Shown here piece after piece: positions 1 through 64,000 of a stretch of 64,000 nucleotides of DNA; position 1 is the first letter of the stretch; each line of letters starts with the position of its first letter. The stretch covers positions 49,233 through 113,232 of the forward strand of contig CANQJH010000001.1 of the NCBI GenBank assembly GCA_947624195.1. Reading direction: 5' to 3'. Source of the stretch: an uncultured Clostridia bacterium. Lineage in GTDB: Bacteria > Bacillota > Clostridia > TANB77 > CAG-508. The notes below the pieces were generated by a model. The model had not been told where the DNA came from. It did not search any database and was given only the letters and a program-made list of their open reading frames with translations. The position numbers and the translations under genes were made by a program.

Positions 1-90
1 ATTAAATATAAGTAATGCAGAAGAATTGGAACAAACAATTAAATTTGTGAAAGGTATAGAGTAATTTATAAAGCAGAAGGGAGAATAATT

Positions 91-825
91 ATGAGTAAAG
101 TTGCATTAATCACAGGAGCTTCAAGAGGAATAGGAAAACAAATTGCTATAACTCTTGCTAAAGAAGGATTTGACATAGCTGTAAATTATAGAAGCGAAAA
201 TAGCGAATTACAAGAACTAGAAAGAGAAATTAAATCTCACAATGTAGAGTTTATAGCTGTGAAAGGAGATGTGTCAGTATTTGAAGATACTGAAAAAATA
301 GTAAAAGAGGTAATAGACAAATTTGGAAAAATAGATGTATTAGTAAATAATGCAGGAATTACAAAAGATACACTATTAATGAGGATGAAAAAAGAAGATT
401 TTGAAAGCGTAATTGATGTCAATTTAATTGGAACTTTCAACGTTACTAAAAATGTAATTCCTTATATGATGAAAGCTCGCTCAGGTAGAATAATAAATAT
501 ATCGTCAGTTGTAGGCATTGCCGGAAATGCCGGACAGACAAACTATGCTGCTTCTAAAGCAGGAATTATAGGATTTACCAAAAGTTTAGCAAAAGAAGTT
601 GGCTCAAGAAACATATTAGTAAACGCAGTGGCACCAGGATTTATCCAAACAGATATGACAGCAGTTTTAAAAGATGAAGTAAAAGAAAAAATAGCAGAGT
701 CAATCCCACTAAATAGGATGGGAACAGTAGAAGATGTTGCCAATGTAGTAAAATTTTTGGCATCAGAAGAAAGTTCATATATTACTGGTCAAGTTATTCA
801 CATAGACGGTGGGATGCTAATGTAA
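91..825 (+). CDS. fabG: 3-oxoacyl-ACP reductase
   Basis: N-terminal TGASRGIG Rossmann motif, a catalytic S...YxxxK arrangement and a GGM tail, in a fab cluster. Confidence 0.9.
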   Translation: MSKVALITGASRGIGKQIAITLAKEGFDIAVNYRSENSELQELEREIKSHNVEFIAVKGDVSVFEDTEKIVKEVIDKFGKIDVLVNNAGITKDTLLMRMKKEDFESVIDVNLIGTFNVTKNVIPYMMKARSGRIINISSVVGIAGNAGQTNYAASKAGIIGFTKSLAKEVGSRNILVNAVAPGFIQTDMTAVLKDEVKEKIAESIPLNRMGTVEDVANVVKFLASEESSYITGQVIHIDGGMLM

Positions 826-973
826 TTAGCTATCTAAGATTTAATAATTTATAGGGTAAAGCATTGAAGTATATATGCTAATTAAAAAGGATTAGTCATC
901 GGCTAACTATGCTTCAAGGATTGACAAAGTAAATCTTTGAAGTGCGGAAGCGAAGAAAGGAAAATATATAAAA

Positions 974-2209
974 ATGGAAAAGAGAGTTGTAATAACAGGA
1001 TTGGGAGCAATAACTCCAATAGGAAATAATGTAGAAGAAACTTGGAAAGGCATAGAAGATAAAAAATGTGGAATTGATAAAATAACAGCATTTGATACAA
1101 CAGGATACAAAACCACTCTAGCAGCTGAAGTAAAAGATTTTGATCCACTAGATTATTTTGAACCAAAACAAGCCAAAAGACTAGATCGTTCATCACAATT
1201 TGCTATGATTAGTGCTAGAGAAGCTTTTAAAGACAGTGGCATTACAAAGGAAAACACAGATTTTGACAGAGTAGGTATTTTTGTAAGTTCAGGAATAGGT
1301 GGACTTATAACTATACAAAACCAATGTGAAATTAATTTTACAAAAGGTCACTCAAGAGTTTCACCAATGTTTATACCAATGTCAATAGCAAATATGCCTG
1401 CTGGAAATATTGCAATTGATTTAGGACTAAAAGGTGAATCTATGTCAATAGTAACAGCCTGTGCATCATCAACACAAGCAATTGGCGAGGGTTACAAAAC
1501 TATAAAATATGGATATGAAGATGTAGTACTTGCAGGAGGAACAGAAGCAGCAATATGTGAAATTGGTATAGCTGGATTCGAAAATATGAAAGCACTATCT
1601 CAAGCACAAGACAAAACAAGAGCAAGCATTCCATTTGACAAAGAAAGAAATGGATTTGTTATGGGAGAGGGTGCAGGAACAGTAATACTAGAAGAATTAG
1701 AACATGCTAAGAAAAGAGGAGCAAAGATATATGCTGAAATAATAGGATTTGGAGCAACATCTGACGCATACCATATAACTTCACCATCACCAGACGGAGA
1801 GGGTGGTGCAAAAGCAATAATAAGAGCAATGGAAGACGCCAAAATAAAACCAGAAGACATTGATTATATAAATGCACATGGAACATCAACACACTTAAAT
1901 GATTTAACAGAAACTTTAGCAATAAAAAGAGCTTTAGGAGAAGCTAGTAAAAAGGTAATGATAAGTTCAAGCAAAGGAAATATAGGACATTTGTTAGGTG
2001 CAGCAGGAGCAGTAGAAGCAGTTATTTGCTTAAAAGCAATTGAAAACAAGCTAGTTCCACCAACTATAAATTATAAAGTAAAAGACGAAGAATGTGATTT
2101 AGATGTAGTTCCTAACGAGCCAAGAAAAGCAAATATTAATGTTGTAATGTCAAACTCATTAGGATTTGGTGGACATAATTCAAGCATTATATTTAAAAGA
2201 TATGAATAA
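974..2209 (+). CDS. fabF: 3-oxoacyl-ACP synthase II
   Basis: Condensing-enzyme fold with active-site C in TACASS, an HGTST motif and NSLGFGGHN near the C-terminus. Confidence 0.9.
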   Translation: MEKRVVITGLGAITPIGNNVEETWKGIEDKKCGIDKITAFDTTGYKTTLAAEVKDFDPLDYFEPKQAKRLDRSSQFAMISAREAFKDSGITKENTDFDRVGIFVSSGIGGLITIQNQCEINFTKGHSRVSPMFIPMSIANMPAGNIAIDLGLKGESMSIVTACASSTQAIGEGYKTIKYGYEDVVLAGGTEAAICEIGIAGFENMKALSQAQDKTRASIPFDKERNGFVMGEGAGTVILEELEHAKKRGAKIYAEIIGFGATSDAYHITSPSPDGEGGAKAIIRAMEDAKIKPEDIDYINAHGTSTHLNDLTETLAIKRALGEASKKVMISSSKGNIGHLLGAAGAVEAVICLKAIENKLVPPTINYKVKDEECDLDVVPNEPRKANINVVMSNSLGFGGHNSSIIFKRYE

Positions 2210-2340
2210 TTTTACATAAATATAGAGCTTAAGGTATGAGATAATTTTAAATATTATAAATTTGTAAAGTAGACTATACAAAATATGATATGAGAATATT
2301 ATCTTAAATTAAGAAAAAGATTATACAAGGAGGTATAAAA

Positions 2341-2907
2341 ATGGAATACGAAAAAATAAAAAAGCTAATGGATGATATGGGAGATTCTAAACTAACATCT
2401 ATAGATATAGATTTTCCAGACGGAACAAAAATAAGTATGAAAAAAGAAAAACAAGTTGTTGTTGAAAAAGGTAATTTAGGTGAAGTTTATTATAATGTAG
2501 AGACAACTGATAGTAACAACTTAAAAAACGAAGGCTTTGATAGTAGCAACTTGCAAGATGAAGGACATTATAGCGACAGTTTGAAAACAGCAAATGCCAA
2601 TTATAATAGCAATATGAAAAATGCAAGCAGTTCAAATGTAGAATGTGAAAATGAACTGACTGAAGAAGATGATGGCAATATAGTAAAATCACCAATGGTT
2701 GGAACATTTTATATAAAACCATCTCCTGACGCTAAACCATATGTTGAGCTAGGTGATGAAGTAAATAAGGGAGATACTTTATGCATTATAGAAGCCATGA
2801 AATTGATGAATGACATACAATCAGAGTACACAGGGAAAATTACCAAAATATATGTGCAAGATGGAGAACCTGTTGAATATGGAACAAAGTTATTTAAAAT
2901 TGAGTAG
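2341..2907 (+). CDS. accB: acetyl-CoA carboxylase biotin carboxyl carrier protein
   Basis: EAMKLMN biotinyl-lysine motif in the C-terminal lipoyl-like domain; sits between fabF and fabZ. Confidence 0.85.
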   Translation: MEYEKIKKLMDDMGDSKLTSIDIDFPDGTKISMKKEKQVVVEKGNLGEVYYNVETTDSNNLKNEGFDSSNLQDEGHYSDSLKTANANYNSNMKNASSSNVECENELTEEDDGNIVKSPMVGTFYIKPSPDAKPYVELGDEVNKGDTLCIIEAMKLMNDIQSEYTGKITKIYVQDGEPVEYGTKLFKIE

Positions 2908-3032
2908 TTCAATTGAAATAAAACTTTAAACATAAAATTTTAATTTATAAATTGTAAAGTTGTAAATTAATAAATTTTGAAATTGAGAACTCAGAAAGGA
3001 GTAAATCGTATAACGTTATACGATAAATAAAT

Positions 3033-3455
3033 ATGTTAAATAAAGAAGAAATAAAAAGGATAATTCCACAAAGAGAACCATTTTTAATGATAGATGAAGT
3101 ACAGGAATATGTACCAGGAGAAAGCGCAATAGCATATAAAAATGTAGATGAAAATGAATGGTATTTTAAAGGACACTTTCCCGGCAATCCAATAATGCCA
3201 GGAGTATTGATATGTGAATCTTTAGCACAAACAGGTGCTGTGGCTATACTTTGTATGGAAGAAAATAAAGGCAAAAATGCTTTATTTGGTGGAATAGATA
3301 AGATGAAGTTCAAAAAAATGGTTGTGCCAGGAGATAGATTAAAATTAGAAGTAAAAATTATAAAGAGAAAAGGACCAGTTGGAGTAGGAGAAGCTGTAGC
3401 AAGTGTAGATGGTAAAATAGCAGCAAAAGGCGAATTGACATTTGCGTTAGTGTAA
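3033..3455 (+). CDS. fabZ: 3-hydroxyacyl-ACP dehydratase
   Basis: Hot-dog fold with HFPGNPIMPGVL motif. Confidence 0.9.
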   Translation: MLNKEEIKRIIPQREPFLMIDEVQEYVPGESAIAYKNVDENEWYFKGHFPGNPIMPGVLICESLAQTGAVAILCMEENKGKNALFGGIDKMKFKKMVVPGDRLKLEVKIIKRKGPVGVGEAVASVDGKIAAKGELTFALV

Positions 3456-3529
3456 ACTATAAACAGCAAATCGTGGAGTCAGATAATTTATTGAAGTATG
3501 GAATCAAGTAAAAGCGAAGAAAGGAGAAA

Positions 3530-4903
3530 ATGCTAGTACATAAGCTAGCATTGATTAGAAAAATGAACAAGATATTAATTGCAAATCGTGGAGAAATCGC
3601 AGTTCGTATAATTAGAGCCTGCAAAGAAATGAATATAAAAACAGTTGCAGTTTGTTCAGAAGTGGATAAAGATGCAATGCATACAAGACTTGCAGATGAA
3701 GCGGTTTGCATAGGACCTGCAGAATCAAGTAAGAGTTATCTAAATATAAAAAATATAATAGAAGCGGCATACATTACAGGAGCAGACACTATACATCCAG
3801 GGTTTGGCTTTTTGTCAGAAAACGCACAATTTGCAAAAAATTGTGAAGAATCAAATATCAAATTTATTGGTCCATCATCAAAAGTAATAGAACTTTTAGG
3901 AAATAAATCAAATGCAAAAGAAATATTGAAAAAAGCTGACATCCCAGTAATACCAGGCTCAGATGGAAGTATAAAAGGACTAAAAGAAGCAGAGAAGATA
4001 GCAGACAAAATCGGTTATCCAGTAATGTTAAAAGCAGCAGCAGGTGGTGGAGGAAAAGGAATAAGAATAGTCCATAGTAAAGAAGAGTTAGAAAACAATT
4101 ATAACATAGTAAAACAAGAAGCAAAAATTTCATTTAACGACGACGAGATTTACATTGAGAAATTTATAGAAAATCCAAGACATATTGAAATACAAATCTT
4201 AGCTGACGAATACGGAAATGTAATTCATTTAGGAGAAAGAGACTGTTCAATTCAAAGAAGACACCAAAAAATTATTGAGGAAACTCCATCAACAATTGTA
4301 GACGACAAATTAAGAAATAAAATGGGAGAAACAGCAATAAAGGTAGCAAAAACTTTTGGATATACAAATTGTGGAACTGTAGAATTTCTGGTAGATAAGA
4401 ATAAAAATTTTTACTTTATGGAAATGAATACAAGAATTCAAGTAGAACATCCAATCACGGAAATGCGTACAGGATTGGATATAGTAAAAGAACAAATTAA
4501 AATTTCAGCAGGTGAAAAATTAAAATTCAAACAAAAAGAAATAGAATTTAGAGGTCACGCAATTGAGTGCAGAATAAATGCAGAAAATGCAAACAATAAT
4601 TTTATGCCCTGCCCAGGAAAAATACAAGGACTAAATTTACCTGGAGGAAATGGCATAAGAGTAGATACAGCGGTTTATGAGGGCTATACAATTCCACCAA
4701 ACTATGATTCTATGATAGCAAAAATTATAGCATATGGAAATAATAGAAATGAAGCAATAAGCAAAATGAAAAGAGCATTGGAAGAATTAGTAATTGACGG
4801 AATTGAAACAAATGCAGACTTTTTATTTAAAATTATAAAAAGCCCTAATTATATAAGAGGAGATTTTGACACATCTTTTATAGAAAAAAACGGTGTAAAA
4901 TAA
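3530..4903 (+). CDS. accC: acetyl-CoA carboxylase biotin carboxylase subunit
   Basis: ATP-grasp with KILIANRGEIAVRI and glycine-rich loop; true start may be the internal Met at 3563. Confidence 0.9.
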   Translation: MLVHKLALIRKMNKILIANRGEIAVRIIRACKEMNIKTVAVCSEVDKDAMHTRLADEAVCIGPAESSKSYLNIKNIIEAAYITGADTIHPGFGFLSENAQFAKNCEESNIKFIGPSSKVIELLGNKSNAKEILKKADIPVIPGSDGSIKGLKEAEKIADKIGYPVMLKAAAGGGGKGIRIVHSKEELENNYNIVKQEAKISFNDDEIYIEKFIENPRHIEIQILADEYGNVIHLGERDCSIQRRHQKIIEETPSTIVDDKLRNKMGETAIKVAKTFGYTNCGTVEFLVDKNKNFYFMEMNTRIQVEHPITEMRTGLDIVKEQIKISAGEKLKFKQKEIEFRGHAIECRINAENANNNFMPCPGKIQGLNLPGGNGIRVDTAVYEGYTIPPNYDSMIAKIIAYGNNRNEAISKMKRALEELVIDGIETNADFLFKIIKSPNYIRGDFDTSFIEKNGVK

Positions 4904-5039
4904 TCAATGAAAAGTGAATTACGAAAAAGTAATCAAACATAAAAACAGTATAAGAAAAGCAAGTAAAAAAGTAATCTGAATAAAACTAGTAAAACAAATT
5001 TCGAAAAGGCAATTAAAAAATTAAAGTGAGGAACAAATA

Positions 5040-5882
5040 ATGATTGTAGACAAGATTAAAAAGAGAGAGCCATCAGCCAAAAATAAAAAAGCGAATATTG
5101 ATATACCAGTTGGCAAATGGATAAAATGCGAAAAATGCAACGAGATAATATATAAAGACACCATAAAAGAAAATTTGAGTATATGTCCAAATTGCGGACA
5201 TTACTTTAGAATGCACATTAATAAAAGGCTAGAAACAATTATAGATGATGGCACATATAAAAGATTTGATTTTGATATAGAAACAACCAATCCACTAAAA
5301 TTAGAAGACTATCCTAAAAAATTAGAAACTTTAAGAGAAAAAACAAGTTTAAAAGAAGCAGTTGCGTGTGGAACAGGTAAAATCAATGGTCAAGAAGTAG
5401 TCATATGTATAATGGACAGCGGATTTTTAATGGGAAGTATGGGAATTGTAGTTGGAGAAAAAATTACGTATAGTATAGAACAAGCAATCAAATTAAAACT
5501 ACCACTTATTATTTTTTCCGTATCAGGCGGAGCAAGGATGCAAGAAGGTATAATATCATTAATGCAAATGGCAAAGACAACAGCAGCACTTACTAAGCTA
5601 GATGAAGCAGGGCTACTATATATATCAGTTTTAACAGACCCAACTTATGGAGGAGTAACTGCATCATTTGCAAGTTTAGGAGATATAATCTTAGCCGAGC
5701 CAGGTGCTATGATAGGATTTGCAGGACAAAGAGTAATTGAACAAACAATTGGCGAAAAATTACCAGAGGGATTTCAAACAGCAGAATTTTTGCTAGAACA
5801 TGGTTTTATAGACAAGATAGTTGAAAGAAAAGATTTAAAAGACACTCTTTATAAATTAATACTTTTGAATAGCAAAAGTTAA
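5040..5882 (+). CDS. accD: acetyl-CoA carboxylase carboxyltransferase beta subunit
   Basis: N-terminal Cys4 zinc ribbon (CEKCNEI...CPNCGH) followed by a carboxyltransferase domain. Confidence 0.9.
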
Positions 5883-6014
5883 GAAACAAAGATTTAATTG
5901 ATAATTAGCAAATTTAATTAACCTTAAATGTTAGAACTGAGTAAGAGGCTATTTATAAGCTTATAACAGGAGAGAACTAGAATAAATTAATTAAAGGAGG
6001 AGTGATAAATAAAA

Positions 6015-6824
6015 ATGAAAACAACAGCATGGGAAAAAGTCGAAATAGCTAGAAATACTAAAAGAAAAACGGCACTGGACTATATAGATGAAATATTTGA
6101 CGAATTCATAGAATTGCATGGAGATAGAAATTTTAAAGACGATAAAGCAATAGTATGTGGACTTGCAAGGATAGGAAAACAAAATTTCACAATTATAGCA
6201 GAGCAAAAAGGCAGAACAACTAAGGAAAATATTGAAAGAAATTTTGGTATGCCAAATCCAGAAAGTTATAGAAAAGCAATAAGGTTTATGAAACAAGCAG
6301 AAAAATTTAATAGACCAGTAATAACATTTATTGACACAAAAGGAGCTTATCCAGGAATTGGAGCAGAAGAAAGAGGACAAGGAGAAGCAATTGCAAAATC
6401 AATGTTTGAAATGGCTAAATTAAAGGCCCCAACAATAGCAATCGTAATAGGAGAAGGCTCAAGTGGAGGAGCTTTAGCAATTGGAGTAGCAAATAAAGTA
6501 TTAATGCTAGAAAATGCAATCTATTCTATATTATCGCCAGAGGGATTTAGCAGTATTTTGTGGAAAGACTCATCAAGATACAAAGAAGCTGCAGAAAAAA
6601 TGAGATTAACAGCAAAAGATTTAAAGGATTTAAAAGTAATAGATAAAATAATAAAAGAGCCAAGCGGAGATGTAGAGGAAAGCTTTAAAGCAGTATCAGA
6701 AAGCCTAAAAAAAGAAATAAAAACAAGCATTTCTAAACTAAAAGAAAAATCAGAGCAAGAAATCGTAGAAGATAGATATACAAAGTTTAGAAACATGGGA
6801 GAATTCGAGGTTATAAACGGATAA
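6015..6824 (+). CDS. accA: acetyl-CoA carboxylase carboxyltransferase alpha subunit
   Basis: Carboxyltransferase alpha motifs (FIDTKGAYPG, GEGSSGGALAIG); lies directly downstream of accD. Confidence 0.9.
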   Translation: MKTTAWEKVEIARNTKRKTALDYIDEIFDEFIELHGDRNFKDDKAIVCGLARIGKQNFTIIAEQKGRTTKENIERNFGMPNPESYRKAIRFMKQAEKFNRPVITFIDTKGAYPGIGAEERGQGEAIAKSMFEMAKLKAPTIAIVIGEGSSGGALAIGVANKVLMLENAIYSILSPEGFSSILWKDSSRYKEAAEKMRLTAKDLKDLKVIDKIIKEPSGDVEESFKAVSESLKKEIKTSISKLKEKSEQEIVEDRYTKFRNMGEFEVING

Positions 6825-6926
6825 TGCAGCTATACAAAAAATACTAGAGGATTATACAAAGTTCAAAAATATTAAATAAAAAAAGAAAGGAGAAAATGGT
6901 ATATAAATGTACCATGTAATTGAAAA

Positions 6927-7700
6927 ATGCTATTAAAAGATAAAAAAATATTAATAATGGGTATAAGAAATAAATGGAGCATAGCTTATGGAATAGCAAA
7001 ATCAGCATATGAAAATGGAGCAAAATTAATATTTACGTATATGGGAGAAGACAATAAAGAAAAAATAGAAGAATTAATAAAAGATTTTGAGGGAAGTAAA
7101 GCATATGTATTAGACGACGCAGCAGAAGATGATTTGGTTTCTGAAGTGTTTACAAAAATAAAAAATGAAAATGGCAAAGTTGATGGAATAGTACATGCAA
7201 TAGCACACGCAAATACAGAAGATTTGCACAATGATTTCATATATACTTCAAAAGAGGGATTTAGCCATGCAAACGATGTAAGTGCTTATTCATTTGTGCT
7301 AGTTGCAAGAATGGCAAAAGAGTTAGATATGTTAAATGAAAATGCAAGTTTAGTAACCCTAACTTATTATGGATCAACCAAAGTGCTAGAGGGATATAAC
7401 ATAATGGGAATTGCAAAAGCAGCACTAGAATCAAGTGTAAGATATTTAGCAGAAAACCTTGGAAAACAGGGGGTAAGAGTAAATGCAATTTCAGCAGGCC
7501 CAATAAAAACATTATCAGCAAAGGGAATAAAAGATTTTAGCAAGATTTTAACCATTGTGGAAGAAAAAGCACCATTACACAGAAACGTAACAATAGAACA
7601 AGTTGGAAATGTATCTACATTTTTGTTAAGTAACATGTCAGAAGCGATAACAGGACAAGTAATATACGCTGATAGTGGTTACAATATTATGGGAATTTAA
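6927..7700 (+). CDS. fabI: enoyl-ACP reductase (NADH)
   Basis: FabI-type short-chain dehydrogenase with IAYGIAK and GPIKTLSA motifs. Confidence 0.85.
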   Translation: MLLKDKKILIMGIRNKWSIAYGIAKSAYENGAKLIFTYMGEDNKEKIEELIKDFEGSKAYVLDDAAEDDLVSEVFTKIKNENGKVDGIVHAIAHANTEDLHNDFIYTSKEGFSHANDVSAYSFVLVARMAKELDMLNENASLVTLTYYGSTKVLEGYNIMGIAKAALESSVRYLAENLGKQGVRVNAISAGPIKTLSAKGIKDFSKILTIVEEKAPLHRNVTIEQVGNVSTFLLSNMSEAITGQVIYADSGYNIMGI

Positions 7701-7739
7701 GCATATAGACTTTTTATAAGGCAAAGAATATTCAATATT

Positions 7740-7840
7740 ACCGTGGTAAGAGTGATGTGAGGAACATTGATAGATTTCCAGAATATTATTTTGAAAAAAT
7801 CTATAAGAAGTGGAAAGCTGATAGAATTTAAAAATAAACT
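7740..7840 (+). repeat. diverged copy of the 3' end of the 144-aa gene at 11297..11731
   Basis: About 95 bp homologous to 11635..11731, including the near-identical run encoding KKS(I/V)RSGKLIEFKNK. Confidence 0.6.
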
Positions 7841-7871
7841 TAGTACAACTTTCAAGAAAGTTGTATATAAA

Positions 7872-7900
7872 ATGTCGTTAAGTAATGTACTTAACGACAT
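7872..7900 (+). terminator. palindromic hairpin followed by a T-rich run
   Basis: atgtcgttaagta-atg-tacttaacgacat followed by ttttatata; a related hairpin occurs at 9571..9598. Confidence 0.4.
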
Positions 7901-8033
7901 TTTATATACGTATTTTATACTAAAAAATAAACAAAATCAAGATATAAAAAAATTTTTTTATATAAATAAAATTTAAAATATAAAAAGTTCGCAAAGTGTT
8001 GATTTTAAAAGCTAATCTCCGAAAAATAAATTA

Positions 8034-8056
8034 TCATTAAGTACATTACTTAATGA
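8034..8056 (+). promoter_or_regulatory. perfect inverted repeat (10-bp arms, 3-bp spacer) 27 nt upstream of the start codon
   Basis: tcattaagta-cat-tacttaatga; the same arms recur at 9731..9753 upstream of the paralog. Confidence 0.5.
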
Positions 8057-8082
8057 TAAAAATTTGAGAGGAGCAAAAGATA

Positions 8083-9399
8083 ATGAAAAACAAAGGAATA
8101 ACACTAGTTGCGCTAGTAGTAACAATAGTAATTATGTTAATTTTGGCAGGGGTAACATTGAGATTAGCTTTAGGGGAAAATGGATTGTTTAATATATCAA
8201 AACAATCAGTTGAAAAGTATGAGGAATCAGTCCAAAACGAAGAAGAAGAATTAGATGAATTACTAGAAGAATTAAAGCATATAATGCCAGAAGAGGCAGG
8301 AAAAGAGGTAGAAGTACCAAAAGCAGAGAAAGATAAGTGGGATTTAACAAAAGTAACACCAACAGCAGACGGAAAAGGAAATACAATACCAGTACCAAAA
8401 AATTTTTATTATGTAGGAGGAGATAAAGACTCAGGATTTGTAATATCAAGTGTAAGTGGAGATGATCTAAACAATAGTAAAAAAGGTAATGAATTTGTAT
8501 GGGTACCAGTAAAAGTTATAAATGATATGGTAATGTGTAAGGAACATACAACAGCTACAATTACTTTTGATGGAGTAAATTTTTCTTGTGATGGAAATGG
8601 ACACCCACATACACCGAACAAAGAATACTTGGTAGGACAACTTTATACTCCGACTACGGATAATGGATTTACTGCAGGAATACCATATACAGAATATAAT
8701 GAAAACATAATAAGGGAACCAGGATTGACAACAGTGGATACAGATGAAAATTTATCTAATTTTTTACAGACTACATCAAATGAATTTTTACAGGAGTTAC
8801 AAGAAGAATTTTATAAAATGGCAAAAAGTGTAGCAAAATATGGAGGATTTTATATAGGCAGATATGAAACATCAGGTTTAAATGACGGCGAGGAACCAAA
8901 AGTACAATCGGGACTAGTACCAACGGGAAACATTAACTGGTATACAATCTACAAAAATAGTAAAAAAATAGCCCAAGAAGGTTCAAATGTAACAAGTAGT
9001 ATGATATGGGGAAGTCAATGGGACTATGTACTAAATTGGATGCAAGACATAGAAAATCCAACATTGACAGAAGAAAAGAAATATTACATTATGGACAGTA
9101 GAGGAATGGGTTGGTATTATGGAGAAACAGGAAACAATGAGCATAAAACAGGAATAGATTTGATAAAGGACGGAAAAGTAACCAATAAAGAAAAAAATAT
9201 TTATGATTTTGCAGGAAATTTTGAGGAATTAAATATGGCTTGCTCGGGCGGTACAGTACGTGCTTTACGTGGAGGATCTTATAAGCTGGAGGGAAATGTT
9301 CGTCCTGCTTGTAACCTTCGACTGGTAAGACCTGACGCTATATATGAGTGGGTTAGTAGTCGAGTTACACTTTGTATAAACTTGAATCCGGGGGAGTAA
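8083..9399 (+). CDS. pilin-like-anchored surface protein with a C-terminal FGE-sulfatase/C-type-lectin-like domain; candidate DGR target 1
   Basis: N-terminus KGITLVALVVTIVIMLILAGV resembles a type IV prepilin signal but lacks F+1 and E+5; a coiled-coil stalk follows. The C-terminal motifs IYDFAGNFEE, RGGSY and RLVR match the FGE-sulfatase fold. The 3' end is GC-rich and A-depleted. Confidence 0.8.
   Translation: MKNKGITLVALVVTIVIMLILAGVTLRLALGENGLFNISKQSVEKYEESVQNEEEELDELLEELKHIMPEEAGKEVEVPKAEKDKWDLTKVTPTADGKGNTIPVPKNFYYVGGDKDSGFVISSVSGDDLNNSKKGNEFVWVPVKVINDMVMCKEHTTATITFDGVNFSCDGNGHPHTPNKEYLVGQLYTPTTDNGFTAGIPYTEYNENIIREPGLTTVDTDENLSNFLQTTSNEFLQELQEEFYKMAKSVAKYGGFYIGRYETSGLNDGEEPKVQSGLVPTGNINWYTIYKNSKKIAQEGSNVTSSMIWGSQWDYVLNWMQDIENPTLTEEKKYYIMDSRGMGWYYGETGNNEHKTGIDLIKDGKVTNKEKNIYDFAGNFEELNMACSGGTVRALRGGSYKLEGNVRPACNLRLVRPDAIYEWVSSRVTLCINLNPGE
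9235..9396 (+). other. putative DGR variable-region-like patch in target 1
   Basis: Local GC far above the window background, depleted in A, with rare codons (TCG, GGC, CGT, CGA); coincides with the last beta-strands of the lectin-like fold. Confidence 0.45.
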
Positions 9400-9426
9400 C
9401 TTGATAGGTTCAAACTTATTTTTAAA

Positions 9427-9452
9427 CCAGAGCAGTTAGAGAGCTGCTCTGG
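9427..9452 (+). other. GC-stem hairpin just downstream of target 1, with no U-tract
   Basis: ccagagcagttagagagctgctctgg followed by gttgttgatg; positioned like a DGR VR-flanking hairpin rather than an intrinsic terminator. Confidence 0.45.
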
Positions 9453-9566
9453 TTGTTGATGATACAGTCAAATGAAAAAATATAAACGGAATAAAAGAAT
9501 TTCAATTATAGGAGAAATATTAGATAAAATAAATAATATTATAAAAAAATAAATTAAAAATTGTTA

Positions 9567-9783
9567 AATTGTCGTTAAGTAATATACTTGACGATATATT
9601 CATATATGTATTTTATACTAAAAAATAAACAAAATCAACACTTTATATAATTTTCTTTTTGAAATAAAATTGAAAATATAAAAAATCTGTAAAGTGTTGA
9701 TCCTCAAGACTAATCTCCACAAATAAATTATCATTAAGTATATTACTTAATGATAAAAATAAAAAATTGGAGAGGTGCGGAAG
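9567..9783 (+). repeat. duplicated 5' regulatory region (copy 2), including the operator-like palindrome at 9731..9753
   Basis: Homologous to 7870..8082; contains tcattaagta-tat-tacttaatga. Confidence 0.7.
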
Positions 9784-11076
9784 ATGATGAAAAACAAAGG
9801 AATAACACTAGTTGCTTTAGTAGTAACAATAATAATTATGTTAATTTTAGCAGGGGTGACATTAAATATTGCTTTAGGTGATAACGGATTAATAAAGCAA
9901 ACAAAAAAAGCAGCGGATTTAGCAAAAGAGTCTATGAAAAATGAGGAAGAAGATGTAGGAAAACTAGTTAATCAATTAGATGAAGTAATAAAAGAAAGTT
10001 TACCAAGTACAGTAAAAGAAGCAATAGAAACAGAAGAAATATTTACAGTTAATAAGAAAATAACGGATGAAAGTGGAAAAACAATGGTAGTACCAAAAGG
10101 CTTTAAAGTAATAGAAGAAACTAATATAGATAGTGGCGTAGTCATAGCAGACGGAGAAGGTAATGAGTTTGTATGGGTACCATGTGAAGATGGTGAATAT
10201 AAAAAACATGTATATGATGTAAAACAAATAGATGATGCTACTACTACTTTAGCTGATGGAGTAAACAAAGAAAAAGGTTGGACTACATTACAGTATAGAA
10301 AATATAGTGATTGGAAAGATGAAGTAGATGAAGTGGCAAATATAAAAAGTGTGGAAGATAATAAAGGATTTTATATAGCGAGATATGAAGCGGGTGTACC
10401 CAAGAATGCAGATTTTTATGTAGAGGCTTCTGCTGAAGGAGTTAAAAATAAAAATTATCCACAAAGTAAAAATGATATAAGTGATAATATAAAGCCAGTA
10501 AGTAAAAAAGGAGTGCAAACATGGAATTTAATAAGTCAAATAAATGCTAAAACCGTATCCGAAAGAATGTATAGCGGAGAATCTTACGGAGTAAGAAGTC
10601 AACTAGTAGATGGAACTGCATGGGACACTGCCGTAACATGGATGTCAAAAGAGTACGTAGGAATAGAAAAAAATAGTACAAATTATGGAAATTATAATAA
10701 CACACCTACAAAAGAAATAACAGGCTTATATGCAGCACATACTTATAGTGATGGTTGGCAATTAGCAACAAGTTATGGTTATGGAAAAAAAAGTATAGGT
10801 GGAAGAAGTAGTTTGAGAACTGAAATAGCGACAGGCTTAGTAAATGAGTTTAAACTAAAAAACATATATGATATGGCTGGAAATATGTATGAATGGACTA
10901 CAGAATATGGATATCATGATGGTGGAACCAGCAGTACAAAATATGTTGTTCAGCGAGGAGGATGTCCTACTGACGATGGTGGTGTCCACCCAGTTTCTGT
11001 TCGTAGTGGCTATTGGGCAGAAACGGTAGAAAATAATCCTGTATTTGGTTTTCGAGTTGTACTTTATGTAAAATAA
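9784..11076 (+). CDS. pilin-like-anchored protein with a C-terminal FGE-sulfatase-like domain; candidate DGR target 2, paralog of target 1
   Basis: Same N-terminal KNKGITLVALVVTIIIMLILAGV anchor and stalk. C-terminus carries IYDMAGNMYEWT, QRGGC and GFRVV. The ORF track starts at a GTG at 9775; the ATG at 9784 has a better RBS. Confidence 0.8.
   Translation: MMKNKGITLVALVVTIIIMLILAGVTLNIALGDNGLIKQTKKAADLAKESMKNEEEDVGKLVNQLDEVIKESLPSTVKEAIETEEIFTVNKKITDESGKTMVVPKGFKVIEETNIDSGVVIADGEGNEFVWVPCEDGEYKKHVYDVKQIDDATTTLADGVNKEKGWTTLQYRKYSDWKDEVDEVANIKSVEDNKGFYIARYEAGVPKNADFYVEASAEGVKNKNYPQSKNDISDNIKPVSKKGVQTWNLISQINAKTVSERMYSGESYGVRSQLVDGTAWDTAVTWMSKEYVGIEKNSTNYGNYNNTPTKEITGLYAAHTYSDGWQLATSYGYGKKSIGGRSSLRTEIATGLVNEFKLKNIYDMAGNMYEWTTEYGYHDGGTSSTKYVVQRGGCPTDDGGVHPVSVRSGYWAETVENNPVFGFRVVLYVK
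10920..11073 (+). other. possible variable-region-like 3' segment of target 2 (weaker composition signal)
   Basis: Moderately GC-enriched relative to the gene body; homologous in position to the patch in target 1 but with a codon indel relative to it. Confidence 0.3.
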
Positions 11077-11296
11077 ATTCTACCACTTTTGTAGTAAGAT
11101 GGAAGATTAAATGATTTTGGAGAGTTTTATATAGTGGAAGTGAAGAAAAACCATGGAGAAAGGGCAAGAATATCCAATACGGAGCCTTTAAGTTATTTTG
11201 ATAAAAATTAAAAAAATTGGCAAAATATGATAAAAAATGTTGCTAATTTTGCTATTAAGTTGTATAATCATTTAAATTACGTAAAGGAGAAACAAT

Positions 11297-11731
11297 TTGG
11301 AGAAATTAAACTTAGCAACAATAAATAAGGCTCATAGTAAAAACATAAAAATAGGTGAATTAAATGAGCAAGTTATAGAATTATTAAAATTAGATTTAAA
11401 ACCACAGAATATTAATATTTGGTCATCCAGATTAAAAGAACATTGTGAAAAACACAAAGATGAATACTCTAGTGTAAATGCATATAATCAAGCAATAAGA
11501 TTTATTCCGGAGATAATTAAAAATCCAGATTATGTTGGATTACATAGAAATGGTAATATTCAGTATGTAAAAAAGTTAGAAGACATATCTTTAGTCGGAA
11601 TACAAATTTTAAAAGGTAGTGGGCACTTATTATTTAGAACAATTTTCCCAATTTCAGAAACAAAGTTGAAAAAATCTGTAAGAAGTGGAAAGCTAATAGA
11701 ATTTAAAAATAAACAAAGAGAAAATACATAA
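11297..11731 (+). CDS. hypothetical protein, 144 aa
   Basis: Intact ORF whose 3' end is duplicated at 7740..7840; no family recognised with confidence. Confidence 0.5.
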   Translation: MEKLNLATINKAHSKNIKIGELNEQVIELLKLDLKPQNINIWSSRLKEHCEKHKDEYSSVNAYNQAIRFIPEIIKNPDYVGLHRNGNIQYVKKLEDISLVGIQILKGSGHLLFRTIFPISETKLKKSVRSGKLIEFKNKQRENT

Positions 11732-12148
11732 AGTATTTCCTCTTTTTAATTTTGGTTAATAGGTAGGACGGCGTACCCTACATCTACTTATAAGACCATC
11801 TCTGGCGTGATAGCTGCCACTTTCTATCCTCAATTAACCTACTATGAGTGTACTCATAATTTTAAAAATTATGCATTACCTATATGTAAATATATTACAA
11901 AAATCTCAATAAGTCAATAGGTTTTAATTATTTTTTACAATTGTTGAACTAATTATAACTATATTTTAACATATTATTATAATTATGTCAACGGCTAAGA
12001 TATAGAATTTTTTCGTTTGTGCCTTTTTTTACTTTTTAATTGTAAAAAAATTTACATACTTTATTTTAATATTCGCCTCACTTTAAATTATTTTTTGTTT
12101 TTTTGCTCCTTTCTATATTTTACCAGTACAAGATGACACAATCTCCCT

Positions 12149-12571
12149 GTGATAACTTTACATAATTTTTATGACTTTTTTATGCAACTAAACTCCTTAT
12201 ATTTTTTTCCTTATTTTTTATATGTCCTTTTGCCATTGTTAACATCACTACAAACGTTAAACTTAGCATTAAATTCATTTTCTTCAATCCTCGTATGGGA
12301 AAATAATTGGGATAATATTCAACCATTTTTCAAATATGGACCACAGACAAGAAAAATAATGTATACAACAAATGCGATTGAGAGTCTAAATAATTGTTAT
12401 AAAAGATTAAATAAAGGAAGACGAGTATTTCCAACGATTCAAGCACTAGAAAAAAGCATGTATTTATCAACTCAAATGATTATTGAAAAATGGACTAGCA
12501 GATATGCGAACTGGGGCGTAACATTGGCAGAATTAAATATTTATTTTCCAGATAGGGTAAATATAGATTAA
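12149..12571 (+). pseudogene. IS256-family transposase, C-terminal fragment only
   Basis: Residues IMYTTNAIESLNNCYKRLNKGRRVFPT...KWTSRYANWGVTLAELNIYFPDRV match the conserved C-terminus of IS256/mutator-type transposases. The catalytic N-terminal two-thirds are absent and the upstream part of the ORF is nonsense. Confidence 0.75.
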
Positions 12572-12833
12572 AAGAAAAAAGGCATAATTTAAGCCTGCTA
12601 AAATTTGCATTTTAGTAGGCTCAAAAATCATACCTTGACAAATGGAAATTTGTCGATTATATTAATTTTAGTAAAAAACATAAATAAATTTTTTCATATT
12701 TATGTTTAATATCATAAGAAGTTTAAAGTTTACACAAACTTTACGATACTCTCATCAAAATAGAATTTGAGTTTTATCAAATAAAAATATCATTTGTAAA
12801 GTAACATTAGTTATTTTGCTATTAAAATGCAAA

Positions 12834-12867
12834 ATATCGTCAAGCAAAGCAAATTACTTGACGATAT
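12834..12867 (-). terminator. uvrB intrinsic terminator (bidirectional hairpin)
   Basis: atatcgtcaag...cttgacgatat stem 3 nt after the uvrB stop, followed by a T-run on both strands. Confidence 0.6.
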
Positions 12868-12870
12868 TTT

Positions 12871-14826
12871 TTATTTAAAATTTTCCAATTCTTTAATTTT
12901 ATCTCTAACTTCTGCAGCCTTTTCAAATTCTAAGTTTTGAGCATAATTAATCATTTCATTTGTCAATCTATTAATTGCATCTTCCAAAGACTCATCTTTG
13001 TTAATAATAGAAGAACTTTTATCTTCAACTTCATAAGTAGCTTTAATTGTCTCTCTAATTTCTTTTTGAATAGTTTTAGGAGTTATATTGTTTTTTATGT
13101 TGTATTCTTCTTGAATTTTTCTTCTTCTATTTGTTTCAGATATAGCTCTATCCATTGATTCGGTAAGTTCATCTGCATACATTATAACTTTGCCGTCAGT
13201 ATTTCTAGCTGCTCTTCCTATGGTTTGTACTAAAGATCTTTCTGAACGTAAAAATCCTTCTTTATCAGCGTCTAAAATTGCAACAAGTGAAACTTCTGGT
13301 ATATCTAATCCCTCTCTTAAAAGGTTTATACCTACTAGTACATCAAACTTTCCTAAACGTAAATCTCTTATTATTTCCATCCTCTCTAGGGCTTTAATGT
13401 CTGAGTGCATATATCTCACTTTTATATCTAATCCAGCTAAGTATTTGGTTAAATCTTCTGCCATTTTTTTAGTTAAAGTTGTGACTAATACTCTTTCATT
13501 TTTCTTTGTTCTTTCGGTAATTTCTGCTATTAAATCATCAATTTGATTTTCAACAGGTTTAACTTCGATTTTAGGGTCAAGTAATCCGGTAGGACGTATA
13601 ATTTGTTCAACAACTCTATCTTTAGAGTGTTCTCTTTCATATTCTGCAGGAGTAGCACTTACGAAAATTGCTTGATTTATTCTTTGTTCAAATTCTTCGA
13701 ATTTTAAAGGTCTATTGTCAAATGCTGAAGGTAATCTAAATCCATATTCGACTAAAGTTTCTTTTCTTGCTCTGTCTCCATTATACATTGCTCTTACTTG
13801 TGGTATGGTGGCATGTGATTCGTCAACTAAAAGCAAAAAATCTTTAGGAAAATAATCAAATAGGGTAAAAGGGCTACTTCCGGGTTCTCTGCCACTGATA
13901 TGTCTTGAATAGTTTTCTATTCCTTGACAAAAACCAGTTTCTCTCATCATCTCTAAATCAAAGTTTGTTCTTTCTTCAATTCTTTGTGCTTCAAGTAATT
14001 TACCTTTTGCTTTAAAATAATTTATTCTTTCCTCTAATTCTTGCTGTATAGTAGTTATGGCTCTTTCCATTTTATCCTCTGTAGTAACATAGTGTGAATT
14101 AGGGAAAATCATAACATGGCTTCTAGTTCCTGCAATTTTTCCGGTTAGAGGATTAATTGCTTCAAGTTTTTCTATTTCATCACCCCAAAAGCTAACTCTA
14201 ATTGCAGTTTCACTTTCGTCAGATGGATAGATTTCTACAACGTCACCTTTGGCTCTGAAAGTTCCTCTTTTGAAATCTAATTCATTTCTGTTATATTGTA
14301 AGCTGATTAATTTTCTTAACAGTTCGTTTCTTTCTTTTTGCATACCAGGTCTTAGAGAAATAATCATATTTTCGTAATCAATAGGGTCTCCTAATCCATA
14401 TATACATGAAACAGAGGCAACAACTATAACATCTCTTGTTTCAAATAGGGAAGCTGTGGCTGAGTGCCTTAATTTATCTATTTCATCATTAATAGAAGCG
14501 TCTTTTTCTATGTAAGTATCAGAAGATGGGACATAAGCTTCTGGCTGGTAATAATCATAATATGATACAAAGTATTCAACATTATTTTCTGGAAAAAACT
14601 CTTTGAATTCACTATATAATTGTCCAGCTAATGTTTTATTGTGTGCTAAAACAAGAGTAGGCTTTTGTACTTGCTCTATGATATTGGCCATTGTAAAAGT
14701 TTTTCCGCTTCCAGTTACACCAAGCAAAGTCTGGAATTTCTTGCCGTCTTTGACTCCGTTACTCAAATATTCTATTGCCTGTGGCTGGTCCCCAGTCGGT
14801 TTGTAATTTGATACTAATTTGAACAT
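12871..14826 (-). CDS. uvrB: excinuclease ABC subunit B
   Basis: Walker A GVTGSGKT, helicase motifs, and a C-terminal UVR domain ([13 protein letters not shown]). The ATG at 14826 has an RBS; the ORF track extends to a TTG at 14841. Confidence 0.9.
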
Positions 14827-14939
14827 TTTATTCCCTTTCAAGTTTTTTACTAAATGAATTATAAGTATTTTAGCATTTTATCTAAAAAAATACAAGGTTT
14901 TAATCCCTTGTATTTATACAATAAATTTCTTAATAGTTA

Positions 14940-15272
14940 CTATTCATCTTTTAAATATCGTTCCCAATCCATAAAAGCATGTCCTATTCTTAAAATAAAA
15001 ACTATATTATTTTCTTCGTCAATAATATAAAATATTATATAATTTCTTACATTGACTTTTCTAATATTTTTATGTCCTGTTAATTTTTCATCAAGTATAG
15101 GCATACTTCCAGCGACATCTTCCAATTTTTTAAATTCTTGTTTAAATAAAATTTTATATTTATCCGCAATAATATCTTCACACAAATCATTTCTAAGATA
15201 TGAAATAATGTTTTCTAAGTCTTGCTCTGCTGTTTCTGAAATTTTTATTATATATTTTTTCATACTATTCAC
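14940..15272 (-). CDS. type II toxin, RelE/ParE family
   Basis: About 110 aa with the ParE-like C-terminus NYIIFYIIDEENNIVFILRIGH; immediately downstream of a small antitoxin-like ORF. Confidence 0.7.
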   Translation of the reverse strand: MNSMKKYIIKISETAEQDLENIISYLRNDLCEDIIADKYKILFKQEFKKLEDVAGSMPILDEKLTGHKNIRKVNVRNYIIFYIIDEENNIVFILRIGHAFMDWERYLKDE

Positions 15273-15281
15273 TCCAAATAT

Positions 15282-15539
15282 TTATATAATATCTATTTTT
15301 TCAAAGACTTCATCTAAAGAATAGACTTTATTAGCTTTTATATCATCTATCCCTTTTTGTAATTTTTCTTTTAAATCCTTTTTGCTCTGTATTTCTACAC
15401 TATTAGGTGCTTCTTTATCTATATGTGATAGTTTTAAATATTCGATAAAATCAATAACTTGATTAGTTAGTTCTTCTGGTAATGTATCTATTTCATTATA
15501 TAATCTTTGCTTTTCTATTGACATATTACTTACCTCCAA
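15282..15539 (-). CDS. type II antitoxin (RelB/ParD-like)
   Basis: 85-aa acidic protein 9 nt upstream of the toxin, in the classic antitoxin-then-toxin order. Confidence 0.6.
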   Translation of the reverse strand: MEVSNMSIEKQRLYNEIDTLPEELTNQVIDFIEYLKLSHIDKEAPNSVEIQSKKDLKEKLQKGIDDIKANKVYSLDEVFEKIDII

Positions 15540-15731
15540 ATTTCATATTTTGAATTTTTTCAATACACTATTATTATAGCACTAAAAAAGAAAAAATACT
15601 ACTAAAAATGGTTACATTTGTTGAAAATATTTTACAATTGAATTTCTTTCTTGGGTTTATTAGTTTTATAATTTTCCAATATTATATCACAAAGATATGC
15701 TAATGTACATATGCTACTTTAGGAGATAAAT

Positions 15732-15899
15732 ATGTTTAAGTGTTTTAGAGAATTGTACGAGGATGCTAAGAATATTGCATTCATAGACCCAGCATGTAAA
15801 AATATTTTTGAAGCAATGTTGTTATATCCTGGATATCATGCTTTAGTGATTCATAGAATAAGTCATTTTTTATATTATACGATTAGATGCTATAAATAA
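15732..15899 (+). pseudogene. cysE: truncated serine O-acetyltransferase (cysE N-terminal ~50 aa only)
   Basis: MFKCFRELYEDAKNIAFIDPA...YPGYHALVIHRISHFLY aligns with the CysE N-terminus, then a stop; the hexapeptide-repeat body is missing. Confidence 0.7.
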
Positions 15900-15962
15900 T
15901 CTTTATTATATTAATTAGAGTCTACAAATAATTTTTATTATTTTAATTTGACATTTACCATT

Positions 15963-17147
15963 TTAATTATTTGGGTTTTCATCTGGAGGTATTCTATCCT
16001 CTCTATTTGGAATCCTAGACTCATATTCTGCAACATTTATTATATCTCCGTCGGTTAAATGATCAAAATCCTTTTCGTCATATTCATCTCTTAATGCTTC
16101 TGTTAAATCTTCTGGGTCTATATCGTATCTTTCGGCGATTTCAGTAATTCTGTCCATGACGTCAATTTGTGGAGTATATTGTGTATCCATAATTATCTCT
16201 TGGCTTGCTCTTTCCTCATTATGCGTTCTTTGAGGAATTTGCTCAGCAATCATCTGCTCTGTAGATATAGCTCCTCTAGCATAAAATGTAGTTTTATCTA
16301 CCGTGCCATTATCACATAGACCTATAACTTGATCTCTATCTATTTCGCTTTGTGATTTTACTCTAAAAGCACATAATACAGGAGCCTGAACAACATCACC
16401 ATTTTCTTGCATTAAAGTAATAGCATTAGCACTTGTTAAATATTCCACTTTATCTTGGCCTATTTCTTCTGCATAACCATTATTGTCTATTCCCATTAAT
16501 TTGTATATTCCAGAAGAAGTTTTGATTATTTGATATGAAGCATAGTCCTCGTTAAGAGCATCATTTACATTGTAATGTGCACTTATTTTTTCAGTTCCTT
16601 GAATTCTATCATATTGAGAACCACCCAAACTGTCTGCATTGATTTTTAGGTTGTGATTAGCATCAATTGTAGCAGCATAAGTAACATCTTCTTTGGACAA
16701 ACCTAATGATTGAGCAGATGACTCAACTTGTTTATCAATTTCCTTTAACTCATTTAAAGAAATCTTATCAGGATTGTCTCTTAGTCCCTCTAACTCAGCC
16801 AAATCTCTTTCAATCAAAGAAGTATCATACATTAATTTATAAAAATTGATTTCATTCTTTGCAATATTAATTTTATCAAGGTTAATTCTATCAAGTTCTG
16901 TGTCATATAATTCATGATTGGTTTGACCATTTTCTTTATTTAATATCACAACATCAAAAACTACTTTTCCATCAGCAGTTTTGTTATATGAAATGTCTAT
17001 CACGTCCAAGTTACCCGTTCTAACACCAGCATTTAATTCATTTTGTATTCTTTGAGATATAATGTCATATGAGCCTTGTAATATTCTAATTTGCTCAGAT
17101 GAATTTAATTTTTCAAAATTTTCTTTCCAATTATTATTTTCTTCCAT
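15963..17147 (-). CDS. hypothetical protein (about 395 aa from the Met at 17147)
   Basis: Long acidic ORF with no recognisable domain. The upstream 42 codons of the track ORF overlap the uvrA promoter region and are probably not translated. Confidence 0.5.
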   Translation of the reverse strand: MEENNNWKENFEKLNSSEQIRILQGSYDIISQRIQNELNAGVRTGNLDVIDISYNKTADGKVVFDVVILNKENGQTNHELYDTELDRINLDKINIAKNEINFYKLMYDTSLIERDLAELEGLRDNPDKISLNELKEIDKQVESSAQSLGLSKEDVTYAATIDANHNLKINADSLGGSQYDRIQGTEKISAHYNVNDALNEDYASYQIIKTSSGIYKLMGIDNNGYAEEIGQDKVEYLTSANAITLMQENGDVVQAPVLCAFRVKSQSEIDRDQVIGLCDNGTVDKTTFYARGAISTEQMIAEQIPQRTHNEERASQEIIMDTQYTPQIDVMDRITEIAERYDIDPEDLTEALRDEYDEKDFDHLTDGDIINVAEYESRIPNREDRIPPDENPNN

Positions 17148-17368
17148 ACTATTTAAAACCTTTCTAACTTTATACAATACACAGTAAAAAGTTTTAAGTA
17201 AACCTACTAAAATTATACCATATGTACAAAAAATAGTAAATAGTTTACAAAAAGTATTGACTTTACAAAACAAACGTTTTATAATATATTTGCACTAAAA
17301 AGTTATGGTGTAAATGCAAAAAGTCATTTGATTTTTTGCTAAAGATTTATAATGTTTGGGGTAATCAT

Positions 17369-20191
17369 ATGGAAAATATAATTATAAAAGGAGCAAAAGA
17401 ACACAATTTAAAAAATATCGATATAACAATTCCAAAAGACAAATTGGTAGTAATTACGGGACTTTCAGGATCTGGCAAATCTTCTCTTGCATTTGATACT
17501 TTATATGCTGAGGGTCAAAGAAGATATATGGAAAGCTTGTCTTCATATGCAAGGCAGTTTTTGGGCATAATGGATAAACCTAATGTGGAGCAAATTGAGG
17601 GACTTTCTCCTGCAATTTCTATTGACCAAAAAACTACCTCAAAAAATCCTCGTTCAACTGTAGGAACAGTTACAGAAATCTACGATTACATACGTTTGCT
17701 ATATGCAAGGATAGGTGTGCCTTATTGTCCTAAATGTGGTAAAAAAATTGAAAGACAGTCTGTGGACCAAATTGTAGATGATGTTTTAAAGCTTGAAGAG
17801 GGTAGTAGAGTGCAAGTTTTATCTCCAGTTATTCGTGGCAAAAAAGGAGAATACAAGAAGCTTTTAGAAGATTTTCAAAAAGAGGGCTTTGTTCGTGCTA
17901 GAATTGACGGCGACATCGTTGAGCTCACAGATGATATTGATATAGATAGAAAGAAAAAGCATGTCATTGATATTGTTATTGATAGGCTTGTTATTAAGAG
18001 TGACATTAGAGCAAGACTTACTGAATCCATCGAAATAGCAATGAAATATGCAGATAATTTAGTTAGAGTCGAAAGCTCAGGGAAAAGTGAAAAAATTTAT
18101 AGTGGCAATTATGCTTGTGCAGACTGTGGCATAAGCTTTGAAGAGCTTTCGCCAAGGATGTTTTCATTTAACAACCCATTGGGTGCTTGCCCAGTATGTA
18201 CTGGAATTGGTTATTTGATGAAAATGGATGAGGACCTAATCATACCAGACAAAAATCTAACTTTATATAATGGTGTAAAAGCTTTTGGAGCTAGTACAAT
18301 GAAAAAGGGCGAGACCATGGCTAAGATGTATTTTGAAGCTATTGGTAAGCATTATGGGGTTGATATAAAAGTTCCTATCAAAGAACTTCCTAGATGGTTT
18401 TTGGAAAAGATATTGTATGGTACAGGAGATGAGCTTATAGATTTTGAGTACACCTCTCCATTTGGTACTAGAAAAATTAGATCATCATTCGAGGGAGTTC
18501 TTCCTACTTTAGAGAGAAGACATAGAGAAACAAAATCACAAGGTATGATGCAATTTTATGAGTACTACATGAGTGAAGCAGAATGTCCAGAATGTCATGG
18601 CGCTAGATTAAAGCCAGAAGTACTAGCTGTAAGAGTAGGTAGTAAAAATATCAAAGAACTTACAGATATGTCCATTGTACATATTAAGGAATTTATAAAT
18701 AGCTTAAAACTTACTGAAAAAGAAGCAATAATTGCTGACCAAATATTAAAGGAGCTAAACAAGAGATTACAATTTTTAATAGACGTTGGACTTGATTATT
18801 TAACATTGTCAAGAAGTGCAGCTGCCTTGTCAGGAGGCGAGTCACAGAGAATAAGGTTAGCTACTCAAATTGGTTCTGGACTTACTGGTGTAATGTATAT
18901 ACTAGACGAACCTAGTATAGGACTTCATCAAAGGGATAACGACAAACTTATAGCAACTTTGAAAAAGCTTAGAGATTTAGGCAATTCGGTAATTGTAGTT
19001 GAGCATGATATAGATACCATGTATGCGGCAGATCAAGTTATAGATATAGGTCCTGGTCCAGGAGTACATGGTGGAGAAGTAATGGCTCAAGGAACTGCCG
19101 ATGAAATAAAAGATGTTAAAGATTCGATAACCGCTCAATATTTAAGCGGTAGAAAGCAAATTACTGTACCAAAACATAGAAGAAAACTTACTGGGAAATA
19201 TTTAGAGATAGTAAAAGCAAAGGAAAATAACCTAAAAAATATTTCAGTAAAAATTCCTCTTGGTCAGTTTGTCTGTGTTACAGGTGTTTCTGGCTCGGGT
19301 AAAAGTACATTAGTAAATGAAGTTTTGTATAAAAATATTAATAAAGTTTTAAATAAATCAAATGAAAAAGTAGGAAAATGCCAAGAAATTAAAGGTATAC
19401 AAAATATAGACAAGGTTATAAATATTGACCAATCTCCAATTGGTAGAACACCAAGGTCTAACCCTGCAACATATACAGGTGTGTTTGATTTTATTAGAGA
19501 TATTTTTGCTACAACTAATGAAGCTAAAATGAGAGGTTATGAAAAGGGTAGATTTAGCTTTAATGTTGAGGGCGGTAGATGTGAGTCATGCCATGGCGAT
19601 GGAATAATTAAAATTGAAATGAACTTTTTATCGGATGTTTATGTTCCATGCGAGGTATGTAAAGGAAAAAGATACAACAGGGAAACTTTAGAGGTTAAAT
19701 ATAAAGGAAAGTCGATAGCTGATGTACTTGATATGACTGTTGAAGAAGCATTATCATTTTTTGAGAATATTCCTAGAATAAAACAAAAAATTCAAACTTT
19801 ATATGATGTAGGACTTGGATATATTAAGTTAGGACAACCATCTACAACTTTGTCTGGTGGTGAAGCTCAAAGAATTAAGCTAGCTACAGAACTTTCAAAA
19901 AGACCTACTGGAAAAACATTATACATATTAGATGAGCCTACAACTGGACTTCATATAGATGATGTTCATAGATTAGTTGATATTTTGCAGAGATTAGCTG
20001 ATAATGGAAATACTATTTTAGTTATTGAACACAACTTAGATTTAATAAAAACGTGTGACTACATAATTGATTTAGGACCAGAGGGCGGAGACAATGGTGG
20101 AGAAATTGTTGCAGTCGGCACTCCTGAAAAGGTTTGCAAAAATGAAAAAAGTTACACAGGCAAATTTTTAAAAACTTATTTAGAAAAGTAA
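17369..20191 (+). CDS. uvrA: excinuclease ABC subunit A
   Basis: Two ABC ATPase modules ([18 protein letters not shown]), zinc fingers ([23 protein letters not shown]) and two LSGGE signatures. The ORF track starts at an upstream TTG (17336). Confidence 0.9.
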
Positions 20192-20388
20192 TAGTATATA
20201 GTATGTAAGTTTTTAAAAAATAATGAGTATAGTATTAGCTAGAATGCAAATTTCTTTCTCATAAATAAATTAAAAGCAGTTTAGTTTGTTGAAAAATCAA
20301 CATTATTGAACTGCTTTTGCTTTGCTTAGTTAAATATTAAAAATACAAATGAACATAAATATTTTTTTTGATTAATTTTATATTCTAA

Positions 20389-20598
20389 AAAAATTATTAT
20401 TAATTATATAGTTTAATAATAAATTTTTTCACTTAAAGTATATGGTATTAAAATATTTTTGTCAATACTATGTTGATAAAAATTTTTTTATTTTTTTCAT
20501 CAAAATAATTCAAAAAGCCTGATATAACTGTGAAACAAGTATTTTTAAATTATTATTAAACTATATATTTAATAATAAATAAAAAATAGGAGGAAACC
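20389..20598 (+). repeat. 5' regulatory region of target gene 3, duplicated (about 95% identity) upstream of target gene 4
   Basis: Near-identical to 24787..24994 down to the RBS (ataggaggaaaccatg). Confidence 0.8.
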
Positions 20599-21807
20599 AT
20601 GGAAAAACAAAAGAAACAAGGAATTTTGAACATTAAAAACAGTAAAGGTATAACGTTAGTAGCATTAGTAATAACCATAATAATAATGCTAATATTAGCA
20701 GGGGTGGCATTAAGACTAGCATTAGGAGAAAATGGTTTATTTAAAATGTCAGAGAAAGCAGTAGAGAAGTATAAAGAGGAAGCAGCAAAGGAAGAAAATA
20801 CACTAGGGAATATGGAAAAACAACTAAAGTACATGATAGAGGGCTATGTGCCAGACAGAAGTATGCTAAAAGTAGGAGATGAAGTAAATTATACGCCCCA
20901 AACGGCAAAAACGACATATACTTTAGAAGGTAACAAAAGTGGATACGGAGACTATACAAGTAGTAAACCTAAAACAATGACAAAAGCAACAGACCAAGAA
21001 ATAAGTCAAGAGAATTATACATGGAAGATAATGGACATAAATAGTAAAACAGGAGAAGTAAAAATAATGGGCGTACCAACAAGTAGTATGCCTACAGTAT
21101 ATTTCAAAGGAGCATTAGGATATAACAATGGAGTATATCTTTTGGATGATATATGTAAAACATTATATAGTAATAGTGACTTGGGAGTAACAGCAAGAAG
21201 TATAGATATAGAAGATATTGAAAGTAAAATGAATGACAAAGGAAGAGATGCAAAAAATGATTATATATCAGAAAATCAAACAACCAAAGAATTTAACGGA
21301 AGTAATGCATATTACCCTAACATATATAAATATCAACAAGATTCAAATATAGATGGAACAGAAAAGACAGAAGGAATAAGTGAAAGTGATGATGGAACAA
21401 AAACAGAAGCAGGAATACCAATTGAGCATGCAACAAATGTAGAAGGATATACACAAGCAGAAACAAGTATCACAGTAAAAGGAACATACTATTATGCAAC
21501 GCAAAATGCAGGATATTTTGATGATGAAGACTTTTACAATTTAATGTTTAAAACAGGTACATATTATTGGCTTGCTTCGCGTTATTCTGGTTGCTTCTCG
21601 AGTAGCTCTTGTGCTGACTTTGGGCTTCGCATTGTGGCCAGCTCTAGCATCAACGGTTACAAAATGTTCAATTCGGATGGCGATTACGACGACGACAATA
21701 TTCGCGTTTGCCCGGTAGTTTCTCTAGGGGCTAATATCCAAATCACAAGAGATGGAAACGCAGGAGCATGGGACTTATCGAAGGACCCAAATTTTGGTGG
21801 ATTTTAA
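20599..21807 (+). CDS. pilin-like-anchored protein with a C-terminal DUF1566/Fib_succ-major-like (C-type-lectin superfamily) domain; candidate DGR target 3
   Basis: N-terminus KGITLVALVITIIIMLILAGV plus an ALGENGLFKMSEKAVEKYKEE stalk shared with the other three targets. The C-terminus has YYW...NIRVCPVVSL resembling the YWSS...VRCVR motif of DUF1566. Confidence 0.75.
   Translation: MEKQKKQGILNIKNSKGITLVALVITIIIMLILAGVALRLALGENGLFKMSEKAVEKYKEEAAKEENTLGNMEKQLKYMIEGYVPDRSMLKVGDEVNYTPQTAKTTYTLEGNKSGYGDYTSSKPKTMTKATDQEISQENYTWKIMDINSKTGEVKIMGVPTSSMPTVYFKGALGYNNGVYLLDDICKTLYSNSDLGVTARSIDIEDIESKMNDKGRDAKNDYISENQTTKEFNGSNAYYPNIYKYQQDSNIDGTEKTEGISESDDGTKTEAGIPIEHATNVEGYTQAETSITVKGTYYYATQNAGYFDDEDFYNLMFKTGTYYWLASRYSGCFSSSSCADFGLRIVASSSINGYKMFNSDGDYDDDNIRVCPVVSLGANIQITRDGNAGAWDLSKDPNFGGF
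21561..21735 (+). other. putative DGR variable-region-like patch in target 3 (strongest composition signal)
   Basis: The first ~90 nt contain roughly 10% A by hand count, against roughly 35-40% A in flanking coding sequence. Dense TGC/TCG/CGC/GGC codons; the composition falls back to normal about 80 nt before the stop. Confidence 0.5.
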
Positions 21808-21810
21808 ATG

Positions 21811-21840
21811 CGCCTTGGAGGCCTTAGGTCTCCAGGCGAC
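21811..21840 (+). other. GC-stem hairpin 3 nt after the target 3 stop, with no U-tract
   Basis: gcgccttggag-gccttaggt-ctccaggcgac followed by taaagagg. Confidence 0.45.
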
Positions 21841-21957
21841 TAAAGAGGGTGATTAAAATAAGTATAATAACAATAGTTAAAGAATTGAAAAAAAATAGTG
21901 ATTTTATTTTCGAAGAAAAGTTAAAAATCACTATTTTTGTTTTATTGTAGATATTGA

Positions 21958-22053
21958 TTATTTATTTGAGTCGTTATGGTTTTGATTGTTTTTAGAATTG
22001 TTGCTGTTTTGGTTATTGTTTTGATTATTTGACTTTTTAGAATCCTTTGACAT
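21958..22053 (-). CDS. small N/Q-rich hydrophilic protein (31 aa)
   Basis: MSKDSKKSNNQNNNQNSNNSKNNQNHNDSNK with a strong RBS (ggaggtg, 7-nt spacer); below the ORF-track length cutoff. Confidence 0.4.
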   Translation of the reverse strand: MSKDSKKSNNQNNNQNSNNSKNNQNHNDSNK

Positions 22054-22296
22054 ATAAAGCACCTCCATTCATTTTATAATATAATTGTTTCCTGAAAAAT
22101 AAAAAATATACATTAATAAATTGATAGCTTGTAAATATAAGTTTTTTATTATATAATACACTCTGATATTTAACAAAAAGATTGTAAAACAAAAATTTAA
22201 TAACTATTTAACAACAGATTAAAGGATAGTTTGACTTAAAATTTAAGTGCATACATAATAAAAATTGAACAAAAATATAAAAAAGGATATAAGATT

Positions 22297-22980
22297 ATGG
22301 AAAAAGAAAATTTTGTAATATGTGTTGAGGGAATGGTTTCATCGGGTAAATCTTCTATGTGCAAGGAATTAATAAAATTAATTCCAAATTGTATTTATAT
22401 AGATACTGGCTACATTTATAGAGGAATTGTTTTTGCATTAATTAAAAATGGCATTAGTTTGACTGAAGCTAAAGAAAATGTTCTTAAATACATGAAAGAG
22501 CTTGATGTTGAGTTTAATGTAGAAAATGGAATTACAGAAGTATATATTGCCGGTGAGAAAATTAAAAATGATGAAATTGAAAGTATGGAAAATTCAATGG
22601 GAGTATCTAAGGTGGCTAGTATAGCTAATAATAAGCCTTTGTACGCATTTGGAAAACAAATCATTGAAAACTACAAAAAGAATTTTAATGTAATATGCTC
22701 AGGTAGAGGAATGATAAATATGTATCCTGAGATGGATTGTCATTTATTTATTACCGCTTCACTTGATGCCAGAGTGCAAAGGAGATACAAACAATATGAT
22801 GGAAAGTACTCCCTTGAGGAAGTGCGCAAAAGTATTGAGGAAAGAGATAAATTGCATGAAGCATCTGGTTTTAATCAAACCTGTGATGTTACTCTGGAAA
22901 TTGATTTAAGTGACTGTAATTCTGCAAAAGAATCTGCTCAAAAAGTCCTAAATGAAATTAAAGCTAAGGGAATTGTTTAA
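22297..22980 (+). CDS. cytidylate kinase-like P-loop kinase
   Basis: P-loop EGMVSSGKSS followed by DTGYIYRG, which resembles the Cmk DxGxxYR motif. Confidence 0.55.
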   Translation: MEKENFVICVEGMVSSGKSSMCKELIKLIPNCIYIDTGYIYRGIVFALIKNGISLTEAKENVLKYMKELDVEFNVENGITEVYIAGEKIKNDEIESMENSMGVSKVASIANNKPLYAFGKQIIENYKKNFNVICSGRGMINMYPEMDCHLFITASLDARVQRRYKQYDGKYSLEEVRKSIEERDKLHEASGFNQTCDVTLEIDLSDCNSAKESAQKVLNEIKAKGIV

Positions 22981-23164
22981 ATGTGCAAAAGATTGACAAT
23001 TCATACATATATGCAACTAAGGATTAGCAATTGTGAATTGTAAAAAATGAGATAATTATTTTGTTATAAATAAGAATCGTAACAAAAGATAATAACTATT
23101 TGATTGTAAATAAGCATATAATTAATTAATTCCAATATTATTAAATGGGGGAAAAGTTTAGATT

Positions 23165-24613
23165 ATGGATAGTTATAAAAATTCTCAATTGGAAGAATTA
23201 AAAAATGATAATTATAAGAATGTGAAATTGGAAGAATTTAATAAGACTATATCTAACAAAAGAGTTGCCATTATTGGACTTGGTGTAAGCAACATCCCGC
23301 TTATTAATTACTTTAAAGATTTGGGAAGTTCGGTTTCTGTTTTTGATGACAGGGATGAAAGCAAAATAGAGCCAGATATTTTAGAAGAGCTAAAACAAAA
23401 TAATATTAAATTTTATTTAGGCGAAAATTGCTTAAAAGATTTGATAGGATTTAACTACATTTTTCGTTCGCCAAGTTGTATGCCATGGAGAGAAGAAATC
23501 CAAAAAGAAGTGAAAAATGGTGCTATTTTAACATCAGAAATTGAGCAAGTGTTAGAACTTAGTCCAAGCCATATTATAGGTGTGACTGGAAGTGATGGCA
23601 AAACAACAACAACTACTTTAGTGTATAAATTATTACAAGCTGAGGGATACAAATGTTTTTTGGGTGGCAATATAGGCACTCCGCTATTTACTCAAATTAA
23701 GGATATGGAGCCTGATGACTATGTTGTATTAGAGCTTAGCAGTTTTCAGCTAATGGATATGAAAGTAAGTCCGGAAATATCAATAGTTACCAACATTAGC
23801 CCTAATCATTTAAATGTACATAAAGATTATCAAGAGTATATTGATAGCAAAAAGAATATTTATTTACATCAAAGTCAAAATGGTATATTGGTTATAAACA
23901 AGGACAATGACATAACAAAAGAGTTTTACAAAGATGCTCCGGGAAAGGTTAGATTTTTTAGTCATAAGCAATTACTAAATGATGGTGTGATATTTGATGA
24001 AAATGATAGGACTATTAAAATATGCGAGGATGGAGTTAGAAAACATATTTTAAGGCAAAAAGATATGTTGATTAAAGGTGAACATAACTGCGAAAATGCT
24101 TGTAGTGCTATCTCTGCAGTGCTTGGTTTAGTTAAGGAAGACAATATAATTTCTACAATAAAAAATTTTGCTGGTGTTGAGCATAGGCTTGAGTTTGTTA
24201 GAGAAATTGATGGAGTAAAATGGTACAATGATTCTATTGGAACGAGCCCAACAAGAACTATTGCAGGACTTAATTCTTTTGATGAGAAAATTGTTTTAAT
24301 TGCTGGTGGATATGATAAGCACTTGGATTATACTCCAATTGGCAAGCCAATACTTGATAATGTTTCTAAGCTAATTTTAATGGGTGATACGGCAGAGAAA
24401 ATCTATAATAGCGTTGCTCAAGAAATGCAAGTGCAAAATAAGTCTATTCCTATTTACAGGTGTGCGACTTTACAAGAGGTTGTAAACAAAGCTAGAGAAG
24501 TTGCTACAAGTGGGGAAGTAGTACTATTTTCTCCTGCTAGTGCAAGTTTTGATTTATTTAAAAATTTTGAAGAAAGAGGAGAGAAGTTTAAGGACTTAGT
24601 GCGCGCAATTTAG
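23165..24613 (+). CDS. murD: UDP-N-acetylmuramoylalanine--D-glutamate ligase
   Basis: Mur ligase with GVTGSDGKTTTTTL P-loop and conserved middle and C-terminal domains. Confidence 0.85.
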   Translation: MDSYKNSQLEELKNDNYKNVKLEEFNKTISNKRVAIIGLGVSNIPLINYFKDLGSSVSVFDDRDESKIEPDILEELKQNNIKFYLGENCLKDLIGFNYIFRSPSCMPWREEIQKEVKNGAILTSEIEQVLELSPSHIIGVTGSDGKTTTTTLVYKLLQAEGYKCFLGGNIGTPLFTQIKDMEPDDYVVLELSSFQLMDMKVSPEISIVTNISPNHLNVHKDYQEYIDSKKNIYLHQSQNGILVINKDNDITKEFYKDAPGKVRFFSHKQLLNDGVIFDENDRTIKICEDGVRKHILRQKDMLIKGEHNCENACSAISAVLGLVKEDNIISTIKNFAGVEHRLEFVREIDGVKWYNDSIGTSPTRTIAGLNSFDEKIVLIAGGYDKHLDYTPIGKPILDNVSKLILMGDTAEKIYNSVAQEMQVQNKSIPIYRCATLQEVVNKAREVATSGEVVLFSPASASFDLFKNFEERGEKFKDLVRAI

Positions 24614-24786
24614 TACGTTACCATTATGTGCAATAAAAAACAACTATATTTATGTTATACGCAATGTACAAAACATAAAATAGTTGTTTTTATTAAATAA
24701 ATAGATTGAAGTTATTATTAATTATATATAAATTTAAACTATTATTAGTTAAATAGACTAGAATTATCAATCATTTTAAACAAATT

Positions 24787-24994
24787 AAAATTATTATTAA
24801 TTATATAGATTAATAATAAATTTTTTCACTTAAAGTATATGGTATTAAAATATTTTTGTCAATACTATGTTGATAAAAATTTTTTTATTTTTTTCATCAA
24901 AATAATTCAAAAAGCCTGATATAACTGTGAAACAAGTATTTTTAAATTATTATTAAACTATATATTTAATAATAAATAAAAATAGGAGGAAACC
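24787..24994 (+). repeat. duplicated 5' regulatory region (copy 2) upstream of target gene 4
   Basis: See 20389..20598. Confidence 0.8.
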
Positions 24995-25981
24995 ATGAAA
25001 AAACAAAAGAAAGAAAACAAGTTCAACTTAAAAGAACAAGGTATAACGCTAGTTGCGTTAGTAGTAACAATAATAATACTTTTAATCTTAGCAGGAGTAA
25101 CAATCAACATAGCTTTAAGGGAAAATGGATTATTTAAAATGTCAGAGAAAGTAGTAGAGAAGTATAAGGAAGAAGCAGGAAAGGAAGAGGAAACATTACA
25201 GGATTTAGAACAACACATAAAAAATAATACACCCGTTGAACCAGCAGAAGAACCTAAAGAGCCTATAGGAAAAACACCGTATGTAGGATATTATGCAAGT
25301 AGAGATGGAATAACAGTAGATGGAATAATATATGCAGACCAAGCAGTAGGAAATACAAACGGAACAAAATGGAGTGATGGTGATGGAACCTACACAATAC
25401 CAATAAAAGAAGAAGGCTTAAAGGAATACTATATAAGTCAAGAATCATACACAACAGAAGCCTTTGGACCAAAACCTGTGTTAACACCAATAAATGATGA
25501 AGGAGAAGACAGATTTTATATCATGTCACTTGAAGATTTTGGAGGAAAAGGACAAAGTTATTATTGGTATTATAGCGCATTTAAAAATATGAGTGATTAT
25601 AGTACAGCAACATCAACAAAATTTGGAACTGGAAAAACCAATACAGAGAACATGGTAGCAAAGTGGACGGCGGGAGAAAGTGAAGATGGTTATGGAAAGC
25701 AAGATGGGGGAAGCACATATAAAGATATATGGGGATACTTTTCAAGAAAAGAAATACCAGAAGGATGGTTTTTACCATCAAGAGGAGAATTAGCAGCATT
25801 TATGCAAGAATTAGGGATAAACAGCAGTAATTATTCTAATCAATTTCAATTATCTAGTTATTACTGGTCGTCGTCGCAGTTCAATTTTAACTACGCATGG
25901 CTCGCGTACATGCTTATTGGTTGTATGAGCAGCTACACTGTGAATTACGGCCGCTGCGTGCGCCTGAGTGCGACTTTCTGA
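24995..25981 (+). CDS. pilin-like-anchored protein with a C-terminal DUF1566-like domain; candidate DGR target 4, immediately upstream of the RT
   Basis: N-terminus QGITLVALVVTIIILLILAGV and a conserved stalk. The C-terminus SSYYWSSSQFNFNYAWLAYMLIGCMSSYTVNYGRCVRLSATF fits the YWSS...AW...R.VRCVR signature. Confidence 0.75.
   Translation: MKKQKKENKFNLKEQGITLVALVVTIIILLILAGVTINIALRENGLFKMSEKVVEKYKEEAGKEEETLQDLEQHIKNNTPVEPAEEPKEPIGKTPYVGYYASRDGITVDGIIYADQAVGNTNGTKWSDGDGTYTIPIKEEGLKEYYISQESYTTEAFGPKPVLTPINDEGEDRFYIMSLEDFGGKGQSYYWYYSAFKNMSDYSTATSTKFGTGKTNTENMVAKWTAGESEDGYGKQDGGSTYKDIWGYFSRKEIPEGWFLPSRGELAAFMQELGINSSNYSNQFQLSSYYWSSSQFNFNYAWLAYMLIGCMSSYTVNYGRCVRLSATF
25855..25978 (+). other. putative DGR variable-region-like patch at the extreme 3' end of target 4
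   Basis: Roughly 18% A by hand count over ~120 nt. Contains TCG-TCG-TCG, GCG, CGC, GGC and CTG codons that are rare elsewhere in this AT-rich genome. Confidence 0.5.
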
Positions 25982-26004
25982 TTTTGTAAAAAATCAGAAA
26001 AATA

Positions 26005-26075
26005 TAGGCCTACATTATGTAAATAATGTAGGCAATTCAAACCGAGATATTCTTCGTAAGAAGAAACTCGGTTTG
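26005..26075 (+). other. two consecutive stem-loops between target 4 and the RT, neither followed by a U-tract
   Basis: taggcctacatt...aatgtaggc (26005..26033) and caaaccgag...ctcggtttg (26038..26075), the latter with a nested ttcttcgtaagaagaa palindrome. Confidence 0.5.
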
Positions 26076-26178
26076 AATTAAAAGGATTAGATTGATAAAA
26101 GGAAATTTATTATAGAAAATGCGAGTTTCATTATATTAAGTTTAAATACTCTTCTTATGAAGAGTATTTTTATAAGAG

Positions 26179-27321
26179 GTGTATATGGATAATAAGCTAA
26201 CTTTTGAAGATTTATATGAAGCATATAATTTATGTTTAAAAAATAAAAAAAATAAAATAGGAACATATAATTTTGTAAACTATAATTTATGCAAAAATTT
26301 AATGGAGCTACTAGAAGAATTAAATAATAAACAATACATTCAAAGACAATCTAATTGTTATGTAGTTAAGGATCCAGCATTGAGAGAAATATATGCAGCT
26401 CAATTTTTTGACAGAGTAGTACAGCATTTTTATATGAAAGAAGTAGAACATATTTTAGAAGAACAATTAGTTGACGGTTGTTGTTCATGTAGAAAAAATA
26501 AAGGTAATGATTATGCTCTTCAATTATTAAAGAAATATCTTAAAGTAGTATCGAATAATGGGAAAAAAGACTGTTACTTTCTTAAAATTGATTTATCTGG
26601 ATATTTTATGTCAATAGATAGAAAGCAAATAAGTCAAAAGTTCTTAAATCTTATAAGCAATAAATATAAAGGACCATATAAAGAATTACTCATTTATTTA
26701 ACTCCAATTATATTTGAAAATAATCCGGCAGTGAACTGTAAGTATAAATGTAATGAAAAAGTAAGAAACCTAGTACCTGAAAGAAGAAAAATGAATCCGA
26801 AATCCGATTATGGAATGGCTATAGGTAATTTGACTTCTCAGGCAGGTAGCAATTTTAATCTCAGTGAATTTGATAATTACGTTGTATATAAACTAAATCT
26901 AGTTAATTATATTAGATATGTTGACGATATGGTGATAATTTCAAATAATAAACAAGAGTTACAAAATGCAATGCCGTATATAATAAATAAACTTAAAGAA
27001 ACTAATCAATCTATAAGTGAAAAGAAAACTAAAATAGATACTGCGTATCATGGAGTACCATTTTTGGGAAAAGTTTCTTTTCCATACGGTTATCAAAAAG
27101 CTAAAAAATCGACAATAGTGAGAGTATATAAAAGGGGTAGAGAAATTAGATATAAGGACACAGACAATTTATTAGCAAAAACAAATTCGCAAATTGGATT
27201 GCTAAAAGGATATAACTGCAGAAAACTAATATTAAATTATTCTAAAATTATACAAAACAAAACGGGAGACGAAATTTATTTGAATGAAGAAATGTTAAAA
27301 TTTTGTAAAAAGAATAAATAA
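26179..27321 (+). CDS. diversity-generating retroelement reverse transcriptase
   Basis: RT motifs ALREIYAAQFFDRVVQH (motifs 1/2), LKIDLSGYFMSIDRK (motif 3), AIGNLTSQ (the DGR-specific GxxxSQ motif 4) and YVDDMVII (motif 5). The likely start is the ATG at 26185 with an aagagg RBS; the track begins at a GTG at 26179. Confidence 0.85.
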   Translation: MYMDNKLTFEDLYEAYNLCLKNKKNKIGTYNFVNYNLCKNLMELLEELNNKQYIQRQSNCYVVKDPALREIYAAQFFDRVVQHFYMKEVEHILEEQLVDGCCSCRKNKGNDYALQLLKKYLKVVSNNGKKDCYFLKIDLSGYFMSIDRKQISQKFLNLISNKYKGPYKELLIYLTPIIFENNPAVNCKYKCNEKVRNLVPERRKMNPKSDYGMAIGNLTSQAGSNFNLSEFDNYVVYKLNLVNYIRYVDDMVIISNNKQELQNAMPYIINKLKETNQSISEKKTKIDTAYHGVPFLGKVSFPYGYQKAKKSTIVRVYKRGREIRYKDTDNLLAKTNSQIGLLKGYNCRKLILNYSKIIQNKTGDEIYLNEEMLKFCKKNK

Positions 27322-27411
27322 AGCTTGTTATATAGGAAAAATAAATAAATAGAAAAAATTGTAACAATACAATACCTCACTACATAAATTAATGTAGGAG
27401 GTATTTTTATA

Positions 27412-28338
27412 ATGTATGATGATTATTTTAAAAATATAATTGGTGGAAGTATAAAGTCTCCAGAATACTATGTTTCTACATATGATAACCATACTTATCA
27501 GCCTAGACAAGTAAGTGCTCTTCCAGGATACAATTATTCTGCCGATACAAATTTTAATGACAATGACATTGAAGATTTATATCCAGATATTTATAAAATT
27601 GTATCCCCAATGGTAGATAAACTTTTAGACGGAAAAACTTTTGATAATGTAAATGAAGACATGTTGGTAAAATGGACTGTGGAAATCTATGATGCTCTTG
27701 AAGTTGATGATGATAATACCAAATTAGTAAATGATAATGTTGCTAAAACTGGCAGTAGTGTTATTTCTAATGGTACTAGTAGATCAAATGTAAATCAAGG
27801 AGTTGCAGGTAATAGTAGCAATAATACTATAAGACCTGGCTCTAACTATGAAAGTGAAACTACTAGCGCAAGGACTGCACAGAGAACGGTGCTATCTAAT
27901 ACAGTTGCAAATACACCTTCTAATACTATGACTAAAGCGGGAATAACTACACCTTCTTCTACAATAAGTAGTACAGCGGTCAATACATCATCTAATTCGA
28001 TAACTAATACAGGAGTAAGCGCATCACCTAATACAGTAAATAATGCAACAGTCAATGCAATATCTAATTCTACAACAAATAAAGAACCAAAAGTGGTTGA
28101 TGTAGTAAGTAGATATAGAAATTATAAAAATCCGCTTCTAAGGGATTTAATAAGAATATTGATTTTAAATAAATTATATGGAAATCGTAGACCGCCAAGA
28201 GGTATGCCAAGACCTTATCAAGACTTTGAACCAACATTTATTCCTATGCCAGATTATAGTAGTGTAAACACAGAAGTTTATAAACCTTATACTAATTATT
28301 CTAAAGCTTACTTAGACACACCTTATCCAGAAGAATAA
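27412..28338 (+). CDS. hypothetical protein with an S/T/N-rich low-complexity core and a Pro/Tyr-rich C-terminus
   Basis: The RBS is embedded in a hairpin (cctcactacat...atgtaggagg). The middle third is repetitive SNT/ANT; possibly a spore-coat-like structural protein. Confidence 0.45.
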   Translation: MYDDYFKNIIGGSIKSPEYYVSTYDNHTYQPRQVSALPGYNYSADTNFNDNDIEDLYPDIYKIVSPMVDKLLDGKTFDNVNEDMLVKWTVEIYDALEVDDDNTKLVNDNVAKTGSSVISNGTSRSNVNQGVAGNSSNNTIRPGSNYESETTSARTAQRTVLSNTVANTPSNTMTKAGITTPSSTISSTAVNTSSNSITNTGVSASPNTVNNATVNAISNSTTNKEPKVVDVVSRYRNYKNPLLRDLIRILILNKLYGNRRPPRGMPRPYQDFEPTFIPMPDYSSVNTEVYKPYTNYSKAYLDTPYPEE

Positions 28339-28541
28339 GTATTTCAATTATTTAGTAATTTTGAAGATAACTTTTACGTAATAAATGTTGTATAAAGCTT
28401 GACAGAAAAGAATCTAATTCATATAATGTCTATAGGATTTTAAATAAAAAAAATTAATTAATTTTTAGGTAAATAAAAGTATAAATAATTATAAATAACT
28501 ATAAATAAGTCATAGGTAAACAAAGGGAGAAATAGAGTTTA

Positions 28542-29819
28542 ATGAAGTTAACAGAAGAAAAACGTAGAGAAATTTGTAAAACAAATATGAAACTATACCC
28601 AAATTATATAATGTTTGGATATGATTTGCTATTCTTTTATGGAATAAAAGTAATGTTTTTAAGTGAAGTTAAAGCCATGACAAATGCTCAGATATTGGTT
28701 TCTTCTTCACTTTTTGCATTGTTTACAATAATTATTCAATTTCCAGTAAGTGTTTTGGTTAGTAGAGTTGGCAAGCGAAATACAATAATTTTTGGAAATA
28801 TCATAAATATATTTTCAGTACTCGAATTTATGTTGTTACATTCTTTTTTAGGTTTGGTTGTGGCACAGTTGTTTTCTGCAATTGCTACATCATGTAAAAC
28901 TATATCTGAGGCAAATTTACTTACGATATCTATACCAGAAAGTGATAAGTCTGCTGAAATATTTACTTCAATAGACAAAAGGGCATATTCGAGATACTGT
29001 ATTTTATCAGCTATATCCACTATTATAGCTGGATTGTTATTTAACGTAAATGGCTATTTGCCAATGTTTTTATGCTTAATTTGTACCATTATTGCAACAT
29101 TGCTTTCTTTTAATTTTGGAGAACTTGAAAATGTAAAGAAAAATGGATTTACGTTAAAAGATTATGTTAAAGAATTAAAACAAGGATATAAATTTACAGT
29201 TAATTCAAAAAGATTGCGTGCTTTATTACTTGCAATTGGTTCTATTTGGGGAATATTAGCTTTAATAGATACGTACCAATTGGCATTAGTGCAATATATA
29301 GGAGCATCATCTATTCAGGTTGCTTTAGTTTTTGCTCTTTATGAAATTGCAAAAGCATTTTTCTCAAGAAGAGCAATAGAGTTTAATAACATTTTTAAGA
29401 ACAGGTCACTTACAAATATCTTAGCAGTATTTGCTTTTTGCTTGATTTTATGTGGTGCAGTTGCTATTATAAATATGTCATTTATATTTAAATTTTTATT
29501 AATAATTGTATTTGTTTTAATTATGGGTGCAATGAACGGTACATCACAGATATTGTCGAAAAAATATTTAAATAGTTTTACTAATTCTAAGATTTTAACT
29601 TGTATATATTCAGCTAAATCAATTTCGGATAATATCTCAAAAATGATAATAACTGGTGCGGGTTCATTTTTCTTATCTTTTGCCAATGTTGACATTGCAA
29701 TAATTATTGCAGGAATTGGTGTAATAATTTTAACCTTCTTTTTATCAATGTATATGAATGGAAGGGTTGGACTTGATCCAGAGGAATATACTCAAAAAGA
29801 TATTTACATAAGAAAATAA
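28542..29819 (+). CDS. polytopic membrane transporter (MFS-like)
   Basis: About 12 predicted hydrophobic segments; no diagnostic motif beyond the overall architecture. Confidence 0.5.
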   Translation: MKLTEEKRREICKTNMKLYPNYIMFGYDLLFFYGIKVMFLSEVKAMTNAQILVSSSLFALFTIIIQFPVSVLVSRVGKRNTIIFGNIINIFSVLEFMLLHSFLGLVVAQLFSAIATSCKTISEANLLTISIPESDKSAEIFTSIDKRAYSRYCILSAISTIIAGLLFNVNGYLPMFLCLICTIIATLLSFNFGELENVKKNGFTLKDYVKELKQGYKFTVNSKRLRALLLAIGSIWGILALIDTYQLALVQYIGASSIQVALVFALYEIAKAFFSRRAIEFNNIFKNRSLTNILAVFAFCLILCGAVAIINMSFIFKFLLIIVFVLIMGAMNGTSQILSKKYLNSFTNSKILTCIYSAKSISDNISKMIITGAGSFFLSFANVDIAIIIAGIGVIILTFFLSMYMNGRVGLDPEEYTQKDIYIRK

Positions 29820-29881
29820 ATTGAATAAAAACCACTTGTAAAGCATATAATAATAACGAGCTAACATTAAAGGAGAATACA

Positions 29882-30979
29882 ATGGTTACAGATATGAATT
29901 ATTGGAGTAAAGTTATAAAGCGTATATTCAGTCTTGCGCTAACAATACTACTCTTATTAGTAATATTTAAGTTATCTGTTTTCTATATACCATTTTTGAT
30001 ATCTTTTGTGTTGGCTCTTTTATTTGAGCCTCTTATTAAATTAATAATGAAAAAGCTAAAATGGACAAGGCGTATAAGCTCTATTGTTGTAATTTTTGTT
30101 TCGATTGCTGTTTTACTTGGAATTATTAGCTGGGGATTAGTAACGCTATTTAATGAAGCTACAAACTTACTTTCTAATTCAGGAGAGTATTTAGGGAGAA
30201 TTCAAGGCTTTATAAATAATTTTCTTAATAATAATGTTATACTCGAAAAACTTCCAATTGATTTGTCAGAAAGTATTGCAAATGCGCAAACTCAGCTTAT
30301 TACTGGAGTTACAACTTGGATAACAAATTTGTTAATTGGGATTAGAGATTGGATTTTGAAAATACCAAATCTAATTATGTCCATTTTTTTTGTACTTATT
30401 TCGTTATATTTTATGTGCACAGACAAAATATATATGATAGACCAACTGGAGCATCACTTACCAGATGTATGGACTAGGAAAATATCAAAACATTTACATT
30501 CAATTACAAAAAAGCTAGGTAGATATTTAAGGGCAGAGGCAACACTTGTTTTAATTTCTTTTTTAATATCTTTAATTGGACTAACTATATATAACATTAT
30601 AGGCTTAAATATTGGATTTCCGCTTCTTATAAGTTTAGGAATAGCGTTTGTTGATGCTCTTCCTATTTTAGGTTCGGGGACGGTTATGGCTCCTTGGGCT
30701 ATTATTGAGGTTATAAATGGAAATATAAAACTTGGAATTGCAGTTATAATATTATGGGCTATTATGGGCACAGTTAGAAGCGTTTTAGAGCCTAAGTTAG
30801 TTAGCAAGCATATAGGAATTCATCCAGTATTTACTCTAGTTGCTATGTATACTGGATATAGATTAATAGGTTTTTTTGGAATGATATTAGGCCCAATTTT
30901 ATTAATTGTTTTAAAGGAAATATATACTCCTTTAATTGATAAAGGAGTATTGCGAAGTATATTTGATAGAGAGGGGTAG
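29882..30979 (+). CDS. AI-2E family transporter / sporulation integral membrane protein YtvI-like
   Basis: UPF0118/AI-2E topology with the conserved LPILGSGTVMAPWAII region. Confidence 0.65.
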   Translation: MVTDMNYWSKVIKRIFSLALTILLLLVIFKLSVFYIPFLISFVLALLFEPLIKLIMKKLKWTRRISSIVVIFVSIAVLLGIISWGLVTLFNEATNLLSNSGEYLGRIQGFINNFLNNNVILEKLPIDLSESIANAQTQLITGVTTWITNLLIGIRDWILKIPNLIMSIFFVLISLYFMCTDKIYMIDQLEHHLPDVWTRKISKHLHSITKKLGRYLRAEATLVLISFLISLIGLTIYNIIGLNIGFPLLISLGIAFVDALPILGSGTVMAPWAIIEVINGNIKLGIAVIILWAIMGTVRSVLEPKLVSKHIGIHPVFTLVAMYTGYRLIGFFGMILGPILLIVLKEIYTPLIDKGVLRSIFDREG

Positions 30980-31054
30980 TAAATCAAAAATAATAAATTT
31001 ATTTGGAATAAATGTATATTTAAAGAGTATGTTTATTTGATTAAAGAGCTAAGT

Positions 31055-31576
31055 TTAAATTACTGAATTTTCAGAAGGTGGATATACATATTCATCTTCT
31101 GGAATATCACAAGTTTTTATCTCATCTACTTGAAGAACAGGCATTTCACCTTTGTAGTTACCTCTGACAATAGTGCCAGTTACCTCAACCCAGTCACCGT
31201 CTTTAAAGTCTTTTGCATTTTCGTATTGTGACAAAATTCCAACAACAACAGCAGTACTGCTGGAATCCATTATCATTGTTCTTGACATAACAAATTGGTT
31301 ATCATTAAAGTCAGGCATTCTGTATACGTATCCAGTTAGTTTTACTTTCATTCCAACATAGTCATCTATATTTTCATGTGCATTTTTTAGAAATGAAGTA
31401 TATTCATTAGTAGTTATTTCAATTATGTTTGAATCTATATTATTTTCAGTTTCATTTCCTGCCTTAAATATGGACATTACTGAGAATCCGATTACTCCAA
31501 CAATTATAATTCCTATAAAGGCTAATATTAGCTTTGATATTTTTTTGCTGTTGATTTTTAAATTATATATATACAT
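31055..31576 (-). CDS. membrane-anchored hypothetical protein
   Basis: Single N-terminal transmembrane segment followed by a beta-rich domain; no family assigned. Confidence 0.45.
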   Translation of the reverse strand: MYIYNLKINSKKISKLILAFIGIIIVGVIGFSVMSIFKAGNETENNIDSNIIEITTNEYTSFLKNAHENIDDYVGMKVKLTGYVYRMPDFNDNQFVMSRTMIMDSSSTAVVVGILSQYENAKDFKDGDWVEVTGTIVRGNYKGEMPVLQVDEIKTCDIPEDEYVYPPSENSVI

Positions 31577-31723
31577 ATGGATTCCTCACTTTCGTTTAGT
31601 TTAGTTTATTAGAAAAGTCTGTCCATTATGCATAAAGCACAAAACTTGAAATTTACATAATATTGTGGTATAATTAAAAGGTAGCGCAAAAAAATAAAAA
31701 TTTTAATGGTATGAGGGGTATTT

Positions 31724-34700
31724 ATGAATAAAATAGAACAAAAAAAATTGATGCAATTTTTGTATCAACATAAAGACGCAGTTTTTATTTTTAACTATAA
31801 TTTTATAGAAGATAGTCTTTTAGAAGAGGGAAAACATATAATAAGTCCACATAGAGATGGTGATACTATATTTAATTTTATTGTAGAAAATAGTGAAGTT
31901 ATAGATTTTAAAAAGTTCGTATTGTTTGGAGCATATAGTTCAAAAGTTGTAGTGTCATCACTAAATAATATTACAAATGATGGTATTTCAACACCATCTA
32001 AAGAATATTATGAAACTTTTTATAAATTTGCTAAGGAAAATATAAAAGAGAATGAAGACGTAACATTATTTGTATTCCCATCAGGTAAAAAAATGGGTAT
32101 TGTGGCTGTCAACTCAAAAAAAGAACTATATGGAAAAGAATATGTTCCAAAGAAATTAAGAATAAATCCAGAAGCTTATAAAGACTTAGTAGGAGCTGTT
32201 CAATTAGATAGTATAAAACACATATTTAAGGACAGCAATTTTGCATCTTTGGCATATGACATATTAGTCTATAATACGTTAACTCAGATGGGATATAAAG
32301 ATGCAGATATTGCTGGAATTATGGATAAAGAGACTGGAGCATTCGAATTTAGAACGTCTAAAGAATTTATAATGAATTTCCTTGATGCAAAGACACGTTT
32401 ATTCTTTGTTCCAGAAGTTACATCTCAAATTAATGAAGATAATTTATATATTACATCTGTTTATCAATTTATTGGTAAATTAAGTGCAGATATTAAAAGG
32501 TATCATGAATTAAATGAAGAAGAACGTAAATCTATGGATTTGTTTTCATTGAGAGAACTTGAAAGAGTGAAATATTTATTAGAAGAAGTTGAGAAAGCTA
32601 TAAACTTCAATAAAGTTACGGTTCTTATAAAAAATGTAGTTACTGGAGAGGAAGTAAAAGAAATATCTGCGAAAGTATATAGTAATGATTACAAAAGTGC
32701 TTTAAGTGAGTATGCTAAACTATTAATAGATAGAGACAATAAAAACATATTCAATCCTGACATACTTGCATTGCTTGATAAGAAGACAGCTTTACATTAT
32801 GCTGAGAAAATTCCAGATATGTACGCTGAGGAATTTAATTTCTTGTTATATGAAGCTAATTGTTTAACATTTAGTGAAGCATTAGAAAACATTAAAAAAA
32901 TTGGAATTAGTGATATAAATGAGGAATTTTTAAGGTTAAGAGCTGTGGATAGATACTTGACTGGAAGAAATAATACTTTAATGGATGTTGTAAATCAAAT
33001 TGGAATGAAAACAAGGAGAACTGATATAGGTGATACCTCGGCTCCGGAAAATGGTCAGCTTAATGTTACAGACGAAGCACAGGGCTCAGACATGGTAACT
33101 AATATTGAAAGACCTGAAGTTATGTTTGCGAAACCATTATCAGATGAAAATTTATATGAATTACTAGATGATACACTTAAAGCCATGTTTGTGAACGGTG
33201 CAATTAAAGAATATCTTGCCAAGGGCAAATACAGTGATATAGCTGAAAAAAATCTTAAATTATTCCATGCAAAGGGAGAACTACCTTTAGATGCATTCAT
33301 GACCTTTTATTCATATTTTGGAATGGATTTGGAAGTCATTGAAGAAATGTTTGGAAGCGAAAATGTTAAAAATACATTTAGTGCAGAACAATTGCTTTCA
33401 ACAGTTAACGATTTAATCGAGTATAGCAAAAAAGGCACTAAAACAGAGCAAGATGAAGAAAATCATACATACATTGTCAAAGATTATGAGTACTTAAAGA
33501 AAATATATCAAAAATATAATTTACTAAATGTCGATAATAATGAAGATAAAATATTAGAGGCATTTGATGATTTGATTTTTGATGATAATATTTTCAAACA
33601 ACTTTATGTTGATGGATTTATCTCAGGTAAGACTTTATATGATTTTAATAATGAACTAGCTAACAAACTTTACACTGAGGGAGAATTGAGAAGTGAAGAT
33701 AGACGATACTTTATTTTAAATTCGGGTATAGAACTTAGTGTTGGTGATATAATTAGATTAAATCAAGAAAAAGTTTTATCACATCAAGATGTTTTTGATT
33801 TTTATATGAAAGATAAAATCAATTTACAAGATTTAGCTAATTATGGCGAGGATATAGATTTTAGCGAAATTTTAAAAGATGATGAGTTAATAGCATTAGC
33901 GAAAAAATACAGCATGATAAGGAAAGATGATGCAAAAAATACATTTAACAAATACTTAGATGCATATATGAAATTCAAAAAGCCAGGATTGGACATACAA
34001 GAAAAATTATTAAAATCAATTGGAGGAAAAAATGCTAAAAATGAAGACTTACTAGAGCTATATTCTAAAGGCGTATTAAATATTGAAACAATTAATCCTA
34101 GTGATGATTTGCTTTTATTAATGATTAAACAGGGAAGATTAAAATCAGGGGATGAAGAACTACTATTTAAAGATACTGATATGCAAGGTACAAAGTATGT
34201 AAGATTAATGTCAATTTTGAGAAAACTAGATAGTGATGATGAGAAATTAAACTTACTAGCTGGTGTATACAAAACTGAAGATGAGGTATCATCAAGAAGA
34301 CTAAATATATTGGCAAATGAACTTTCATATGCATTTAACGAAGAGGGCGGCACAACATTGGGAGATGAATTACTTGACGATGATAATGCTAGCATAAAAC
34401 GTAAAGATAACGAAAATGATAAGCCTAAGTCAAAAGTTACAGTAGTAAGATCGCTTGCAAAAATGTTTGATACATTTAAGAGCATTAAAACAGATTATGA
34501 ACATATAATACTTTCTGGTACTTATGTAGTATTTTTAGATGATTCTGCATTAGTAGAAGAAGTATTTAGAAAATCAGCAGATGGCAAAAGTTTTGTTACT
34601 ACACATGCTACTTATAAAATTTCTGATGAATTTTTTAAACATTTCTTAAAAGATACATATAACTATGACTTTAGAAAAAATTTATCTGATTTCTTTATTG

Positions 34701-35044
34701 ATGTAAATAGAGAAGGTAAACCATATTTTAAATGGTCACTTTTAACAGCTGCAAGAAGAAGAAATATACCTGGAATTGATAAAGTTGTACATGGAAAAAC
34801 TTGGGCTGATAGATTAAAAGCAAAAGCAATAAAGAAGCCAGATATTGACGGACAAGAATTAAATGACGTGTTGGATAAAATTTCGAATTCAGCTCAAATA
34901 CGTGGTGTACATACAGATCTAGATGATGACAGCATTGATAAAAGTGCAATGAATAATTTTGATCCAGATGCAATGGTTGATTTAGACTCAAGTACAATGG
35001 GTGATTTTGACCCAAATGCAATGGTTGATTTTGAAGAAATATAA
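31724..35044 (+). CDS. large soluble hypothetical protein (1106 aa) with C-terminal FDP(D/N)AMVD repeats
   Basis: No transmembrane segment or known catalytic motif; a tandem DFDPNAMVD repeat sits at the extreme C-terminus. Confidence 0.5.
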   Translation: MNKIEQKKLMQFLYQHKDAVFIFNYNFIEDSLLEEGKHIISPHRDGDTIFNFIVENSEVIDFKKFVLFGAYSSKVVVSSLNNITNDGISTPSKEYYETFYKFAKENIKENEDVTLFVFPSGKKMGIVAVNSKKELYGKEYVPKKLRINPEAYKDLVGAVQLDSIKHIFKDSNFASLAYDILVYNTLTQMGYKDADIAGIMDKETGAFEFRTSKEFIMNFLDAKTRLFFVPEVTSQINEDNLYITSVYQFIGKLSADIKRYHELNEEERKSMDLFSLRELERVKYLLEEVEKAINFNKVTVLIKNVVTGEEVKEISAKVYSNDYKSALSEYAKLLIDRDNKNIFNPDILALLDKKTALHYAEKIPDMYAEEFNFLLYEANCLTFSEALENIKKIGISDINEEFLRLRAVDRYLTGRNNTLMDVVNQIGMKTRRTDIGDTSAPENGQLNVTDEAQGSDMVTNIERPEVMFAKPLSDENLYELLDDTLKAMFVNGAIKEYLAKGKYSDIAEKNLKLFHAKGELPLDAFMTFYSYFGMDLEVIEEMFGSENVKNTFSAEQLLSTVNDLIEYSKKGTKTEQDEENHTYIVKDYEYLKKIYQKYNLLNVDNNEDKILEAFDDLIFDDNIFKQLYVDGFISGKTLYDFNNELANKLYTEGELRSEDRRYFILNSGIELSVGDIIRLNQEKVLSHQDVFDFYMKDKINLQDLANYGEDIDFSEILKDDELIALAKKYSMIRKDDAKNTFNKYLDAYMKFKKPGLDIQEKLLKSIGGKNAKNEDLLELYSKGVLNIETINPSDDLLLLMIKQGRLKSGDEELLFKDTDMQGTKYVRLMSILRKLDSDDEKLNLLAGVYKTEDEVSSRRLNILANELSYAFNEEGGTTLGDELLDDDNASIKRKDNENDKPKSKVTVVRSLAKMFDTFKSIKTDYEHIILSGTYVVFLDDSALVEEVFRKSADGKSFVTTHATYKISDEFFKHFLKDTYNYDFRKNLSDFFIDVNREGKPYFKWSLLTAARRRNIPGIDKVVHGKTWADRLKAKAIKKPDIDGQELNDVLDKISNSAQIRGVHTDLDDDSIDKSAMNNFDPDAMVDLDSSTMGDFDPNAMVDFEEI

Positions 35045-35116
35045 GAAAATTTTATAATGTTAAAATAAGACTAATTTATAATTCTAAGGAAATAATAGAG
35101 AGAGGAGGAAAAGTAA

Positions 35117-35863
35117 ATGACTTTAAATGATATTATACAGTCCTTTAAAAATAATGAAGATAATATGAAAAAAGCAATTAAAATTGATAATACAGATTTT
35201 AAATTTAGTATGAATAAAGCCATTGACATACTAAATAGATTTAGAGAATTTGAAACTGGTTTTCTAAATAAAAAGTCATTAGTTGTAACAAATGGTAACC
35301 CATATATTACAATAATTCTTTGCATGCAAGCAATCTCTCAAAATATTTCCTTAACTTTAAATATACAAGACACAATGTTTGCACTTAATTCAGCAATTGT
35401 TAAAGTTTTTAATATAAACTTAAGAAGTGATGGACCACAAATAAAAAAATACATGTCTCCAAGAGAATTCATTAATTCAGACGCTGATGATATTATAGTT
35501 ATTGATGATAGAAGTAAATATTATTTCTTAAGAGATGAGTTAAAGATAAAAGCTAGATATGTTTCTTTATTAAATATAGACTTATACACAGATTCAGAAG
35601 ATTTATCATCCTTAACAGATACAATTACCGATTATTGCTCTCAGGAACATATTGGACTTGATATACACAGTGATGGCTCAATTGATGATTTCGTAAATGA
35701 AACAAATAAATATGATGGTGGAAACGTTGCATTAATACTAACTAAAGAAAAGGTAAATCAGATGGACATTTCTGATAAATTATCAGATAAAACGGTTTAT
35801 TTAAATTGCAATCCTTTTGCAAAAATTGAGGTAGATGTAGCACTTAAAAATATTTTAAAATAA
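35117..35863 (+). CDS. hypothetical protein
   Basis: 248-aa ORF with an RBS (ggaggaaaagtaaATG); no recognisable domain. Confidence 0.45.
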   Translation: MTLNDIIQSFKNNEDNMKKAIKIDNTDFKFSMNKAIDILNRFREFETGFLNKKSLVVTNGNPYITIILCMQAISQNISLTLNIQDTMFALNSAIVKVFNINLRSDGPQIKKYMSPREFINSDADDIIVIDDRSKYYFLRDELKIKARYVSLLNIDLYTDSEDLSSLTDTITDYCSQEHIGLDIHSDGSIDDFVNETNKYDGGNVALILTKEKVNQMDISDKLSDKTVYLNCNPFAKIEVDVALKNILK

Positions 35864-36147
35864 AAAGTTAATCCAGTATTTAAAATAGGGTACTTAAACA
35901 ATTAGAAACTTGGATATATACTGTACCTAATTATAAATACTGGATTAATTATTTTTGGTGTATTCTAAAATAATAATGTTTTAATGTAAAAAAATTGTAA
36001 TTACTTATAGTAAATTTATAAAAAATCATTGCCAAAAAGCTAATTAAGTGATATAGTACATATGTATATTTTATTGTAAATTAAACAAATGAAATTTATG
36101 AAATATGTAAGCGAAAATTTTAAAATTACAAGAAAAGAGGAAATTAA

Positions 36148-38895
36148 ATGAAACTATTTAAATCTTATAGTGAAAAAGAAGTAAAAAGAGTTATGCCTTT
36201 GGTTAACAAGATAAACTCTTTAGAAGCGGATATGCAAAAATTAACAGATGAAGAACTTAAGGGAAAGACAGATTATTTCAAAAAAGAATTAGAAAAGGGT
36301 AAAACTCTTGATGATATATTACCTGAAGCTTTTGCTGTTGTTAGGGAAGCGGCTAAAAGAGTTATAGGTATGAGACATTTCGACGTGCAATTAATTGGTG
36401 GAATTATACTTCACCAAGGAAGAATTGCCGAAATGAAAACTGGTGAAGGTAAAACGTTAGTTGCAACACTTCCAGCTTATTTAAATGCCTTAACTGGAAA
36501 AGGTGTTCATATTATAACAGTTAACGACTACTTAGCCAAAAGAGACAGTGAGTGGATGGGAAAGGTTTATAACTTTTTAGGTCTTACTGTAGGCTTAGTT
36601 ATAAATGGTATGAAACCTAACGAAAAACAAGACGCTTATAATTGCGATATTACATATGGAACAAACAATGAATTTGGATTTGATTATCTAAGAGACAACA
36701 TGGTTGTATATGAAAATCAATTAGTTCAAAGAGAACTTAATTATGCAATCGTAGACGAGATAGATAGTATCTTAATTGATGAGGCAAGAACACCACTTAT
36801 TATATCAGGACGAGCTAATCAAGCATCTGATATATACAAAAAAGCTGATAGATTTGTTGCAAAACTTGAAGCAAAAACATTAATTGAAGAAGATGTTAAG
36901 GATATAGCTCAAGAAGAAGACAACGAAAATTATGATTACATTATTGACTTAAAAGCAAAATCTGCTTCACTTACTCAAAAAGGTATAGCTAAAGCAGAAA
37001 AAGAATTTGGACTAGAAAACTTTAACGATATAGAAAACTCAGAACTTGTACACGCAGTTAATCAAGCTTTACGTGCACATGGTATAATGAAAAAAGATGT
37101 TGACTATATAGTAAAAGATGGGGAAGTTCTTATTGTTGATGAATTTACCGGTCGTATCATGTATGGAAGAAGATACAACAATGGACTTCATCAAGCAATT
37201 GAAGCAAAAGAGCATGTTAAGGTAGCAGATGAATCAAAGACTTTAGCAAACATCACTTTCCAAAACTACTTTAGAATGTATGATAAATTATCTGGTATGA
37301 CTGGTACTGCTATGACTGAGGAAGAAGAATTCCAAGAAATATACAGATTAGATGTTATTGAAATTCCAACTAACAAACCAATGATAAGAAAAGATCTTCC
37401 AGATATTATTTACAAAAATGAAGATGCGAAGTTTAGAGCAGTTATAAATGATATAAAAGAAAGTTATGCCAAAGGTCAACCAGTACTTGTTGGTACAGTT
37501 TCTATTGATAAATCAGAAAAGCTAAGTAAAATGCTTAACAAAGAAAGAATACCACACCAAGTTTTAAATGCTAAGTTCCATGAAAAAGAAGCAGAAATAA
37601 TTGCACAAGCTGGTAAGTATAAAGCTGTTACAATAGCAACTAACATGGCAGGACGTGGTACTGATATTGTATTAGGTGGAAATAGCGAATATTTAGCAAA
37701 ACAAGAAATGAGAGATAAATACACCTACGAAGAAATAGAAGAAGCTACAGCATTTAATGAAACAGACGACAAGGCAATTATTGCAAGAAGAGAAGAATTT
37801 AGAAAATTAGTTAAGAAATATGATAAAGGCATAGAAGATGAAAGACAAAAAGTTATCGAAGCTGGTGGACTAAAAATAATTGGTACAGAAAGACACGAAT
37901 CAAGACGTATAGATAACCAGTTAAGAGGACGTTCAGGAAGACAAGGAGACCCAGGAGAATCAAGATTTTATATTGCACTAGATGATGACTTAATGAAAAT
38001 CTTTGGCGGAAATACTATTACAAAATTATATAATTCTTTAGGCGTAAATGAAGATATGCCTATTGAAGTAAAACTAATTTCTAAAGCTGTTGAAAATGCT
38101 CAAAAGAAGGTTGAGGGCAGAAACTTCAGTATAAGAAAGAACGTTCTACAATATGATGATGTTATGAACAGACAAAGAGAAACTATTTACTTACAAAGAA
38201 GAGAAGTTCTTGCTGGCAAAGACTTAAAAGATAATATAATCTCTATGATTAATTCAGTTGCAGAAGAACTAGTTGAATCATACATTAATGGCGATTCTAA
38301 TGACGTAGAAGGTTTAATGCAAGAAGTTTCAAATACATTTGGAATTAACTCATTAGATAGTGTAAAAGTAGATGAAGTTAAAGAAGCTGATGTATTAAAG
38401 GAACTTCAAGACAAAGCTATAGAAATATATGAAGATAAGAACGAAAAATTCGGCGAATCTTTAAGAGAACTTGAAAGAGTTGTTCTATTAAAAATAGTTG
38501 ACCAAAAATGGATGGAACATATAGACAATATGGATGAACTAAAACGTGGTGTTGGTTTACGTGCTTATGGTCAAAAAGATCCAATTGTTGTATATAGAGA
38601 TGAAGGTTCAAATATGTTCGACCAAATGAGTCTAGACATTAGATTTGAAGTAGTTAGATTGCTAATGCATGTTACAAAAAGAGAAGAAAATCAATCAAGA
38701 AAAGAGTCAGCTAGAATTACAGATGCTAAATTACAAGAAAAATCAGCAATTGAGCTAGTTGATGGAAATCTTTCTCCAAAAGAGGGTGGAGTAAACAGAA
38801 CCATAGTAAATGAAACACCAAAAATTGGTAGGAACGACCCCTGTCCTTGCGGCTCGGGCTTGAAGTACAAGAACTGCCACGGAAAGAACGCATAA
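36148..38895 (+). CDS. secA: preprotein translocase ATPase SecA
   Basis: DEAD-like motor (MKTGEGKT), preprotein cross-linking domain, and a C-terminal zinc-binding [14 protein letters not shown] tail. Confidence 0.95.
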
Positions 38896-39010
38896 ATAGA
38901 TCATAACCATTCATACTAAAACCGTGGTTTAACTGTGAAGTGAATAAAAAAATAGCAAAAGTTTATAAGCTTTTGCTATTTTTAGAAACAGATAGGAGAC
39001 CTGAGTATAA

Positions 39011-40111
39011 ATGATTGAATTAGAAGAAGCTATAAAAATTAATGAGAATCAAATTAATAAAATAAAGGATATTGGAAAGTCAATTGACATAAATGCATTA
39101 AAAGACAAATTGGCTGAATTAGAGCAAAAGACTAATGAACAAGACTTTTGGAGCGACAGTGCAAATTCGGCTAGAATTTTGTCGGAGATTACAGAAATAA
39201 AGAAAAAAATAGCTAACTATACCGAGGTAGAAAAAGACGTAAATACCATATTTGAGTTAATTGAATTGTTAAAAGAAGAAAATGATAAAGATATGGAATC
39301 TGAACTTGAAAAACTAATCAGTTCTACTAATAATAAAATAGATGAATTAGAAATTTCTACTTTACTATCTGATAAATATGACAAAAATAATGCAATTGTT
39401 ACAATTCATCCAGGTGCAGGTGGAACAGAAGCTCAGGATTGGGCTGAAATGCTATATAGGATGTATACAAGGTGGGCTGAAGCTAATGGATTTAAGTTAG
39501 AAGAATTAGACTATTTAGATGGGGAGGAAGCTGGACTAAAAAGTGTAACTTTCCTTGTGTCAGGTGATTATGCTTATGGTCACTTAAAATCAGAACATGG
39601 TGTTCATAGATTAGTTAGGATTTCACCTTTTGATAGTGGTGGAAGAAGACACACATCATTTGCTTCTTTAGAAGTTTTACCTGAAATAACAGATGATAAT
39701 GATATATATATTAATCCAGATGATATCAAAATGGATGTTTACAGAGCGTCTGGCGCTGGAGGTCAGCACATAAACAAAACTTCTTCTGCAGTTAGGTTAA
39801 CTCATATACCAACGGGAATCGTTGTAAGTTGTCAAACTGAGAGAAGCCAGTTTCAAAACAAAGATACAGCAATGAAAATGCTTAAATCTAAATTAGTTAA
39901 TTTAAAAGAAAAAGAAAACAAAGAAACCATTGATGAATTAAAAGGTATACAAATGGATATTGCTTGGGGTAGCCAAATACGTTCGTATGTTTTCTGCCCT
40001 TACACCATGGTTAAAGACCACAGAACGGGTTATGAAGTGGGGGATGTGCAGAAGGTTATGGACGGCAACATCAATGATTTTATTTATGAGTATCTTAAGC
40101 AAAACCTTTAA
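39011..40111 (+). CDS. prfB: peptide chain release factor 2
   Basis: SPF tripeptide context and GGQ motif (ASGAGGQHINKT). Single continuous frame; no CTTTGAC frameshift site is present. Confidence 0.85.
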   Translation: MIELEEAIKINENQINKIKDIGKSIDINALKDKLAELEQKTNEQDFWSDSANSARILSEITEIKKKIANYTEVEKDVNTIFELIELLKEENDKDMESELEKLISSTNNKIDELEISTLLSDKYDKNNAIVTIHPGAGGTEAQDWAEMLYRMYTRWAEANGFKLEELDYLDGEEAGLKSVTFLVSGDYAYGHLKSEHGVHRLVRISPFDSGGRRHTSFASLEVLPEITDDNDIYINPDDIKMDVYRASGAGGQHINKTSSAVRLTHIPTGIVVSCQTERSQFQNKDTAMKMLKSKLVNLKEKENKETIDELKGIQMDIAWGSQIRSYVFCPYTMVKDHRTGYEVGDVQKVMDGNINDFIYEYLKQNL

Positions 40112-40137
40112 TTTACACCACCAATTATAATAGTGTA

Positions 40138-40716
40138 TTATAGAAGTACTGGCTCTAATTGCTCATTGTTTAAAGCAGTTTTTAAGGTCTGTACTATAAG
40201 ATTGCAATCTGATGAAATATAACAGGGTTTAGTAATAGGGTTTGGCTGTCTAAATGGTACTAAAAAAATATTTTTTCTATTAATTAATAATCCAATATTG
40301 CTAGCATTTGAACTTAAACCATCATCTGCATTTATCGATAAAATGACAGGTAACTTTTTCTTGGTATGACATTTTACCGCATAAGTTACAGAGGTATCAG
40401 AAATTGAATTTGATATTTTAGCAATTGTATTTCCTGTCGTTGGAGCAACTATCATTGCAGCTGAATTAAGTTTATCTATAAGAGATTTAACTTGTTCAAT
40501 TTTGAATATAATTTTTTTACCTGTAATTTTTTCAATTTGCTCAATATAATGTTTGTCTGCTTCAAGATGAACACTTAACTTATAAGCATAGTAAGACATA
40601 ACTGGATATATATTTGCTCCTAAGCTTTTTAATTCTTTTATTTTATTAATTATAATTGGAAAGGTGCTAATAGCACCAGTAATGCCGAAGACAATATTTA
40701 AATTTTTCAAACTCAT
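40138..40716 (-). CDS. flavoprotein, dipicolinate synthase subunit B (SpoVFB)-like
   Basis: N-terminal GITGAIS flavin-binding fold typical of the DpaB/CoaC family; occurs in a spore-former context. Confidence 0.55.
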   Translation of the reverse strand: MSLKNLNIVFGITGAISTFPIIINKIKELKSLGANIYPVMSYYAYKLSVHLEADKHYIEQIEKITGKKIIFKIEQVKSLIDKLNSAAMIVAPTTGNTIAKISNSISDTSVTYAVKCHTKKKLPVILSINADDGLSSNASNIGLLINRKNIFLVPFRQPNPITKPCYISSDCNLIVQTLKTALNNEQLEPVLL

Positions 40717-40927
40717 TATTACCTAATATATAATATGATTTTAAAACTATAAATGAAATATGAATTATTAAAAAAATGAGTATAGTTATTTTTGAAGAAA
40801 TAATAATCTAAAAAAAGAATATAGTTGTTTTTGAATAAGCCGCGCAGGGACCACCCGTATTGAATGGTAGCTTATTCCAAAATAACCTATATTCATTTTT
40901 TACTATAGCATAACTTATAAAACATTA

Positions 40928-41914
40928 CTATTTGTAATTGGCAAGAGGATTTGCTTCAACTGCTTTTCTTACTTGGTCATTATCAACGTGCGTGTATATT
41001 TCGGTAGTGGATATGCTTTGATGTCCTAGTAGTTCTTGGAGAGCTCTTATATCAACTTGTCCATATTTATACATTAACGTAGCAGCAGTATGTCTCAATT
41101 TGTGAGTAGAGTATTTAGTTGTATCTAACCCAGCTTTTTGCAATTCTTTAGAAACAACATTTTCAACTGTACGCTTGCTAATTCTTTGCCTGTAGGAACT
41201 TAAGAATAGTGCCTTATCAGAATTTTTGGAATCTTTTTTTGCATCAATTGGTCTGACTTTTAAATATGAATTAATTGCATCAATACAAGCTTTATTAAGA
41301 TAAATGGTACGTTCTTTGTTGCCTTTACCAATTACAGTAAGTTTGCAGTCATCAAATTTAATATCAGATATATTAATTCCAACAAGTTCAGAAAGACGCA
41401 TACCACAATTTAAAAATAGGGTAATTATAGCATAATCTCTTTCTTTATTTTTATTTTCCTCATCCTCAGATATAGTAGTAAGAAGTTTTTGACTGTCTTC
41501 TAATGTTAAATATTTTGGTAGCCTTTTATTTAGCTTTGGAGTCTCAATATTTTGTGCAGGATTATTTTTAATTGTGTTAGTAGTAACAGTCAAATATTTA
41601 AAAAATATTCTTATGGTTGAAATTCTTTTAGCGCATGTAGCAGGTCCACATTTTCTGTTTAGAGAAAGATATGAGATGAAAGTATGTATATCTTCTGGAG
41701 TTATTCTTTCTAAATCAGATAATTTATAATCATTTATTTTGATATCATCAAAATTCTCTTCATTTGTCAAATGAAAATGATATTTCATATATTTTAAAAA
41801 CATATTTAAATCGCAATTATACTGGTCCACAGAAGCAGGGGATTTTTTTTGATATGTTAGCGAATAATCAAGAAATGAATTTAAAAAGGTAGGATTTTCC
41901 TCAGTTTTTATCAT
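40928..41914 (-). CDS. tyrosine site-specific recombinase (XerC/XerD family)
   Basis: C-terminal catalytic box HKLRHTAATLMY...GHQSISTTEIYTHV with the nucleophilic Tyr. Confidence 0.75.
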   Translation of the reverse strand: MIKTEENPTFLNSFLDYSLTYQKKSPASVDQYNCDLNMFLKYMKYHFHLTNEENFDDIKINDYKLSDLERITPEDIHTFISYLSLNRKCGPATCAKRISTIRIFFKYLTVTTNTIKNNPAQNIETPKLNKRLPKYLTLEDSQKLLTTISEDEENKNKERDYAIITLFLNCGMRLSELVGINISDIKFDDCKLTVIGKGNKERTIYLNKACIDAINSYLKVRPIDAKKDSKNSDKALFLSSYRQRISKRTVENVVSKELQKAGLDTTKYSTHKLRHTAATLMYKYGQVDIRALQELLGHQSISTTEIYTHVDNDQVRKAVEANPLANYK

Positions 41915-42223
41915 AATTTTATCTCCATAATAATTTTTGTTTAATTATATCATAAAAACACAAAAAGAAAATAATTTCACGCAATTTTTTTGATAATTAT
42001 AAATAAAATTATTTATAAAGAACGTAAAAATATTAAATTGGAATATAACTATTTTTACGTTCTTTTAAAAATCAAACTGTAATATTTATAATAAATTGCA
42101 CAGTAATTATTATTTACTTTTAAGAGTTTTTATGGTAAATTATATATGTACTCAAAAAAAATATTTTTATAAAATCTATATTAAATAAACACTGTAAACA
42201 TATTGTACGAGAGGAAAATATTT

Positions 42224-43309
42224 ATGAAAAGAATCTTAATACTTACTGCAGAAAGGTCGGGGACAGGCCATAAATCTGCAGCAAATGCAATTGAGAGAAA
42301 ACTAGATAAAAGTAAATATGAAATAAAGCAAGTGGATTCATTTACATTAATGGGGAAGATTGGCACAATGCTTGAAAATTCATATATTCCAATTACAACA
42401 AAGCTTCCAATACTTTTTTATATATCTTATTTGTGGAGCCAAACATTTCCAAACACAATGCACTTTTTAATATACACTCAATTAAAAAGGAGACTAAAAA
42501 AAGAAATACAAGAATTTCAACCTGACTTAATTATTACAGTACATAGTATGTTTACTAAAGCGATTTCGCGAGTATTAAAAAAAGAAAATATAAATATACC
42601 ATTTTATATTGATGTTATTGATTTAGTTAGACCCCCTAAGGTCTGGTATGATGAAAATGCTGATATAATGTTTGTCCCAACCGAAGATGTTAAAAATGAT
42701 TATATAGAAAAAGGTTTCAGTAAAGATAAAATATTTGTATCAGGATTTCCAATTAGAGAAGACATAATAAGAAGAGATAGGGCAAAAGAAATAACAGATA
42801 AAATTAATATTCTGCTTGTTAATCCATCTGTTAATTTAAAAAGAAATATTAAGTTTGTTAAAGAAGTATCTAAAATTGAAAATGCTAATGTTACCATTAT
42901 ATGTGGCAAAGATAAGAGATTATATGAAAGATTAATTATAGAACAGAAAAAAGGTAATGTATCTAAGGCTGTACACATTTATGAGTTTGTAAATAATATG
43001 AACGAGTTTTTGGACAAAGCCCATATAATACTTGCCAAAGCAGGGCCTAACATGATACTTGAAGCTGCAAGGAGTGGAACAGCTATTATAGTTACTGACT
43101 ACATAAAAGGACAGGAAAATTACAATTATGAATATGTTGTAAAAAACCACTTTGGATTTAAATGTACTAACCCAGATGAAATTTATAAAAAGATAATTGA
43201 ATTTATTAATTCAAATGAACTTGAAAAATGCTTAAATAACGTAATTAATTCTGATTGCAACAATGGTGCAAGTTTTATTGCAGAATTTATAGATACAAAC
43301 ATTAATTAA
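42224..43309 (+). CDS. glycosyltransferase (MGDG synthase/UgtP-like, GT28 family)
   Basis: N-terminal ILILTAERSGTGHKSAANAIE resembles the diglucosyl-diacylglycerol synthase N-domain. The RBS-supported start is 42224; the track starts at 42203. Confidence 0.6.
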   Translation: MKRILILTAERSGTGHKSAANAIERKLDKSKYEIKQVDSFTLMGKIGTMLENSYIPITTKLPILFYISYLWSQTFPNTMHFLIYTQLKRRLKKEIQEFQPDLIITVHSMFTKAISRVLKKENINIPFYIDVIDLVRPPKVWYDENADIMFVPTEDVKNDYIEKGFSKDKIFVSGFPIREDIIRRDRAKEITDKINILLVNPSVNLKRNIKFVKEVSKIENANVTIICGKDKRLYERLIIEQKKGNVSKAVHIYEFVNNMNEFLDKAHIILAKAGPNMILEAARSGTAIIVTDYIKGQENYNYEYVVKNHFGFKCTNPDEIYKKIIEFINSNELEKCLNNVINSDCNNGASFIAEFIDTNIN

Positions 43310-43341
43310 CTTATAAACTTAAATAAAAGAAGGAAAAGAAA

Positions 43342-44829
43342 ATGTCGTTTACGTCTATTAAATTTTTGATATTCTTTACAGTAATATGCTTTGGATATTT
43401 TCTGTTAAAGAAAAAATATAAAATATATTGGCTACTATTAGGAAGCTATTTCTTTTATATGAGTTGGAATCCTAAGTATGCCTTATTAATGTTGTTTTCT
43501 ACTGTAGTAACATACTTAAGTGGAATACTGATAAGTAGGTCAAAAAGCAAGGGAGAGAAAAAGCTTTGGGTTGCATTATCTGTAATTATAAACCTATTGA
43601 TACTTGCTATATTTAAGTATTATTCATTTATTATTGATAATTTATCAAGTATTTTTACTTTTATAAATTTACCAAAAACACTCAATGTTTTATTACCAGT
43701 GGGAATAAGCTTTTATACCTTCCAAGCCTTGAGTTACACAATTGATGTATACAGAAATGATGTAGAAGTTGAAAAGAATTTTGCAAGATATGCATTATTT
43801 GTATCTTTTTTTCCACAGCTTGTAGCTGGTCCAATTGAGAAGTCAAAAGATTTATTAAAGCAGTTTAAACAAGAACATAAATTTAACTGGGACAATTTTA
43901 AATATGGACTAATACTAATGGGAATAGGATTTTTCTATAAGCTTGTTTTAGCAGATAGAGCTGCATTAGTTGTTAACCAAGTTTATAACAATTTACAAGA
44001 CTACACAAATGGTGGGGGATTGTACTTAATTATAGCAACTGTATTATTTGCTTTTCAAATTTATTTTGATTTTAATGCTTATTCAATTATAGCTAAAGGA
44101 AGTGCAAGAGTTTTAGGATATGAACTTACAACAAACTTCAATAAGCCATATTTTGCAACATCTGTAAAAGACTTCTGGAGAAGATGGCATATATCATTAA
44201 GTTCTTGGTTTAAAGAATATTTATATTTCCCACTTGGTGGAAGTAGAAAAGGATTTTTCAGAACACAGATTAATTTATTGATTGTATTCCTAGTTAGTGG
44301 ATTGTGGCATGGGGCTGCATGGACATTTGTGGTTTGGGGAATTATACATGGAATTTATCAAATTATTGAAAACATATTTAGAAAGATTGCAAGTAGCGCA
44401 AATAAAAATGCAGAGATGAACAATTCTAAACTAGATAAAGAGAGTTGTTCTAAATTAATGAACATAGCTATTAAAGGAACAAAAATGCTTGCTACTTTTA
44501 TAGCAGTAGACTTTGCTTGGATATTCTTTAGAGCAAACTCAATGCAAGATGCATTTACGGTAATTACTCACTTATTTGACTTTGGAGCACCATTAAATAA
44601 AAGCCTATTAGGAATTGACTTAAGTAATGCTGTAGTATTGGCATTTACCTTACTTGTAACTTTTATGTTGGAAGCTATATCTACAAAACACAGCCTTAGA
44701 GTATGGTTAAACAAAAGAAATATAGTCATAAGATGGACAATTTATTATTTGATAATTTTTAGCATTATAATATTTGGTATATATGGACCAGGTTACTCTG
44801 CACAAGAATTTATATATTTTCAGTTTTAA
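43342..44829 (+). CDS. membrane-bound O-acyltransferase (MBOAT; DltB/AlgI-like)
   Basis: Polytopic membrane protein with the conserved His in the WHISLS region and FYTFQALSYTIDVYR. Confidence 0.75.
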   Translation: MSFTSIKFLIFFTVICFGYFLLKKKYKIYWLLLGSYFFYMSWNPKYALLMLFSTVVTYLSGILISRSKSKGEKKLWVALSVIINLLILAIFKYYSFIIDNLSSIFTFINLPKTLNVLLPVGISFYTFQALSYTIDVYRNDVEVEKNFARYALFVSFFPQLVAGPIEKSKDLLKQFKQEHKFNWDNFKYGLILMGIGFFYKLVLADRAALVVNQVYNNLQDYTNGGGLYLIIATVLFAFQIYFDFNAYSIIAKGSARVLGYELTTNFNKPYFATSVKDFWRRWHISLSSWFKEYLYFPLGGSRKGFFRTQINLLIVFLVSGLWHGAAWTFVVWGIIHGIYQIIENIFRKIASSANKNAEMNNSKLDKESCSKLMNIAIKGTKMLATFIAVDFAWIFFRANSMQDAFTVITHLFDFGAPLNKSLLGIDLSNAVVLAFTLLVTFMLEAISTKHSLRVWLNKRNIVIRWTIYYLIIFSIIIFGIYGPGYSAQEFIYFQF

Positions 44830-44919
44830 TATGCATAAGTTTATGAAAACAATTAAAGAAAGGGAAAACATTCGTATAAATAATCTCTTAAATTGTAATA
44901 CGAGTAAAGATTAATAAAA

Positions 44920-45852
44920 ATGAAAAGATTTTTAAAAGTAATTTTATTCTTAGTAATTTTTCTAATAATTCTTAGTTTATTATGGAGAATTTTAATAAGA
45001 AAAGGAGATGGATTTGGCAGTGATGTATATTCTTTTTATAACCTTGAAGATAATTCGCTTGACATAATCTTCTTAGGCTCATCTCATTGTTATTCCACCT
45101 TTTCACCTTATGTAATCGAAGAAAAGACAGGATTAAAATCTTATAACTTTTCTACACAGCAACAACCAATAAATATATCTTATCATTTTATGGTAGAAGC
45201 TTTAAAAACTCAAAAGCCTAAATATTTTGTTTTAGAAACTAGAATGTTTGGTGTTGATGACGAGTATATGGAAGAGGGGGTTGTTCGTGATGCTTTAGAT
45301 AAAATGAAAATGTCGCCAAACAAAATAGAAGCAATAAACGAAAGCGTTGAGAAACCTGAAGATAGAACTTCATACTATTTTAACATAATAAAATATCACT
45401 CAAGATTTATGGAAATAGGGATAGAAGAAATTATGAATGCAATTAAGGGTAAAAGTGTAGACAATAAAGGATTTATAGGGTTGCCTTCTGGCAAAGATGT
45501 ATATATTGATAACACTAACGTTTTGGGCATCACAGAGACAACTGAATTGTCGAACAAGAATCTAGAATTTTTTAATAAGATCATAAATCTGTGCAAAGAG
45601 AATAACATAACTTTAATTTTGACAAAAAGTCCGTGCATTTTGTCAGAGGAAGATCAAAAACATTATAACAAGGTAAAGGAAATAGCAAAAGAAAATGATA
45701 TACAATATATAGATTATAATACAATGTTTAATGAATTAAATTTTACCTTTCCTGATGATTTTTATGATTATGGCCACTTATCTAAGAGTGGAGCTGAAAA
45801 AGTTTCAACTAATTTTTCAAATTATATAGGAGGTTTTAATTATGAAAGATGA
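44920..45852 (+). CDS. DltD/AlgX-like partner protein of the MBOAT acyltransferase
   Basis: N-terminal anchor and a FLGSSHCY block resembling the SGNH/DltD active-site region; gene order GT-MBOAT-partner. Confidence 0.45.
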   Translation: MKRFLKVILFLVIFLIILSLLWRILIRKGDGFGSDVYSFYNLEDNSLDIIFLGSSHCYSTFSPYVIEEKTGLKSYNFSTQQQPINISYHFMVEALKTQKPKYFVLETRMFGVDDEYMEEGVVRDALDKMKMSPNKIEAINESVEKPEDRTSYYFNIIKYHSRFMEIGIEEIMNAIKGKSVDNKGFIGLPSGKDVYIDNTNVLGITETTELSNKNLEFFNKIINLCKENNITLILTKSPCILSEEDQKHYNKVKEIAKENDIQYIDYNTMFNELNFTFPDDFYDYGHLSKSGAEKVSTNFSNYIGGFNYER

Positions 45853-47005
45853 AAATAAAAAAGTAAAAAAAAATAAACATATTTTATTAAAAATTATATT
45901 AATTCTTTTTATTATATTAATTATAGTTGCAGTTGCAGGATACTTTTATATAAAAAGTCAAAATAAAATAATAGCAAATAAAAATTTAAATGCTATTAAA
46001 GATGCTACCGAAAGTATTGAATATGGGAGCAGCATGAGTTATGAAACTATTGTAGAAACATTTGTTATAAGTGATGAACTTGTAGAAAATAGCACAGTTC
46101 AAATCGAAGTTAATAGTAATGTATTAAATCCAGGAGAGGAATATAATTTTACTCAAGTAGGAAACAATGTAATTAAGATAGTTATAACGTGTAATAAATT
46201 TTCATTTATTAATCACCCTATAACTGCTATAAACGATGTAAATATAGATGTAGTAGACACTAAAAAGCCTGTACTAAGTGGAGTACAAAATATAGAGATT
46301 ACACAAGGCGAAACTATAGATGTAAAAGCAAATATTACAGCAAAAGATGAAGTAGATGGAGATTTAGAGGTTACAATAGAAGGAGATTTTGACACTAATA
46401 CACCAGGTACTTATACATTAACCGCAAAAGCAGTAGATAAAAATAATAATGAAACTATTGAACAATTTACAGTTACAGTAAAAGAAAAAAAGGTGGCAAC
46501 CAATACTTCTAGCGGTACTACTGCAAATAATAATTCAAACAACACATCAAATAATAAAACAAGCAACAACGGGACAAGTTCCTCAACAGGAACTTCTTCA
46601 AGTGGAACAAGTTCAAGTTCTTCTTCAAATAGCAAGAGTGCGAAATTAGAGCAAGCAAGAGTAGTTGCACGACAGATAGCTCAAAGTATTACAGGAAGTA
46701 CGGATTTGGAAAAAGTAACAAAGGCAGCAGAAATTGTATCAAGCTATTACTATAGAGGTGTTCATAAGGAATCTGGAGAAGATTATAACACTGCATATGG
46801 AGTATTTATTAAGGGTGAAGCTTCTTGTGCTGGATGCACTAGAGCATTAGGTATGGTCCTAGAAATGATGGGATATTCTTGGACTCACGCAAATGAAAAT
46901 CAATGGACACATCAATGGGTAATACTAACAATGGATGGACAAATAGGTTATGCTGATGGTCAAGTTGGATGGGCAGGTTATGGCACACATCCACTTGCAG
47001 GGTAG
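45842..47005 (+). CDS. membrane-anchored protein with a bacterial Ig-like domain and an S/T/N-rich linker
   Basis: Transmembrane helix, then a DUF5011-like Ig domain (DVVDTKKPVLSG...TYTLTAKAVDKNNNE), a Ser/Thr/Asn linker and a Cys-containing C-terminal domain. Confidence 0.5.
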   Translation: MKDENKKVKKNKHILLKIILILFIILIIVAVAGYFYIKSQNKIIANKNLNAIKDATESIEYGSSMSYETIVETFVISDELVENSTVQIEVNSNVLNPGEEYNFTQVGNNVIKIVITCNKFSFINHPITAINDVNIDVVDTKKPVLSGVQNIEITQGETIDVKANITAKDEVDGDLEVTIEGDFDTNTPGTYTLTAKAVDKNNNETIEQFTVTVKEKKVATNTSSGTTANNNSNNTSNNKTSNNGTSSSTGTSSSGTSSSSSSNSKSAKLEQARVVARQIAQSITGSTDLEKVTKAAEIVSSYYYRGVHKESGEDYNTAYGVFIKGEASCAGCTRALGMVLEMMGYSWTHANENQWTHQWVILTMDGQIGYADGQVGWAGYGTHPLAG

Positions 47006-47049
47006 TAATATGAATGGTTTTCAAAAATGGGTGTAAAGGAAGATAGTAA

Positions 47050-48222
47050 ATGGATAAAATAGATGAAATATTTAAAAAAGTAAATTTAAAAGAAGGAAAG
47101 ATTGTAATAGAAAAGTTCTTATTAAATCTATATTTTTATGAAAGACTATCCACTAAAGAATTAGCAAAAATGTTACTTATACCAATCCCTTTAGCGACAG
47201 CAATAAAGAAAGAAGCAATAAAAGAAAAAATTGTTAAACAAGATAATGGTATATGCCTAACAGAAGAAGGAATTGAATATATAGAAAATAATATGGGATA
47301 TAAAGGAATTAACAAAAAAATATATATGAAGATTATGGAAAACGAAGATTTAATGGATTTTTACAATAAAATATATGATTCATTAGAGATAATTTTTGAA
47401 AATAGGGTGGAAGCTGATGTAACGATAGATCAATCTAAATGTACTTTGGATACGGCAATAAAGAGAGTTTTTATGGGGTTGAAAAATTTTTCAATCGTTG
47501 GTAAAAATATTGCTTGCGTTGGAGATGATGATTTAATTAGTATTACTATAAATGTTATTTTAAAAGAATTATACCAAGGAAACATCCAAAAGACAAGAAT
47601 ATATGTAATTGAGAAAGATAAAAGAATAATCGAATACATAAAGAAAATGGTAGAGAAATTTGAACTAAAAAACCTTATAATAATTGAAATGGATTTAAAA
47701 AATGAAATTAATCCAAAACTAAAAAATATTATTGATTGTGTTTATACAGATACACCATATACATATAATGGACTAAAATTATTTTTATCAAGAGCAATAG
47801 AAATTATGAAAAATGAAACAGGTTTAAATATATTTCTTTCATTCGAACATAAATCACAAGATGATATGTTAAGAATAGAAATATTACTATATAATATGGG
47901 ATTAGCAATATCAGAAATTTTTCTTGGTTTTAATAAATATGAGGGTGCTGAAATATTAGGAGGAGAAGGACAATTTATAATATTAAAAACAACAAATAGT
48001 ACTAAATCAATGATTAAAGGATTTTTTGAAGAATTAATATATACGGGAGAAATCAAAAGAACAAAGAGAAAATACAAATGTAAAAATTGCAATAAAGAAT
48101 ACTGGATAGGAATAGAAGAAAACTACAAAACCATAGAACAGCTTAAAGAAAAGGGTTGCGAAAAATGTGGGCAAAATATATTTGAATTGCTAGAAAGAAA
48201 ACATGAAAATGCCCAAAATTAG
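47050..48222 (+). CDS. aminopropyltransferase-like (BpsA/DUF43 branched-polyamine synthase-like), low confidence
   Basis: VGDDDLISI motif and a C-terminal Cys4 ribbon (CKNCNKE...CEKCGQN); positioned immediately upstream of speH. Confidence 0.4.
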   Translation: MDKIDEIFKKVNLKEGKIVIEKFLLNLYFYERLSTKELAKMLLIPIPLATAIKKEAIKEKIVKQDNGICLTEEGIEYIENNMGYKGINKKIYMKIMENEDLMDFYNKIYDSLEIIFENRVEADVTIDQSKCTLDTAIKRVFMGLKNFSIVGKNIACVGDDDLISITINVILKELYQGNIQKTRIYVIEKDKRIIEYIKKMVEKFELKNLIIIEMDLKNEINPKLKNIIDCVYTDTPYTYNGLKLFLSRAIEIMKNETGLNIFLSFEHKSQDDMLRIEILLYNMGLAISEIFLGFNKYEGAEILGGEGQFIILKTTNSTKSMIKGFFEELIYTGEIKRTKRKYKCKNCNKEYWIGIEENYKTIEQLKEKGCEKCGQNIFELLERKHENAQN

Positions 48223-48271
48223 AGGCTTTGAAAAACACATTACTATGAAATTAAATGTATGAGGAGAAAAA

Positions 48272-48643
48272 ATGGAACAAAGTATTGGTTATCAAATATT
48301 AATAGATTTATATGATTGTGATTATGATAAAATGGAAAATTTAGAATTTGTAAAAGATATGATGAAGAATTTGTCAAAAATTTTAGGAACTACAATAAAA
48401 GATGAGGCTTTTTACAAATTTAGTCCTTATGGAATAAGTGGAGTTTTAATTATTGCAGAATCACATTTAACTATTCATACTTGGCCAGAATATAGATATG
48501 CTGGAATTGATATATTTACTTGTTCAAAAAAAGTAAATACAAAAGATGCAATAGAATTTTTATGCCAAAGTCTGAATACCAAAAAATATGAAATAAAGGA
48601 AATAAATAGAGGAAAAAAAACGACGCACGAGAATCGATTTTAA
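48272..48643 (+). CDS. speH: S-adenosylmethionine decarboxylase proenzyme
   Basis: SpeH family with the processing-site region ESHLTIHTWPE. Confidence 0.8.
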   Translation: MEQSIGYQILIDLYDCDYDKMENLEFVKDMMKNLSKILGTTIKDEAFYKFSPYGISGVLIIAESHLTIHTWPEYRYAGIDIFTCSKKVNTKDAIEFLCQSLNTKKYEIKEINRGKKTTHENRF

Positions 48644-48827
48644 GGCGTTTTTATAAAAAGGTAATATAACTTGTTGTCTATAAAATAAGGCTAAATGCTA
48701 AAAAGCATTGATTTAAGCGAGATAGGACCTTATTAAAAAACTCCTATCTTTACTTGCGCGAAACAACAATTTCACGCAACTTTGTATGAATAAAGTAAGG
48801 AGAGTATTTGATTGACTCTCCTTTATA

Positions 48828-50228
48828 CTATAACTTTTTTAATCTTTCATTTAATTTTTTAATTAATAATTTATTATTAGAAGTTGTTATCATTTGATTT
48901 ATGACATCTTCAGTTATTTCTGCTTGTGGTTTTGATGATAATGCTTTTCTTAATGCATATATTGTTTCTAATTCTTCTTTTGAAAGAAGTAGGTCTTCCC
49001 TTCTAGTTCCAGATTTATTAATATCAATAGCTGGAAATATTCTTTTTTCTGAAAGACTTCTATCTAATACTACTTCCATATTGCCTGTGCCTTTGAATTC
49101 TTCAAATATAACATCATCCATCCTACTTCCTGTATCTACTAATGCAGTAGCTAAAATAGTTAAACTTCCCCCATTTTCTATATTTCTGGCAGCTCCAAAG
49201 AATTTCTTTGGCTTATGTAATGCAGCTGGATCTAAACCTCCTGATAAGGTTCTTCCAGAGGCTGGTACAGTTAAGTTGTATGCTCTTGCTAATCTTGTAA
49301 TACTATCTAATAATATAACAACATCCTTTTTATGCTCAATTAGTCTTTTGGCTCTTTCTAAGACCATTTCAGCTACTTTTACGTGATGTTCAGGTAATTC
49401 ATCAAATGTTGAATATATTACCTCTCCATTAATTGATCTTTTCATATCTGTAACTTCTTCAGGTCTTTCATCAATTAACAATACTATTAGTTCTATTTCA
49501 GGATTGTTTAGTGTGATACTATTTGCAATTTTCTTTAATAGGGTTGTTTTGCCAACTTTAGGCTGAGCAACTATCATACCTCTTTGGCCTTTTCCAATAG
49601 GACAAATCAAATCTATTATTCTCATAGCATATTCCTTAGATGTTGTTTCCATAGTGATTCTTTCATCAGGATATATAGGAGTTAAATCATCGAATTTTTG
49701 CCTTCTGTATGCCATTTCAGGTGGTTCTCCATTTACTTCTCCAACAAATATAAGAGCAGGAAATTTTTCCCCTTCTTTTGGATTTCGTGCTACACCTTTT
49801 ATTTTATCACCATTATCTAGTTTAAATCTTCTGATTTGAACTGGAGAAATGTAAATGTCTTTTGGAGTAGACAAATAATTTTCACCTCTCAAAAAGCCGT
49901 ATCCATCTGGCAATATTTCTAATATACCCTCTGCTATTCTGTCATTAGAGGTTAAAGTATATCCTTCCTCCATTCTAGTTTCTACATCCTCTATATCGTT
50001 TTCTTTTTTATTTTCATTATTATTTTCTGGATTACTTATAAAATTAGATTCTTCAGTATTATGTATATAATCTAACTTTTCTTGCTCACCTTGTTCAGAT
50101 TCTTTAAGAACCTCATACAATTCTTCTCTTTTTAATTTTGAAACATTTTTTATTCCTTTTTCCTTAGCTAATTGTCGTAATTGAGCTAAAGTGTATTCTT
50201 CATATTTCATATTTTTACTTCCTTTCAT
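48828..50228 (-). CDS. rho: transcription termination factor Rho
   Basis: N-terminal insertion, OB domain and RecA-like ATPase (P-loop GKTTLLK; arginine finger region). Confidence 0.9.
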
Positions 50229-50381
50229 AATATCTTAATTTTAACAAATCTGTAAATAATTGTCAACTTTTTTTGGTAGTTTATAGAAGATTTTTTTATT
50301 GTTATTTAATGTAAAATAATAATAAATCCTGATATTCCCTTTTTTATTAAAACAAAAAATAGCATAATTATATAAATTACA

Positions 50382-50648
50382 CTATTTTGACATATCTATA
50401 TAAACTCTTTCATTTGGTAAGTACATATCTAATTTGTCCCTAGCGATTTCTTCTATGTAATCAGTTGAATTTAAGCTTTGAAGCTTCTCATTTAATTCTG
50501 CTTGAACTTCATTAGCTTGCTCTATTTGATTAGAATATTCTTGACCTTCTTTAGCATAAGTGTTTAATAACTTTTGTTGAGAGATAAAAGTGTATATAAC
50601 ATATATAGCTAAAACAATAAATAAAATACGCTTAATTATTGCTTTCAT
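50382..50648 (-). CDS. divIC: septum formation initiator (DivIC/FtsB family)
   Basis: Single transmembrane helix plus coiled coil, downstream of yabQ as in the Bacillus yabP-yabQ-divIC operon. Confidence 0.6.
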   Translation of the reverse strand: MKAIIKRILFIVLAIYVIYTFISQQKLLNTYAKEGQEYSNQIEQANEVQAELNEKLQSLNSTDYIEEIARDKLDMYLPNERVYIDMSK

Positions 50649-50730
50649 TTTAACTCCTATATTTATAAAATTAGTAAAACAAAATTTACCCTATGATATT
50701 TTTCTACAAAAAAACTAAAAATCCTTCTTT

Positions 50731-51273
50731 TTATGTTGATTTTGTCGATTTTTTTCTAATTTTTTTGAATAATTTAATATGATTTTTTGGTCTTTGCATT
50801 TTTTTCTTTTTTGTTTCATTATATAGGGACTCTCCCCTTTTGGCGAGTTTCTTTATTTTTATATTTAAAAAATATATAGGTTTTCTTATCAATTTGTAAA
50901 TAGGATTTATTATCTTTAATATTGTAGAAAATATTGCTTTGGCATATACAATAATTCTTTTAACAATTTTCTTTATGAAATTTAAAATTTTTACATTTAT
51001 ATTTATAAAATATTTACTTACTGTTACCAAATACACTACTATACCAATTAAAAGTCCAATGAATATATAGCTTCTAAGCTCTCCATAACTTACAGTAAAG
51101 ATTTCCCATATTAAAAATAATCCAACAATTATCCCAAATATTGCATCCTCTATATATGTTATTAAATTAGATGTTTTAATTGACTTCCTTAATACTCTAA
51201 AAATATCAAAAAATATACTTATAGCAATCCCAGATACAATATAAATTAGAAACTGGTATAATTGATTATTCAT
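50731..51273 (-). CDS. yabQ: spore cortex biosynthesis protein YabQ
   Basis: Membrane protein with the N-terminal YQFLIYIVSGIAISIFFDIFRVLRK region typical of YabQ. Confidence 0.6.
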   Translation of the reverse strand: MNNQLYQFLIYIVSGIAISIFFDIFRVLRKSIKTSNLITYIEDAIFGIIVGLFLIWEIFTVSYGELRSYIFIGLLIGIVVYLVTVSKYFININVKILNFIKKIVKRIIVYAKAIFSTILKIINPIYKLIRKPIYFLNIKIKKLAKRGESLYNETKKKKMQRPKNHIKLFKKIRKKSTKST

Positions 51274-51281
51274 AGATGCTC

Positions 51282-51584
51282 CTATTTAAATATTTTGTTA
51301 AGTAACCCACCTGATGATTTGCCTGCTTGCTTTTCACTGTATGTTAGGCTATTTATATTTCCATCAATGATTACTTCCGTACTGTCTAAGCTTAACTTAT
51401 TTATTCGTAAATCTTCACCTTTAACAGTTAACATACCCAAATCTGTTTCTAGAATTACAATTTGATCATCAAAACTTAAAACATCCAAAACACCTGAAAT
51501 AGAAAGTTTTCTTCTATTTTCGAGAATAATGTTTTGGATGGTATCACCTTTTATTTGGTTTTTAGAATATTCTTCTGATATCAT
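51282..51584 (-). CDS. yabP: sporulation protein YabP
   Basis: ENRRKLSISGVLDVLSFDDQIVILETDLGMLTVKGEDL matches the YabP family. Confidence 0.8.
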   Translation of the reverse strand: MISEEYSKNQIKGDTIQNIILENRRKLSISGVLDVLSFDDQIVILETDLGMLTVKGEDLRINKLSLDSTEVIIDGNINSLTYSEKQAGKSSGGLLNKIFK

Positions 51585-51656
51585 AGATAACTCCTCCCTA
51601 TTTGTCTACAGTTCTCTATTAATTATATTCTGGGAAGTAGACAAATATGACAAGTT

Positions 51657-52319
51657 CTATTGTTTGATAGCAGAAACTATTGCAATTATTATTGATGTCA
51701 CAATTAATATAATAAACGAAACTGATATAATTGTTATAATTATCGTTTTTTTATTTTTTTCTTTTTCTTTTATTTCTTCTGCCTCATCTTTTAAAATCTT
51801 TGTTTCCAAAGTAGAAAATAATTTCATTAGTTGTTTTCTACTTGCCATTATAGTAGGAAGTGTAATAGCCATAGGTTCTTGGTTCACTAAGTATATAATA
51901 TTTAGAGAATAACTATATATAGGGAAGCCGAAGAATCTTATTTTTTCCCTTGATAAATATATATTTATTAAATCACTAGTTAGTATTTGAGTTTTTTGAA
52001 AATTAACTTGTAATTCTAAACATTTTTCATCTAATTTTAATTTATAGGTACAATTATAAATTGAAAATAAGAACAGTAATAATAGTAGTCCTAAACAATA
52101 TACCGCTATAATTAGATTATCTTTAAAGGTATAAACTAATAAGCAAAGCAATATTAGCATTAATACGATTATAAGGAATTTGTAATTAAATATAAAATTT
52201 TTATAATTTGATTTTAATTCGGACTTTCCGGATATTTGCGTTATTTGGCTATATTTATTATGATTTACTTTTTTGTAAATATCTCCTAATGTTCTTCCTT
52301 TATTAACATTTTTACTCAT
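51657..52319 (-). CDS. hypothetical membrane protein
   Basis: Two to three hydrophobic segments; no family assigned. Confidence 0.4.
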   Translation of the reverse strand: MSKNVNKGRTLGDIYKKVNHNKYSQITQISGKSELKSNYKNFIFNYKFLIIVLMLILLCLLVYTFKDNLIIAVYCLGLLLLLFLFSIYNCTYKLKLDEKCLELQVNFQKTQILTSDLINIYLSREKIRFFGFPIYSYSLNIIYLVNQEPMAITLPTIMASRKQLMKLFSTLETKILKDEAEEIKEKEKNKKTIIITIISVSFIILIVTSIIIAIVSAIKQ

Positions 52320-52424
52320 AATTAAACTCGTTCCTTTCTAAGGTCAAAAAATCTCTTGGAAAAGAATTAAATTTTAGCTAGGAAAACTGTAAGGGTTACA
52401 TTGATTGCAATTATTCTTTAAACT

Positions 52425-53615
52425 TTACTCCTCACCATTTACTAATCTTAACGTATCTCTAGCAATAACTAATTCTTCATTTGTTGGAATAACCCATACT
52501 TGTATTTTAGAATCATCGGTGGAAATTTTGATTTCTTCACCTTTTACAGAGTTTCTTTGATTATCAATTTTTACTCCCATATATTCTAAGTATTTGCAAA
52601 TATCTGCTCTAATGCCTACCTGGTTTTCTCCTACTCCAGCAGTAAATGTGATAACGTCAACTCCTTGCATAGCCATAGCATATTTTGCTATAAATCCAGC
52701 AACCGAGTATTTGTATTGTTTTAATGCTAAAATAGCTCTTTCATTTCCTTCTTGTGCAGCTGCTTCAATATCTCTTACATCCCTAGAAACTCCACTTATT
52801 CCATATAAGCCAGATTCTTGGTTTAGTATATTGTCCATTTCCTTTGATGTTAGATTTTCTTTTTCCATTAAAAAGGTTACGACTGAAGGATCTAAATCAC
52901 CTGAACGAGCACACATTGGTATACCAGCCACTGGGCTTAGTCCCATAGATGTTTCTACAGATTTTCCATTTTGAATTGCACAAATGCTTGCACCTTGTCC
53001 TAGATGGCAGTTAATTACTTTTAAATCTTTTCTATTTAAAATCTCTGATATTCTATTTGAAACATAATAATGTGAAGTTCCGTGAAATCCATATTTTCTT
53101 ATTTTGTATTGATCTTTATATTTATATGGAATTGGATAGGTATATCTTTCTTCAGGGATAGTCTGGTGGAAAGCTGTATCAAATACGGCAACCATAGGCT
53201 TTCCTGGCATAATTTCTTGACATGCTCTAATTCCTATAATAGCACAAGGATTATGTACTGGTGCTAGGCTTGAAATATCATCAATTGATTTTATAACATC
53301 TTCATTAATTAATACAGAACCTTTGAAAGTACTTCCTCCATGAACTATTCTGTGACCAATTGCGTTAATTTCATTTACATTAGATATAGACGGATATTCT
53401 TTGTTTAATAATTGTTCTATAACAAAATCTAATGCTTCCTTATGATTATTTACAGGATGTTCTAAAACATATTTTTCTCCGTTAATTTTATGTGTTAAAA
53501 AAGATTTCTCTCCTATTCTTTCATAGGTGCCTTTTGAAATTACCTCTTCATTTTCCATATTTATTAATTGATATTTTAAAGAAGAGCTTCCGCAATTTAT
53601 AACTAAAATTTTCAT
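52425..53615 (-). CDS. ackA: acetate kinase
   Basis: MKILVINCGSSSLKYQL N-terminus and conserved ASKHA-fold motifs. Confidence 0.9.
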   Translation of the reverse strand: MKILVINCGSSSLKYQLINMENEEVISKGTYERIGEKSFLTHKINGEKYVLEHPVNNHKEALDFVIEQLLNKEYPSISNVNEINAIGHRIVHGGSTFKGSVLINEDVIKSIDDISSLAPVHNPCAIIGIRACQEIMPGKPMVAVFDTAFHQTIPEERYTYPIPYKYKDQYKIRKYGFHGTSHYYVSNRISEILNRKDLKVINCHLGQGASICAIQNGKSVETSMGLSPVAGIPMCARSGDLDPSVVTFLMEKENLTSKEMDNILNQESGLYGISGVSRDVRDIEAAAQEGNERAILALKQYKYSVAGFIAKYAMAMQGVDVITFTAGVGENQVGIRADICKYLEYMGVKIDNQRNSVKGEEIKISTDDSKIQVWVIPTNEELVIARDTLRLVNGEE

Positions 53616-53696
53616 ATTTATTTTTCCTTTCTTGGCTTAAAATTTGCACGCACTTAACATTAAATTTAATCTATTAACTAATAATAATTCTAACAA

Positions 53697-54890
53697 TTAT
53701 GAGCATAGATGTTTTGTTTCATATGCAATAGCAAGTTCCTCATTTGTTGGTACAACATATACATGCACTTTTGAATCATCAGCTGAAATTTTGGCTTCAA
53801 CTGCAAAAGCATCTTTATTTGCTTTGCTATCTAGTTTAACACCCATAAATGATAGGTAGTTACAAATAGCTTCTCTTGACTGAGGGCCCCTCTCTCCTAC
53901 TCCGGCAGTAAATGATATAACATCTACACCGTTCATTGCCACAGCACATCTAGCTATATAACATGCAATTAGATAATGGTAATTATCAAGAGCAAGCTGT
54001 GCCATTTCATTTCCTTCGGATTGAGCTTTTTCAATATCTCTATTGTCAGACGAAACACCTGAAATACCATATAAGCCAGATTTTTTGTTTAATATTGTTT
54101 CCATTTGTTCTGGAGTTAAATTTTCTTTTCTCATAATATATGTAACAACTGATGGATCTAAATCTCCTGAACGAGAACCCATTGGAATACCTGCAACAGG
54201 AGTAAGTCCCATTGATGTTTCAACTGATTTTCCATTTTGTATAGCGCAAATGCTTGCACCCTGTCCAATATGGCAGTTTATAATTTTTAAGTCTTCAACT
54301 GGTTTTCCCTCAATTTCTGCCACTCTTTTTGAAACATACATATGTGATGTGCCATGGAAACCATATTTTCTTATTCCATATTTTTCATAATATTCATATG
54401 GAATTGGATAAATAAATCTTTCTTTAGGTATTGTTTGATGAAATGCTGTATCAAAAACAACTACATTAGGCTTACCTGGAATGTCGCGTTCGCAAGCTTC
54501 TATTACCATAGCAGCTGCTGCATTATGTAGTGGAGCTAATTCAGCACATCTCTTTATTTCTGCTAAAACACTGTCATCTACTAAAACAGATTTGTTAAAT
54601 TTTTCTCCTCCATGTACTATTCTATGACCAATGCTGTCGATTTCATCTAGTGATTTAATTACTCCATATTCACTATGTAATAATTGGCCTAAAACAAATT
54701 TTAATGCTTGTTCATGATTTTGAACTGGATTCTCAATTTTTATTTTTTCTCCATTTACCTTATGTGTTACAAATGAATTGTCACTTCCTATCCTTTCGTA
54801 ATTTCCTGATGCAAGGGTATTTGCAGTATCCATATCTATTAATTGATATTTCAATGATGAACTTCCTGCATTTAAAACTAAAATTTTCAT
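53697..54890 (-). CDS. acetate kinase paralog
   Basis: MKILVLNAGSSSLKYQLIDM; full-length paralog directly upstream of ackA, with an acetate-kinase-type rather than butyrate-kinase-type N-terminus. Confidence 0.85.
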   Translation of the reverse strand: MKILVLNAGSSSLKYQLIDMDTANTLASGNYERIGSDNSFVTHKVNGEKIKIENPVQNHEQALKFVLGQLLHSEYGVIKSLDEIDSIGHRIVHGGEKFNKSVLVDDSVLAEIKRCAELAPLHNAAAAMVIEACERDIPGKPNVVVFDTAFHQTIPKERFIYPIPYEYYEKYGIRKYGFHGTSHMYVSKRVAEIEGKPVEDLKIINCHIGQGASICAIQNGKSVETSMGLTPVAGIPMGSRSGDLDPSVVTYIMRKENLTPEQMETILNKKSGLYGISGVSSDNRDIEKAQSEGNEMAQLALDNYHYLIACYIARCAVAMNGVDVISFTAGVGERGPQSREAICNYLSFMGVKLDSKANKDAFAVEAKISADDSKVHVYVVPTNEELAIAYETKHLCS

Positions 54891-54937
54891 AATTATACCT
54901 CCTATTTAGTTAAATTTTTAAATTAATTATTTTTTAT

Positions 54938-55948
54938 TTATTTGTTGTTTTGAGCTTGGACAGCTGTTATTGCAATAACTCCTGCTACATCTTCAGCCGA
55001 ACAACCACGAGATAGGTCATTTACGGGTTTGGCCAACCCCTGACACAAAGGGCCATATGCTTGAGCGTGTCCAAATCTTTGAACTAATTTATATCCTATG
55101 TTACCTGCATTTAAATCTGGGAATATTAAAATATTTGCATGTCCTGCGACATTACTTTCTGGAGCCTTTAATTTAGCTACTTCTGGTATGATAGCAGCGT
55201 CAAGCTGGAGTTCACCATCTACAGATAAATTCGGTTCTTTTGCTTGCGCTAATTTAGTCGCTTCTACCACTTTATCAGTAAGCTCAGATTTTGCACTTCC
55301 TTTTGTTGAATATGAAAGCATTGCAATTTGGGGTGTAACTGTTTTAGAAACTAATTCATTAAATGATATACTTGAAGATATAGCTATATCTGATAACTGC
55401 TCTGCATTTGGATTTTCGTTCATACCACAATCAGCAAATATCAATTTACCATCTACACCAAATTCTTTATCTTGTAATATCATTATAAAAAATGCTGAAA
55501 CTGTTTTAACACCCTCTGCTCCTTTTATTATTTGCAAAACCGGTCTTAATGTATCTGATGTTGGATGACATGCTCCTGAAACAAATCCGTCAGCATCGCC
55601 ATGTTTAACCATCATGGTTGCGAAATACCTTGAATTCTCAGAAAGCAGCTGTCTTGCTTCATCTAAAGTCATACCTTTTGCTTTTCTTAACTCATACAAT
55701 GAGTTAGCATATTCTTCATATTTTAATGACTCTGTAGGATTAACTATGTTAGCTTGTTGTATGTCAATATTATTTTCATTTGCTAGCTTACTAATGTCAC
55801 TTGGATTACCAAGTAAAATAATATTTGCAAAGTTTTCTTTTAGTGCAATTTCAGCACCCTTTAAAATTCTTACATCATTTGATTCAGGCAAGACTATAGT
55901 TTTTATACTTTTCTTTGCCCTTTCTTTAATTTCATCAATAAAATTCAT
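54938..55948 (-). CDS. pta: phosphate acetyltransferase
   Basis: Pta/Ptb family. The Met at 55948 (MNFIDEIKERAK) has an aagagga RBS; the track extends to an upstream Met at 56005. Confidence 0.85.
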   Translation of the reverse strand: MNFIDEIKERAKKSIKTIVLPESNDVRILKGAEIALKENFANIILLGNPSDISKLANENNIDIQQANIVNPTESLKYEEYANSLYELRKAKGMTLDEARQLLSENSRYFATMMVKHGDADGFVSGACHPTSDTLRPVLQIIKGAEGVKTVSAFFIMILQDKEFGVDGKLIFADCGMNENPNAEQLSDIAISSSISFNELVSKTVTPQIAMLSYSTKGSAKSELTDKVVEATKLAQAKEPNLSVDGELQLDAAIIPEVAKLKAPESNVAGHANILIFPDLNAGNIGYKLVQRFGHAQAYGPLCQGLAKPVNDLSRGCSAEDVAGVIAITAVQAQNNK

Positions 55949-56136
55949 TTTATCCTCTTTTCTTTTTGATGTTTTAATTATATATAAAATAAAGAAAAAA
56001 TACAATACTAATTGATTGAAAAGTTAGTGCTTTTTTGGTTAAAATTTGTGTGTGGACTTAAAAAGTACAAAATTGACATTAAAATTCAAAATGGCCCTCA
56101 TTTGAGAGCCATTTTTTTGTAAGGTGCATCATGTTA

Positions 56137-57477
56137 TTACTGATGCAAAAAAGTACCACGGACAATCATGTCCTCATCATTAGGGCCAATGCCAATAAAG
56201 GCAATCGGAACTCCAACAAAGTTTTCGATAAATTCAATATAATCTCTAGCCTCTTTGGGAAGATCTTGATAAGTTTGACACCCATCAGGAATCCTCCAAC
56301 CGGGGAAAGATTTGTATTGATATGATAGTACTCTTACATCAGTTAAGTCTGTCGGCACATAGCTTATTTCTTGCAGCTGAGAGGCCGAAAGATAACTAGT
56401 ACAAACACGTATTTCTCCATGTTGCAAACCAATTTGACCAATTGTATCAAGATGATTGATGGCCAAACAGTTTTGACTATTGGCTTGAGCTACGTATTTG
56501 AGTTGAACAAGGTCGAGCCAACCACATCTTCTGGGTCTTCCAGTTGTTGTACCATATTCGTGTCCCATTTCTCTAATTAGATTGCCAACATCATCATTAA
56601 GTTCAGTTGGGAAACAACCATTCCCCACTCTTGATGTGTAGGCTTTGAAGACACCAATGCAGTATTTAGCATGAAGTGGTCCAATACATGCAGCTGAAAG
56701 AGTTCCAGAAGCATCAGGATTTGTAGAGGAACAATACGGATAATATCCATGATCCAACGATAAGGAGAAAGACTGGGCTCCCTCGAAGAGAATAATCTTT
56801 CCCGCTTCACAAGCTTCGTTCAAAATGACCTGAGTATTGCAGATAAACGGATCTATAAGTTCCGCATATTTCTTGCAATAATCAATACACTCTTGCTGGA
56901 TATTTGGATTTTCACGGATGATGTCATAGGGCACTGTGCGGAAGATTTCTTCAATGCGATTTTCAAAAGTATTTTTTTGTAAATCAATCATTCTTACCGC
57001 AATACGAGCAGCCTTATCTTCAACCGTAGGACCTATTCCTCTTTTTGTTGTACCAATACTGCCATCACCTTTGACTTTTTCTTCCCATTCATCTTTTAGA
57101 ATGTTGTAAGGAAGAATAACAGTAATGCGATCACTAATTTTGAGATTTTTGGGAGAAACTTCAATTCCATTTTTTCTTAGAAATTTGATTTCATCCCAAA
57201 GCACATTTAAATCAACGAGCATTCCTGGAGCCATAACACAGGTAGCAGTTCCTCTAACGATTCCAGTTGGCACCAAGTGCAACGGATACTTTATGCCACT
57301 GTAGACAACAGTATGCCCTGCATTGTTGCCACCTGTGGACCGAACAATTAAGTCAGCCCATTGTGCTAAAAAACAAAGAACTTTACCTTTTCCCTCATCT
57401 CCCCAAGCATCGCCGTTAACCGTAATAACGTTTTGAGTCATCGGCTTACTCAGAGGAACAAAGTCTAACATAAACAC
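56137..57477 (-). CDS. purA: adenylosuccinate synthetase
   Basis: GDEGKGK P-loop, GIGP, TTGR and GPxxxE motifs. GC content is visibly higher than neighbouring genes. Confidence 0.8.
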   Translation of the reverse strand: MFMLDFVPLSKPMTQNVITVNGDAWGDEGKGKVLCFLAQWADLIVRSTGGNNAGHTVVYSGIKYPLHLVPTGIVRGTATCVMAPGMLVDLNVLWDEIKFLRKNGIEVSPKNLKISDRITVILPYNILKDEWEEKVKGDGSIGTTKRGIGPTVEDKAARIAVRMIDLQKNTFENRIEEIFRTVPYDIIRENPNIQQECIDYCKKYAELIDPFICNTQVILNEACEAGKIILFEGAQSFSLSLDHGYYPYCSSTNPDASGTLSAACIGPLHAKYCIGVFKAYTSRVGNGCFPTELNDDVGNLIREMGHEYGTTTGRPRRCGWLDLVQLKYVAQANSQNCLAINHLDTIGQIGLQHGEIRVCTSYLSASQLQEISYVPTDLTDVRVLSYQYKSFPGWRIPDGCQTYQDLPKEARDYIEFIENFVGVPIAFIGIGPNDEDMIVRGTFLHQ

Positions 57478-57607
57478 ACCTTCTTTTTGATAGTATTATA
57501 TAAGTAAAGCACCTTACAGCTTATCATTTTATCATAAATTTACACATATATCAAGTTTTTAGGCAAATAAAAAATGTAAAGTTTTTGCACTTTACATTTA
57601 TAGTAAA

Positions 57608-57940
57608 TCTATAAGCCGGGTTCTGTCTAGAATGGTCATTTATCTAGGATATATATTGCTATATACCTCAAGCCACCAAATTTAGAGGACGACGAGCAGT
57701 CTTAACCCTCTAGTCTCGGTGTTGCTCCAGATGGGGTTTACACGGCTAGATGTATCACTACATCTACGGTGAGCTCTTACCTCGCCTTTTCACCCTTACC
57801 ATTTACATGGCGGTTATTTTCTGTTGCACTTTCCTTAAGGTTACCCTCACTTGACGTTATCAAGCATCCTTGCTCTACGGAGCCCGGACTTTCCTCATAC
57901 GCTGCCTTTCGGCCTTGCAATACGCGACCATTTAACTTAC
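57608..57940 (-). ncRNA. rnpB: RNase P RNA
   Basis: Minus-strand sequence contains GAGGAAAGTCCGGGCTCC, GGTAAGGGTGAAAAGGCGAGGTAAGAGCTCACC and the 3' ACAGAACCCGGCTTA. A hairpin plus T-run terminator follows. The track ORFs 57769..57960 and 57777..57977 are spurious. Confidence 0.8.
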
Positions 57941-57978
57941 TAAATTTAATTATACAATGATTTGCGTGCTTTGTCAAA

Positions 57979-60141
57979 CTATGAATTTACGTTCTTCATT
58001 GAGAGTTTTACTTTTTGTTTTTCGAAGTCTATGCCGATTACTCTAACTTTGACCACATCGCCTATTGAAACAATATCTGATGGTCTTCTTACAAACTTGT
58101 CGCTCATCTCAGATATATGTACTAATCCATCATGTTTAACTCCAACATCAACAAAAGCACCAAAATCAGTTATATTTCTAACTGTTCCTGTCAAAATCAT
58201 ATCTTCTTTTAAGTCTTCAAATTTTAGAACATCACTTCTTAAAATAGGCTTTGGCATATCTTCTCTAGGGTCTCTTCCTGGCTTGCAAAGTTCGCTAATG
58301 ATGTCACTTAGGGTTATATCCCCTACTTCTAATTCTTTTGCTGTTTTTTCAATATCTATTTTTGAAAGTTTGGTTTTGATTTCTTTTAATTTTTCTTTGT
58401 CCAATATATCTTCTTTTTTATTTTCAATTGTTTCAAGTAATTTCTCAGTTATTTTATAACTTTCAGGGTGAACTGCTGTAATTTCTAATGGATTTTTTCC
58501 ATTTGGTATTCTTATAAATCCTGCACATTGTTCAAAAGCATTTTTTCCTAGTTTAGGAACCTTTAATAGTTGTTTTCTTTCAGTAAATTTTCCATTTTCA
58601 TCTCTGTATTTAACTATATTTTTTGCAATTCCAGAATTAATACCAGAAACATATGATAGAAGCGATGATGTTGCTGTGTTAACATCTACACCTACTTCAT
58701 TAACTGCATCTTCTACAACTCCTGATAAGGTTTCTGATAATTGTTTTTGATTTACATCGTGTTGATATTGTCCAATTCCTATTGCTTTTGGGTCAATTTT
58801 TACAAACTCAGCTAATGGGTCTTGTAATCTTCTAGCTATTGAAATTGCACCTCTTAATGAAACATTTAAGTCCGGATATTCTTCAGTTGCTAATTTTGAT
58901 GCAGAATAAACAGATGCTCCTGCTTCACTAACAATCGTATAATAAACCTCAATTCCCGATTTTTCTTTAAGTTCTTTTATTGTATCTGAAATAAACATCT
59001 CTGATTCTCGTGAAGCTGTTCCATTTCCTATTGCTATCATATTTATATTGTCCTTTAGAATTAGTCTAGTTATTTCCTTTTTTGCTCCCTCAATGTCATT
59101 TTGTGGTTCTGTTGGATATACTACACCAGTATCAAGTACTTTTCCTGTCTCATCAATAACTGCTAATTTGCAACCTGTTCTATATGCAGGGTCAAATCCT
59201 AGTACAGTTAAGCCTTTTAATGGAGCACCTAAAAGAAGTTGCTTAGCATTTTTACCAAATACTATTATGGCTTGCTTGTCTGCCTTTTCAGTTAAATCTG
59301 AGCGAATCTCCCTATCTACAGATGGTTCAATTAATCTTCCCCAGCTGTCATCGATTGCTTCTTTTATTAAATTAGCTCTATCTCCTTGTGAACTAATCAT
59401 TTTTTTGCAAATTAGTTCTATTATCTTGTCTTCGTTTTTCTTTATCTTTACTTTTAAAAATTCTTCTTTTTCTCCTCTATTAATCGCCAAAATCCTATGA
59501 CTAGGAATTGTAGAAAGTTTTTCATTAAAGTCATAATACATTTCGTAAGGAGATTTTTCATCTTCTTTTGCTGATGTTGTTTCGATTGTGCCCTCTCTAT
59601 AATAGATACCTTTTATTTTTTTTCTAAAATATGGGTCATCCGATACTATTTCTGCGATAATGTCCTTTGCTCCTTGTATAGCATCATCAACGTCAGCTAC
59701 TTCATCTGTTATAAACTCTTTGGCGACTTCTCTTATATTATGTACATCTTTTTGCTCTAGTATATTTTGAGCTAATGGCTCTAATCCTTTTTGTTTAGCT
59801 ATTATGGCTCTCGTTTTCTTTTTTTGCTTATATGGTCTGTAAATATCTTCTACCTCTGCTAAGGTAACTGCGTTTTCCAATTCTTTGGCAATTTCATCTG
59901 TCCATTTTCCTTGATTTTCAATTGATGTTTGGACTTCCGACTTTCTTTGTTCTAGATTTCTTAAATAGGTCAATCTTTCAAATAATTCTCTTAGCGTTTC
60001 GTCACTTAAATTACCTGTTGCTTCTTTTCTATACCTAGCGATGAATGGAATTGTATTCCCTTCATCAATTAAAGATATTGTTTTTTGAACTTGATAGTCC
60101 TTTATGTTTAATTCATTTGCTATTATATTTGTTATATTCAT
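57979..60141 (-). CDS. tex: transcription accessory protein Tex
   Basis: YqgF/RuvC-like and HhH domains with a C-terminal S1 domain (GTVRNITDFGAFVDVG). Confidence 0.85.
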   Translation of the reverse strand: MNITNIIANELNIKDYQVQKTISLIDEGNTIPFIARYRKEATGNLSDETLRELFERLTYLRNLEQRKSEVQTSIENQGKWTDEIAKELENAVTLAEVEDIYRPYKQKKKTRAIIAKQKGLEPLAQNILEQKDVHNIREVAKEFITDEVADVDDAIQGAKDIIAEIVSDDPYFRKKIKGIYYREGTIETTSAKEDEKSPYEMYYDFNEKLSTIPSHRILAINRGEKEEFLKVKIKKNEDKIIELICKKMISSQGDRANLIKEAIDDSWGRLIEPSVDREIRSDLTEKADKQAIIVFGKNAKQLLLGAPLKGLTVLGFDPAYRTGCKLAVIDETGKVLDTGVVYPTEPQNDIEGAKKEITRLILKDNINMIAIGNGTASRESEMFISDTIKELKEKSGIEVYYTIVSEAGASVYSASKLATEEYPDLNVSLRGAISIARRLQDPLAEFVKIDPKAIGIGQYQHDVNQKQLSETLSGVVEDAVNEVGVDVNTATSSLLSYVSGINSGIAKNIVKYRDENGKFTERKQLLKVPKLGKNAFEQCAGFIRIPNGKNPLEITAVHPESYKITEKLLETIENKKEDILDKEKLKEIKTKLSKIDIEKTAKELEVGDITLSDIISELCKPGRDPREDMPKPILRSDVLKFEDLKEDMILTGTVRNITDFGAFVDVGVKHDGLVHISEMSDKFVRRPSDIVSIGDVVKVRVIGIDFEKQKVKLSMKNVNS

Positions 60142-60187
60142 ATATTTTTATCGTATAATAATACGAATTTCTCCTTTCACTATCTTT

Positions 60188-61150
60188 TTATAAATTTTCT
60201 AATTCTTGCATTACATTTTTATATCCCATATAGAAAATATCTCTATCACTTATCTGTGAAATTCTTTCTAAATTTTCTATGATAACATATGTTTTTTGTA
60301 ATGCGCTTTTTTGTTCTTCACTTCTGTCTGATGAAGAGACAATGGCTGAAAAATTACTTTTTGCCTCAGAGATACAAGATGTTACATCGTTCCATCTATC
60401 TCCTGTAGATACTAGCACGTAGGCATTTAGTATGTTTAATTTCGTGTAATATAAATTTAAAGTATAATTATCAACATTTATGCTTGATAAATATTTTGGT
60501 AAATTTATATACATATTATATAAATTTATTAAAGTATTTTCTTTTTCTTTATTTTTTATAGCTTGTACTGCCCCATCCATGGATAATGAAAAGCTATTAA
60601 TCAATTCATTTGCAATTCCTTGTTTTTGTAAATCCAAATTTATTGTTGGCCATGCTGAGTATAAATTTTCAAATGCAAAAGATATTTTAGTCCAGTCTAC
60701 TTCTGTTGAGGGTGACTCTAAAGTTGTGTTGGGAACCAAATCAGATACTGTAGTAGTATTTGTTTGATTTCCACCTTGAGACTGTGATTCACCAGATGAC
60801 TGAGATGATTGACTAGATGAGCCCTGCTCTTGAGAAGATCCTTGATTTGAGCCTTGGCTAGATTGTTGATTATTTGAGCTAGACGATTCCGAAGAAGGGT
60901 CATTTACTTCTTTAGTATAAACCTTGTATTTCGTTAGATAAATATTATTTAATTGATTCATTATATCAATTATATTTGAATCTATATAAGAAATCTCTTC
61001 ACTAATCTTACCTTTTAAATCCTTATCGCTTGACTGAGCATTTACGCTTGATACCTTTATATAAATTAGAGTAATCATAAGTATAACGCAAATTATTCCA
61101 AGAATTATTGCTATATATTTACCAATATTTTTTTTCATAAATTCCTCCAA
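60188..61150 (-). CDS. membrane-anchored hypothetical protein with a Ser/Gln-rich linker
   Basis: N-terminal transmembrane helix, an SSQGSNQGSSQEQGSSSQ low-complexity stretch and a C-terminal globular domain. Confidence 0.45.
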   Translation of the reverse strand: MEEFMKKNIGKYIAIILGIICVILMITLIYIKVSSVNAQSSDKDLKGKISEEISYIDSNIIDIMNQLNNIYLTKYKVYTKEVNDPSSESSSSNNQQSSQGSNQGSSQEQGSSSQSSQSSGESQSQGGNQTNTTTVSDLVPNTTLESPSTEVDWTKISFAFENLYSAWPTINLDLQKQGIANELINSFSLSMDGAVQAIKNKEKENTLINLYNMYINLPKYLSSINVDNYTLNLYYTKLNILNAYVLVSTGDRWNDVTSCISEAKSNFSAIVSSSDRSEEQKSALQKTYVIIENLERISQISDRDIFYMGYKNVMQELENL

Positions 61151-61202
61151 AATTAATTTTTATTTATTATTTCTATTTTAGAGAAATTTATTCTTTATAA
61201 GT

Positions 61203-62201
61203 TTATTCTATCTCAAATTTTAAACTTCTTGTCATTAATTGCTTTACAGCTTCTTTTGGGTCAAGTTTATTATTTAAAACTTTATATGCTGCATTTATTA
61301 TTGGCATGTCTAAATTATATTTTTCTAATAATTTTTTAGCGACTTCAATATTATCAATACTTTCAATAGTCATACCAATTTGACTTTTTATTTCTTCAAG
61401 AGATAATCCTTTTCCGATTAACTTTCCTGCTCTTCTATTTCTTGATTCATCACTTGTGCAAGTTAAAATTATATCACCTAATCCTGATAAGCCATAAAAA
61501 GTCTCATTCATCGCACCCATCTTAACTCCTAGTCTTGCTATTTCAGCTAGACCTCTAGTGATTAAAGCGGCTTGTGCATTAATTCCCATATTAAGTTCTG
61601 ATGCAATTCCTACACAAAGTGCAATAATGTTTTTGAATGTTCCGCCAACTTCAACTCCTGTAATATCAGTAGATTTATAGACTCTTAAATATTCATTTGA
61701 AAAAATGTCTGGAATTTCTTCAAGTATTTTTTCATCTTTTGAAGCTAGAATCACTGCTGTTGGGATATGATTTACAAGTTCCTCAGCATAGCTTGGGCCT
61801 GACAAAACAGCCACTCTTGCGCTAGGAAGCTCACTTAGTATTACTTTATCAAGTGTGCTTAAAGTTTCAGCTTCTATCCCCTTTGAACAAATTATTATTG
61901 GTTTATCTAAAACATATTCTTTGTATTTAATAAATGTCTCTCTTGTAAATTTAGATGGAGTTACATGTAAAATCATGCTACTATCTACTACAACTTCTTT
62001 TATATCAGTATAGCAATAGACATTTTCATTTACCTTCATGTTCGGAATAAATTTGCATGTATGCTCATTATTAATAATATCTTTTTCTTCTTCTGAAAAA
62101 GACCACACTTTAACTTTATTTCCTTTTTCACCTAAATGATTTGCAAGAGCCATGCCCCAGCTTCCGCTTCCCACTATCGCAATTGTTCTACTCATTTGCA
62201 T
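61203..62201 (-). CDS. gpsA: NAD(P)H-dependent glycerol-3-phosphate dehydrogenase
   Basis: N-terminal Rossmann motif IAIVGSGSWG and a conserved C-terminal domain. Confidence 0.9.
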   Translation of the reverse strand: MQMSRTIAIVGSGSWGMALANHLGEKGNKVKVWSFSEEEKDIINNEHTCKFIPNMKVNENVYCYTDIKEVVVDSSMILHVTPSKFTRETFIKYKEYVLDKPIIICSKGIEAETLSTLDKVILSELPSARVAVLSGPSYAEELVNHIPTAVILASKDEKILEEIPDIFSNEYLRVYKSTDITGVEVGGTFKNIIALCVGIASELNMGINAQAALITRGLAEIARLGVKMGAMNETFYGLSGLGDIILTCTSDESRNRRAGKLIGKGLSLEEIKSQIGMTIESIDNIEVAKKLLEKYNLDMPIINAAYKVLNNKLDPKEAVKQLMTRSLKFEIE

Positions 62202-62247
62202 TTGTTCCTTTCTCGATTAATTCATTAATTTAAAATGGCTAAAAAAC

Positions 62248-62892
62248 TTACTTTTTAAAACTAAGCTTATTTTCTGTTCCTTGAGCTAATCTTTTGATAT
62301 TTTCTCTATGGTTGAACACTACTATTATAGCCATTATTACTGCATATATAACATAGTTTATATGAGCTTGTTGTCCACCAACTATATAATTTACGTTTGT
62401 AAAAATGCATAATATTGGGTATAAAATTGCTGTAGCGATAGATCCAATTGACACCATTCTAGATAATGCAATAAGAATTAATGCATATACTAAGCAGATT
62501 AGACCTACTTCCCAATTGACCATCAATATAACTCCTAAAGCTGTTGCAACACCTTTGCCACCTTTAAATTTGAAAAATACAGGAAAAGTATGTCCAACAA
62601 TAACGAATATACCAGCTAATTGAACTAATATAGCTCTAACTTGTTCATCAGCTTTTATCATCTCACCAACAAGTAAAGCTACCAAAACTGCTGCAACTCC
62701 TTTCAATAAATCACATAATAAAGTAAGGGCTGCTAGTCCTTTTCCAGCTGTTCTTAACACATTGGTGGTTCCAGCATTTCCGCTTCCCTTTTCCCTTACA
62801 TCAAATCCAGCAAACCTTTTTGTAAAAATTACCGAAAAACTTACGCTTCCAATTAAATAAGCTACAATTGCTACTACAAAATAATTAATCAT
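62248..62892 (-). CDS. plsY: glycerol-3-phosphate acyltransferase PlsY
   Basis: FDVREKGSGNAGTTNVLRTAGK motif; polytopic membrane protein. Confidence 0.9.
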   Translation of the reverse strand: MINYFVVAIVAYLIGSVSFSVIFTKRFAGFDVREKGSGNAGTTNVLRTAGKGLAALTLLCDLLKGVAAVLVALLVGEMIKADEQVRAILVQLAGIFVIVGHTFPVFFKFKGGKGVATALGVILMVNWEVGLICLVYALILIALSRMVSIGSIATAILYPILCIFTNVNYIVGGQQAHINYVIYAVIMAIIVVFNHRENIKRLAQGTENKLSFKK

Positions 62893-64000
62893 CTTCTTTT
62901 TCCTTCCTTTCTCTAATTAATATTCTAATTGGTGTTCCACTAAAATCGAATTCTTGTCTTAATTTATTAATTAAGTATCTTTCATATGAAAAGTGGAATA
63001 ATTTTCTGCTATTTACAAAAACAGCAAACGTTGGCGGTTTTGTGCTAACTTGTGTCATATAATAAATTTTAAGTCTTCTTCCTTTGTCTGTTGGTGGTTG
63101 AACTATTGACACCGCTTCAGCCAATAATTCATTTAGATTAGATGTGCTTATCCTTAAAGAATTAAAATTTGATACCTTATTTATAAGTTCAAATATCTTA
63201 TCTATTCTTTGTCCTGTTTTAGCTGAGATAAATATAATTGGTGCATATGATAAATATGCTAATTTGTTGTATACATCCTTTTTGTATTGCTCTACAGTGC
63301 CATCATCTTTATTGTACTCGTCCCATTTATTTATTGCAATTATTATGGCTTTACCTGCTTCATGTGCCATACCTGCAATTTTAGTATCTTGCTCTGTTAC
63401 ACCCTCATTAGCATCTATCATAAGTACACACACATCAGCTCTTTCAATTGCTAAATTTGTTCGTAATATGCTGTATTTTTCAATGTCTTCTTCTATTTTG
63501 TTATGTTTTCTAAGCCCTGCAGTATCTATAAAAGTATATTTTCCATATTTATTTTCATAATCAGTGTCTATTGCATCTCTTGTTGTACCAGCAATATCGC
63601 TTACTATAAGTCTGTTTTCTCCTAAAATCTTGTTAATTAGTGATGACTTTCCTACATTAGGCTTTCCTATTACAGCAACTTTAATTCGCTCATCATCATT
63701 ATCTTCATCATCTTCTTTAGGTAACTGCTCATATATTATATCAAGAATATCACCTATACCTTTTGCATTTGCTGATGATATAGCATGTGGTTCTCCTAAT
63801 CCTAGATTATAAAATTCATAAATGTCATTTTCCGATTTTTTAAAATCATCAACTTTATTGCAAACTAATATTACTTTTTTATTAGCCTTTTTTAACATAA
63901 GTGCTATTTCTCTATCCAAACTCGTAATGCCAGTTTTAACATCTGTCATAAATATTACTAAATCAGCCAAATCAATTGCAATCTCAGCTTGTAGATGCAT
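62885..64000 (-). CDS. der: GTPase Der (EngA); 5' end lies beyond the window
   Basis: Second GTPase domain (GKPNVGKSSLIN), the tail of the first G domain, and a KH-like C-terminus. The ORF is open at the window edge. Confidence 0.85.
   Translation of the reverse strand: MHLQAEIAIDLADLVIFMTDVKTGITSLDREIALMLKKANKKVILVCNKVDDFKKSENDIYEFYNLGLGEPHAISSANAKGIGDILDIIYEQLPKEDDEDNDDERIKVAVIGKPNVGKSSLINKILGENRLIVSDIAGTTRDAIDTDYENKYGKYTFIDTAGLRKHNKIEEDIEKYSILRTNLAIERADVCVLMIDANEGVTEQDTKIAGMAHEAGKAIIIAINKWDEYNKDDGTVEQYKKDVYNKLAYLSYAPIIFISAKTGQRIDKIFELINKVSNFNSLRISTSNLNELLAEAVSIVQPPTDKGRRLKIYYMTQVSTKPPTFAVFVNSRKLFHFSYERYLINKLRQEFDFSGTPIRILIRERKEKEDD

What the first reader, a model, noticed from the sequence alone, without database searches (positions are those of the whole stretch)
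21561..21735. Adenine depletion and rare GC-rich codons confined to the 3' lectin-fold patches of all four family members
By hand count, the first ~90 nt here have about 10% A. The equivalent patch at 25855..25978 has about 18% A. Surrounding coding sequence runs at roughly 35-40% A and under 30% GC. Codons such as TCG, GCG, CGC and GGC are otherwise scarce in this genome but cluster here, at 25855..25978, and at 9235..9396. Adenine-specific mutagenic homing replaces template A's with any base. That process would produce exactly this local A deficit without changing the rest of the gene.
Basis: seen in the sequence. Interest (0 to 1): 0.8.

Follow-up and report, generated by a model that had tools for sequence, protein, structure and literature searches.

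The report
Retroelement variable regions, template lost
The adenine-poor, GC-rich patch is the variable region of a diversity-generating retroelement target gene (a pilin-like surface protein ending in a lectin-fold domain), a well-known kind of system; the unusual detail is that the only reverse transcriptase nearby has lost its template repeat and accessory gene.

Summary
Of 16,486 coding 90-nt windows, the patch at 21556 has the lowest A (11%; mean 40%). The patch at 25889 has the highest GC (53%) and the worst codon adaptation. TCG/GCG/CGC/GGC are about 6-fold enriched in the four patches (p=8e-9).

ORF 26185-27321 is an intact DGR-type reverse transcriptase (IGNLTSQ, YVDD). Eight relatives of it carry a pilin-like target with VR, a basic accessory ORF, a TR and the RT. 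In the seven fully tabulated, 159 of 164 core TR/VR mismatches fall at TR adenines. The window's 25855-25981 is homologous to those VRs.

In the window about 710 nt are missing, from the accessory gene's ATG to all but the last 11 nt of the TR.

The focal patch (VR 21565-21728) belongs to a different DGR lineage (MutS-like, bAvd, TR, RT of about 315 aa). A true TR for that VR type exists in other genomes. No cognate TR lies in the window or 10 kb either side.

Third-position A is 3-6% in these two VRs, as in live VRs, against 45% background. The patches at 9235 and 10921 are decayed (24-31%).

Verdict: new members of a known kind, of moderate interest.

The parts
20599..21807 (+). g3: pilin-like target gene (402 aa) holding the focal patch
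   Evidence: ORF. N_methyl motif 16.9 bits, below the Pfam cut-off. More than 3,500 homologues. AF2 model pLDDT 85.6 with an N-terminal helix and a C-terminal C-type-lectin-like domain.
21565..21728 (+). g3 variable region (VR), MSL/bAvd-lineage type; ends CCGGTAGTTTCTCTAGG
   Evidence: Lowest-A window of the 64 kb. Homologous to the L021 VR/TR pair. Variable codons correspond to AAY codons of that TR. Third-position A 6%.
24995..25981 (+). g4: pilin-like target gene (328 aa) of the adjacent DGR
   Evidence: ORF. Weak Lcl_C hit. 34-49% identical to the targets next to related RTs.
25855..25981 (+). g4 VR (core 25865-25981), with a VR-type 3' end GAGTGCGACTTTCTGA (IMH-like, 25966-25981)
   Evidence: Aligns with the VRs of L001-L008. 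Against heterologous TRs, about 58% of A sites are changed and about 25% of non-A sites. Highest GC and lowest CAI in the window.
25979..26078 (+). Three hairpins directly after the VR (25979-25996, 26007-26033, 26035-26078)
   Evidence: DNA fold -30.6 kcal/mol, z=-10.8. Conserved in position in the relatives, with changes on both stem arms.
26121..26131 (+). Remnant of the template repeat: its last 11 nt, GCGAGTTTCAT (TR-type end), fused to the accessory gene's ATG; the deletion junction is at about 26119/26120
   Evidence: Alignment A3 shows an internal gap of about 710 columns in the window relative to L001/L003/L007. blastn. No accessory-protein homologue by tblastn.
26144..26169 (+). Conserved hairpin between the TR end and the RT start
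   Evidence: Fold z=-5.6. Present in all aligned relatives.
26185..27321 (+). Intact DGR-type reverse transcriptase (378 aa from the ATG; 380 from GTG 26179)
   Evidence: RVT_1 E=5e-15. Motifs LKIDLSGYF, IGNLTSQ and YVDD. 66-77% identical to RTs flanked by TR/VR pairs.
8083..9399 (+). g1: pilin-like paralogue with an FGE-sulfatase-like C-terminus; patch 9235-9396 is a decayed VR-like region
   Evidence: A 19-23%, GC 51%. A-free synonymous codons 64%. Third-position A 24%. K/E/W at positions that vary in the family.
9775..11076 (+). g2: pilin-like paralogue with an FGE-sulfatase-type C-terminus; patch 10921-11073 is a decayed VR-like region
   Evidence: FGE-sulfatase weak hit. The family has 21 hypervariable columns with low K/E/Q/M/W. 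g2 itself has A-containing scaffold codons, Q/W/E at variable positions and third-position A of 31%.
20390..20585 (+). Upstream region of g3, 99% identical to that of g4 (24787-24982)
   Evidence: Repeat family D4.

Best explanation
The patch at 21561-21735 is the variable region (VR) of a diversity-generating retroelement (DGR) target gene. So is the patch at 25855-25981.

In a DGR, an RNA copy of a template repeat (TR) is reverse-transcribed with random misincorporation opposite adenines, and the cDNA overwrites the VR. Structural (scaffold) codons of the TR avoid A so that they are copied faithfully. Diversifiable positions are AAY codons. The VR therefore inherits A-free, locally rare codons (TCG, CGC, GGC and similar) and loses most of the A's in its AAY codons. 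In a genome with 45% A at third positions this gives a sharply bounded A-poor, GC-richer patch.

The targets are surface proteins with a type-IV-pilin-like N-terminal helix and a C-type-lectin-fold C-terminus. The window holds three VR classes on this shared chassis:
- g4 is Lcl_C-like and is served by the adjacent 378-aa RT lineage.
- g3 is served in other genomes by a lineage with a MutS-like protein, bAvd, a TR and an RT of about 315 aa.
- g1 and g2 are FGE-sulfatase-like.

In this strain the adjacent element is crippled. About 710 nt are deleted, from the accessory gene's start codon to all but the last 11 nt of the TR, so it cannot template g4.

Shown: the composition, the RT, the deletion, the homology to proven TR/VR pairs, and the family-level AAY signature.

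Inferred: g3 and g4 were overwritten recently, because their third-position A (3-6%) matches VRs that still have a TR. g1 and g2 stopped being templated longer ago (24-31%).

Unknown: whether a TR for g3 survives elsewhere in the genome.
For: Composition extremes are.

The RT has DGR motifs and is intact.

In eight related loci a TR lies immediately upstream of the RT, roughly 640-920 nt downstream of the VR (start to start), with no non-A mismatch in the best 50-nt windows and up to 11-16 A mismatches per window. TR A of 30-37% falls to 14-23% in the VR, and 159 of 164 core mismatches are at TR adenines.

The window's g4 VR aligns to those VRs and keeps the VR-type end. The TR-type end survives as an 11-nt remnant, and about 710 nt are missing.

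The g3-type TR in L021 differs from its VR only at adenines. The architecture MutS_I-like, bAvd, TR, RT is seen in L047 and L048.

g3 residues at the 21 AAY positions of that TR are NNY-coded in 20 of 21 cases.

Hypervariable columns exclude K/E/Q/M/W: 1.7% in the g3 family, 8% against 28% in the g2 family.

The P0015 cluster varies almost only in the VR.

There is an excess of differences at codon positions 1 and 2 in the VR.

Third-position A in live VRs is 0-7%, against 6% in g3 and 3% in g4.
Against: No TR for any of the four patches was found in the window or in 10 kb on either side. This held for ungapped A-aware scans and for gapped scans with heterologous TRs.

No accessory gene is present.

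No sequence variants of the g3 or g4 proteins exist in the database, although the strain was assembled in at least four contigs. Current diversification in this strain is therefore not shown.

g3 has one Lys (AAA) at a variable position.

For g1 and g2 no TR was found anywhere. Their assignment rests on family-level variability and composition only.

Confidence: 0.88

Rival explanations
1. The DGR system is still live in this strain. A TR, with its own RT and accessory genes, lies elsewhere in the genome and diversifies g3, and perhaps g4, in trans. The RT at 26185 would then be a decaying duplicate, or would be served in trans.
For: g3 and g4 have third-position A as low as VRs with an intact TR. 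All four g3/g2-family homologue loci examined (L011, L012, L013, L051) lack an RT or TR within 10 kb, so remote targeting looks usual for these families. Remote targets are documented for non-phage DGRs (PMC5758913). Three independent Logan contigs all start at window 25960, at the 3' edge of the g4 VR, which suggests sequence heterogeneity upstream. The RT ORF is intact.
Against: No TR was found in 84 kb. No VR variants of either protein are in the database. The contigs examined from three other assemblies (L042, L045, L055) match the window, and L042 and L055 carry identical g4 VRs (L042 also g3) and the same deletion. The g3-type RT lineage is only 27% identical to the RT here.
Confidence: 0.3
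2. The patches are fossils only. All DGR activity on these four genes ended in this lineage, and the composition is a relic that is slowly decaying under AT mutation pressure.
For: The TR and accessory gene are deleted. The VRs are identical across assemblies. g1 and g2 show the expected intermediate decay. The family contains fixed, non-variable members such as the P0087 cluster.
Against: g3 and g4 show essentially no decay at synonymous sites, so the loss must be very recent. The intact RT ORF and the contig breaks at the VR edge fit less well.
Confidence: 0.55
3. The patch is foreign DNA (horizontal transfer or gene conversion from a GC-richer donor), or it simply reflects the amino-acid composition of a lectin domain, with no retroelement involved.
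For: The patches are GC-richer than the genome. DGR cassettes themselves move horizontally. Scaffold nucleotides are conserved across species.
Against: The anomaly starts and stops inside the gene at the VR boundaries and does not extend into the flanks. It is visible in synonymous codon choice. The variable positions match TR adenines. An RT with proven TR/VR relatives is adjacent.
Confidence: 0.03

Closest known systems
Canonical DGRs (Bordetella phage BPP-1 Mtd/Avd/TR/bRT; Treponema denticola TvpA; Legionella LdtA)
   Same: RT with the (I/V)GxxxSQ motif. In relatives, a TR about 130-160 nt long that differs from the VR only at adenines. The VR lies at the 3' end of a C-type-lectin-fold domain. 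The repeat ends differ between VR type and TR type (IMH/IMH*-like). There is a hairpin just after the VR. The accessory protein is basic. Variable positions are AAY codons.
   Different: In the window itself the TR and accessory gene are deleted. The targets carry a type-IV-pilin-like N-terminus rather than a phage tail-fibre or lipoprotein context. The RT lineage shows no phage association.
DGR 'Architecture D' with a MutS-like (MSL) gene plus avd (Wu et al. 2018, PMC5758913)
   Same: The g3-type VR is served in other genomes by cassettes in the order target, MutS_I-like protein (145-149 aa), bAvd (113-117 aa), TR, RT. This matches the MSL+avd class. The paper describes remote targets for non-phage DGRs in general.
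   Different: None of these components is in the window. g3 here is an orphan VR, at least locally.
Bacteroides DGRs that diversify type V pilus adhesins (bioRxiv 10.1101/2024.11.15.621889)
   Same: Gut bacteria that diversify pilus-associated adhesive proteins by DGR.
   Different: A different phylum and pilus system. Here the N-terminus resembles type IV pilins or pseudopilins. Only a passing mention of 'GspG-type pilin' among rare DGR target domains was found (PMC11661182).

Membership tests
Diversity-generating retroelement (DGR) | Reverse transcriptase of the DGR type (RVT_1 with the (I/V)GxxxSQ motif and YxDD) | tested here: met
   26185-27321: RVT_1 E=5e-15. IGNLTSQ and YVDD are present, and the protein aligns over its full length to relatives. 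Those relatives sit next to TR/VR pairs.
Diversity-generating retroelement (DGR) | A template repeat that matches the variable region except at adenines, in the same locus | tested here: not met
   No TR/VR pair in the window or 10 kb either side. Only an 11-nt TR remnant remains at 26121-26131. The feature is met in relatives: L001-L008 and L021.
Diversity-generating retroelement (DGR) | VR at the 3' end of a target gene, in a C-type-lectin (or Ig) fold | tested here: met
Diversity-generating retroelement (DGR) | Distinct VR-type and TR-type 3' ends (IMH/IMH*) and a hairpin after the VR | tested here: met
   For g4, the VR ends ...GCGACTTTCTGA and the TR type ends ...GCGAGTTTCAT in all relatives and in the window's remnant. 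Hairpins lie at 25979-26033. For g3, the VR has CCCGTAGTTTCTCTAGG (CCGGTAG... in the window) and the TR has CCCGTAGATTCTATAAAC. Function was not tested.
Diversity-generating retroelement (DGR) | Accessory gene (avd, HRDC, MSL or CH1) | tested here: not met
   Absent from the window (tblastn). Relatives have a 154-aa basic ORF (pI 9.6, no Pfam hit) or MutS_I-like plus bAvd genes.
Diversity-generating retroelement (DGR) | Variation among near-identical genes confined to the VR and to TR-adenine positions | tested here: inconclusive
   Met in the family: the P0015 cluster has 49 of 64 variable columns in alignment columns 475-549, the region that holds the VR. K/E/Q/M/W are excluded from hypervariable columns. 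For the window's own g3 and g4 no variants are on record. Contig breaks at the VR edge are only a hint.
Type IV pilin / pseudopilin (N-terminal methylation motif) | Class III signal peptide: G followed by a hydrophobic helix, with Glu at +5 | tested here: inconclusive
   PF07963 scores 16-17 bits, below the 21.2 cut-off, in three of the four window genes (g1-g3) and in the L003 orthologue of g4 (15 bits); g4 itself gave no hit. The sequence KGITLVALVVTI has no Glu at +5. Profile matches to geopilin and MshA in the PDB have E=0.25-0.45. The AF2 model has a helix at 15-42.

The most novel reading that the evidence does not exclude
A large family of type-IV-pilin-like surface proteins in gut Clostridia may act as a common chassis that has captured lectin-fold variable modules from at least two, probably three, separate DGR lineages. 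Most copies would be diversified in trans from remote cassettes. In this strain the VRs of g3 and g4 look freshly written although the only local RT has lost its TR and accessory gene, and three independent assemblies break exactly at the g4 VR edge. That would imply a trans-acting template elsewhere, possibly shared RT usage across loci, rather than simple decay.
Probability: 0.25. Interest if true: 0.6.

Novelty: new member of a known kind. Interest (0 to 1): 0.4.

Why it matters
It shows that a purely compositional cue can locate DGR variable regions even when the template repeat is absent, a case in which detection that depends on finding a TR/VR repeat pair would be expected to fail. The cue is a sharply bounded adenine-poor patch with A-free rare codons at the 3' end of a gene in an AT-rich genome.

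Third-position A content gives a rough clock for time since the last templating: 0-7% in live VRs, 24-31% in decayed ones, 45% in the background.

Biologically, it documents pilin-like, lectin-tipped surface proteins as a large DGR target family in gut Clostridia (thousands of homologues). It also records a naturally truncated DGR in which the RT is kept but the TR and accessory gene are lost.

Tried and rejected
1. Searches for a TR in the window all found nothing beyond the VRs themselves. These were ungapped identity scans, A-aware scans of each patch, an all-against-all A-aware scan on both strands, and gapped Smith-Waterman searches with heterologous TRs.
2. Extending 10 kb beyond each window end found no TR or RT.
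3. Three homologue loci of g3 and one of g2 had no RT or TR within 10 kb.
4. Viral contigs gave nothing relevant. There was no relative of the g3 C-terminal domain or of the RT. Exact-pattern scans for the predicted TR ends gave only chance hits in GC-rich phages.
5. A search with a hypothetical TR-encoded peptide found 12 TR ORFs in other genomes, none cognate to g3.
6. The conserved element downstream of g3-type TRs is absent from the window.
7. Rfam found no riboswitch or other known RNA upstream of the pilin-like genes.
9. Horizontal transfer and amino-acid composition were rejected as sole causes.
10. An assembly collapse between VR and TR was rejected as the cause of the deletion. The junction lies between the accessory gene's ATG and the TR's last 11 nt, not inside the repeat, and the same junction is seen in independent assemblies.

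Full report
**Observation**

The window is AT-rich: 37% A on the + strand, and 45% A at third codon positions.

The focal stretch 21561-21735 is 18.9% A and 46.8% GC, and its first 90 nt are 12.2% A. I compared it with all 16,486 in-frame 90-nt windows of 48 ORFs.
- It has the lowest A of any window (0.111, against a mean of 0.401 and sd 0.069).
- It has the most A-free codons (70%).
- The patch at 25889 has the highest GC (53%) and the lowest codon-adaptation score.
- The patches at 9235 and about 10921 are also near the extreme.

The four patches hold 1.15% of codons but 17 of 259 TCG/GCG/CGC/GGC codons (p=8e-9), including 4 of the 12 CGC codons.

The bias is visible in synonymous choice. 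A-free codons among eight degenerate amino-acid families make up 34% in the background. They make up 81% in g3, 68% in g4, 64% in g1 and 47% in g2 (the last not significant).

The skew stops at the patch edges. It is strong for two genes, weaker for g1 and marginal for g2.

**What surrounds it**

Four genes share a pilin-like N-terminus (KGITLVALVVTIIIMLILAGV; sub-threshold N_methyl hits in g1-g3, none in g4):
- g1, 8083-9399
- g2, 9775-11076
- g3, 20599-21807
- g4, 24995-25981

Their C-termini differ. g1 and g2 are FGE-sulfatase-like. g3 has a YWLASR...FGLR...PVVSL type. g4 is Lcl_C-like.

About 200 nt after g4 lies an intact reverse transcriptase (26185-27321). It carries the DGR hallmark IGNLTSQ and YVDD.

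**The g4 element**

A scan of one genome per species found ten loci encoding relatives of this RT (64-77% identity over the matched parts). In eight of them a TR of 125-140 nt lies just upstream of the RT. A matching VR lies at the 3' end of a pilin-like gene roughly 640-920 nt further upstream (start to start), and a basic 154-aa ORF sits between them.

The best 50-nt windows of each pair have no non-A mismatch. Over the cores of seven of these pairs plus the L021 pair described below, 159 of 164 mismatches are at TR adenines. A falls from 30-37% in the TR to 14-23% in the VR.

The window's 25855-25981 aligns with those VRs and keeps the VR-type end (GCGACTTTCTGA). Even against TRs from other species, about 58% of TR-A sites differ from it, compared with about 25% of non-A sites.

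In the window the post-VR hairpins are followed by the accessory gene's ribosome-binding site and ATG. That ATG is fused directly to the last 11 nt of the TR (GCGAGTTTCAT, 26121-26131). About 710 nt are missing.

The junction is not inside the VR/TR repeat. The same junction occurs in independent assemblies. It is therefore a real deletion and not an assembly collapse. The RT is full-length.

**The focal patch (g3)**

g3 has more than 3,500 homologues. They share a conserved scaffold, YWLASRYS.C.S....A.FGLR.V..S.L.G...F.S.G.......RVAPVVSL. It holds 20 hypervariable columns in which K/E/Q/M/W together make only 1.7%. That is the repertoire expected from AAY-to-NNY mutagenesis.

Within one 90%-identity cluster (P0015), 49 of 64 variable columns lie in alignment columns 475-549, the region that holds the VR. 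Another cluster (P0087) has a fixed, E/Q-rich equivalent region, so the family also contains non-diversified members.

A metagenome scan found a locus (L021) with a true TR for this VR type. Every difference from its VR is at a TR adenine. MutS_I-like and bAvd genes lie between the VR and the TR.

Two further loci show the full order: target, MutS-like gene, bAvd, TR, and an RT of 314-317 aa. This corresponds to the MSL+avd architecture of Wu et al. 2018 (PMC5758913). That RT is only 27% identical to the one in the window.

The window's patch is nucleotide-homologous to the L021 VR, including a nearly identical 3' end (one base differs). Its residues at the 21 AAY positions of that TR are NNY-coded in 20 of 21 cases.

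Against its 82%-identical homologue, differences per codon at positions 1/2/3 are 0.35/0.20/0.18 in the VR and 0.12/0.05/0.16 elsewhere.

**Is it live?**

No cognate TR exists in the window or 10 kb either side. All four g3/g2-family homologue loci that I examined also lack an RT or TR within 10 kb. Remote targeting therefore seems usual for these families.

The g3 and g4 proteins have no sequence variants in the database, although the strain is represented by several contigs.

Against that, third-position A is 6% in g3 and 3% in g4. This is the same as in VRs that still have a TR (0-7%), and far from the 45% background. g1 and g2 are intermediate at 24% and 31%. I infer recent templating of g3 and g4, and older loss for g1 and g2.

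Three Logan contigs from different runs all begin at 25960, the 3' edge of the g4 VR. This hints at heterogeneity upstream. It cannot be resolved without reads.

**g1 and g2**

Their families show the same kind of hypervariable, N/Y/S/D/G-rich columns: 8% K/E/Q/M/W in those columns against 28% elsewhere. I found no TR for them. g1 and g2 themselves carry A-containing scaffold codons, and Q/W/E/K at positions that vary in the family. I read them as decayed VRs, with lower confidence.

**Comparison and verdict**

This is a DGR system in mechanism and, for the RT and the VRs, in membership. The window's own element fails two defining features: it has no TR and no accessory gene.

The closest relatives are the canonical DGRs and the MSL+avd class. 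The closest biological analogue is DGR diversification of Bacteroides type V pilus adhesins. Pilin-type N-termini on DGR targets received only a passing mention in the literature I could search.

Novelty: new members of a known kind, with a naturally truncated cassette. Interest is moderate.

Noticed in passing
window 11755-11838 (-): A skipping-rope RNA (Rfam RF02924, 63 bits, E=7e-13) lies just downstream of a PBECR3 nuclease-like ORF (11297-11731).
   Followed up: no
window 20390-20585 and 24787-24982; also 7901-8063 and 9599-9760: The upstream regions of g3 and g4 are 99% identical over 196 nt. They carry two palindromes of the form TTATTATTAA-N9-TTAATAATAA. The upstream regions of g1 and g2 share an 81-98% identical stretch with the palindrome ATCATTAAGTA...TACTTAATGAT. 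These could be a shared operator, or a recent gene conversion of the promoters.
   Followed up: partly
window 25960 (contigs L056-L058): Three Logan contigs from independent runs (ERR10663787, ERR10663788, ERR10663789) all start at exactly this base, the 3' edge of the g4 VR, and end at different places. This suggests an assembly-graph branch, meaning heterogeneous sequence upstream.
   Followed up: partly
window 12070-12571: A Mutator-family transposase fragment lies at 12149-12571. The only five differences between the window and another sample's contig (L042) over 21 kb fall at about 12070-12128.
   Followed up: no
L021 1440-1520; proteins P0121-P0132: ORFs called across g3-type TRs in twelve genomes share a conserved tail (RPVDSINCGYAIINCIRDNIETN). 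This reflects a conserved nucleotide element, with a TCTATAA...TTATAGA hairpin, just downstream of the TR. It is probably part of the DGR RNA needed for priming.
   Followed up: partly
L007 10001-14572; L048 9214-12085: In L007 the related RT gene is split by an insertion of about 3.4 kb. L048 carries two convergent MutS-like/bAvd/RT cassettes.
   Followed up: no
L011 1-5000 and 20178-21152: In another genome, the tandem pilin-like paralogues (orthologues of g2 and g3) sit beside conjugative-element genes (TraG-like, integrase, ArdC, PcfJ). In the window the context is housekeeping genes (uvrA, uvrB, cmk, murD).
   Followed up: no
window 27412-28338 (+): A 308-aa S/T/N-rich low-complexity ORF with no family hit lies directly after the RT. 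It is not conserved at that position in L005, the one relative whose downstream region was listed.
   Followed up: no
window 52425-53615 and 53697-54890 (-): Tandem paralogous acetate kinase genes, 73-78% identical at the nucleotide level.
   Followed up: no

What the first reader, a model, noticed from the sequence alone, without database searches (positions are those of the whole stretch)
24995..25981. Fourth family member abutting the RT, in the canonical target-then-RT order
The gene ends in a DUF1566-like motif (YYWSSS...NYGRCVRLS) encoded by an A-poor, rare-codon stretch. It is followed by two stem-loops, and the RT start codon lies 200 bp downstream. This is the arrangement of a classical DGR cassette, except that no avd and no template repeat lie between them.
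Basis: partly seen in the sequence, partly recalled or inferred. Interest (0 to 1): 0.85.

Follow-up and report, generated by a model that had tools for sequence, protein, structure and literature searches.

The report
Retroelement hypervariable gene missing its template
This gene is a genuine target of a diversity-generating retroelement and sits next to its reverse transcriptase, but a deletion of about 0.7 kb has removed the helper gene and the template repeat, so this is most likely a disabled copy of a known system rather than a new template-less one.

Summary
ORF 24995-25981 ends in YYWSSSQ...VRLSATF. That stretch is A-poor (0.19 against 0.40-0.51 in the rest of the gene) and uses rare codons (codon index 0.27 against 0.73). 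Stem-loops follow it (three, not two), and the RT ATG (26185) lies 203 nt after the stop codon. The RT carries the DGR signature IGNLTSQ plus YVDD.

RT relatives (72-77% identity, uncultured gut Clostridia) sit in canonical cassettes: target/VR, three hairpins, 153-aa avd-position gene, conserved RNA leader, TR, RT. The g4 tail is codon-for-codon collinear with their TRs.

A profile built from nine intact cassettes matches window 25857-26102 (E 5e-40) and 26121-26209 (E 1e-7). About 723 profile positions, covering avd, the leader and TR, are replaced by 18 nt. Only the last 10 nt of TR survive (TGCGAGTTTC), including the family-wide G that distinguishes TR from VR.

No TR or avd was found in the 64 kb window or in 9.9 kb upstream of it. 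A truncated paralog elsewhere has an identical VR scaffold with different variable codons, so one TR once wrote both VRs.

Intact relatives vary their VR between samples. g4 is a single sequence in 4-5 assemblies.

Verdict: a decayed member of a known DGR class.

The parts
24787..24982 (+). AT-rich 5' region of g4, including the RBS. It is 99% identical to 20390-20585, upstream of paralog g3.
   Evidence: Repeat family D4. The assembly of sample ERZ27249386 breaks inside it, at window 24810.
24995..25981 (+). g4, the DGR variable-protein (target) gene, 328 aa. It has an N-terminal pilin-like signal/anchor, a helical stalk, and a globular domain (residues ~90-328) that ends in a C-type-lectin-like (DUF1566/Lcl_C-like) variable region.
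   Evidence: AF2 model with mean pLDDT 85.7. Foldseek best PDB hits are 4eps (Bacteroides fimbrial protein), 8q4e (Lcl C-terminal domain) and then weak (E 0.7-8) C-type lectin-like matches. 2239 homologs at E <= 1e-5.
25031..25102 (+). Pilin-like N-terminal hydrophobic segment (KEQ-GITLVALVVTIIILLILAGV). It is shared by the four paralogs and has no Glu at +5.
   Evidence: Pfam N_methyl match at residues 13-36, 15.2 bits, below the 21.2 cut-off. Repeat family D1.
25847..25978 (+). Variable repeat (VR). The mutagenised codons run from ~25856 to 25957. The A-free scaffold codons are TAC TGG TCG TCG TCG CAG, GCA TGG, GCG and GGT.
   Evidence: Codon-collinear (42 codons) with the TRs of L003, L006, L010 and L018. 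nhmmer E 5e-40. A fraction 0.19, the same as VRs of intact relatives at 0.19-0.23.
25958..25978 (+). IMH-like GC-rich 3' end of VR (GTGCGCCTGAGTGCGACTTTC). C at 25974 is the VR-specific base; TRs have G at this position.
   Evidence: The C (VR) versus G (TR) difference is seen in every relative. The stretch 25958-25989 (IMH plus stop codon and 8 nt beyond) is 32/32 identical to paralog P0122. The 21-nt IMH itself occurs exactly in two GTDB MAGs.
25975..26000 (+). Hairpin 1, overlapping the last codon and the stop codon (TTTCTGATTTT-GTAA-AAAATCAGAAA).
   Evidence: Conserved in 10 relatives, with compensatory changes.
26008..26033 (+). Hairpin 2 (GCCTACATTAT-GTAA-ATAATGTAGGC). The TTATGTnAATAA core is conserved and the outer stem covaries.
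26034..26079 (+). Hairpin 3. It has a long covarying stem capped by an invariant CTTC-GTAA-GAAG element.
26103..26120 (+). Deletion scar. These 18 nt stand where intact relatives have ~723 profile positions covering the avd-position ORF, the conserved RNA leader and TR.
   Evidence: nhmmer with the profile of 9 intact cassettes: model positions 256-978 have no counterpart. blastn against L018 gives the same result.
26120..26129 (+). Remnant of the TR 3' end (IMH*-like): TGCGAGTTTC, against VR TGCGACTTTC at 25969-25978.
26130..26184 (+). Conserved post-TR spacer: ATTATAyTAA, hairpin 26144-26169, a T-run, and the RBS AAGAGG (26174-26179) of the RT.
26185..27321 (+). DGR-type reverse transcriptase, 378 aa, full length. 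IGNLTSQ is at residues 213-219 and YVDD at 245-248.
   Evidence: Pfam RVT_1, E 5e-15. 495 homologs. The best solved structure is 8ub7_A, E 9e-18. It deviates at 4 of 159 columns that are >= 95% conserved; the family median is 2 and the maximum 5.

Best explanation
g4 plus the RT is what remains of a canonical chromosomal DGR of the DUF1566/CLec2 class. That class has the layout target/VR-IMH, hairpins, avd, RNA leader, TR, RT.

While the cassette was intact, TR RNA was reverse-transcribed with misincorporation at adenines. The cDNA replaced the VR at the 3' end of g4. It also replaced the VR of at least one remote paralog. This diversified about 20 codons of the ligand-binding face of a surface-anchored, pilin-like lectin-fold protein.

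The A-poor, rare-codon composition follows directly from this mechanism. Scaffold codons in TR and VR must be adenine-free. TR adenines have been randomised in the VR.

In this strain a deletion of about 0.72 kb removed the avd-position gene, the conserved RNA leader upstream of TR, and all of TR except its last 10 nt.

Steps shown:
- The homology to intact cassettes, the position of the deletion and the TR scar.
- The absence of TR and avd across 74 kb.
- Past writing of two VRs from one TR.

Steps inferred:
- The cassette can no longer make cDNA, so the g4 VR is frozen. In the Bordetella model Avd, the upstream RNA segment and TR are all required.
- The RT ORF is still intact because the loss is recent.
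For: 1. The RT is DGR-type.
- It carries IGNLTSQ and YVDD.
- Its nearest homologs (P0005, P0016, P0074 and L018; 72-77% identity) all sit in target/avd/TR/RT cassettes.

2. The last 42 codons of g4 align without gaps to the relatives' TRs.
- Asn codons (AAC/AAT) in the TRs face the variable residues of g4.
- Y-W-S-S-S-Q, A, A, G, V and V-R-L are fixed.

3. The cassette profile matches both flanks and skips the middle.
- It matches window 25857-26102 (E 5e-40) and 26121-26209 (E 1.4e-7).
- It skips model positions 256-978.
- blastn to L018 gives the same break.

4. The scar looks like a TR end.
- TGCGAGTTTC (26120-26129) carries the TR-specific G.
- The VR has TGCGACTTTC. The same C/G difference is seen in every intact relative.

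5. No TR or avd was found nearby.
- No TR was found by three search methods.
- No avd was found by tblastn.
- Neither was found in 9.9 kb upstream of the window.

6. The paralog P0122 (L013) shows past writing from a shared TR.
- The 32 nt spanning IMH, the stop codon and 8 nt beyond (25958-25989) are identical.
- The TAC TGG TCG TCG TCG CAG scaffold is identical.
- 32 differences are concentrated in the variable codons.
- The gene body is 84% identical.

7. Intact relatives are active, while g4 looks static.
- L006 and L008 come from different samples. They differ at 32 positions, all within nt 907-1004 of the target gene. They differ at only 1 of 2047 nt downstream.
- g4's 90% cluster holds one sequence, seen on 4-5 contigs.

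8. The same family shows other decay states.
- L022: TR and leader deleted, RT frameshifted.
- L026: avd start fused to RT codon ~20.
- L024/L025: RT truncated.

9. Mechanistic requirement: bRT needs Avd, the 3' end of avd, TR and Sp for any cDNA synthesis (bioRxiv 10.1101/2023.10.23.563531).
Against: - The RT ORF is full length and only mildly deviant (4 of 159 conserved columns; 10 of the 113 sequences in the comparison, the window's own RT included, deviate at 4 or more). That would also fit continued selection for some function.
- Three other paralogs in the window have A-poor 3' ends but no TR nearby. Other DGR components may therefore exist elsewhere in the genome.
- Only 74 kb of the genome could be searched. 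The source genome was not found among the GTDB species representatives searched.
- The 4-5 assemblies that carry the identical g4 come from one project and may be one strain. The lack of VR variation is therefore weak evidence.
- The 153-aa 'avd' of the relatives is assigned by position, size and pI (9.6) only. It matched no Pfam, PHROG or PDB Avd entry.
Confidence: 0.78

Rival explanations
1. The element is still active in trans. A TR, with avd, lies elsewhere in the genome, either alone or inside a second complete DGR. It supplies template RNA or cDNA that still homes into the g4 VR, which keeps its IMH and hairpins. The local RT is either used with that remote RNA or is redundant.
For: - The RT is intact.
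- The target-side recognition elements (IMH and three conserved hairpins) are intact.
- A remote paralog was written from the same TR, so non-adjacent targeting exists in this lineage.
- Three more paralogs have VR-like ends with no TR in the window.
- Remote targets are documented for other DGRs (PMC5758913).
Against: - No TR or avd was found in 74 kb.
- In all 10 relatives examined, the TR lies in cis immediately upstream of the RT.
- The TR scar shows that this cassette's own TR was here.
- cDNA synthesis in the model system is cis-primed from an RNA containing the avd 3' end, TR and Sp. A remote TR would therefore normally come with its own RT.
- g4 and P0122 each occur as a single sequence across assemblies.
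Confidence: 0.14
2. This is a new template-less DGR mode. The RT primes on the retained spacer and TR stub and reads back through the hairpins into the VR transcript itself. The VR would then serve as its own template, without Avd.
For: - The target and the RT are co-oriented and only 203 nt apart.
- The spacer hairpin and the last 10 nt of TR are retained.
- The RT is intact.
- About 26% of catalogued DGRs lack avd (PMC5758913).
Against: - Self-templating would progressively strip adenines from the VR and from the hairpin region. The VR A fraction (0.19) equals that of VRs in intact cassettes (0.19-0.23).
- The hairpin region aligns well with relatives.
- The conserved ~130-nt RNA leader found in all intact relatives is missing.
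- Relatives with similar deletions also carry broken RTs.
- No VR variants were seen.
Confidence: 0.04
3. The missing segment is an assembly artefact. avd and TR are present in the real genome but were collapsed during assembly.
For: The VR and TR of a DGR are near-repeats and can confuse short-read assemblers. One assembly breaks at the nearby 196-nt repeat.
Against: - The same sequence was assembled independently in 5 contigs from different samples, 100% identical over 11-21 kb.
- The junction is not VR-to-TR. It lies ~125 nt beyond the VR, after three unique hairpins, and joins onto the last 10 nt of TR. A repeat collapse would not produce that.
Confidence: 0.03

Closest known systems
DGRs with DUF1566/DUF823/Fib_succ_major ('CLec2') variable regions, exemplified by the Legionella pneumophila DGR (LdtA target, avd, MSL accessory gene); Wu et al. 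2018, PMC5758913
   Same: - The VR is C-terminal, in a DUF1566/Lcl_C-like lectin fold.
- The conserved YWSSSQ...VRL scaffold carries AAC/AAT-templated variable codons.
- A GC-rich IMH is followed by inverted repeats.
- The target is surface-exposed.
- Relatives carry an avd-position gene, and several also carry a MutS_I-like (MSL) gene after the RT.
   Different: - The window copy has no TR, no avd and no MSL gene.
- The target is anchored by a pilin-like N-terminal segment rather than a lipoprotein signal.
- The host is an AT-rich uncultured gut Clostridia bacterium.
- Three hairpins follow the VR, instead of one.
Bordetella phage BPP-1 DGR (mtd-avd-TR-brt), the mechanistic prototype
   Same: - The gene order in relatives is target, avd, TR, RT.
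- The RT carries the [LIV]GxxxSQ motif.
- The best solved-structure match is 8ub7_A, a 328-residue reverse transcriptase (E 9e-18). From memory I believe this is bRT. I could not confirm that here.
- There is an IMH/IMH* single-base distinction and a structure downstream of IMH.
   Different: - The context is chromosomal, not phage.
- The lectin subclass is different.
- In this family a ~130-nt conserved RNA leader lies upstream of TR, and only ~55 nt lie between TR and the RT.
- The window lacks Avd, the upstream RNA and TR, all of which the BPP-1 system needs for cDNA synthesis.
Bacteroides DGRs that diversify Type V pilus tip adhesins (bioRxiv 10.1101/2024.11.15.621889); PDB 4eps fimbrial protein
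   Same: - A gut-commensal DGR acts on a lectin-fold tip of a pilus-like surface protein.
- 4eps is the best Foldseek PDB hit of the g4 model (E 4.7e-3, probability 0.99).
   Different: - The N-terminal module is different: a type IV pilin-like hydrophobic segment rather than a Type V pilin fold.
- The phylum is different.
- The fold match covers only the C-terminal domain (TM 0.2-0.3).

Membership tests
Diversity-generating retroelement (complete cassette) | Reverse transcriptase of the DGR clade, with [LIV]GxxxSQ in motif 4 and YxDD | tested here: met
   IGNLTSQ at residues 213-219 and YVDD at 245-248. The homologs at 72-77% identity sit in TR-bearing cassettes. Matches to group II intron, retron and DRT models fall far below their cut-offs.
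Diversity-generating retroelement (complete cassette) | A template repeat paired with the variable repeat, differing almost only at TR adenines | tested here: not met
   No TR was found in the window by ungapped scan, by an A-tolerant scan, or by blastn with word size 7. None was found in 9.9 kb upstream. Only a 10-nt 3' stub remains, at 26120-26129.
Diversity-generating retroelement (complete cassette) | Variable repeat at the 3' end of a target gene, with IMH and a downstream inverted repeat | tested here: met
   The VR is collinear with the relatives' TRs and VRs. The GC-rich IMH is at 25958-25978. Three conserved, covarying hairpins follow it.
Diversity-generating retroelement (complete cassette) | Accessory gene (avd or equivalent) in the cassette | tested here: not met
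   tblastn with the relatives' 153-aa proteins gave E > 8 across the window. The profile positions covering that ORF are absent.
Diversity-generating retroelement (complete cassette) | Ongoing adenine-specific diversification of the VR | tested here: inconclusive
   Past diversification is shown by g4 against P0122. Present activity is not seen: one sequence on 4-5 contigs. Those contigs may all be one strain, and no reads were available.
DUF1566/Lcl_C (CLec2) DGR variable proteins | C-terminal domain with a C-type-lectin-like fold that matches DUF1566/Lcl_C | tested here: inconclusive
   Pfam Lcl_C gives E 0.0024 and 18.6 bits, below the 34.9-bit cut-off. Foldseek on the pLDDT-85.7 model gives 8q4e (Lcl C-terminal domain) at E 1.2e-2 and probability 0.99, followed by weaker hits (E 0.7-8) that are mostly snake-venom and other C-type lectin-like domains. 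The VR scaffold is the same as in TR-proven relatives.
Type IV pilin / T2SS pseudopilin | N-terminal prepilin cleavage/methylation motif (G|F/I-T-L-x-E) recognised by Pfam N_methyl | tested here: inconclusive
   N_methyl scores 15.2 bits, below the 21.2-bit cut-off. The sequence is G-ITLVA, with Ala instead of Glu at +5. A relative is annotated by NCBI as 'type II secretion system protein'. Cleavage and assembly cannot be tested here.

The most novel reading that the evidence does not exclude
The RT is retained because it still works without a cis TR and without Avd. It could use the target transcript itself, primed from the retained TR stub and spacer, or it could use an unlinked template. 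Either way this would be a minimal two-gene, template-less DGR. It would also fit four to five pilin-like paralogs having VR-type ends with no TR in 74 kb.
Probability: 0.06. Interest if true: 0.8.

Novelty: new member of a known kind. Interest (0 to 1): 0.3.

Why it matters
The practical value is as a correction. An RT-plus-target pair with no TR or avd looks like a new architecture when read from sequence alone. Comparison with relatives shows it is a deletion derivative, and the TR stub marks the scar.

It also documents three other points:
- A large, essentially unannotated family of DGRs in uncultured gut Clostridia. There are 495 RT homologs (E <= 1e-10) and 2239 target homologs (E <= 1e-5). 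Their targets are pilin-like, lectin-tipped surface proteins.
- Cassettes of this family decay repeatedly by small deletions.
- Three covarying hairpins downstream of the VR, and a conserved RNA leader upstream of TR. Both could be useful for DGR detection and for mechanistic work.

If the RT proved to be active despite the deletion, the case would become important. The current evidence points the other way.

Tried and rejected
- TR search inside the window. I tried an ungapped match scan, a scan that tolerates mismatches only at template adenines, and blastn with word size 7. All four paralog 3' ends were used as queries. Only chance-level hits came back.
- Rfam scan of 24600-27500: no family matched.
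- Promoter/terminator scan: uninformative. There were fewer promoter-like sites than in shuffles, and it cannot settle co-transcription.
- Exact 21-nt IMH pattern in JGI metagenomes and IMG/VR: no matches. In GTDB genomes it found two relatives but not the source genome.
- Walking out of the window. The left side gave 9.9 kb of housekeeping genes with no TR or avd. The right-side look-up found no record.
- Idea that 26074-26120 is an internal avd fragment. Local alignments landed on the same avd region in 3 of the 6 relatives tested (L018, L010, L024), but the scores were marginal (z about 2-5, and some shuffles scored higher). The profile search did not support it. I treat it as unproven.
- Self-templating adenine depletion. 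Rejected as unsupported, because the VR A content equals that of the relatives' VRs.
- Identity of the relatives' 153-aa gene as Avd. There was no Pfam, PHROG or PDB sequence match. It is called avd by position, size and basic pI only.
- Confirmation that PDB 8ub7 is bRT: not found in the paper library.
Full report
**1. Observation**

- ORF 24995-25981 (+) encodes 328 aa.
- It ends in ...SSYYWSSSQFNFNYAWLAYMLIGCMSSYTVNYGRCVRLSATF.
- The last ~130 nt are compositionally aberrant.
  - Windows with A <= 0.25 run from 25841 to 25978.
  - The A fraction is 0.19 over the 123-nt VR core. It is 0.40-0.51 per 90 nt upstream.
  - GC is 0.50 there, in a window with 29.7% GC overall.
- A codon-adaptation index computed against 27 other window genes drops from 0.73 in the gene body to 0.27 in 25853-25978. 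TCG, GCG, CGC and CTG each make up 1-5% of their synonymous sets.
- Downstream there are three strong hairpins, not two: 25975-26000 (overlapping the stop codon), 26008-26033 and 26034-26079.
- A fourth hairpin lies at 26144-26169. The 236-nt region folds with z = -10.3 against shuffles.
- The next ORF is a reverse transcriptase. By homology its start is the ATG at 26185, 203 nt after the g4 stop codon.
- The RT carries the DGR-type motif IGNLTSQ (residues 213-219) and YVDD (residues 245-248).
- No avd-like ORF and no repeat of the 3' end lies in the gap.

**2. The 'family'**

- Four genes share a ~70-aa N-terminus at 65-72% nucleotide identity over 221 nt. They are 8083-9399, 9775-11076, 20599-21807 and 24995-25981.
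- The shared N-terminus is a pilin-like hydrophobic segment followed by a helix.
- Pfam N_methyl hits all four, below its threshold.
- Their C-terminal domains differ. g2 gives a weak FGE-sulfatase match and g4 a weak Lcl_C/DUF1566 match.
- All four have an A-poor stretch near the 3' end.
- None has a template repeat anywhere in the window, by three search strategies.

**3. Relatives show what belongs in the gap**

- The RT has 495 homologs at E <= 1e-10. The nearest are 72-77% identical, and the few named ones are 'MAG: Clostridia bacterium'.
- Every full-length context I fetched shows the same order (L003, L006, L010, L014, L018, L019, L021, L023):
  - a target gene of 343-395 aa;
  - about 130 nt of hairpins;
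  - a 128-153-aa basic protein in the avd position;
  - a conserved leader of ~130 nt;
  - a TR of ~133 nt;
  - about 55 nt containing a hairpin;
  - the RT.
- Several relatives also carry a MutS_I-like gene after the RT. This is the known MSL accessory class (PMC5758913).
- Their TRs read S-N-N-Y-W-S-S-S-Q-N-N-T-N-N-A-Y-N-A-N-F-N-N-G-N-I-N-N-N-N-V-N-N-N-N-Y-V-R-L-A-T-S-F.
- The last 42 codons of g4 align to this without a gap. TR Asn codons face the variable residues of g4, and the scaffold residues are fixed.
- The three hairpins after the g4 stop codon are the same three found after every relative's VR. Nine of 22 predicted pairs keep pairing through double changes, and the long outer stem of hairpin 3 is different but complementary in each sequence.
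- In every relative the VR ends ...CGACTTTC and the TR ends ...CGAGTTTC followed by ATTATA.
- The window has TGCGACTTTC at the VR end (25969-25978). It has TGCGAGTTTC-ATTATATTAA at 26120-26139, followed by the conserved pre-RT hairpin.

**4. The deletion**

- I built a nucleotide profile from nine intact cassettes (1070 positions) and searched the whole window with it.
  - Positions 16-255 match window 25857-26102 (E 5.4e-40).
  - Positions 979-1070 match window 26121-26209 (E 1.4e-7).
  - Positions 256-978 cover the avd-position ORF, the leader and all of TR except its last ~9-10 nt. In the window they are represented by 18 nt.
- Pairwise blastn to L018 gives the same break. L018 is GTDB MAG CANQTZ010000019.1, an uncultured Clostridia bacterium. 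In it, 743 nt correspond to 44 nt in the window.
- tblastn with the relatives' avd-position proteins finds nothing in the window. Neither TR nor avd is found in the 9.9 kb upstream of the window.
- The sequence is not an assembly artefact. Five contigs from different assemblies are identical. The junction is also not of the VR/TR-collapse type.

**5. Past activity**

- P0122 is an N-terminally truncated paralog. It sits on another contig of the same sequencing project, next to a resolvase gene and with no RT nearby.
- It is 84% identical to g4 in the gene body.
- It is 32/32 identical across 25958-25989 (IMH, stop codon and the next 8 nt), and identical in TAC TGG TCG TCG TCG CAG.
- It differs at 32 positions, concentrated in first and second codon positions of the variable codons. 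That part is 65% identical.
- Two diverged genes with the same adenine-free scaffold and scrambled variable codons is the signature of homing from one TR after the genes had diverged.

**6. Present activity**

- In intact relatives the system is visibly running.
  - L006 and L008 carry the same RT and TR and come from different samples. They differ at 32 positions, all inside nt 907-1004 of the 1032-nt target gene. They differ at only 1 of 2047 nt downstream.
  - L003 and L004 behave in the same way.
- By contrast, the 90%-identity cluster of g4 contains a single sequence seen on 4-5 contigs. P0122 is also a single sequence, on 3 contigs. This is weak evidence, because the samples may share one strain.
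- Mechanistically, the Bordetella enzyme makes no cDNA without Avd, without the 3' end of avd upstream of TR, or without TR and Sp (bioRxiv 10.1101/2023.10.23.563531). All of the equivalent parts except the short spacer are missing here.
- The RT itself is not visibly decayed. It is full length and differs from the family at 4 of 159 columns that are >= 95% conserved (median 2, maximum 5). The deletion is therefore either recent or the RT is still used.

**7. Decay is common in this family**

Among eight loci from JGI metagenomes, four are damaged:
- L022 has lost the leader and TR and has a frameshifted RT.
- L026 fuses the start of the avd-position gene to RT codon ~20 and truncates the RT at 83 aa.
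- L024 and L025 have a truncated RT.

The window cassette is one more state on this decay path.

**8. Why the stretch is A-poor with rare codons**

- In a DGR, the invariant scaffold residues must be encoded without adenine.
- The TR adenines are replaced by any base in the VR.
- The VRs of intact relatives have A = 0.19-0.23, and their TRs have A = 0.36-0.39. g4, at 0.19, sits in the VR range.
- In a 30%-GC genome, adenine-free codons are necessarily rare ones.
- No extra adenine depletion is seen. That argues against self-templated cycles.

**9. The protein**

- The AF2 model (54-sequence alignment, mean pLDDT 85.7) shows an N-terminal helix, a low-confidence helical stalk, and a confident globular domain from about residue 90.
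- Foldseek against the PDB returns the Bacteroides ovatus fimbrial protein 4eps (E 4.7e-3) and the Legionella Lcl C-terminal domain 8q4e (E 1.2e-2), both at probability 0.99. The hits below these are much weaker (E 0.7-8) and are mostly snake-venom and other C-type lectin-like domains.
- This fits the DUF1566/CLec2 class of DGR targets (PMC5758913).
- G-type pilin domains have been noted among rare DGR target domains (PMC11661182).

**10. Comparison and verdict**

- The system works like, and descends from, a canonical DGR of the DUF1566/CLec2 class.
- As a cassette it fails two defining tests, TR and the accessory gene. The failure is due to a demonstrable deletion, not to a new design.
- I rate it a new, decayed member of a known kind, with interest 0.3.
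- The residual novel reading is that the RT still acts without a cis TR. I put this at about 6%.
- A search of the full genome and reads for the inferred TR, read-level VR heterogeneity, and a reconstitution assay would settle the question.

Noticed in passing
window 20390-20585 and 24787-24982: A 196-nt AT-rich segment upstream of g3 and g4 is 99% identical between the two. The first ~200 nt of coding sequence are ~90% identical. This suggests recent gene conversion or duplication of the promoter/5' region between two otherwise different genes. One metagenome assembly breaks inside it (contig start at window 24810).
   Followed up: partly
window 9205-9375 (g1), 10936-11058 (g2), 21532-21744 (g3): The three other pilin-like paralogs also have A-poor stretches near their 3' ends. 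g1 and g3 are followed by strong GC-rich hairpins (about 9425-9454 and 21811-21838). No TR for any of them exists in the window or in the 9.9 kb upstream. Whether they are VRs of other DGRs was not tested against relatives.
   Followed up: partly
L013:1306-2193 (ENA ERZ27249395 NODE_363): P0122 is an N-terminally truncated copy of g4. It begins inside the membrane helix, next to a resolvase gene. It has the same VR scaffold and IMH as g4. Homology stops 8 nt after the stop codon, so it lacks all three hairpins, and no RT or avd is nearby. Whether it lies in the same genome as the window is not established.
   Followed up: partly
L006:9681-9810, L003:9679-9810, L010:9675-9805, L018 (minus strand) and others: A ~130-nt leader between the avd-position gene and TR is highly conserved across relatives (GATTAGCAAGCTTT...AATGAAAGTGGTTGCTCCACCAA...GGTATTATCAAAAGTTGGGCAAT). 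It is presumably the 5' part of the DGR RNA scaffold in this family. It is entirely absent from the window.
   Followed up: no
L006:11359-11742, L003:11360-11743, L014:2595-2978: A 127-aa MutS_I-domain gene (Pfam E 5.7e-9) directly follows the RT in several relatives. This is the known 'MSL' DGR accessory class. It is absent from the window and from L018 (tblastn E > 0.1).
   Followed up: partly
L022:2672-4461; L026:1796-2181; L024:3956-4318; L025: These are independent decay states of the same DGR family. In L022 the leader and TR are deleted and the RT is frameshifted. In L026 the start of the avd-position gene is fused in frame to RT codon ~20, and the RT stops at 83 aa. In L024 and L025 the RT is truncated to ~120 aa although TR and avd are present.
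   Followed up: partly
L018:3178-4357 (minus strand): In this otherwise intact cassette (TR/VR pair, avd-position gene, 380-aa RT) the target gene is split into two ORFs of 202 and 143 aa. This is either a frameshift or a sequencing error.
   Followed up: no
window 27412-28338: The ORF immediately after the RT encodes a 308-aa Ser/Thr/Asn-rich low-complexity protein. It has no match in Pfam, NCBIfam or PADLOC. It is not found after the RT in any relative examined, so it is probably unrelated to the cassette.
   Followed up: partly
window 26074-26120: The sequence just left of the TR stub gave its best local alignment to the same internal segment of the avd-position gene (codons ~55-70, ...GIAKGLV.IQEDLNRN) in three of the six relatives tested (L018, L010, L024; the other three aligned elsewhere). 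The scores were marginal and the profile search gave no support. It may be a second, internal remnant, which would imply two deletions rather than one.
   Followed up: partly

What the first reader, a model, noticed from the sequence alone, without database searches (positions are those of the whole stretch)
25982..26178. GC-stem hairpins without U-tracts immediately downstream of three candidate variable regions
Hairpins at 9427..9452, 21811..21840 and 26005..26075 start 3-30 nt after the stop codons. They have 8-10 bp GC-rich stems and are not followed by T-runs, so they are poor intrinsic terminators. DGR variable regions in Bordetella phage and Legionella are flanked by such hairpin or cruciform elements, which enhance target recognition.
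Basis: partly seen in the sequence, partly recalled or inferred. Interest (0 to 1): 0.6.

Follow-up and report, generated by a model that had tools for sequence, protein, structure and literature searches.

The report
Triple hairpins beside a decayed DGR
The short gap between a pilin-like gene and a reverse transcriptase gene holds three conserved hairpins that mark the target end of a diversity-generating retroelement, a known kind of system, but this copy has lost its template repeat and is a relic.

Summary
Window 25982-26178 is the remnant of a DGR's VR-to-RT interval. Gene T4 (24995-25981) ends in a real adenine-mutagenised variable region. Each has a 4-nt G-T-N-A loop. Across 14 related loci 97% of cells pair and 20 of 30 pairs show compensatory changes. 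G-U pairs are almost absent and both strands fold equally, which fits a DNA hairpin or cruciform like the Bordetella phage element. The stems are AT-rich and there are three, so this is a variant of that element.

Relatives carry a 153-aa accessory gene and a ~125-nt template repeat between H2 and the RT. The window keeps only the last 10 nt of the repeat, plus a terminator-like RNA hairpin (H3, 26144-26169). No template repeat exists anywhere in the 64 kb. An intact relative shows five variable-region alleles in eight samples, whereas this locus is invariant.

The hairpins after T1 and T3 are real and unusually strong, but they are of a different type and have no template repeat. Their DGR role is unproven.

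The parts
24995..25981 (+). T4: pilin-like DGR target gene (328 aa). It has an N-terminal prepilin-like hydrophobic segment and a C-terminal Lcl_C/DUF1566-like domain.
   Evidence: ORF. Pfam Lcl_C at E 0.0024, below the curated cutoff; the L003 homologue gives Lcl_C at 2.6e-5 and N_methyl at 0.018. Homologues lie directly upstream of the RT in L002-L010.
25854..25978 (+). Former variable region (VR) of T4. It ends in GACTTTC, where every TR in the family ends in GAGTTTC.
   Evidence: Codon-by-codon match to the AAC-rich TRs of relatives. Changed at 19 of 36 invariant TR adenines against 4 of 41 invariant non-A positions. GC-rich patch at 25884-25984. The sequence is identical in all contigs that carry this locus.
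25975..26000 (+). H0: 11-bp AT-rich stem (TTTCTGATTTT / AAAATCAGAAA) with a GTAA loop. It overlaps the last 4 nt of the VR and the TGA stop codon.
   Evidence: DNA fold -8.7 kcal/mol, z -5.9. Helix 1 is 100% paired, with 5 of 7 pairs showing compensatory change.
26008..26033 (+). H1: 11-bp stem (GCCTACATTAT / ATAATGTAGGC) with a GTAA loop. The core TTAT-GTNA-ATAA is conserved.
   Evidence: -10.3 kcal/mol, z -6.7. Helix 2 is 96% paired, with 5 of 9 pairs compensatory.
26034..26079 (+). H2: composite hairpin. A 13-bp outer stem and an A-rich 5' bulge surround a 6-bp inner stem, TTCTTC-GTAA-GAAGAA.
   Evidence: -13.1 kcal/mol, z -5.8. Helices 3-5 are 92-99% paired, with 10 of 14 pairs compensatory.
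26080..26119 (+). Deletion junction. These ~40 nt have no detectable homology to relatives, which carry about 700-900 nt here (accessory ORF, a structured spacer and the TR).
26120..26129 (+). TGCGAGTTTC: the last 10 nt of the lost template repeat.
   Evidence: Aligns to the 3' end of the TR in every relative.
26130..26178 (+). TR-to-RT spacer. It holds H3 (26144-26169, 11-bp stem, TTAT loop), a T-run, and the ribosome-binding site AAGAGG.
   Evidence: z -9.2. The hairpin is conserved in 12 loci. It has 25 G-U in 168 pairs on the + strand against 2 in 142 on the - strand, so it is an RNA-level, terminator-like element.
26185..27321 (+). Intact DGR-type reverse transcriptase (378 aa from the ATG) with IGNLTSQ and YVDD motifs.
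   Evidence: Pfam RVT_1 at 5e-15. The best solved-structure match is 8ub7, at 6.6e-18. Gene callers use the ATG at 26185. The family has 488 members at E <= 1e-20.
9425..9454 (+). T1 hairpin. It is not part of the T4 module and its function is unresolved.
   Evidence: z -6.8. The covariance model does not match it. The closest T1 homologues are only 42% identical.
21810..21840 (+). T3 hairpin (GC-rich, bulged, 3-nt loop). It is not part of the T4 module and its function is unresolved.
   Evidence: z -3.5. It is kept in the 82%-identity homologue L022 but absent from L021 and L019. A canonical terminator follows at 21883-21946.

Best explanation
Window 25975-26178 is what remains of the interval between the variable region and the reverse transcriptase of a diversity-generating retroelement.

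In intact relatives the order is:
1. pilin-like target gene ending in the VR;
2. three tandem stem-loops (H0, H1, H2), each with a 4-nt G-T-N-A loop on the sense strand, starting inside the last 4 nt of the VR;
3. a 153-aa accessory gene;
4. a structured spacer;
5. an AAC-rich TR of about 125 nt;
6. a terminator-like RNA hairpin (H3);
7. the RT.

Shown here: the three stem-loops are maintained by compensatory change, they are strictly Watson-Crick on both strands, and they sit at the 3' boundary of a VR that diversifies at TR adenines in nature.

Inferred: they act as DNA structures. These could be hairpins on the transiently single-stranded sense strand (the lagging-strand template here) or an extruded cruciform. 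They would mark the recipient copy and raise the efficiency of cDNA integration at the VR 3' end, as shown experimentally for the single GC-rich hairpin of Bordetella phage BPP-1. Three AT-rich hairpins may stand in for one GC-rich stem in a 30% GC genome.

In this genome a deletion removed the accessory gene and all but the last 10 nt of the TR. The intact RT therefore has no template for this VR, the VR is frozen, and the hairpins are a still-perfect relic.
For: The locus is a DGR.
- The RT has the IGNLTSQ and YVDD motifs, matches RVT_1, and its best solved-structure match is 8ub7.
- All of L001-L009, L015 and L017 have a TR about 50 nt upstream of the RT; L001-L009 also hold a matching VR at the end of the T4 homologue.
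- The window VR is changed at 19 of 36 invariant TR adenines against 4 of 41 non-A positions, much like intact relatives.

The family is active in nature.
- In eight contigs with identical RT, TR and hairpins there are five VR alleles. Of 43 variable columns, 42 lie at TR adenines. The flanks differ at 0-2 positions.

The hairpins are real and selected.
- z is -12.1 for the 114-nt array.
- 97.4% of cells pair, 20 of 30 pairs carry compensatory changes, 0 of 500 shuffles reach the observed values, and slid controls pair at 40-47%.
- There is exactly one copy per locus, always at the VR end.
- All 48 loops read GTNA: 47 by pattern match, and H0 of L010 read directly from the sequence.

The signature points to DNA rather than RNA.
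- G-U pairs number 6 of 523 on the + strand and 15 of 536 on the - strand, and the two strands fold about equally well.
- The neighbouring H3 has 25 of 168 on + against 2 of 142 on -. Fisher p = 2e-11.

Literature.
- DGR targets carry a hairpin/cruciform with a 4-nt G..A loop, 4-34 bp from the VR. Stem structure matters but stem sequence does not (PMC3240598).
- The stem-loop boosts homing but is not essential, and targets co-directional with replication are favoured (PMC12875486). T4 lies on the + strand in a region of positive GC skew.

The deletion is real.
- The VR-to-RT gap is 197 nt here against about 690-985 nt in relatives.
- The TR remnant and H3 align to relatives.
- There is no TR in the 64 kb.
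- The locus is identical in contigs from four samples.
Against: - No experiment shows hairpin or cruciform formation, or an effect on homing, in this family.
- The loops are GTNA, not the published GRNA. The stems are AT-rich, and in BPP-1 converting GC pairs to AT pairs reduced function (PMC3240598).
- The array stays perfectly paired in this TR-less locus and stays paired in the TR-less L010. That could mean a TR-independent role, or simply recent deletions.
- L009 lacks half of H1 and all of H2 yet keeps a TR.
- The four samples with an identical VR may come from one cohort, so 'frozen VR' is weakly supported.
- A cognate TR outside the 64 kb cannot be excluded.
Confidence: 0.65

Rival explanations
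1. H0-H2 act in RNA. They would form the 3' end of the pilin-like mRNA, as a U-tract-less terminator, a processing or stabilising structure, or an insulator from the downstream accessory-TR-RT transcript. They would have no role in retrohoming.
For: They begin at the stop codon. GUAA and GUGA are GNRA-type tetraloops, which are stable in RNA (my own knowledge). The array is perfectly paired in the TR-less window locus and remains paired in the TR-less L010, as expected if it served the target gene itself.
Against: - No U-tract follows any of the three hairpins.
- G-U pairs are almost absent (1.1%), against 15% in the adjacent, clearly RNA-level H3.
- The antisense strand folds about as well as the sense strand.
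- GUUA and GUCA loops, 13 of 48, are not GNRA.
- The module occurs only after T4-type VRs, not after the paralogues T1-T3.
Confidence: 0.2
2. The palindromes are binding sites for a sequence-specific protein, such as a regulator or the family's 153-aa accessory protein, and are read as duplex DNA operators.
For: Parts of the sequence are invariant: the loops GTNA, the H1 core TTAT/ATAA, and the H2 inner stem CTTC/GAAG.
Against: Most stem positions change freely while complementarity is kept (75 compensatory cells). That is the signature of a folded structure, not of a duplex operator. The stems also differ in length between loci.
Confidence: 0.07
3. The T1 and T3 hairpins are target-site hairpins of other DGRs, now lost or lying outside the window, that diversify those paralogues.
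For: - The T3 family shows DGR-like NNC/NNT codon scatter confined to YWLASR...RVCPVVSL.
- T1 and T2 have FGE-sulfatase-like ends and GC-rich 3' patches.
- T1 and T3 have the 1st and 3rd strongest post-stop hairpins of 44 genes, and neither has a T-run.
- A T1 homologue, L023, has GAAACCC-GTAA-GGGTTTC 10 nt after its stop.
Against: - No TR was found for them in the window or in any held locus.
- No RT lies within 8-10 kb of the homologues examined.
- The loops are 3 nt or 8 nt, not 4-nt G..A.
- The hairpins sit about 50 and 87 nt from the ends of the VR-like segments.
- The T3 hairpin is absent from homologues at 75% and 68% identity.
- T2 has no hairpin at all (z +0.8).
Confidence: 0.25

Closest known systems
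Hairpin/cruciform downstream of the VR and IMH in the Bordetella phage BPP-1 DGR and other phage DGRs (Guo et al. 2011, PMC3240598)
   Same: It is an inverted repeat directly 3' of the VR. The loop is 4 nt, with G first and A last on the sense strand. Stem structure is conserved while stem sequence varies. It is absent from the equivalent place after the TR. The VR and TR differ at their 3' ends (GACTTTC against GAGTTTC), much like IMH and IMH*.
   Different: There are three hairpins in tandem rather than one. The stems are 11-13 bp with 18-38% GC, rather than 7-10 bp and GC-rich. The second loop base is always T (GTNA, not GRNA). H0 overlaps the VR end and the stop codon. H2 is a two-tier stem with an A-rich bulge. 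No functional test exists for this family.
Canonical DGR cassette (target-VR, Avd, TR, RT)
   Same: The gene order is the same. The TR is AAC-rich, mutagenesis is adenine-specific, and the VR lies at the 3' end of a lectin-like domain.
   Different: The window copy lacks the TR and the accessory gene. In relatives the accessory protein (153 aa) has no detectable similarity to Avd or to any family.
Intrinsic (Rho-independent) terminators
   Same: They are stable stem-loops just after a stop codon. H3 (26144-26169) fits this class: it has a T-run and sense-strand G-U pairs.
   Different: H0-H2 have no U-tract, almost no G-U pairs, and fold equally well on both strands.
DNA stem-loop targets of group IIC introns (discussed in PMC3240598)
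   Same: A retroelement recognises a DNA stem-loop at its integration site.
   Different: Those stem-loops are terminators used as landmarks for intron insertion. Here nothing inserts; a homologous segment is replaced.

Membership tests
Diversity-generating retroelement (DGR) | Reverse transcriptase of the DGR clade | tested here: met
   RVT_1 at 5e-15. The best solved-structure match is 8ub7, at 6.6e-18, which from my own knowledge is the Bordetella phage DGR RT. The IGNLTSQ motif is present; that [LIV]GxxxSQ is the DGR signature is also my own knowledge. Orthologues sit in complete DGRs.
Diversity-generating retroelement (DGR) | TR/VR repeat pair whose mismatches fall at TR adenines | tested here: not met
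   No TR for T1-T4 exists on either strand of the 64 kb; only a 10-nt remnant survives at 26120-26129. The feature is met in relatives, and the window VR carries the adenine signature when compared with the family TR consensus.
Diversity-generating retroelement (DGR) | Accessory gene (Avd or HRDC type) between the VR and the TR | tested here: not met
   There is no ORF in the 197-nt gap. Relatives have a 153-154-aa ORF with no Pfam, NCBIfam or PDB match.
Diversity-generating retroelement (DGR) | VR lies in a C-type-lectin-fold ligand-binding domain at the 3' end of the gene | tested here: inconclusive
   Lcl_C (DUF1566) scores E 0.0024 in T4 and 2.6e-5 in the L003 homologue, both below the Pfam cutoff. 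No structure was predicted.
DGR target hairpin/cruciform (Guo 2011) | Inverted repeat within about 4-34 bp downstream of the VR | tested here: met
   H0 overlaps the VR end. H1 starts 30 nt and H2 56 nt after the last VR base at 25978.
DGR target hairpin/cruciform (Guo 2011) | 4-nt loop | tested here: met
   All 48 loops in 16 lineages are 4 nt long.
DGR target hairpin/cruciform (Guo 2011) | Loop consensus 5'-GRNA on the sense strand | tested here: not met
   Every loop reads G-T-N-A. The G and the A are kept, but the second base is T rather than a purine.
DGR target hairpin/cruciform (Guo 2011) | GC-rich stem of 7-10 bp | tested here: not met
   The stems are 11, 11 and 13+6 bp, with 2 of 11, 4 of 11 and 5 of 13 plus 2 of 6 G+C.
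DGR target hairpin/cruciform (Guo 2011) | Stem structure, not stem sequence, is what is conserved | tested here: met
   97.4% of cells pair and 20 of 30 pairs carry compensatory change.
DGR target hairpin/cruciform (Guo 2011) | Forms in supercoiled DNA and raises homing efficiency | not testable with these tools
   The only evidence is indirect: strand-symmetric Watson-Crick pairing.
Intrinsic terminator | Stem-loop followed by a U-tract | tested here: not met
   For H0-H2 the tails hold at most 2 T in 9 nt, and the scan reports no + strand site at H0-H2. H3 does meet the feature.

The most novel reading that the evidence does not exclude
The tandem array of three GTNA-looped hairpins is a distinct target-recognition platform. 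On this reading its loops are read sequence-specifically by this clade's unclassified 153-aa accessory protein, or by the RT, so a large gut and rumen Clostridia DGR clade would recognise its target differently from the Avd and GRNA-hairpin system of BPP-1. A second possibility is that the intact RT kept in this TR-less locus still serves the other VR-like pilin paralogues (T1-T3) from a template elsewhere in the genome.
Probability: 0.2. Interest if true: 0.6.

Novelty: new variant of a known kind. Interest (0 to 1): 0.4.

Why it matters
How DGR cDNA finds and replaces its target is still unresolved. The only cis element known beyond sequence homology is the hairpin downstream of the VR, and it has been studied in one phage.

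This family is widespread: 488 RT relatives at E <= 1e-20. It is demonstrably active in nature. Its recognition element is built differently, with three AT-rich hairpins, invariant GTNA loops and a non-Avd accessory protein. It also offers natural knock-outs: TR deletions, a RIT insertion in the RT gene, and a partial hairpin deletion. Together these give comparative material for asking which features of the hairpin matter.

For this window itself the practical point is annotation. The RT and the VR look like a DGR, but the element cannot diversify T4.

Tried and rejected
- A blastn-based TR/VR detector found nothing even in loci that do have a TR/VR pair, so I discarded it. Adenine-tolerant sliding scans replaced it.
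- Rfam gave no family at the site, either at gathering thresholds or at E <= 5.
- Two exact-pattern scans of IMG/VR found nothing, one for the T3 VR scaffold and one for H0. There is no evidence that the element is phage-borne.
- The metagenome scan added only 4 loci.
- The 40-nt deletion junction could not be matched to any part of the relatives' accessory gene.
- The T1 homologue search returned nothing closer than 42% identity, so conservation of the T1 hairpin could not be tested.
- I rejected the repeated-element idea (REP or MITE). The T1 and T3 hairpin sequences are unique in the window, and the T4 module is single-copy per locus.
- A minus-strand terminator call at H1 was dismissed, because the A-run upstream of H1 is not conserved in relatives.

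Full report
**Setting.** The window is AT-rich, about 30% GC. It carries four paralogous genes with a prepilin-like N-terminus: T1 8083-9399, T2 9775-11076, T3 20599-21807 and T4 24995-25981. Each has a locally GC-rich 3' end. Directly after T4 lies an RT gene, whose likely start is the ATG at 26185. It has the IGNLTSQ and YVDD motifs and matches RVT_1. Its best match among solved structures is 8ub7, which from my own knowledge is the Bordetella phage DGR RT. The finding's interval, 25982-26178, is exactly the gap between T4 and this RT.

**Checking the observation.** They start 3-27 nt after the stop codons and lack T-runs. Among 44 long ORFs, T1, T3 and T4 rank 1st, 3rd and 6th for the strongest hairpin just after a stop. 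The chance of three of the four pilin-like genes landing in the top six is p = 0.006, a post hoc figure.

Three corrections are needed:
- The T4 stems are not GC-rich.
- A third hairpin, H0 (25975-26000), overlaps the stop codon and was missed.
- A fourth hairpin, H3 (26144-26169), lies inside the stated interval and does have a T-run.

**No template repeat in the window.** Adenine-tolerant scans of the last 400 nt of T1-T4 against both strands of the 64 kb found no TR. The reason became clear from relatives.

**Relatives.** A scan of species-representative genomes with the RT returned ten loci from uncultured Clostridia MAGs, at 64-77% identity. A metagenome scan added four more. In these loci a T4 homologue sits upstream of the RT, but the gap is about 690-985 nt rather than 197 nt.

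In L003 the order is:
1. a VR at the gene end;
2. hairpins;
3. a 154-aa ORF;
4. a spacer;
5. an AAC-rich TR;
6. the sequence GAGTTTCATTATA;
7. a hairpin with a T-run;
8. the RT.

The adenine-tolerant scan found one TR/VR pair in each of L001-L009. Every VR ends in GACTTTC and every TR ends in GAGTTTC.

**The window copy is a deletion derivative.** Downstream of the hairpins the window has about 40 nt with no homology to relatives. Then comes TGCGAGTTTC-ATTATATTAAG, which aligns to the last 10 nt of the TR plus the TR-RT spacer, and then H3 and the RT start. So the accessory gene and nearly the whole TR have been deleted.

This is not an assembly artefact. One search found eight contigs that carry the RT. 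The four fetched, from four samples, are 100% identical to the window, and the two that reach T4 show the same arrangement.

The T4 3' end is nevertheless a real former VR. At TR columns that are invariant across 11 relatives, it differs at 19 of 36 adenines but only 4 of 41 non-adenines. One of those four is the universal G-to-C difference. Relatives that align to these TR columns without indels show 15-23 of 36 and 1-4 of 41.

**The family is active.** One relative RT, P0245, is 73% identical to the window's RT and occurs in at least 24 contigs. Across eight of these contigs the RT, the TR and the hairpin array are identical, and the flanks differ at 0-2 positions. The VR has five alleles. 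Of its 43 variable columns, 42 lie at TR adenines. The window locus shows no VR variation, although its samples may be related.

**Decay is recurrent in the family.**
- L010 has lost the TR and the 5' end of the RT gene.
- L018 fuses the start of the accessory ORF to about residue 19 of the RT, and the RT is truncated.
- The L007 RT is split by an element that carries three tyrosine recombinase genes.
- L009 has lost half of H1 and all of H2.

**The hairpin array.** Every relative has the same three stem-loops, starting inside the last bases of the VR.
- RNAalifold recovers all three.
- A covariance model finds exactly one copy per locus and none after T1, T2 or T3.
- On the model alignment of 14 sequences, 97.4% of 416 cells pair and 20 of 30 pairs show compensatory changes, 75 cells in all.
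- None of 500 shuffles reaches these values, and slid controls pair at only 40-47%.
- All 48 loops in 16 lineages read G-T-N-A on the sense strand.

**DNA or RNA?** G-U pairs are nearly absent from H0-H2: 6 of 523 pairs on the + strand and 15 of 536 on the - strand. The two strands fold with similar energy. The adjacent H3 has 25 of 168 G-U pairs on the + strand and 2 of 142 on the - strand, and it folds much better as the sense strand. The difference has p = 2e-11.

H3 therefore behaves like an RNA element, either a terminator or part of the TR RNA. H0-H2 behave like strand-symmetric Watson-Crick palindromes, which is what a DNA hairpin or cruciform requires. This is indirect evidence, not proof.

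**Comparison with what is known.** Guo et al. 2011 (PMC3240598) showed several things for BPP-1:
- A hairpin/cruciform just downstream of the VR is needed for efficient homing.
- Stem structure matters, but stem sequence does not.
- Loop size (4 nt) and loop sequence are critical.
- Other phage DGRs have 7-10-bp GC-rich stems and 5'-GRNA loops, 4-34 bp from the VR.

Wu et al. (PMC5758913) note that the TR copy is not followed by such a repeat. A 2026 study (PMC12875486) confirms that the stem-loop boosts retrohoming without being essential. It also finds that targets co-directional with replication are favoured, because the strand complementary to the cDNA is then the lagging-strand template.

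T4 lies on the + strand in a region of positive GC skew, so it has that favoured orientation; this is an inference. I therefore read H0-H2 as this clade's version of the target hairpin. It meets some defining features: position, the 4-nt G..A loop, and structure-not-sequence conservation. It fails others: GC-rich 7-10-bp stems and a purine at loop position 2. It is also triplicated. That makes it a variant of the known element, not a plain member.

**T1 and T3.**
- T3 belongs to a large family. Close members differ by NNC/NNT codon scatter confined to YWLASR...RVCPVVSL, which looks DGR-like.
- The T3 hairpin lies about 87 nt beyond that segment.
- It has a 3-nt loop.
- It is present in an 82%-identity homologue but absent at 75% and 68% identity.
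- It is followed by a canonical terminator.
- T1 has no homologue closer than 42% identity.
- No RT lies within 8-10 kb of the homologues examined.
- No TR for these regions exists in any locus I hold.
- T2 has no hairpin at all.

Their strength and the absence of a T-run are notable, but a DGR role is unproven.

**Verdict.** The main new facts are that the element here is a TR-less relic, and that its family uses a conserved triple array of GTNA-looped hairpins.

Noticed in passing
window 11755-11838 (-): Rfam match to skipping-rope RNA (63 bits, E 7e-13). It lies next to a PBECR3 nuclease-like ORF (11297-11731) and a Mutator-family transposase fragment (12149-12571).
   Followed up: no
window 57596-57943 (-): Bacterial RNase P RNA, class A (289 bits). 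It accounts for the GC-rich patches at about 57.3-57.9 kb.
   Followed up: no
window 20390-20585 and 24787-24982: The 196 nt upstream of T3 and of T4 are 99% identical, although the genes have diverged. T1 and T2 likewise share upstream blocks (7901-8025 with 9599-9723, and 8024-8063 with 9721-9760). This suggests recent gene conversion or a shared promoter cassette for the pilin-like paralogues.
   Followed up: no
window 7863-7909 and 12822-12879; L019 about 9810-9850 and 11250-11290: A long palindrome with the core TGTCGT(T/C)AAGTA recurs beside pilin-like genes, including in another genome's conjugative-element-like locus. In the window the copy at 7863-7909 is perfect (22 + 22 nt). The copy after uvrB is the 2nd strongest post-stop hairpin in the window.
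   Followed up: partly
L007 10645-14090: The DGR RT gene is split after residue 216 by a 3.4-kb insert that encodes three tandem tyrosine recombinases, a 'recombinase in trio' type element. The L008 contig ends at the same RT residue.
   Followed up: partly
L010 1921-2860; L018 1796-2180; L009 7670-7740: These are independent decay events in the same DGR family. In L010 the TR and the 5' end of the RT gene are deleted. In L018 the accessory ORF is fused to about residue 19 of the RT, and its hairpins are beginning to mismatch. In L009 half of H1 and all of H2 are deleted.
   Followed up: partly
L003 9219-9683; L025-L035 (153-aa ORF): The accessory gene sits in the Avd position in relatives but has no Pfam, NCBIfam or PDB sequence match. 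It may be an unclassified DGR accessory protein.
   Followed up: partly
L003 9730-9800; L035 and L015, equivalent positions: A conserved, covarying stem lies between the accessory gene and the TR (TTGCTC...GAGCAA against TTGCCC...GGGCAA). It is probably a 5' structural element of the TR RNA. It is absent from the window.
   Followed up: no
window 27364-27405: A strong hairpin with a T-run lies just after the RT stop codon and overlaps the ribosome-binding site of the next ORF. That ORF (27412-28338) encodes a 308-aa protein rich in N, S and T, with no family match.
   Followed up: no
window about 12-17 kb and about 49 kb: GC skew and gene strand flip together at these points. Skew is positive over 1-12 kb and 17-49 kb and negative elsewhere. 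The switch at 49 kb could be a replication terminus or an inversion boundary.
   Followed up: no
L019 (same sample as a window-identical contig): Three tandem pilin-like paralogues, of T2 type, unclassified and T3 type, lie inside what looks like an integrative conjugative element (T4SS coupling protein, integrase, ArdC, PcfJ). No RT lies within 10 kb.
   Followed up: no

What the first reader, a model, noticed from the sequence alone, without database searches (positions are those of the whole stretch)
25982..28541. No template repeat or avd found: an orphan RT, or a TR located elsewhere
A template repeat must retain every non-A base of its variable region. For these patches it would therefore be a segment of at least ~120 nt with 45% or more GC. 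The only such segments in the window are rnpB (57608..57940), the conserved SecA zinc tail, the purA gene, and an 80-bp patch at 11755..11830. None of these align to any candidate VR in either orientation. The 200 bp upstream and the 90 bp downstream of the RT are AT-rich, and no small basic Avd-like ORF is present. Either the TR lies elsewhere in the genome (trans-acting), or the cassette has lost its TR and the VR patches are relics.
Basis: inference. Interest (0 to 1): 0.75.

Follow-up and report, generated by a model that had tools for sequence, protein, structure and literature searches.

The report
DGR reverse transcriptase orphaned by deletion
This is a diversity-generating retroelement that kept its reverse transcriptase and its diversified target gene but lost its template repeat and accessory gene in a roughly 0.7-kb deletion, so it is most likely a dead, ordinary relic rather than a new kind of system.

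Summary
No template repeat (TR) and no Avd-like gene lie next to the RT, anywhere in the 64-kb window, or in 10 kb of extra flank on each side.

A TR is the VR with some bases replaced by A, so it can be A-rich and low in GC. The correct A-tolerant scans still find nothing.

The RT (26185..27321) belongs to a large family of gut-Clostridia DGRs. In 14 relatives the order is target(VR), 153-aa basic accessory gene, TR, RT. The TR/VR pairs there differ only at TR adenines.

In the window, about 35 bp of AT-rich filler replaces the accessory gene and the TR body. What remains is a 10-nt TR stump (TGCGAGTTTC, 26120..26129), the invariant spacer and the hairpin before the RT. The VR, its IMH-like end and three conserved downstream hairpins are also intact. 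The RT keeps 141 of 142 family-conserved positions.

Two related genomes have an empty site here, so the module (24628..27356) is a lineage-specific insertion that is now decayed.

Only the VR at 25862..25978 belongs to this RT. The patch at 21568..21705 matches the TR of a different, bAvd-type DGR.

A trans TR elsewhere in the genome could not be excluded, because the genome is not in the searchable collections.

The parts
24628..27356 (+). DGR module (target gene plus RT) that is inserted relative to related genomes, which have an empty site between murD and the ORF308 homologue
   Evidence: In L039 and L037, murD homology ends at window 24627/24600 and resumes at 27357/27396. Homology to DGR relatives also ends at 27357.
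24995..25981 (+). Target gene, 328 aa. It has a prepilin-like N-terminus (GITLVALVVTIIILLILAGV) and a C-terminal lectin-like domain that carries the VR.
   Evidence: ORF and translation. Weak Lcl_C match, E=0.0024, below Pfam's cut-off. 39% identical to the target of relative L005 over 255 aa, E=2e-41.
25862..25978 (+). Variable region (called VR4 in this report). It is 51% GC and 18% A in a 30% GC genome.
   Evidence: It aligns ungapped and in register to the TRs of four relatives, and only there in the window. Against the family TR consensus, 19 of 33 invariant-A columns are mismatched versus 5 of 41 invariant non-A columns, Fisher p=4.6e-5. Composition.
25970..25981 (+). VR 3' end, GCGACTTTCTGA. 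It is IMH-like, with C where the TR has G.
   Evidence: All 14 relatives end their VR in GACTTTCTAA and their TR in GAGTTTCATTATA.
25975..26000 (+). Hairpin 1, overlapping the stop codon: 11-bp stem, GTAA loop
   Evidence: Consensus fold of 12 loci. The window carries a compensatory G-C where the others have A-U.
26008..26033 (+). Hairpin 2 downstream of the VR
   Evidence: Consensus fold with compensatory changes at three pairs. Also listed.
26038..26075 (+). Hairpin 3: inner stem TTCTTC/GAAGAA with a GTAA loop, outer stem CAAACCGAG/CTCGGTTTG
   Evidence: The inner stem is conserved with covariation. The outer stem was read from the sequence.
26084..26119 (+). AT-rich filler (19% GC) at the deletion junction. 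It stands where relatives have about 740-790 bp holding the accessory gene and the TR body.
   Evidence: blastn and global alignment to L005: window 26083 corresponds to L005 9191 and window 26122 to L005 9935. GC content.
26120..26129 (+). TR stump, TGCGAGTTTC: the last bases of the template repeat, with the TR-specific G
   Evidence: CGAGTTTC is invariant in all aligned relatives at the end of their TRs. TGCGA matches the window's own VR end, GTGCGAC.
26130..26184 (+). Spacer between TR and RT: invariant ATTATA.TAA, hairpin 26144..26169 (AAATACTCTTC/GAAGAGTATTT, loop TTAT), TTTATAA, RBS
   Evidence: Alignments. Relatives have a hairpin of different sequence at the same place.
26185..27321 (+). 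DGR-type reverse transcriptase, 378 aa, apparently intact
   Evidence: RVT_1 match, E=5e-15. Motifs IGNLTSQ and YVDD. Best solved structure is 8ub7_A, a 328-aa RT with IGSLTSQ and YMDD, E=9e-18. 4028 homologues. 141 of 142 columns that are at least 97% conserved in 112 relatives are kept.

Best explanation
The window holds a decayed diversity-generating retroelement.

Its lineage normally works as follows. One transcript carries the TR, a short spacer and the RT. The RT, helped by a small basic accessory protein, copies the TR into cDNA and misreads adenines. The cDNA then replaces the VR at the 3' end of the upstream target gene, guided by the IMH-like end and the downstream hairpins.

Here a deletion of about 0.7-0.8 kb removed the accessory gene and all but the last ~10 nt of the TR. 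The following parts survive:
- the target gene, with a VR that had already been diversified
- the VR's recognition elements
- the TR stump
- the spacer hairpin
- an RT gene that still looks intact

Without a template the RT cannot rewrite the VR, so the VR is frozen. The intact RT suggests the loss is recent, or that the RT has not yet had time to decay.

Shown: the homology, the deletion, the stump, the intact RT, and the adenine-biased differences of the VR from the family TR. Inferred: the mechanism (by analogy with studied DGRs), the loss of function, and the timing.
For: 1. Family membership. The RT has the DGR motif IGNLTSQ plus YVDD. Its best solved-structure match is a 328-aa RT with IGSLTSQ and YMDD.

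2. Canonical architecture in relatives. Every one of the 14 loci whose held sequence reaches the target gene upstream of the RT has a TR within about 200 nt upstream of the RT and a VR with 0-1 non-A mismatches in the best 50-mer. All carry homology to the 153-aa accessory protein, though in two it is truncated. The window lacks both TR and accessory.

3. Deletion mapped. Window 25708..26083 corresponds to L005 8816..9191, and window 26166..27357 to L005 9980..11176. A global alignment places CGAGTTTCATTATATTAA (26122..26139) on the invariant TR end and spacer.

4. The stump carries the TR-specific G, whereas all VRs have C.

5. The VR bears the adenine signature against the family TR: 19/33 versus 5/41 mismatches, p=4.6e-5.

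6. No TR, accessory gene, Avd or MSL occurs in 84 kb.

7. The junction is not at the VR/TR homology. It is present in metagenome assemblies of three ENA samples (node names are SPAdes-style) and in two Logan contigs, so it is not a repeat collapse.

8. Inactivated DGRs are common. More than half of candidate DGRs were discarded as defective in a curated survey (PMC5758913).

9. Partial decay is seen elsewhere in this family. The accessory gene is truncated in L028 and L029, and the RT is split by a 3.4-kb insertion in L030.
Against: - The RT shows no sign of decay: 141 of 142 conserved positions are kept, and it is no more divergent than other family members are from each other. That would also fit continued use.
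- All VR-side recognition elements and the spacer hairpin are intact.
- The rest of the genome could not be searched, so a second TR-spacer copy elsewhere is not excluded.
- Two Logan contigs from different samples both begin at 25960, inside the VR's 3' end. This could reflect polymorphism there. However, two other Logan contigs share a start at 63257 in an ordinary gene, so it is weak evidence.
Confidence: 0.8

Rival explanations
1. The element is still active and uses a TR (with its spacer) encoded elsewhere in the genome, acting in trans on the VR at 25862..25978.
For: The RT is intact. The VR, its IMH-like end, the three hairpins and the spacer hairpin are intact. The rest of the genome is unsearched. 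Two Logan contigs start inside the VR's 3' end.
Against: In all 14 relatives whose held sequence reaches the target gene, the TR sits immediately upstream of the RT on the same strand. A stump at exactly that place shows the cognate TR was there and was deleted. No TR occurs in 84 kb. No VR variants exist among the available assemblies or in the 90% protein cluster. The accessory gene is also missing. A shared contig start also occurs at an ordinary gene.
Confidence: 0.1
2. The missing segment is an assembly artefact: the assembler collapsed the VR and TR repeats or skipped the accessory-TR segment.
For: VR and TR are repeats that often break or confuse short-read assemblies. One ENA contig and two Logan contigs end near the target gene.
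Against: A collapse would join the VR to the TR at their shared sequence. Instead the full VR end, the stop codon, three hairpins and 35 bp of filler precede the stump. The same junction appears 100% identical in contigs from several samples, in both ENA assemblies and Logan contigs.
Confidence: 0.03
3. The RT has been kept for another job that needs no TR/VR pair, for example a defence-type or other template-independent role.
For: The RT ORF is intact despite loss of the TR. It gives weak sub-threshold similarity to retron and Drt RT models.
Against: Those matches are far below the family cut-offs (35-70 bits against 200-550) and reflect only the shared RT fold. The protein is an ordinary member of a DGR family whose relatives all carry a TR and VR. 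No defence-type partner gene is adjacent; the neighbours are host backbone genes.
Confidence: 0.05

Closest known systems
Bordetella phage BPP-1 DGR (mtd VR, avd, TR, brt), the prototype of mutagenic retrohoming
   Same: The gene order of the family is target(VR), small basic accessory, TR, RT. The RT has the (I/L)GxxxSQ and YxDD motifs, and its best solved-structure match is the 328-aa RT 8ub7_A, which I take to be bRT from its length and motifs. TR/VR differences in relatives are restricted to adenines. The VR lies at the 3' end of a lectin-like domain and is followed by a hairpin with a 4-nt loop.
   Different: In the window the TR and accessory gene are deleted. The family's 153-aa accessory protein has no Pfam, NCBIfam or PDB match to Avd, although it is basic (pI 9.5). 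The element is chromosomal in a gut Clostridia genome rather than in a phage. The target has a prepilin-like N-terminus.
MSL-containing DGRs (Architecture D of Wu et al. 2018, PMC5758913)
   Same: A subset of the RT's relatives (L005, L009, L012, L013, L030) carry a 127-aa MutS_I-domain gene just downstream of the RT.
   Different: The window has no MSL gene. Homology to relatives stops 35 nt after the RT stop, where host backbone begins. Most GTDB relatives also gave no match to the L005 MSL protein in the sequence held.
Inactivated or incomplete DGR cassettes noted in genomic surveys (PMC5758913)
   Same: The RT is present but has no usable TR/VR pair. The survey reports that over half of candidate DGRs were discarded for stops, truncations or poor TR-VR matches.
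   Different: Here the lesion is mapped to the base: a stump of the TR and an intact spacer remain, and the RT and VR-side elements are still undamaged.

Membership tests
Diversity-generating retroelement (functional cassette) | Reverse transcriptase of the DGR clade, with (I/L/V)GxxxSQ in motif 4 and YxDD | tested here: met
   IGNLTSQ and YVDD are present. The best PDB match is a 328-aa RT with IGSLTSQ and YMDD, E=9e-18. Relatives at 64-74% identity sit in cassettes with TR/VR pairs.
Diversity-generating retroelement (functional cassette) | A template repeat matching the VR, with mismatches only at TR adenines | tested here: not met
   No TR was found in the window or in 10-kb flanks on either strand. 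Only a 10-nt stump remains. The rest of the genome was not testable.
Diversity-generating retroelement (functional cassette) | A variable region at the 3' end of a target gene, with an IMH-like end and a downstream hairpin | tested here: met
   The VR at 25862..25978 aligns in register to relatives' TRs and shows the adenine-biased mismatch pattern. It ends in GACTTTCTGA like all relatives' VRs. Three hairpins are conserved with covariation.
Diversity-generating retroelement (functional cassette) | An accessory gene (avd or equivalent) next to the TR/RT. This is usual but not universal: 29% of curated DGRs lack one (PMC5758913). | tested here: not met
   No homologue of the family's 153-aa accessory, of bAvd or of MSL occurs in 84 kb. 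No small ORF lies in the intergenic regions.
Diversity-generating retroelement (functional cassette) | Ongoing diversification of the VR in the population | not testable with these tools
   No reads are available. All contigs of this organism are 100% identical across the VR and the target protein is a singleton cluster. Both facts come from only a few samples.
Group II intron, retron or Drt reverse transcriptases | Score at or above the curated family cut-off | tested here: not met
   group_II_RT_mat scored 70 bits against a cut-off of 300. Retron St85 scored 48 against 235. Drt2-5 scored 20-35 against 200-550.

The most novel reading that the evidence does not exclude
The RT is kept intact because it is still used. 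A TR-spacer RNA encoded elsewhere in the genome would be copied in trans to diversify the pilin-like target at 24995..25981. That would make this a split DGR in which the template has been physically uncoupled from its RT.
Probability: 0.08. Interest if true: 0.6.

Novelty: new member of a known kind. Interest (0 to 1): 0.22.

Why it matters
The main value is as a caution and a clean example. An RT with a DGR motif next to a GC-rich, A-poor 3' patch does not mean there is an active DGR. The missing TR here has a simple explanation, a mapped deletion, rather than an exotic trans-acting design.

It also shows how to search for a TR correctly. The TR is the VR with extra adenines, so it can be AT-rich.

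Of wider, modest interest: this gut Clostridia genome carries four prepilin-like surface proteins. At least two of them have DGR-type variable ends belonging to different DGR classes, and only one, crippled, RT is nearby. This suggests that frozen DGR targets persist and spread independently of their diversifiers.

Tried and rejected
1. Searching public collections for a trans TR. I used an IUPAC pattern that accepts A at every VR position. It gave 0 hits in genome contigs, metagenome contigs and viral contigs. Even the VR itself was not found, so the source genome is simply absent from these collections and the test is uninformative.

2. Looking for VR variants of the four pilin-like proteins in the 90% clusters. 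All four are singletons.

3. Treating the 308-aa ORF after the RT as a possible accessory gene. Rejected: it is acidic, has no family match, and sits next to murD in two related genomes that have no DGR.

4. Treating the 11755..11838 patch as a TR candidate. It is a skipping-rope RNA.

5. Reading the shared start of two Logan contigs at 25960 as proof of VR polymorphism. Rejected as specific evidence, because two other Logan contigs share a start in an ordinary gene.

6. Consensus folding of the spacer region. It failed because the loops have variable length. The hairpin is seen sequence by sequence only.

7. Identifying the family's 153-aa accessory protein as Avd by sequence. There was no Pfam, NCBIfam or PDB match. 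Structure prediction was not possible because the protein is not encoded in the window.
Full report
**What is at the coordinates**

The span 25982..28541 contains four things:
- a 203-bp AT-rich intergenic region (25% GC)
- an RT gene at 26185..27321. Homologues start at the ATG two codons after the GTG that the ORF finder lists.
- a 90-bp intergenic region (21% GC)
- a 308-aa ORF at 27412..28338

Immediately upstream lies a 328-aa gene (24995..25981). Its N-terminus looks like a prepilin signal. Its last ~120 nt (25862..25978) are 51% GC and 18% A, in a window that averages 30% GC and 37% A.

**The RT is a DGR RT**

- It matches RVT_1.
- It carries IGNLTSQ and YVDD.
- It falls far below the cut-offs of the group II intron, retron and Drt models.
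- Its best solved-structure match is 8ub7_A, a 328-aa reverse transcriptase with IGSLTSQ and YMDD. From its length and motifs I take this to be the Bordetella phage bRT. The tool does not name it, and a text search for the code found nothing.
- It has 4028 homologues at E<=0.001. The nearest outside its own genome is 74% identical. The relatives recovered from genome collections are MAGs named Clostridia, Lachnospiraceae or Bacillota, and several record names point to animal guts (Lapin, roe deer abomasum, Hadza).

**Checking the absence of a TR**

In mutagenic retrohoming every non-A base of the TR is copied faithfully, and TR adenines become any base. A TR is therefore the VR with some bases replaced by A. 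It may be A-rich and low in GC.

I searched accordingly:
- Each of the four GC-rich 3' patches was slid along both strands of the window, penalising only mismatches at non-A positions of the TR candidate. The best background score was 13. A positive control in relative L005 scored 52.
- An IUPAC pattern (A kept, C to M, G to R, T to W) matched only the VR itself.
- All-versus-all scans of the window in all orientation combinations returned only ordinary paralogous repeats.
- I fetched 10 kb beyond each end of the window from the same organism's contigs and scanned them. Nothing was found.

tblastn with five query proteins found nothing but the RT itself in these 84 kb. The queries were the family's 153-aa accessory protein, its MutS_I protein, and a bAvd, an MSL and a 320-aa RT from another DGR.

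**What relatives look like**

I collected loci for RT homologues at 64-77% identity, from ENA/Logan contigs and from GTDB genomes.

Every one of the 14 loci whose held sequence reaches the target gene upstream of the RT shows the same order:
- a target gene with a VR at its 3' end
- homology to a 153-aa basic ORF (pI 9.5; no Pfam, NCBIfam or PDB match)
- a ~135-nt TR ending 65-70 nt before the RT start
- the RT

The best 50-mers of the TR/VR pairs have 2-10 mismatches at TR adenines and 0-1 elsewhere.

A 127-aa MutS_I-domain gene follows the RT in a subset of loci. This corresponds to the MSL accessory class of Wu et al. 2018 (PMC5758913).

All VRs end in GACTTTCTAA. Twelve of the fourteen TRs carry the exact end GAGTTTCATTATA; it was not found as an exact string in L029 and L032.

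**The lesion**

blastn to L005 aligns window 25708..26083 with L005 8816..9191, which covers the end of the target, the VR and the downstream hairpins. It aligns window 26166..27357 with L005 9980..11176, which covers the RT.

A global alignment and a 7-sequence alignment place window 26122..26139 (CGAGTTTCATTATATTAA) on the invariant TR end plus spacer. The two preceding bases (TG) match the window's own VR end, GTGCGAC.

So the last ~10 nt of the cognate TR survive (TGCGAGTTTC, 26120..26129), including the G that distinguishes TR from VR. They are followed by:
- the invariant ATTATA.TAA
- a hairpin at 26144..26169, which differs in sequence but not in position from the relatives' hairpin
- TTTATAA
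- the RBS

About 35 bp of 19%-GC filler (26084..26119) stand where L005 has roughly 740 bp of accessory gene and TR body.

On the VR side everything is kept. This includes the IMH-like end and three hairpins that are conserved with compensatory changes across 12 loci.

**Not an assembly artefact**

A VR/TR repeat collapse would fuse the two at their shared sequence. Here the complete VR end, the stop codon, three hairpins and the filler precede the stump.

The junction is identical in metagenome assemblies of three ENA samples (node names are SPAdes-style) and in two independent Logan contigs.

**State of the surviving parts**

- The RT keeps 141 of 142 alignment columns that are at least 97% conserved among 112 relatives. 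The exception is F for Y at residue 299. It is as similar to the relatives (median 68%) as they are to each other (70%).
- Against the consensus of 14 relatives' TRs, the VR differs at 19 of 33 invariant-A columns but at only 5 of 41 invariant non-A columns (Fisher p=4.6e-5). It was therefore diversified before the template was lost.
- All contigs of this organism are identical through the VR, and the target protein is a singleton at 90% clustering. This comes from few samples, so it is only weak evidence of stasis.

**Genomic setting**

Two related MAGs (GCA_947624715.1 and GCA_947624185.1) have the same backbone: UvrA, Cmk, MurD, ORF308 homologue, MFS transporter. In both, MurD is followed directly by the ORF308 homologue.

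Backbone homology leaves the window at about 24627 and returns at 27357. That is exactly where homology to DGR relatives ends. Two conclusions follow:
- The DGR module is 24628..27356. It ends 35 nt after the RT stop and never included, or no longer includes, an MSL gene.
- ORF308 is a host gene, not an accessory factor.

**The other 'VR patches'**

The window encodes four prepilin-like proteins with GC-rich 3' ends: 8083..9399, 9775..11076, 20599..21807 and 24995..25981.

- Only the last aligns to this RT family's TR.
- The patch at 21568..21705 aligns ungapped over 138 nt to the TR of a different cassette, L035. That cassette has a 320-aa RT on the opposite strand, a 545-aa target, MutS_I, bAvd and a TR.
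- The closest homologues of that protein (82-68% identical) differ mostly in this patch.
- That gene too is an insertion relative to the empty-site genomes.
- The patches are not similar to one another, apart from weak similarity between the first two.

One missing TR therefore cannot account for all the patches. I did not examine the first two in depth.

**What remains open**

The source genome is not in the three searchable collections. Even the VR was not found there. A second TR-spacer copy elsewhere in the genome therefore cannot be excluded.

Two Logan contigs from different samples begin at 25960, inside the VR's 3' end, which might hint at polymorphism. However, two other Logan contigs share a start at 63257 in an ordinary gene, so the hint is weak.

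**Verdict**

This is a decayed member of a known kind of element. Curated surveys already report that more than half of candidate DGRs are defective (PMC5758913), and other members of this family show partial decay (L028, L029 and L030).

The finding is real. The interpretation 'lost its TR, VR is a relic' is the best supported. Its interest is low.

Noticed in passing
window 20599..21807 (VR-like patch 21568..21705): A second prepilin-like gene carries a VR that aligns in register over 138 nt to the TR of a different DGR class (L035: 320-aa RT, MutS_I, bAvd). No cognate TR, Avd or RT lies within 84 kb. Its closest homologues (P0126-P0128) differ mostly in this patch. The gene is an insertion between uvrA and cmk relative to L037 and L039.
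   Followed up: partly
window 8083..9399 and 9775..11076: Two more prepilin-like genes, one with a weak FGE-sulfatase-type C-terminus, have 46-47% GC 3' patches. No TR was found for them. They share only weak similarity with each other and none with the other two patches. Whether they are DGR targets was not established.
   Followed up: partly
window 20390..20795 and 24787..25188: A ~400-bp repeat at 90% identity covers the upstream region and the N-terminal coding part of two of the pilin-like genes. One ENA contig of this organism starts at 24810, within it.
   Followed up: no
window 11755..11838 (-): Skipping-rope RNA (Rfam RF02924, 63.3 bits against a gathering score of 36.7).
   Followed up: yes
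window 11297..11731 and 7785..7850: There is a PBECR3-family nuclease-like gene (Pfam E=3.5e-20). A ~60-nt copy of its 3' end lies upstream of the first pilin-like gene. It surfaced as the only 'A-biased' repeat in the all-versus-all scan and is an ordinary duplication.
   Followed up: partly
L030 5001..9569: In one relative the RT gene is split after residue ~214 by a ~3.4-kb insertion. Its accessory gene, TR, VR and MSL are all present.
   Followed up: no
L028 1566..2110 and L029 4189..5001: Two relatives have a truncated accessory gene but keep a TR and a VR with no non-A mismatches. This suggests accessory loss recurs in the family.
   Followed up: no
L034 (ERZ27249389 NODE_178), 6589..11152: A different contig from the same sample carries three pilin-like genes in a row (one FGE-sulfatase type) next to T4SS and integrase genes. 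No RT and no TR/VR pair occur within ±10 kb.
   Followed up: partly
window 25960 (start of L003 and L004); window 63257 (start of L019 and L020): Logan contigs from different samples share identical ends, once inside the VR's 3' end and once in an ordinary gene. The cause is unknown; strain SNPs or coverage are possible.
   Followed up: partly
   Followed up: yes
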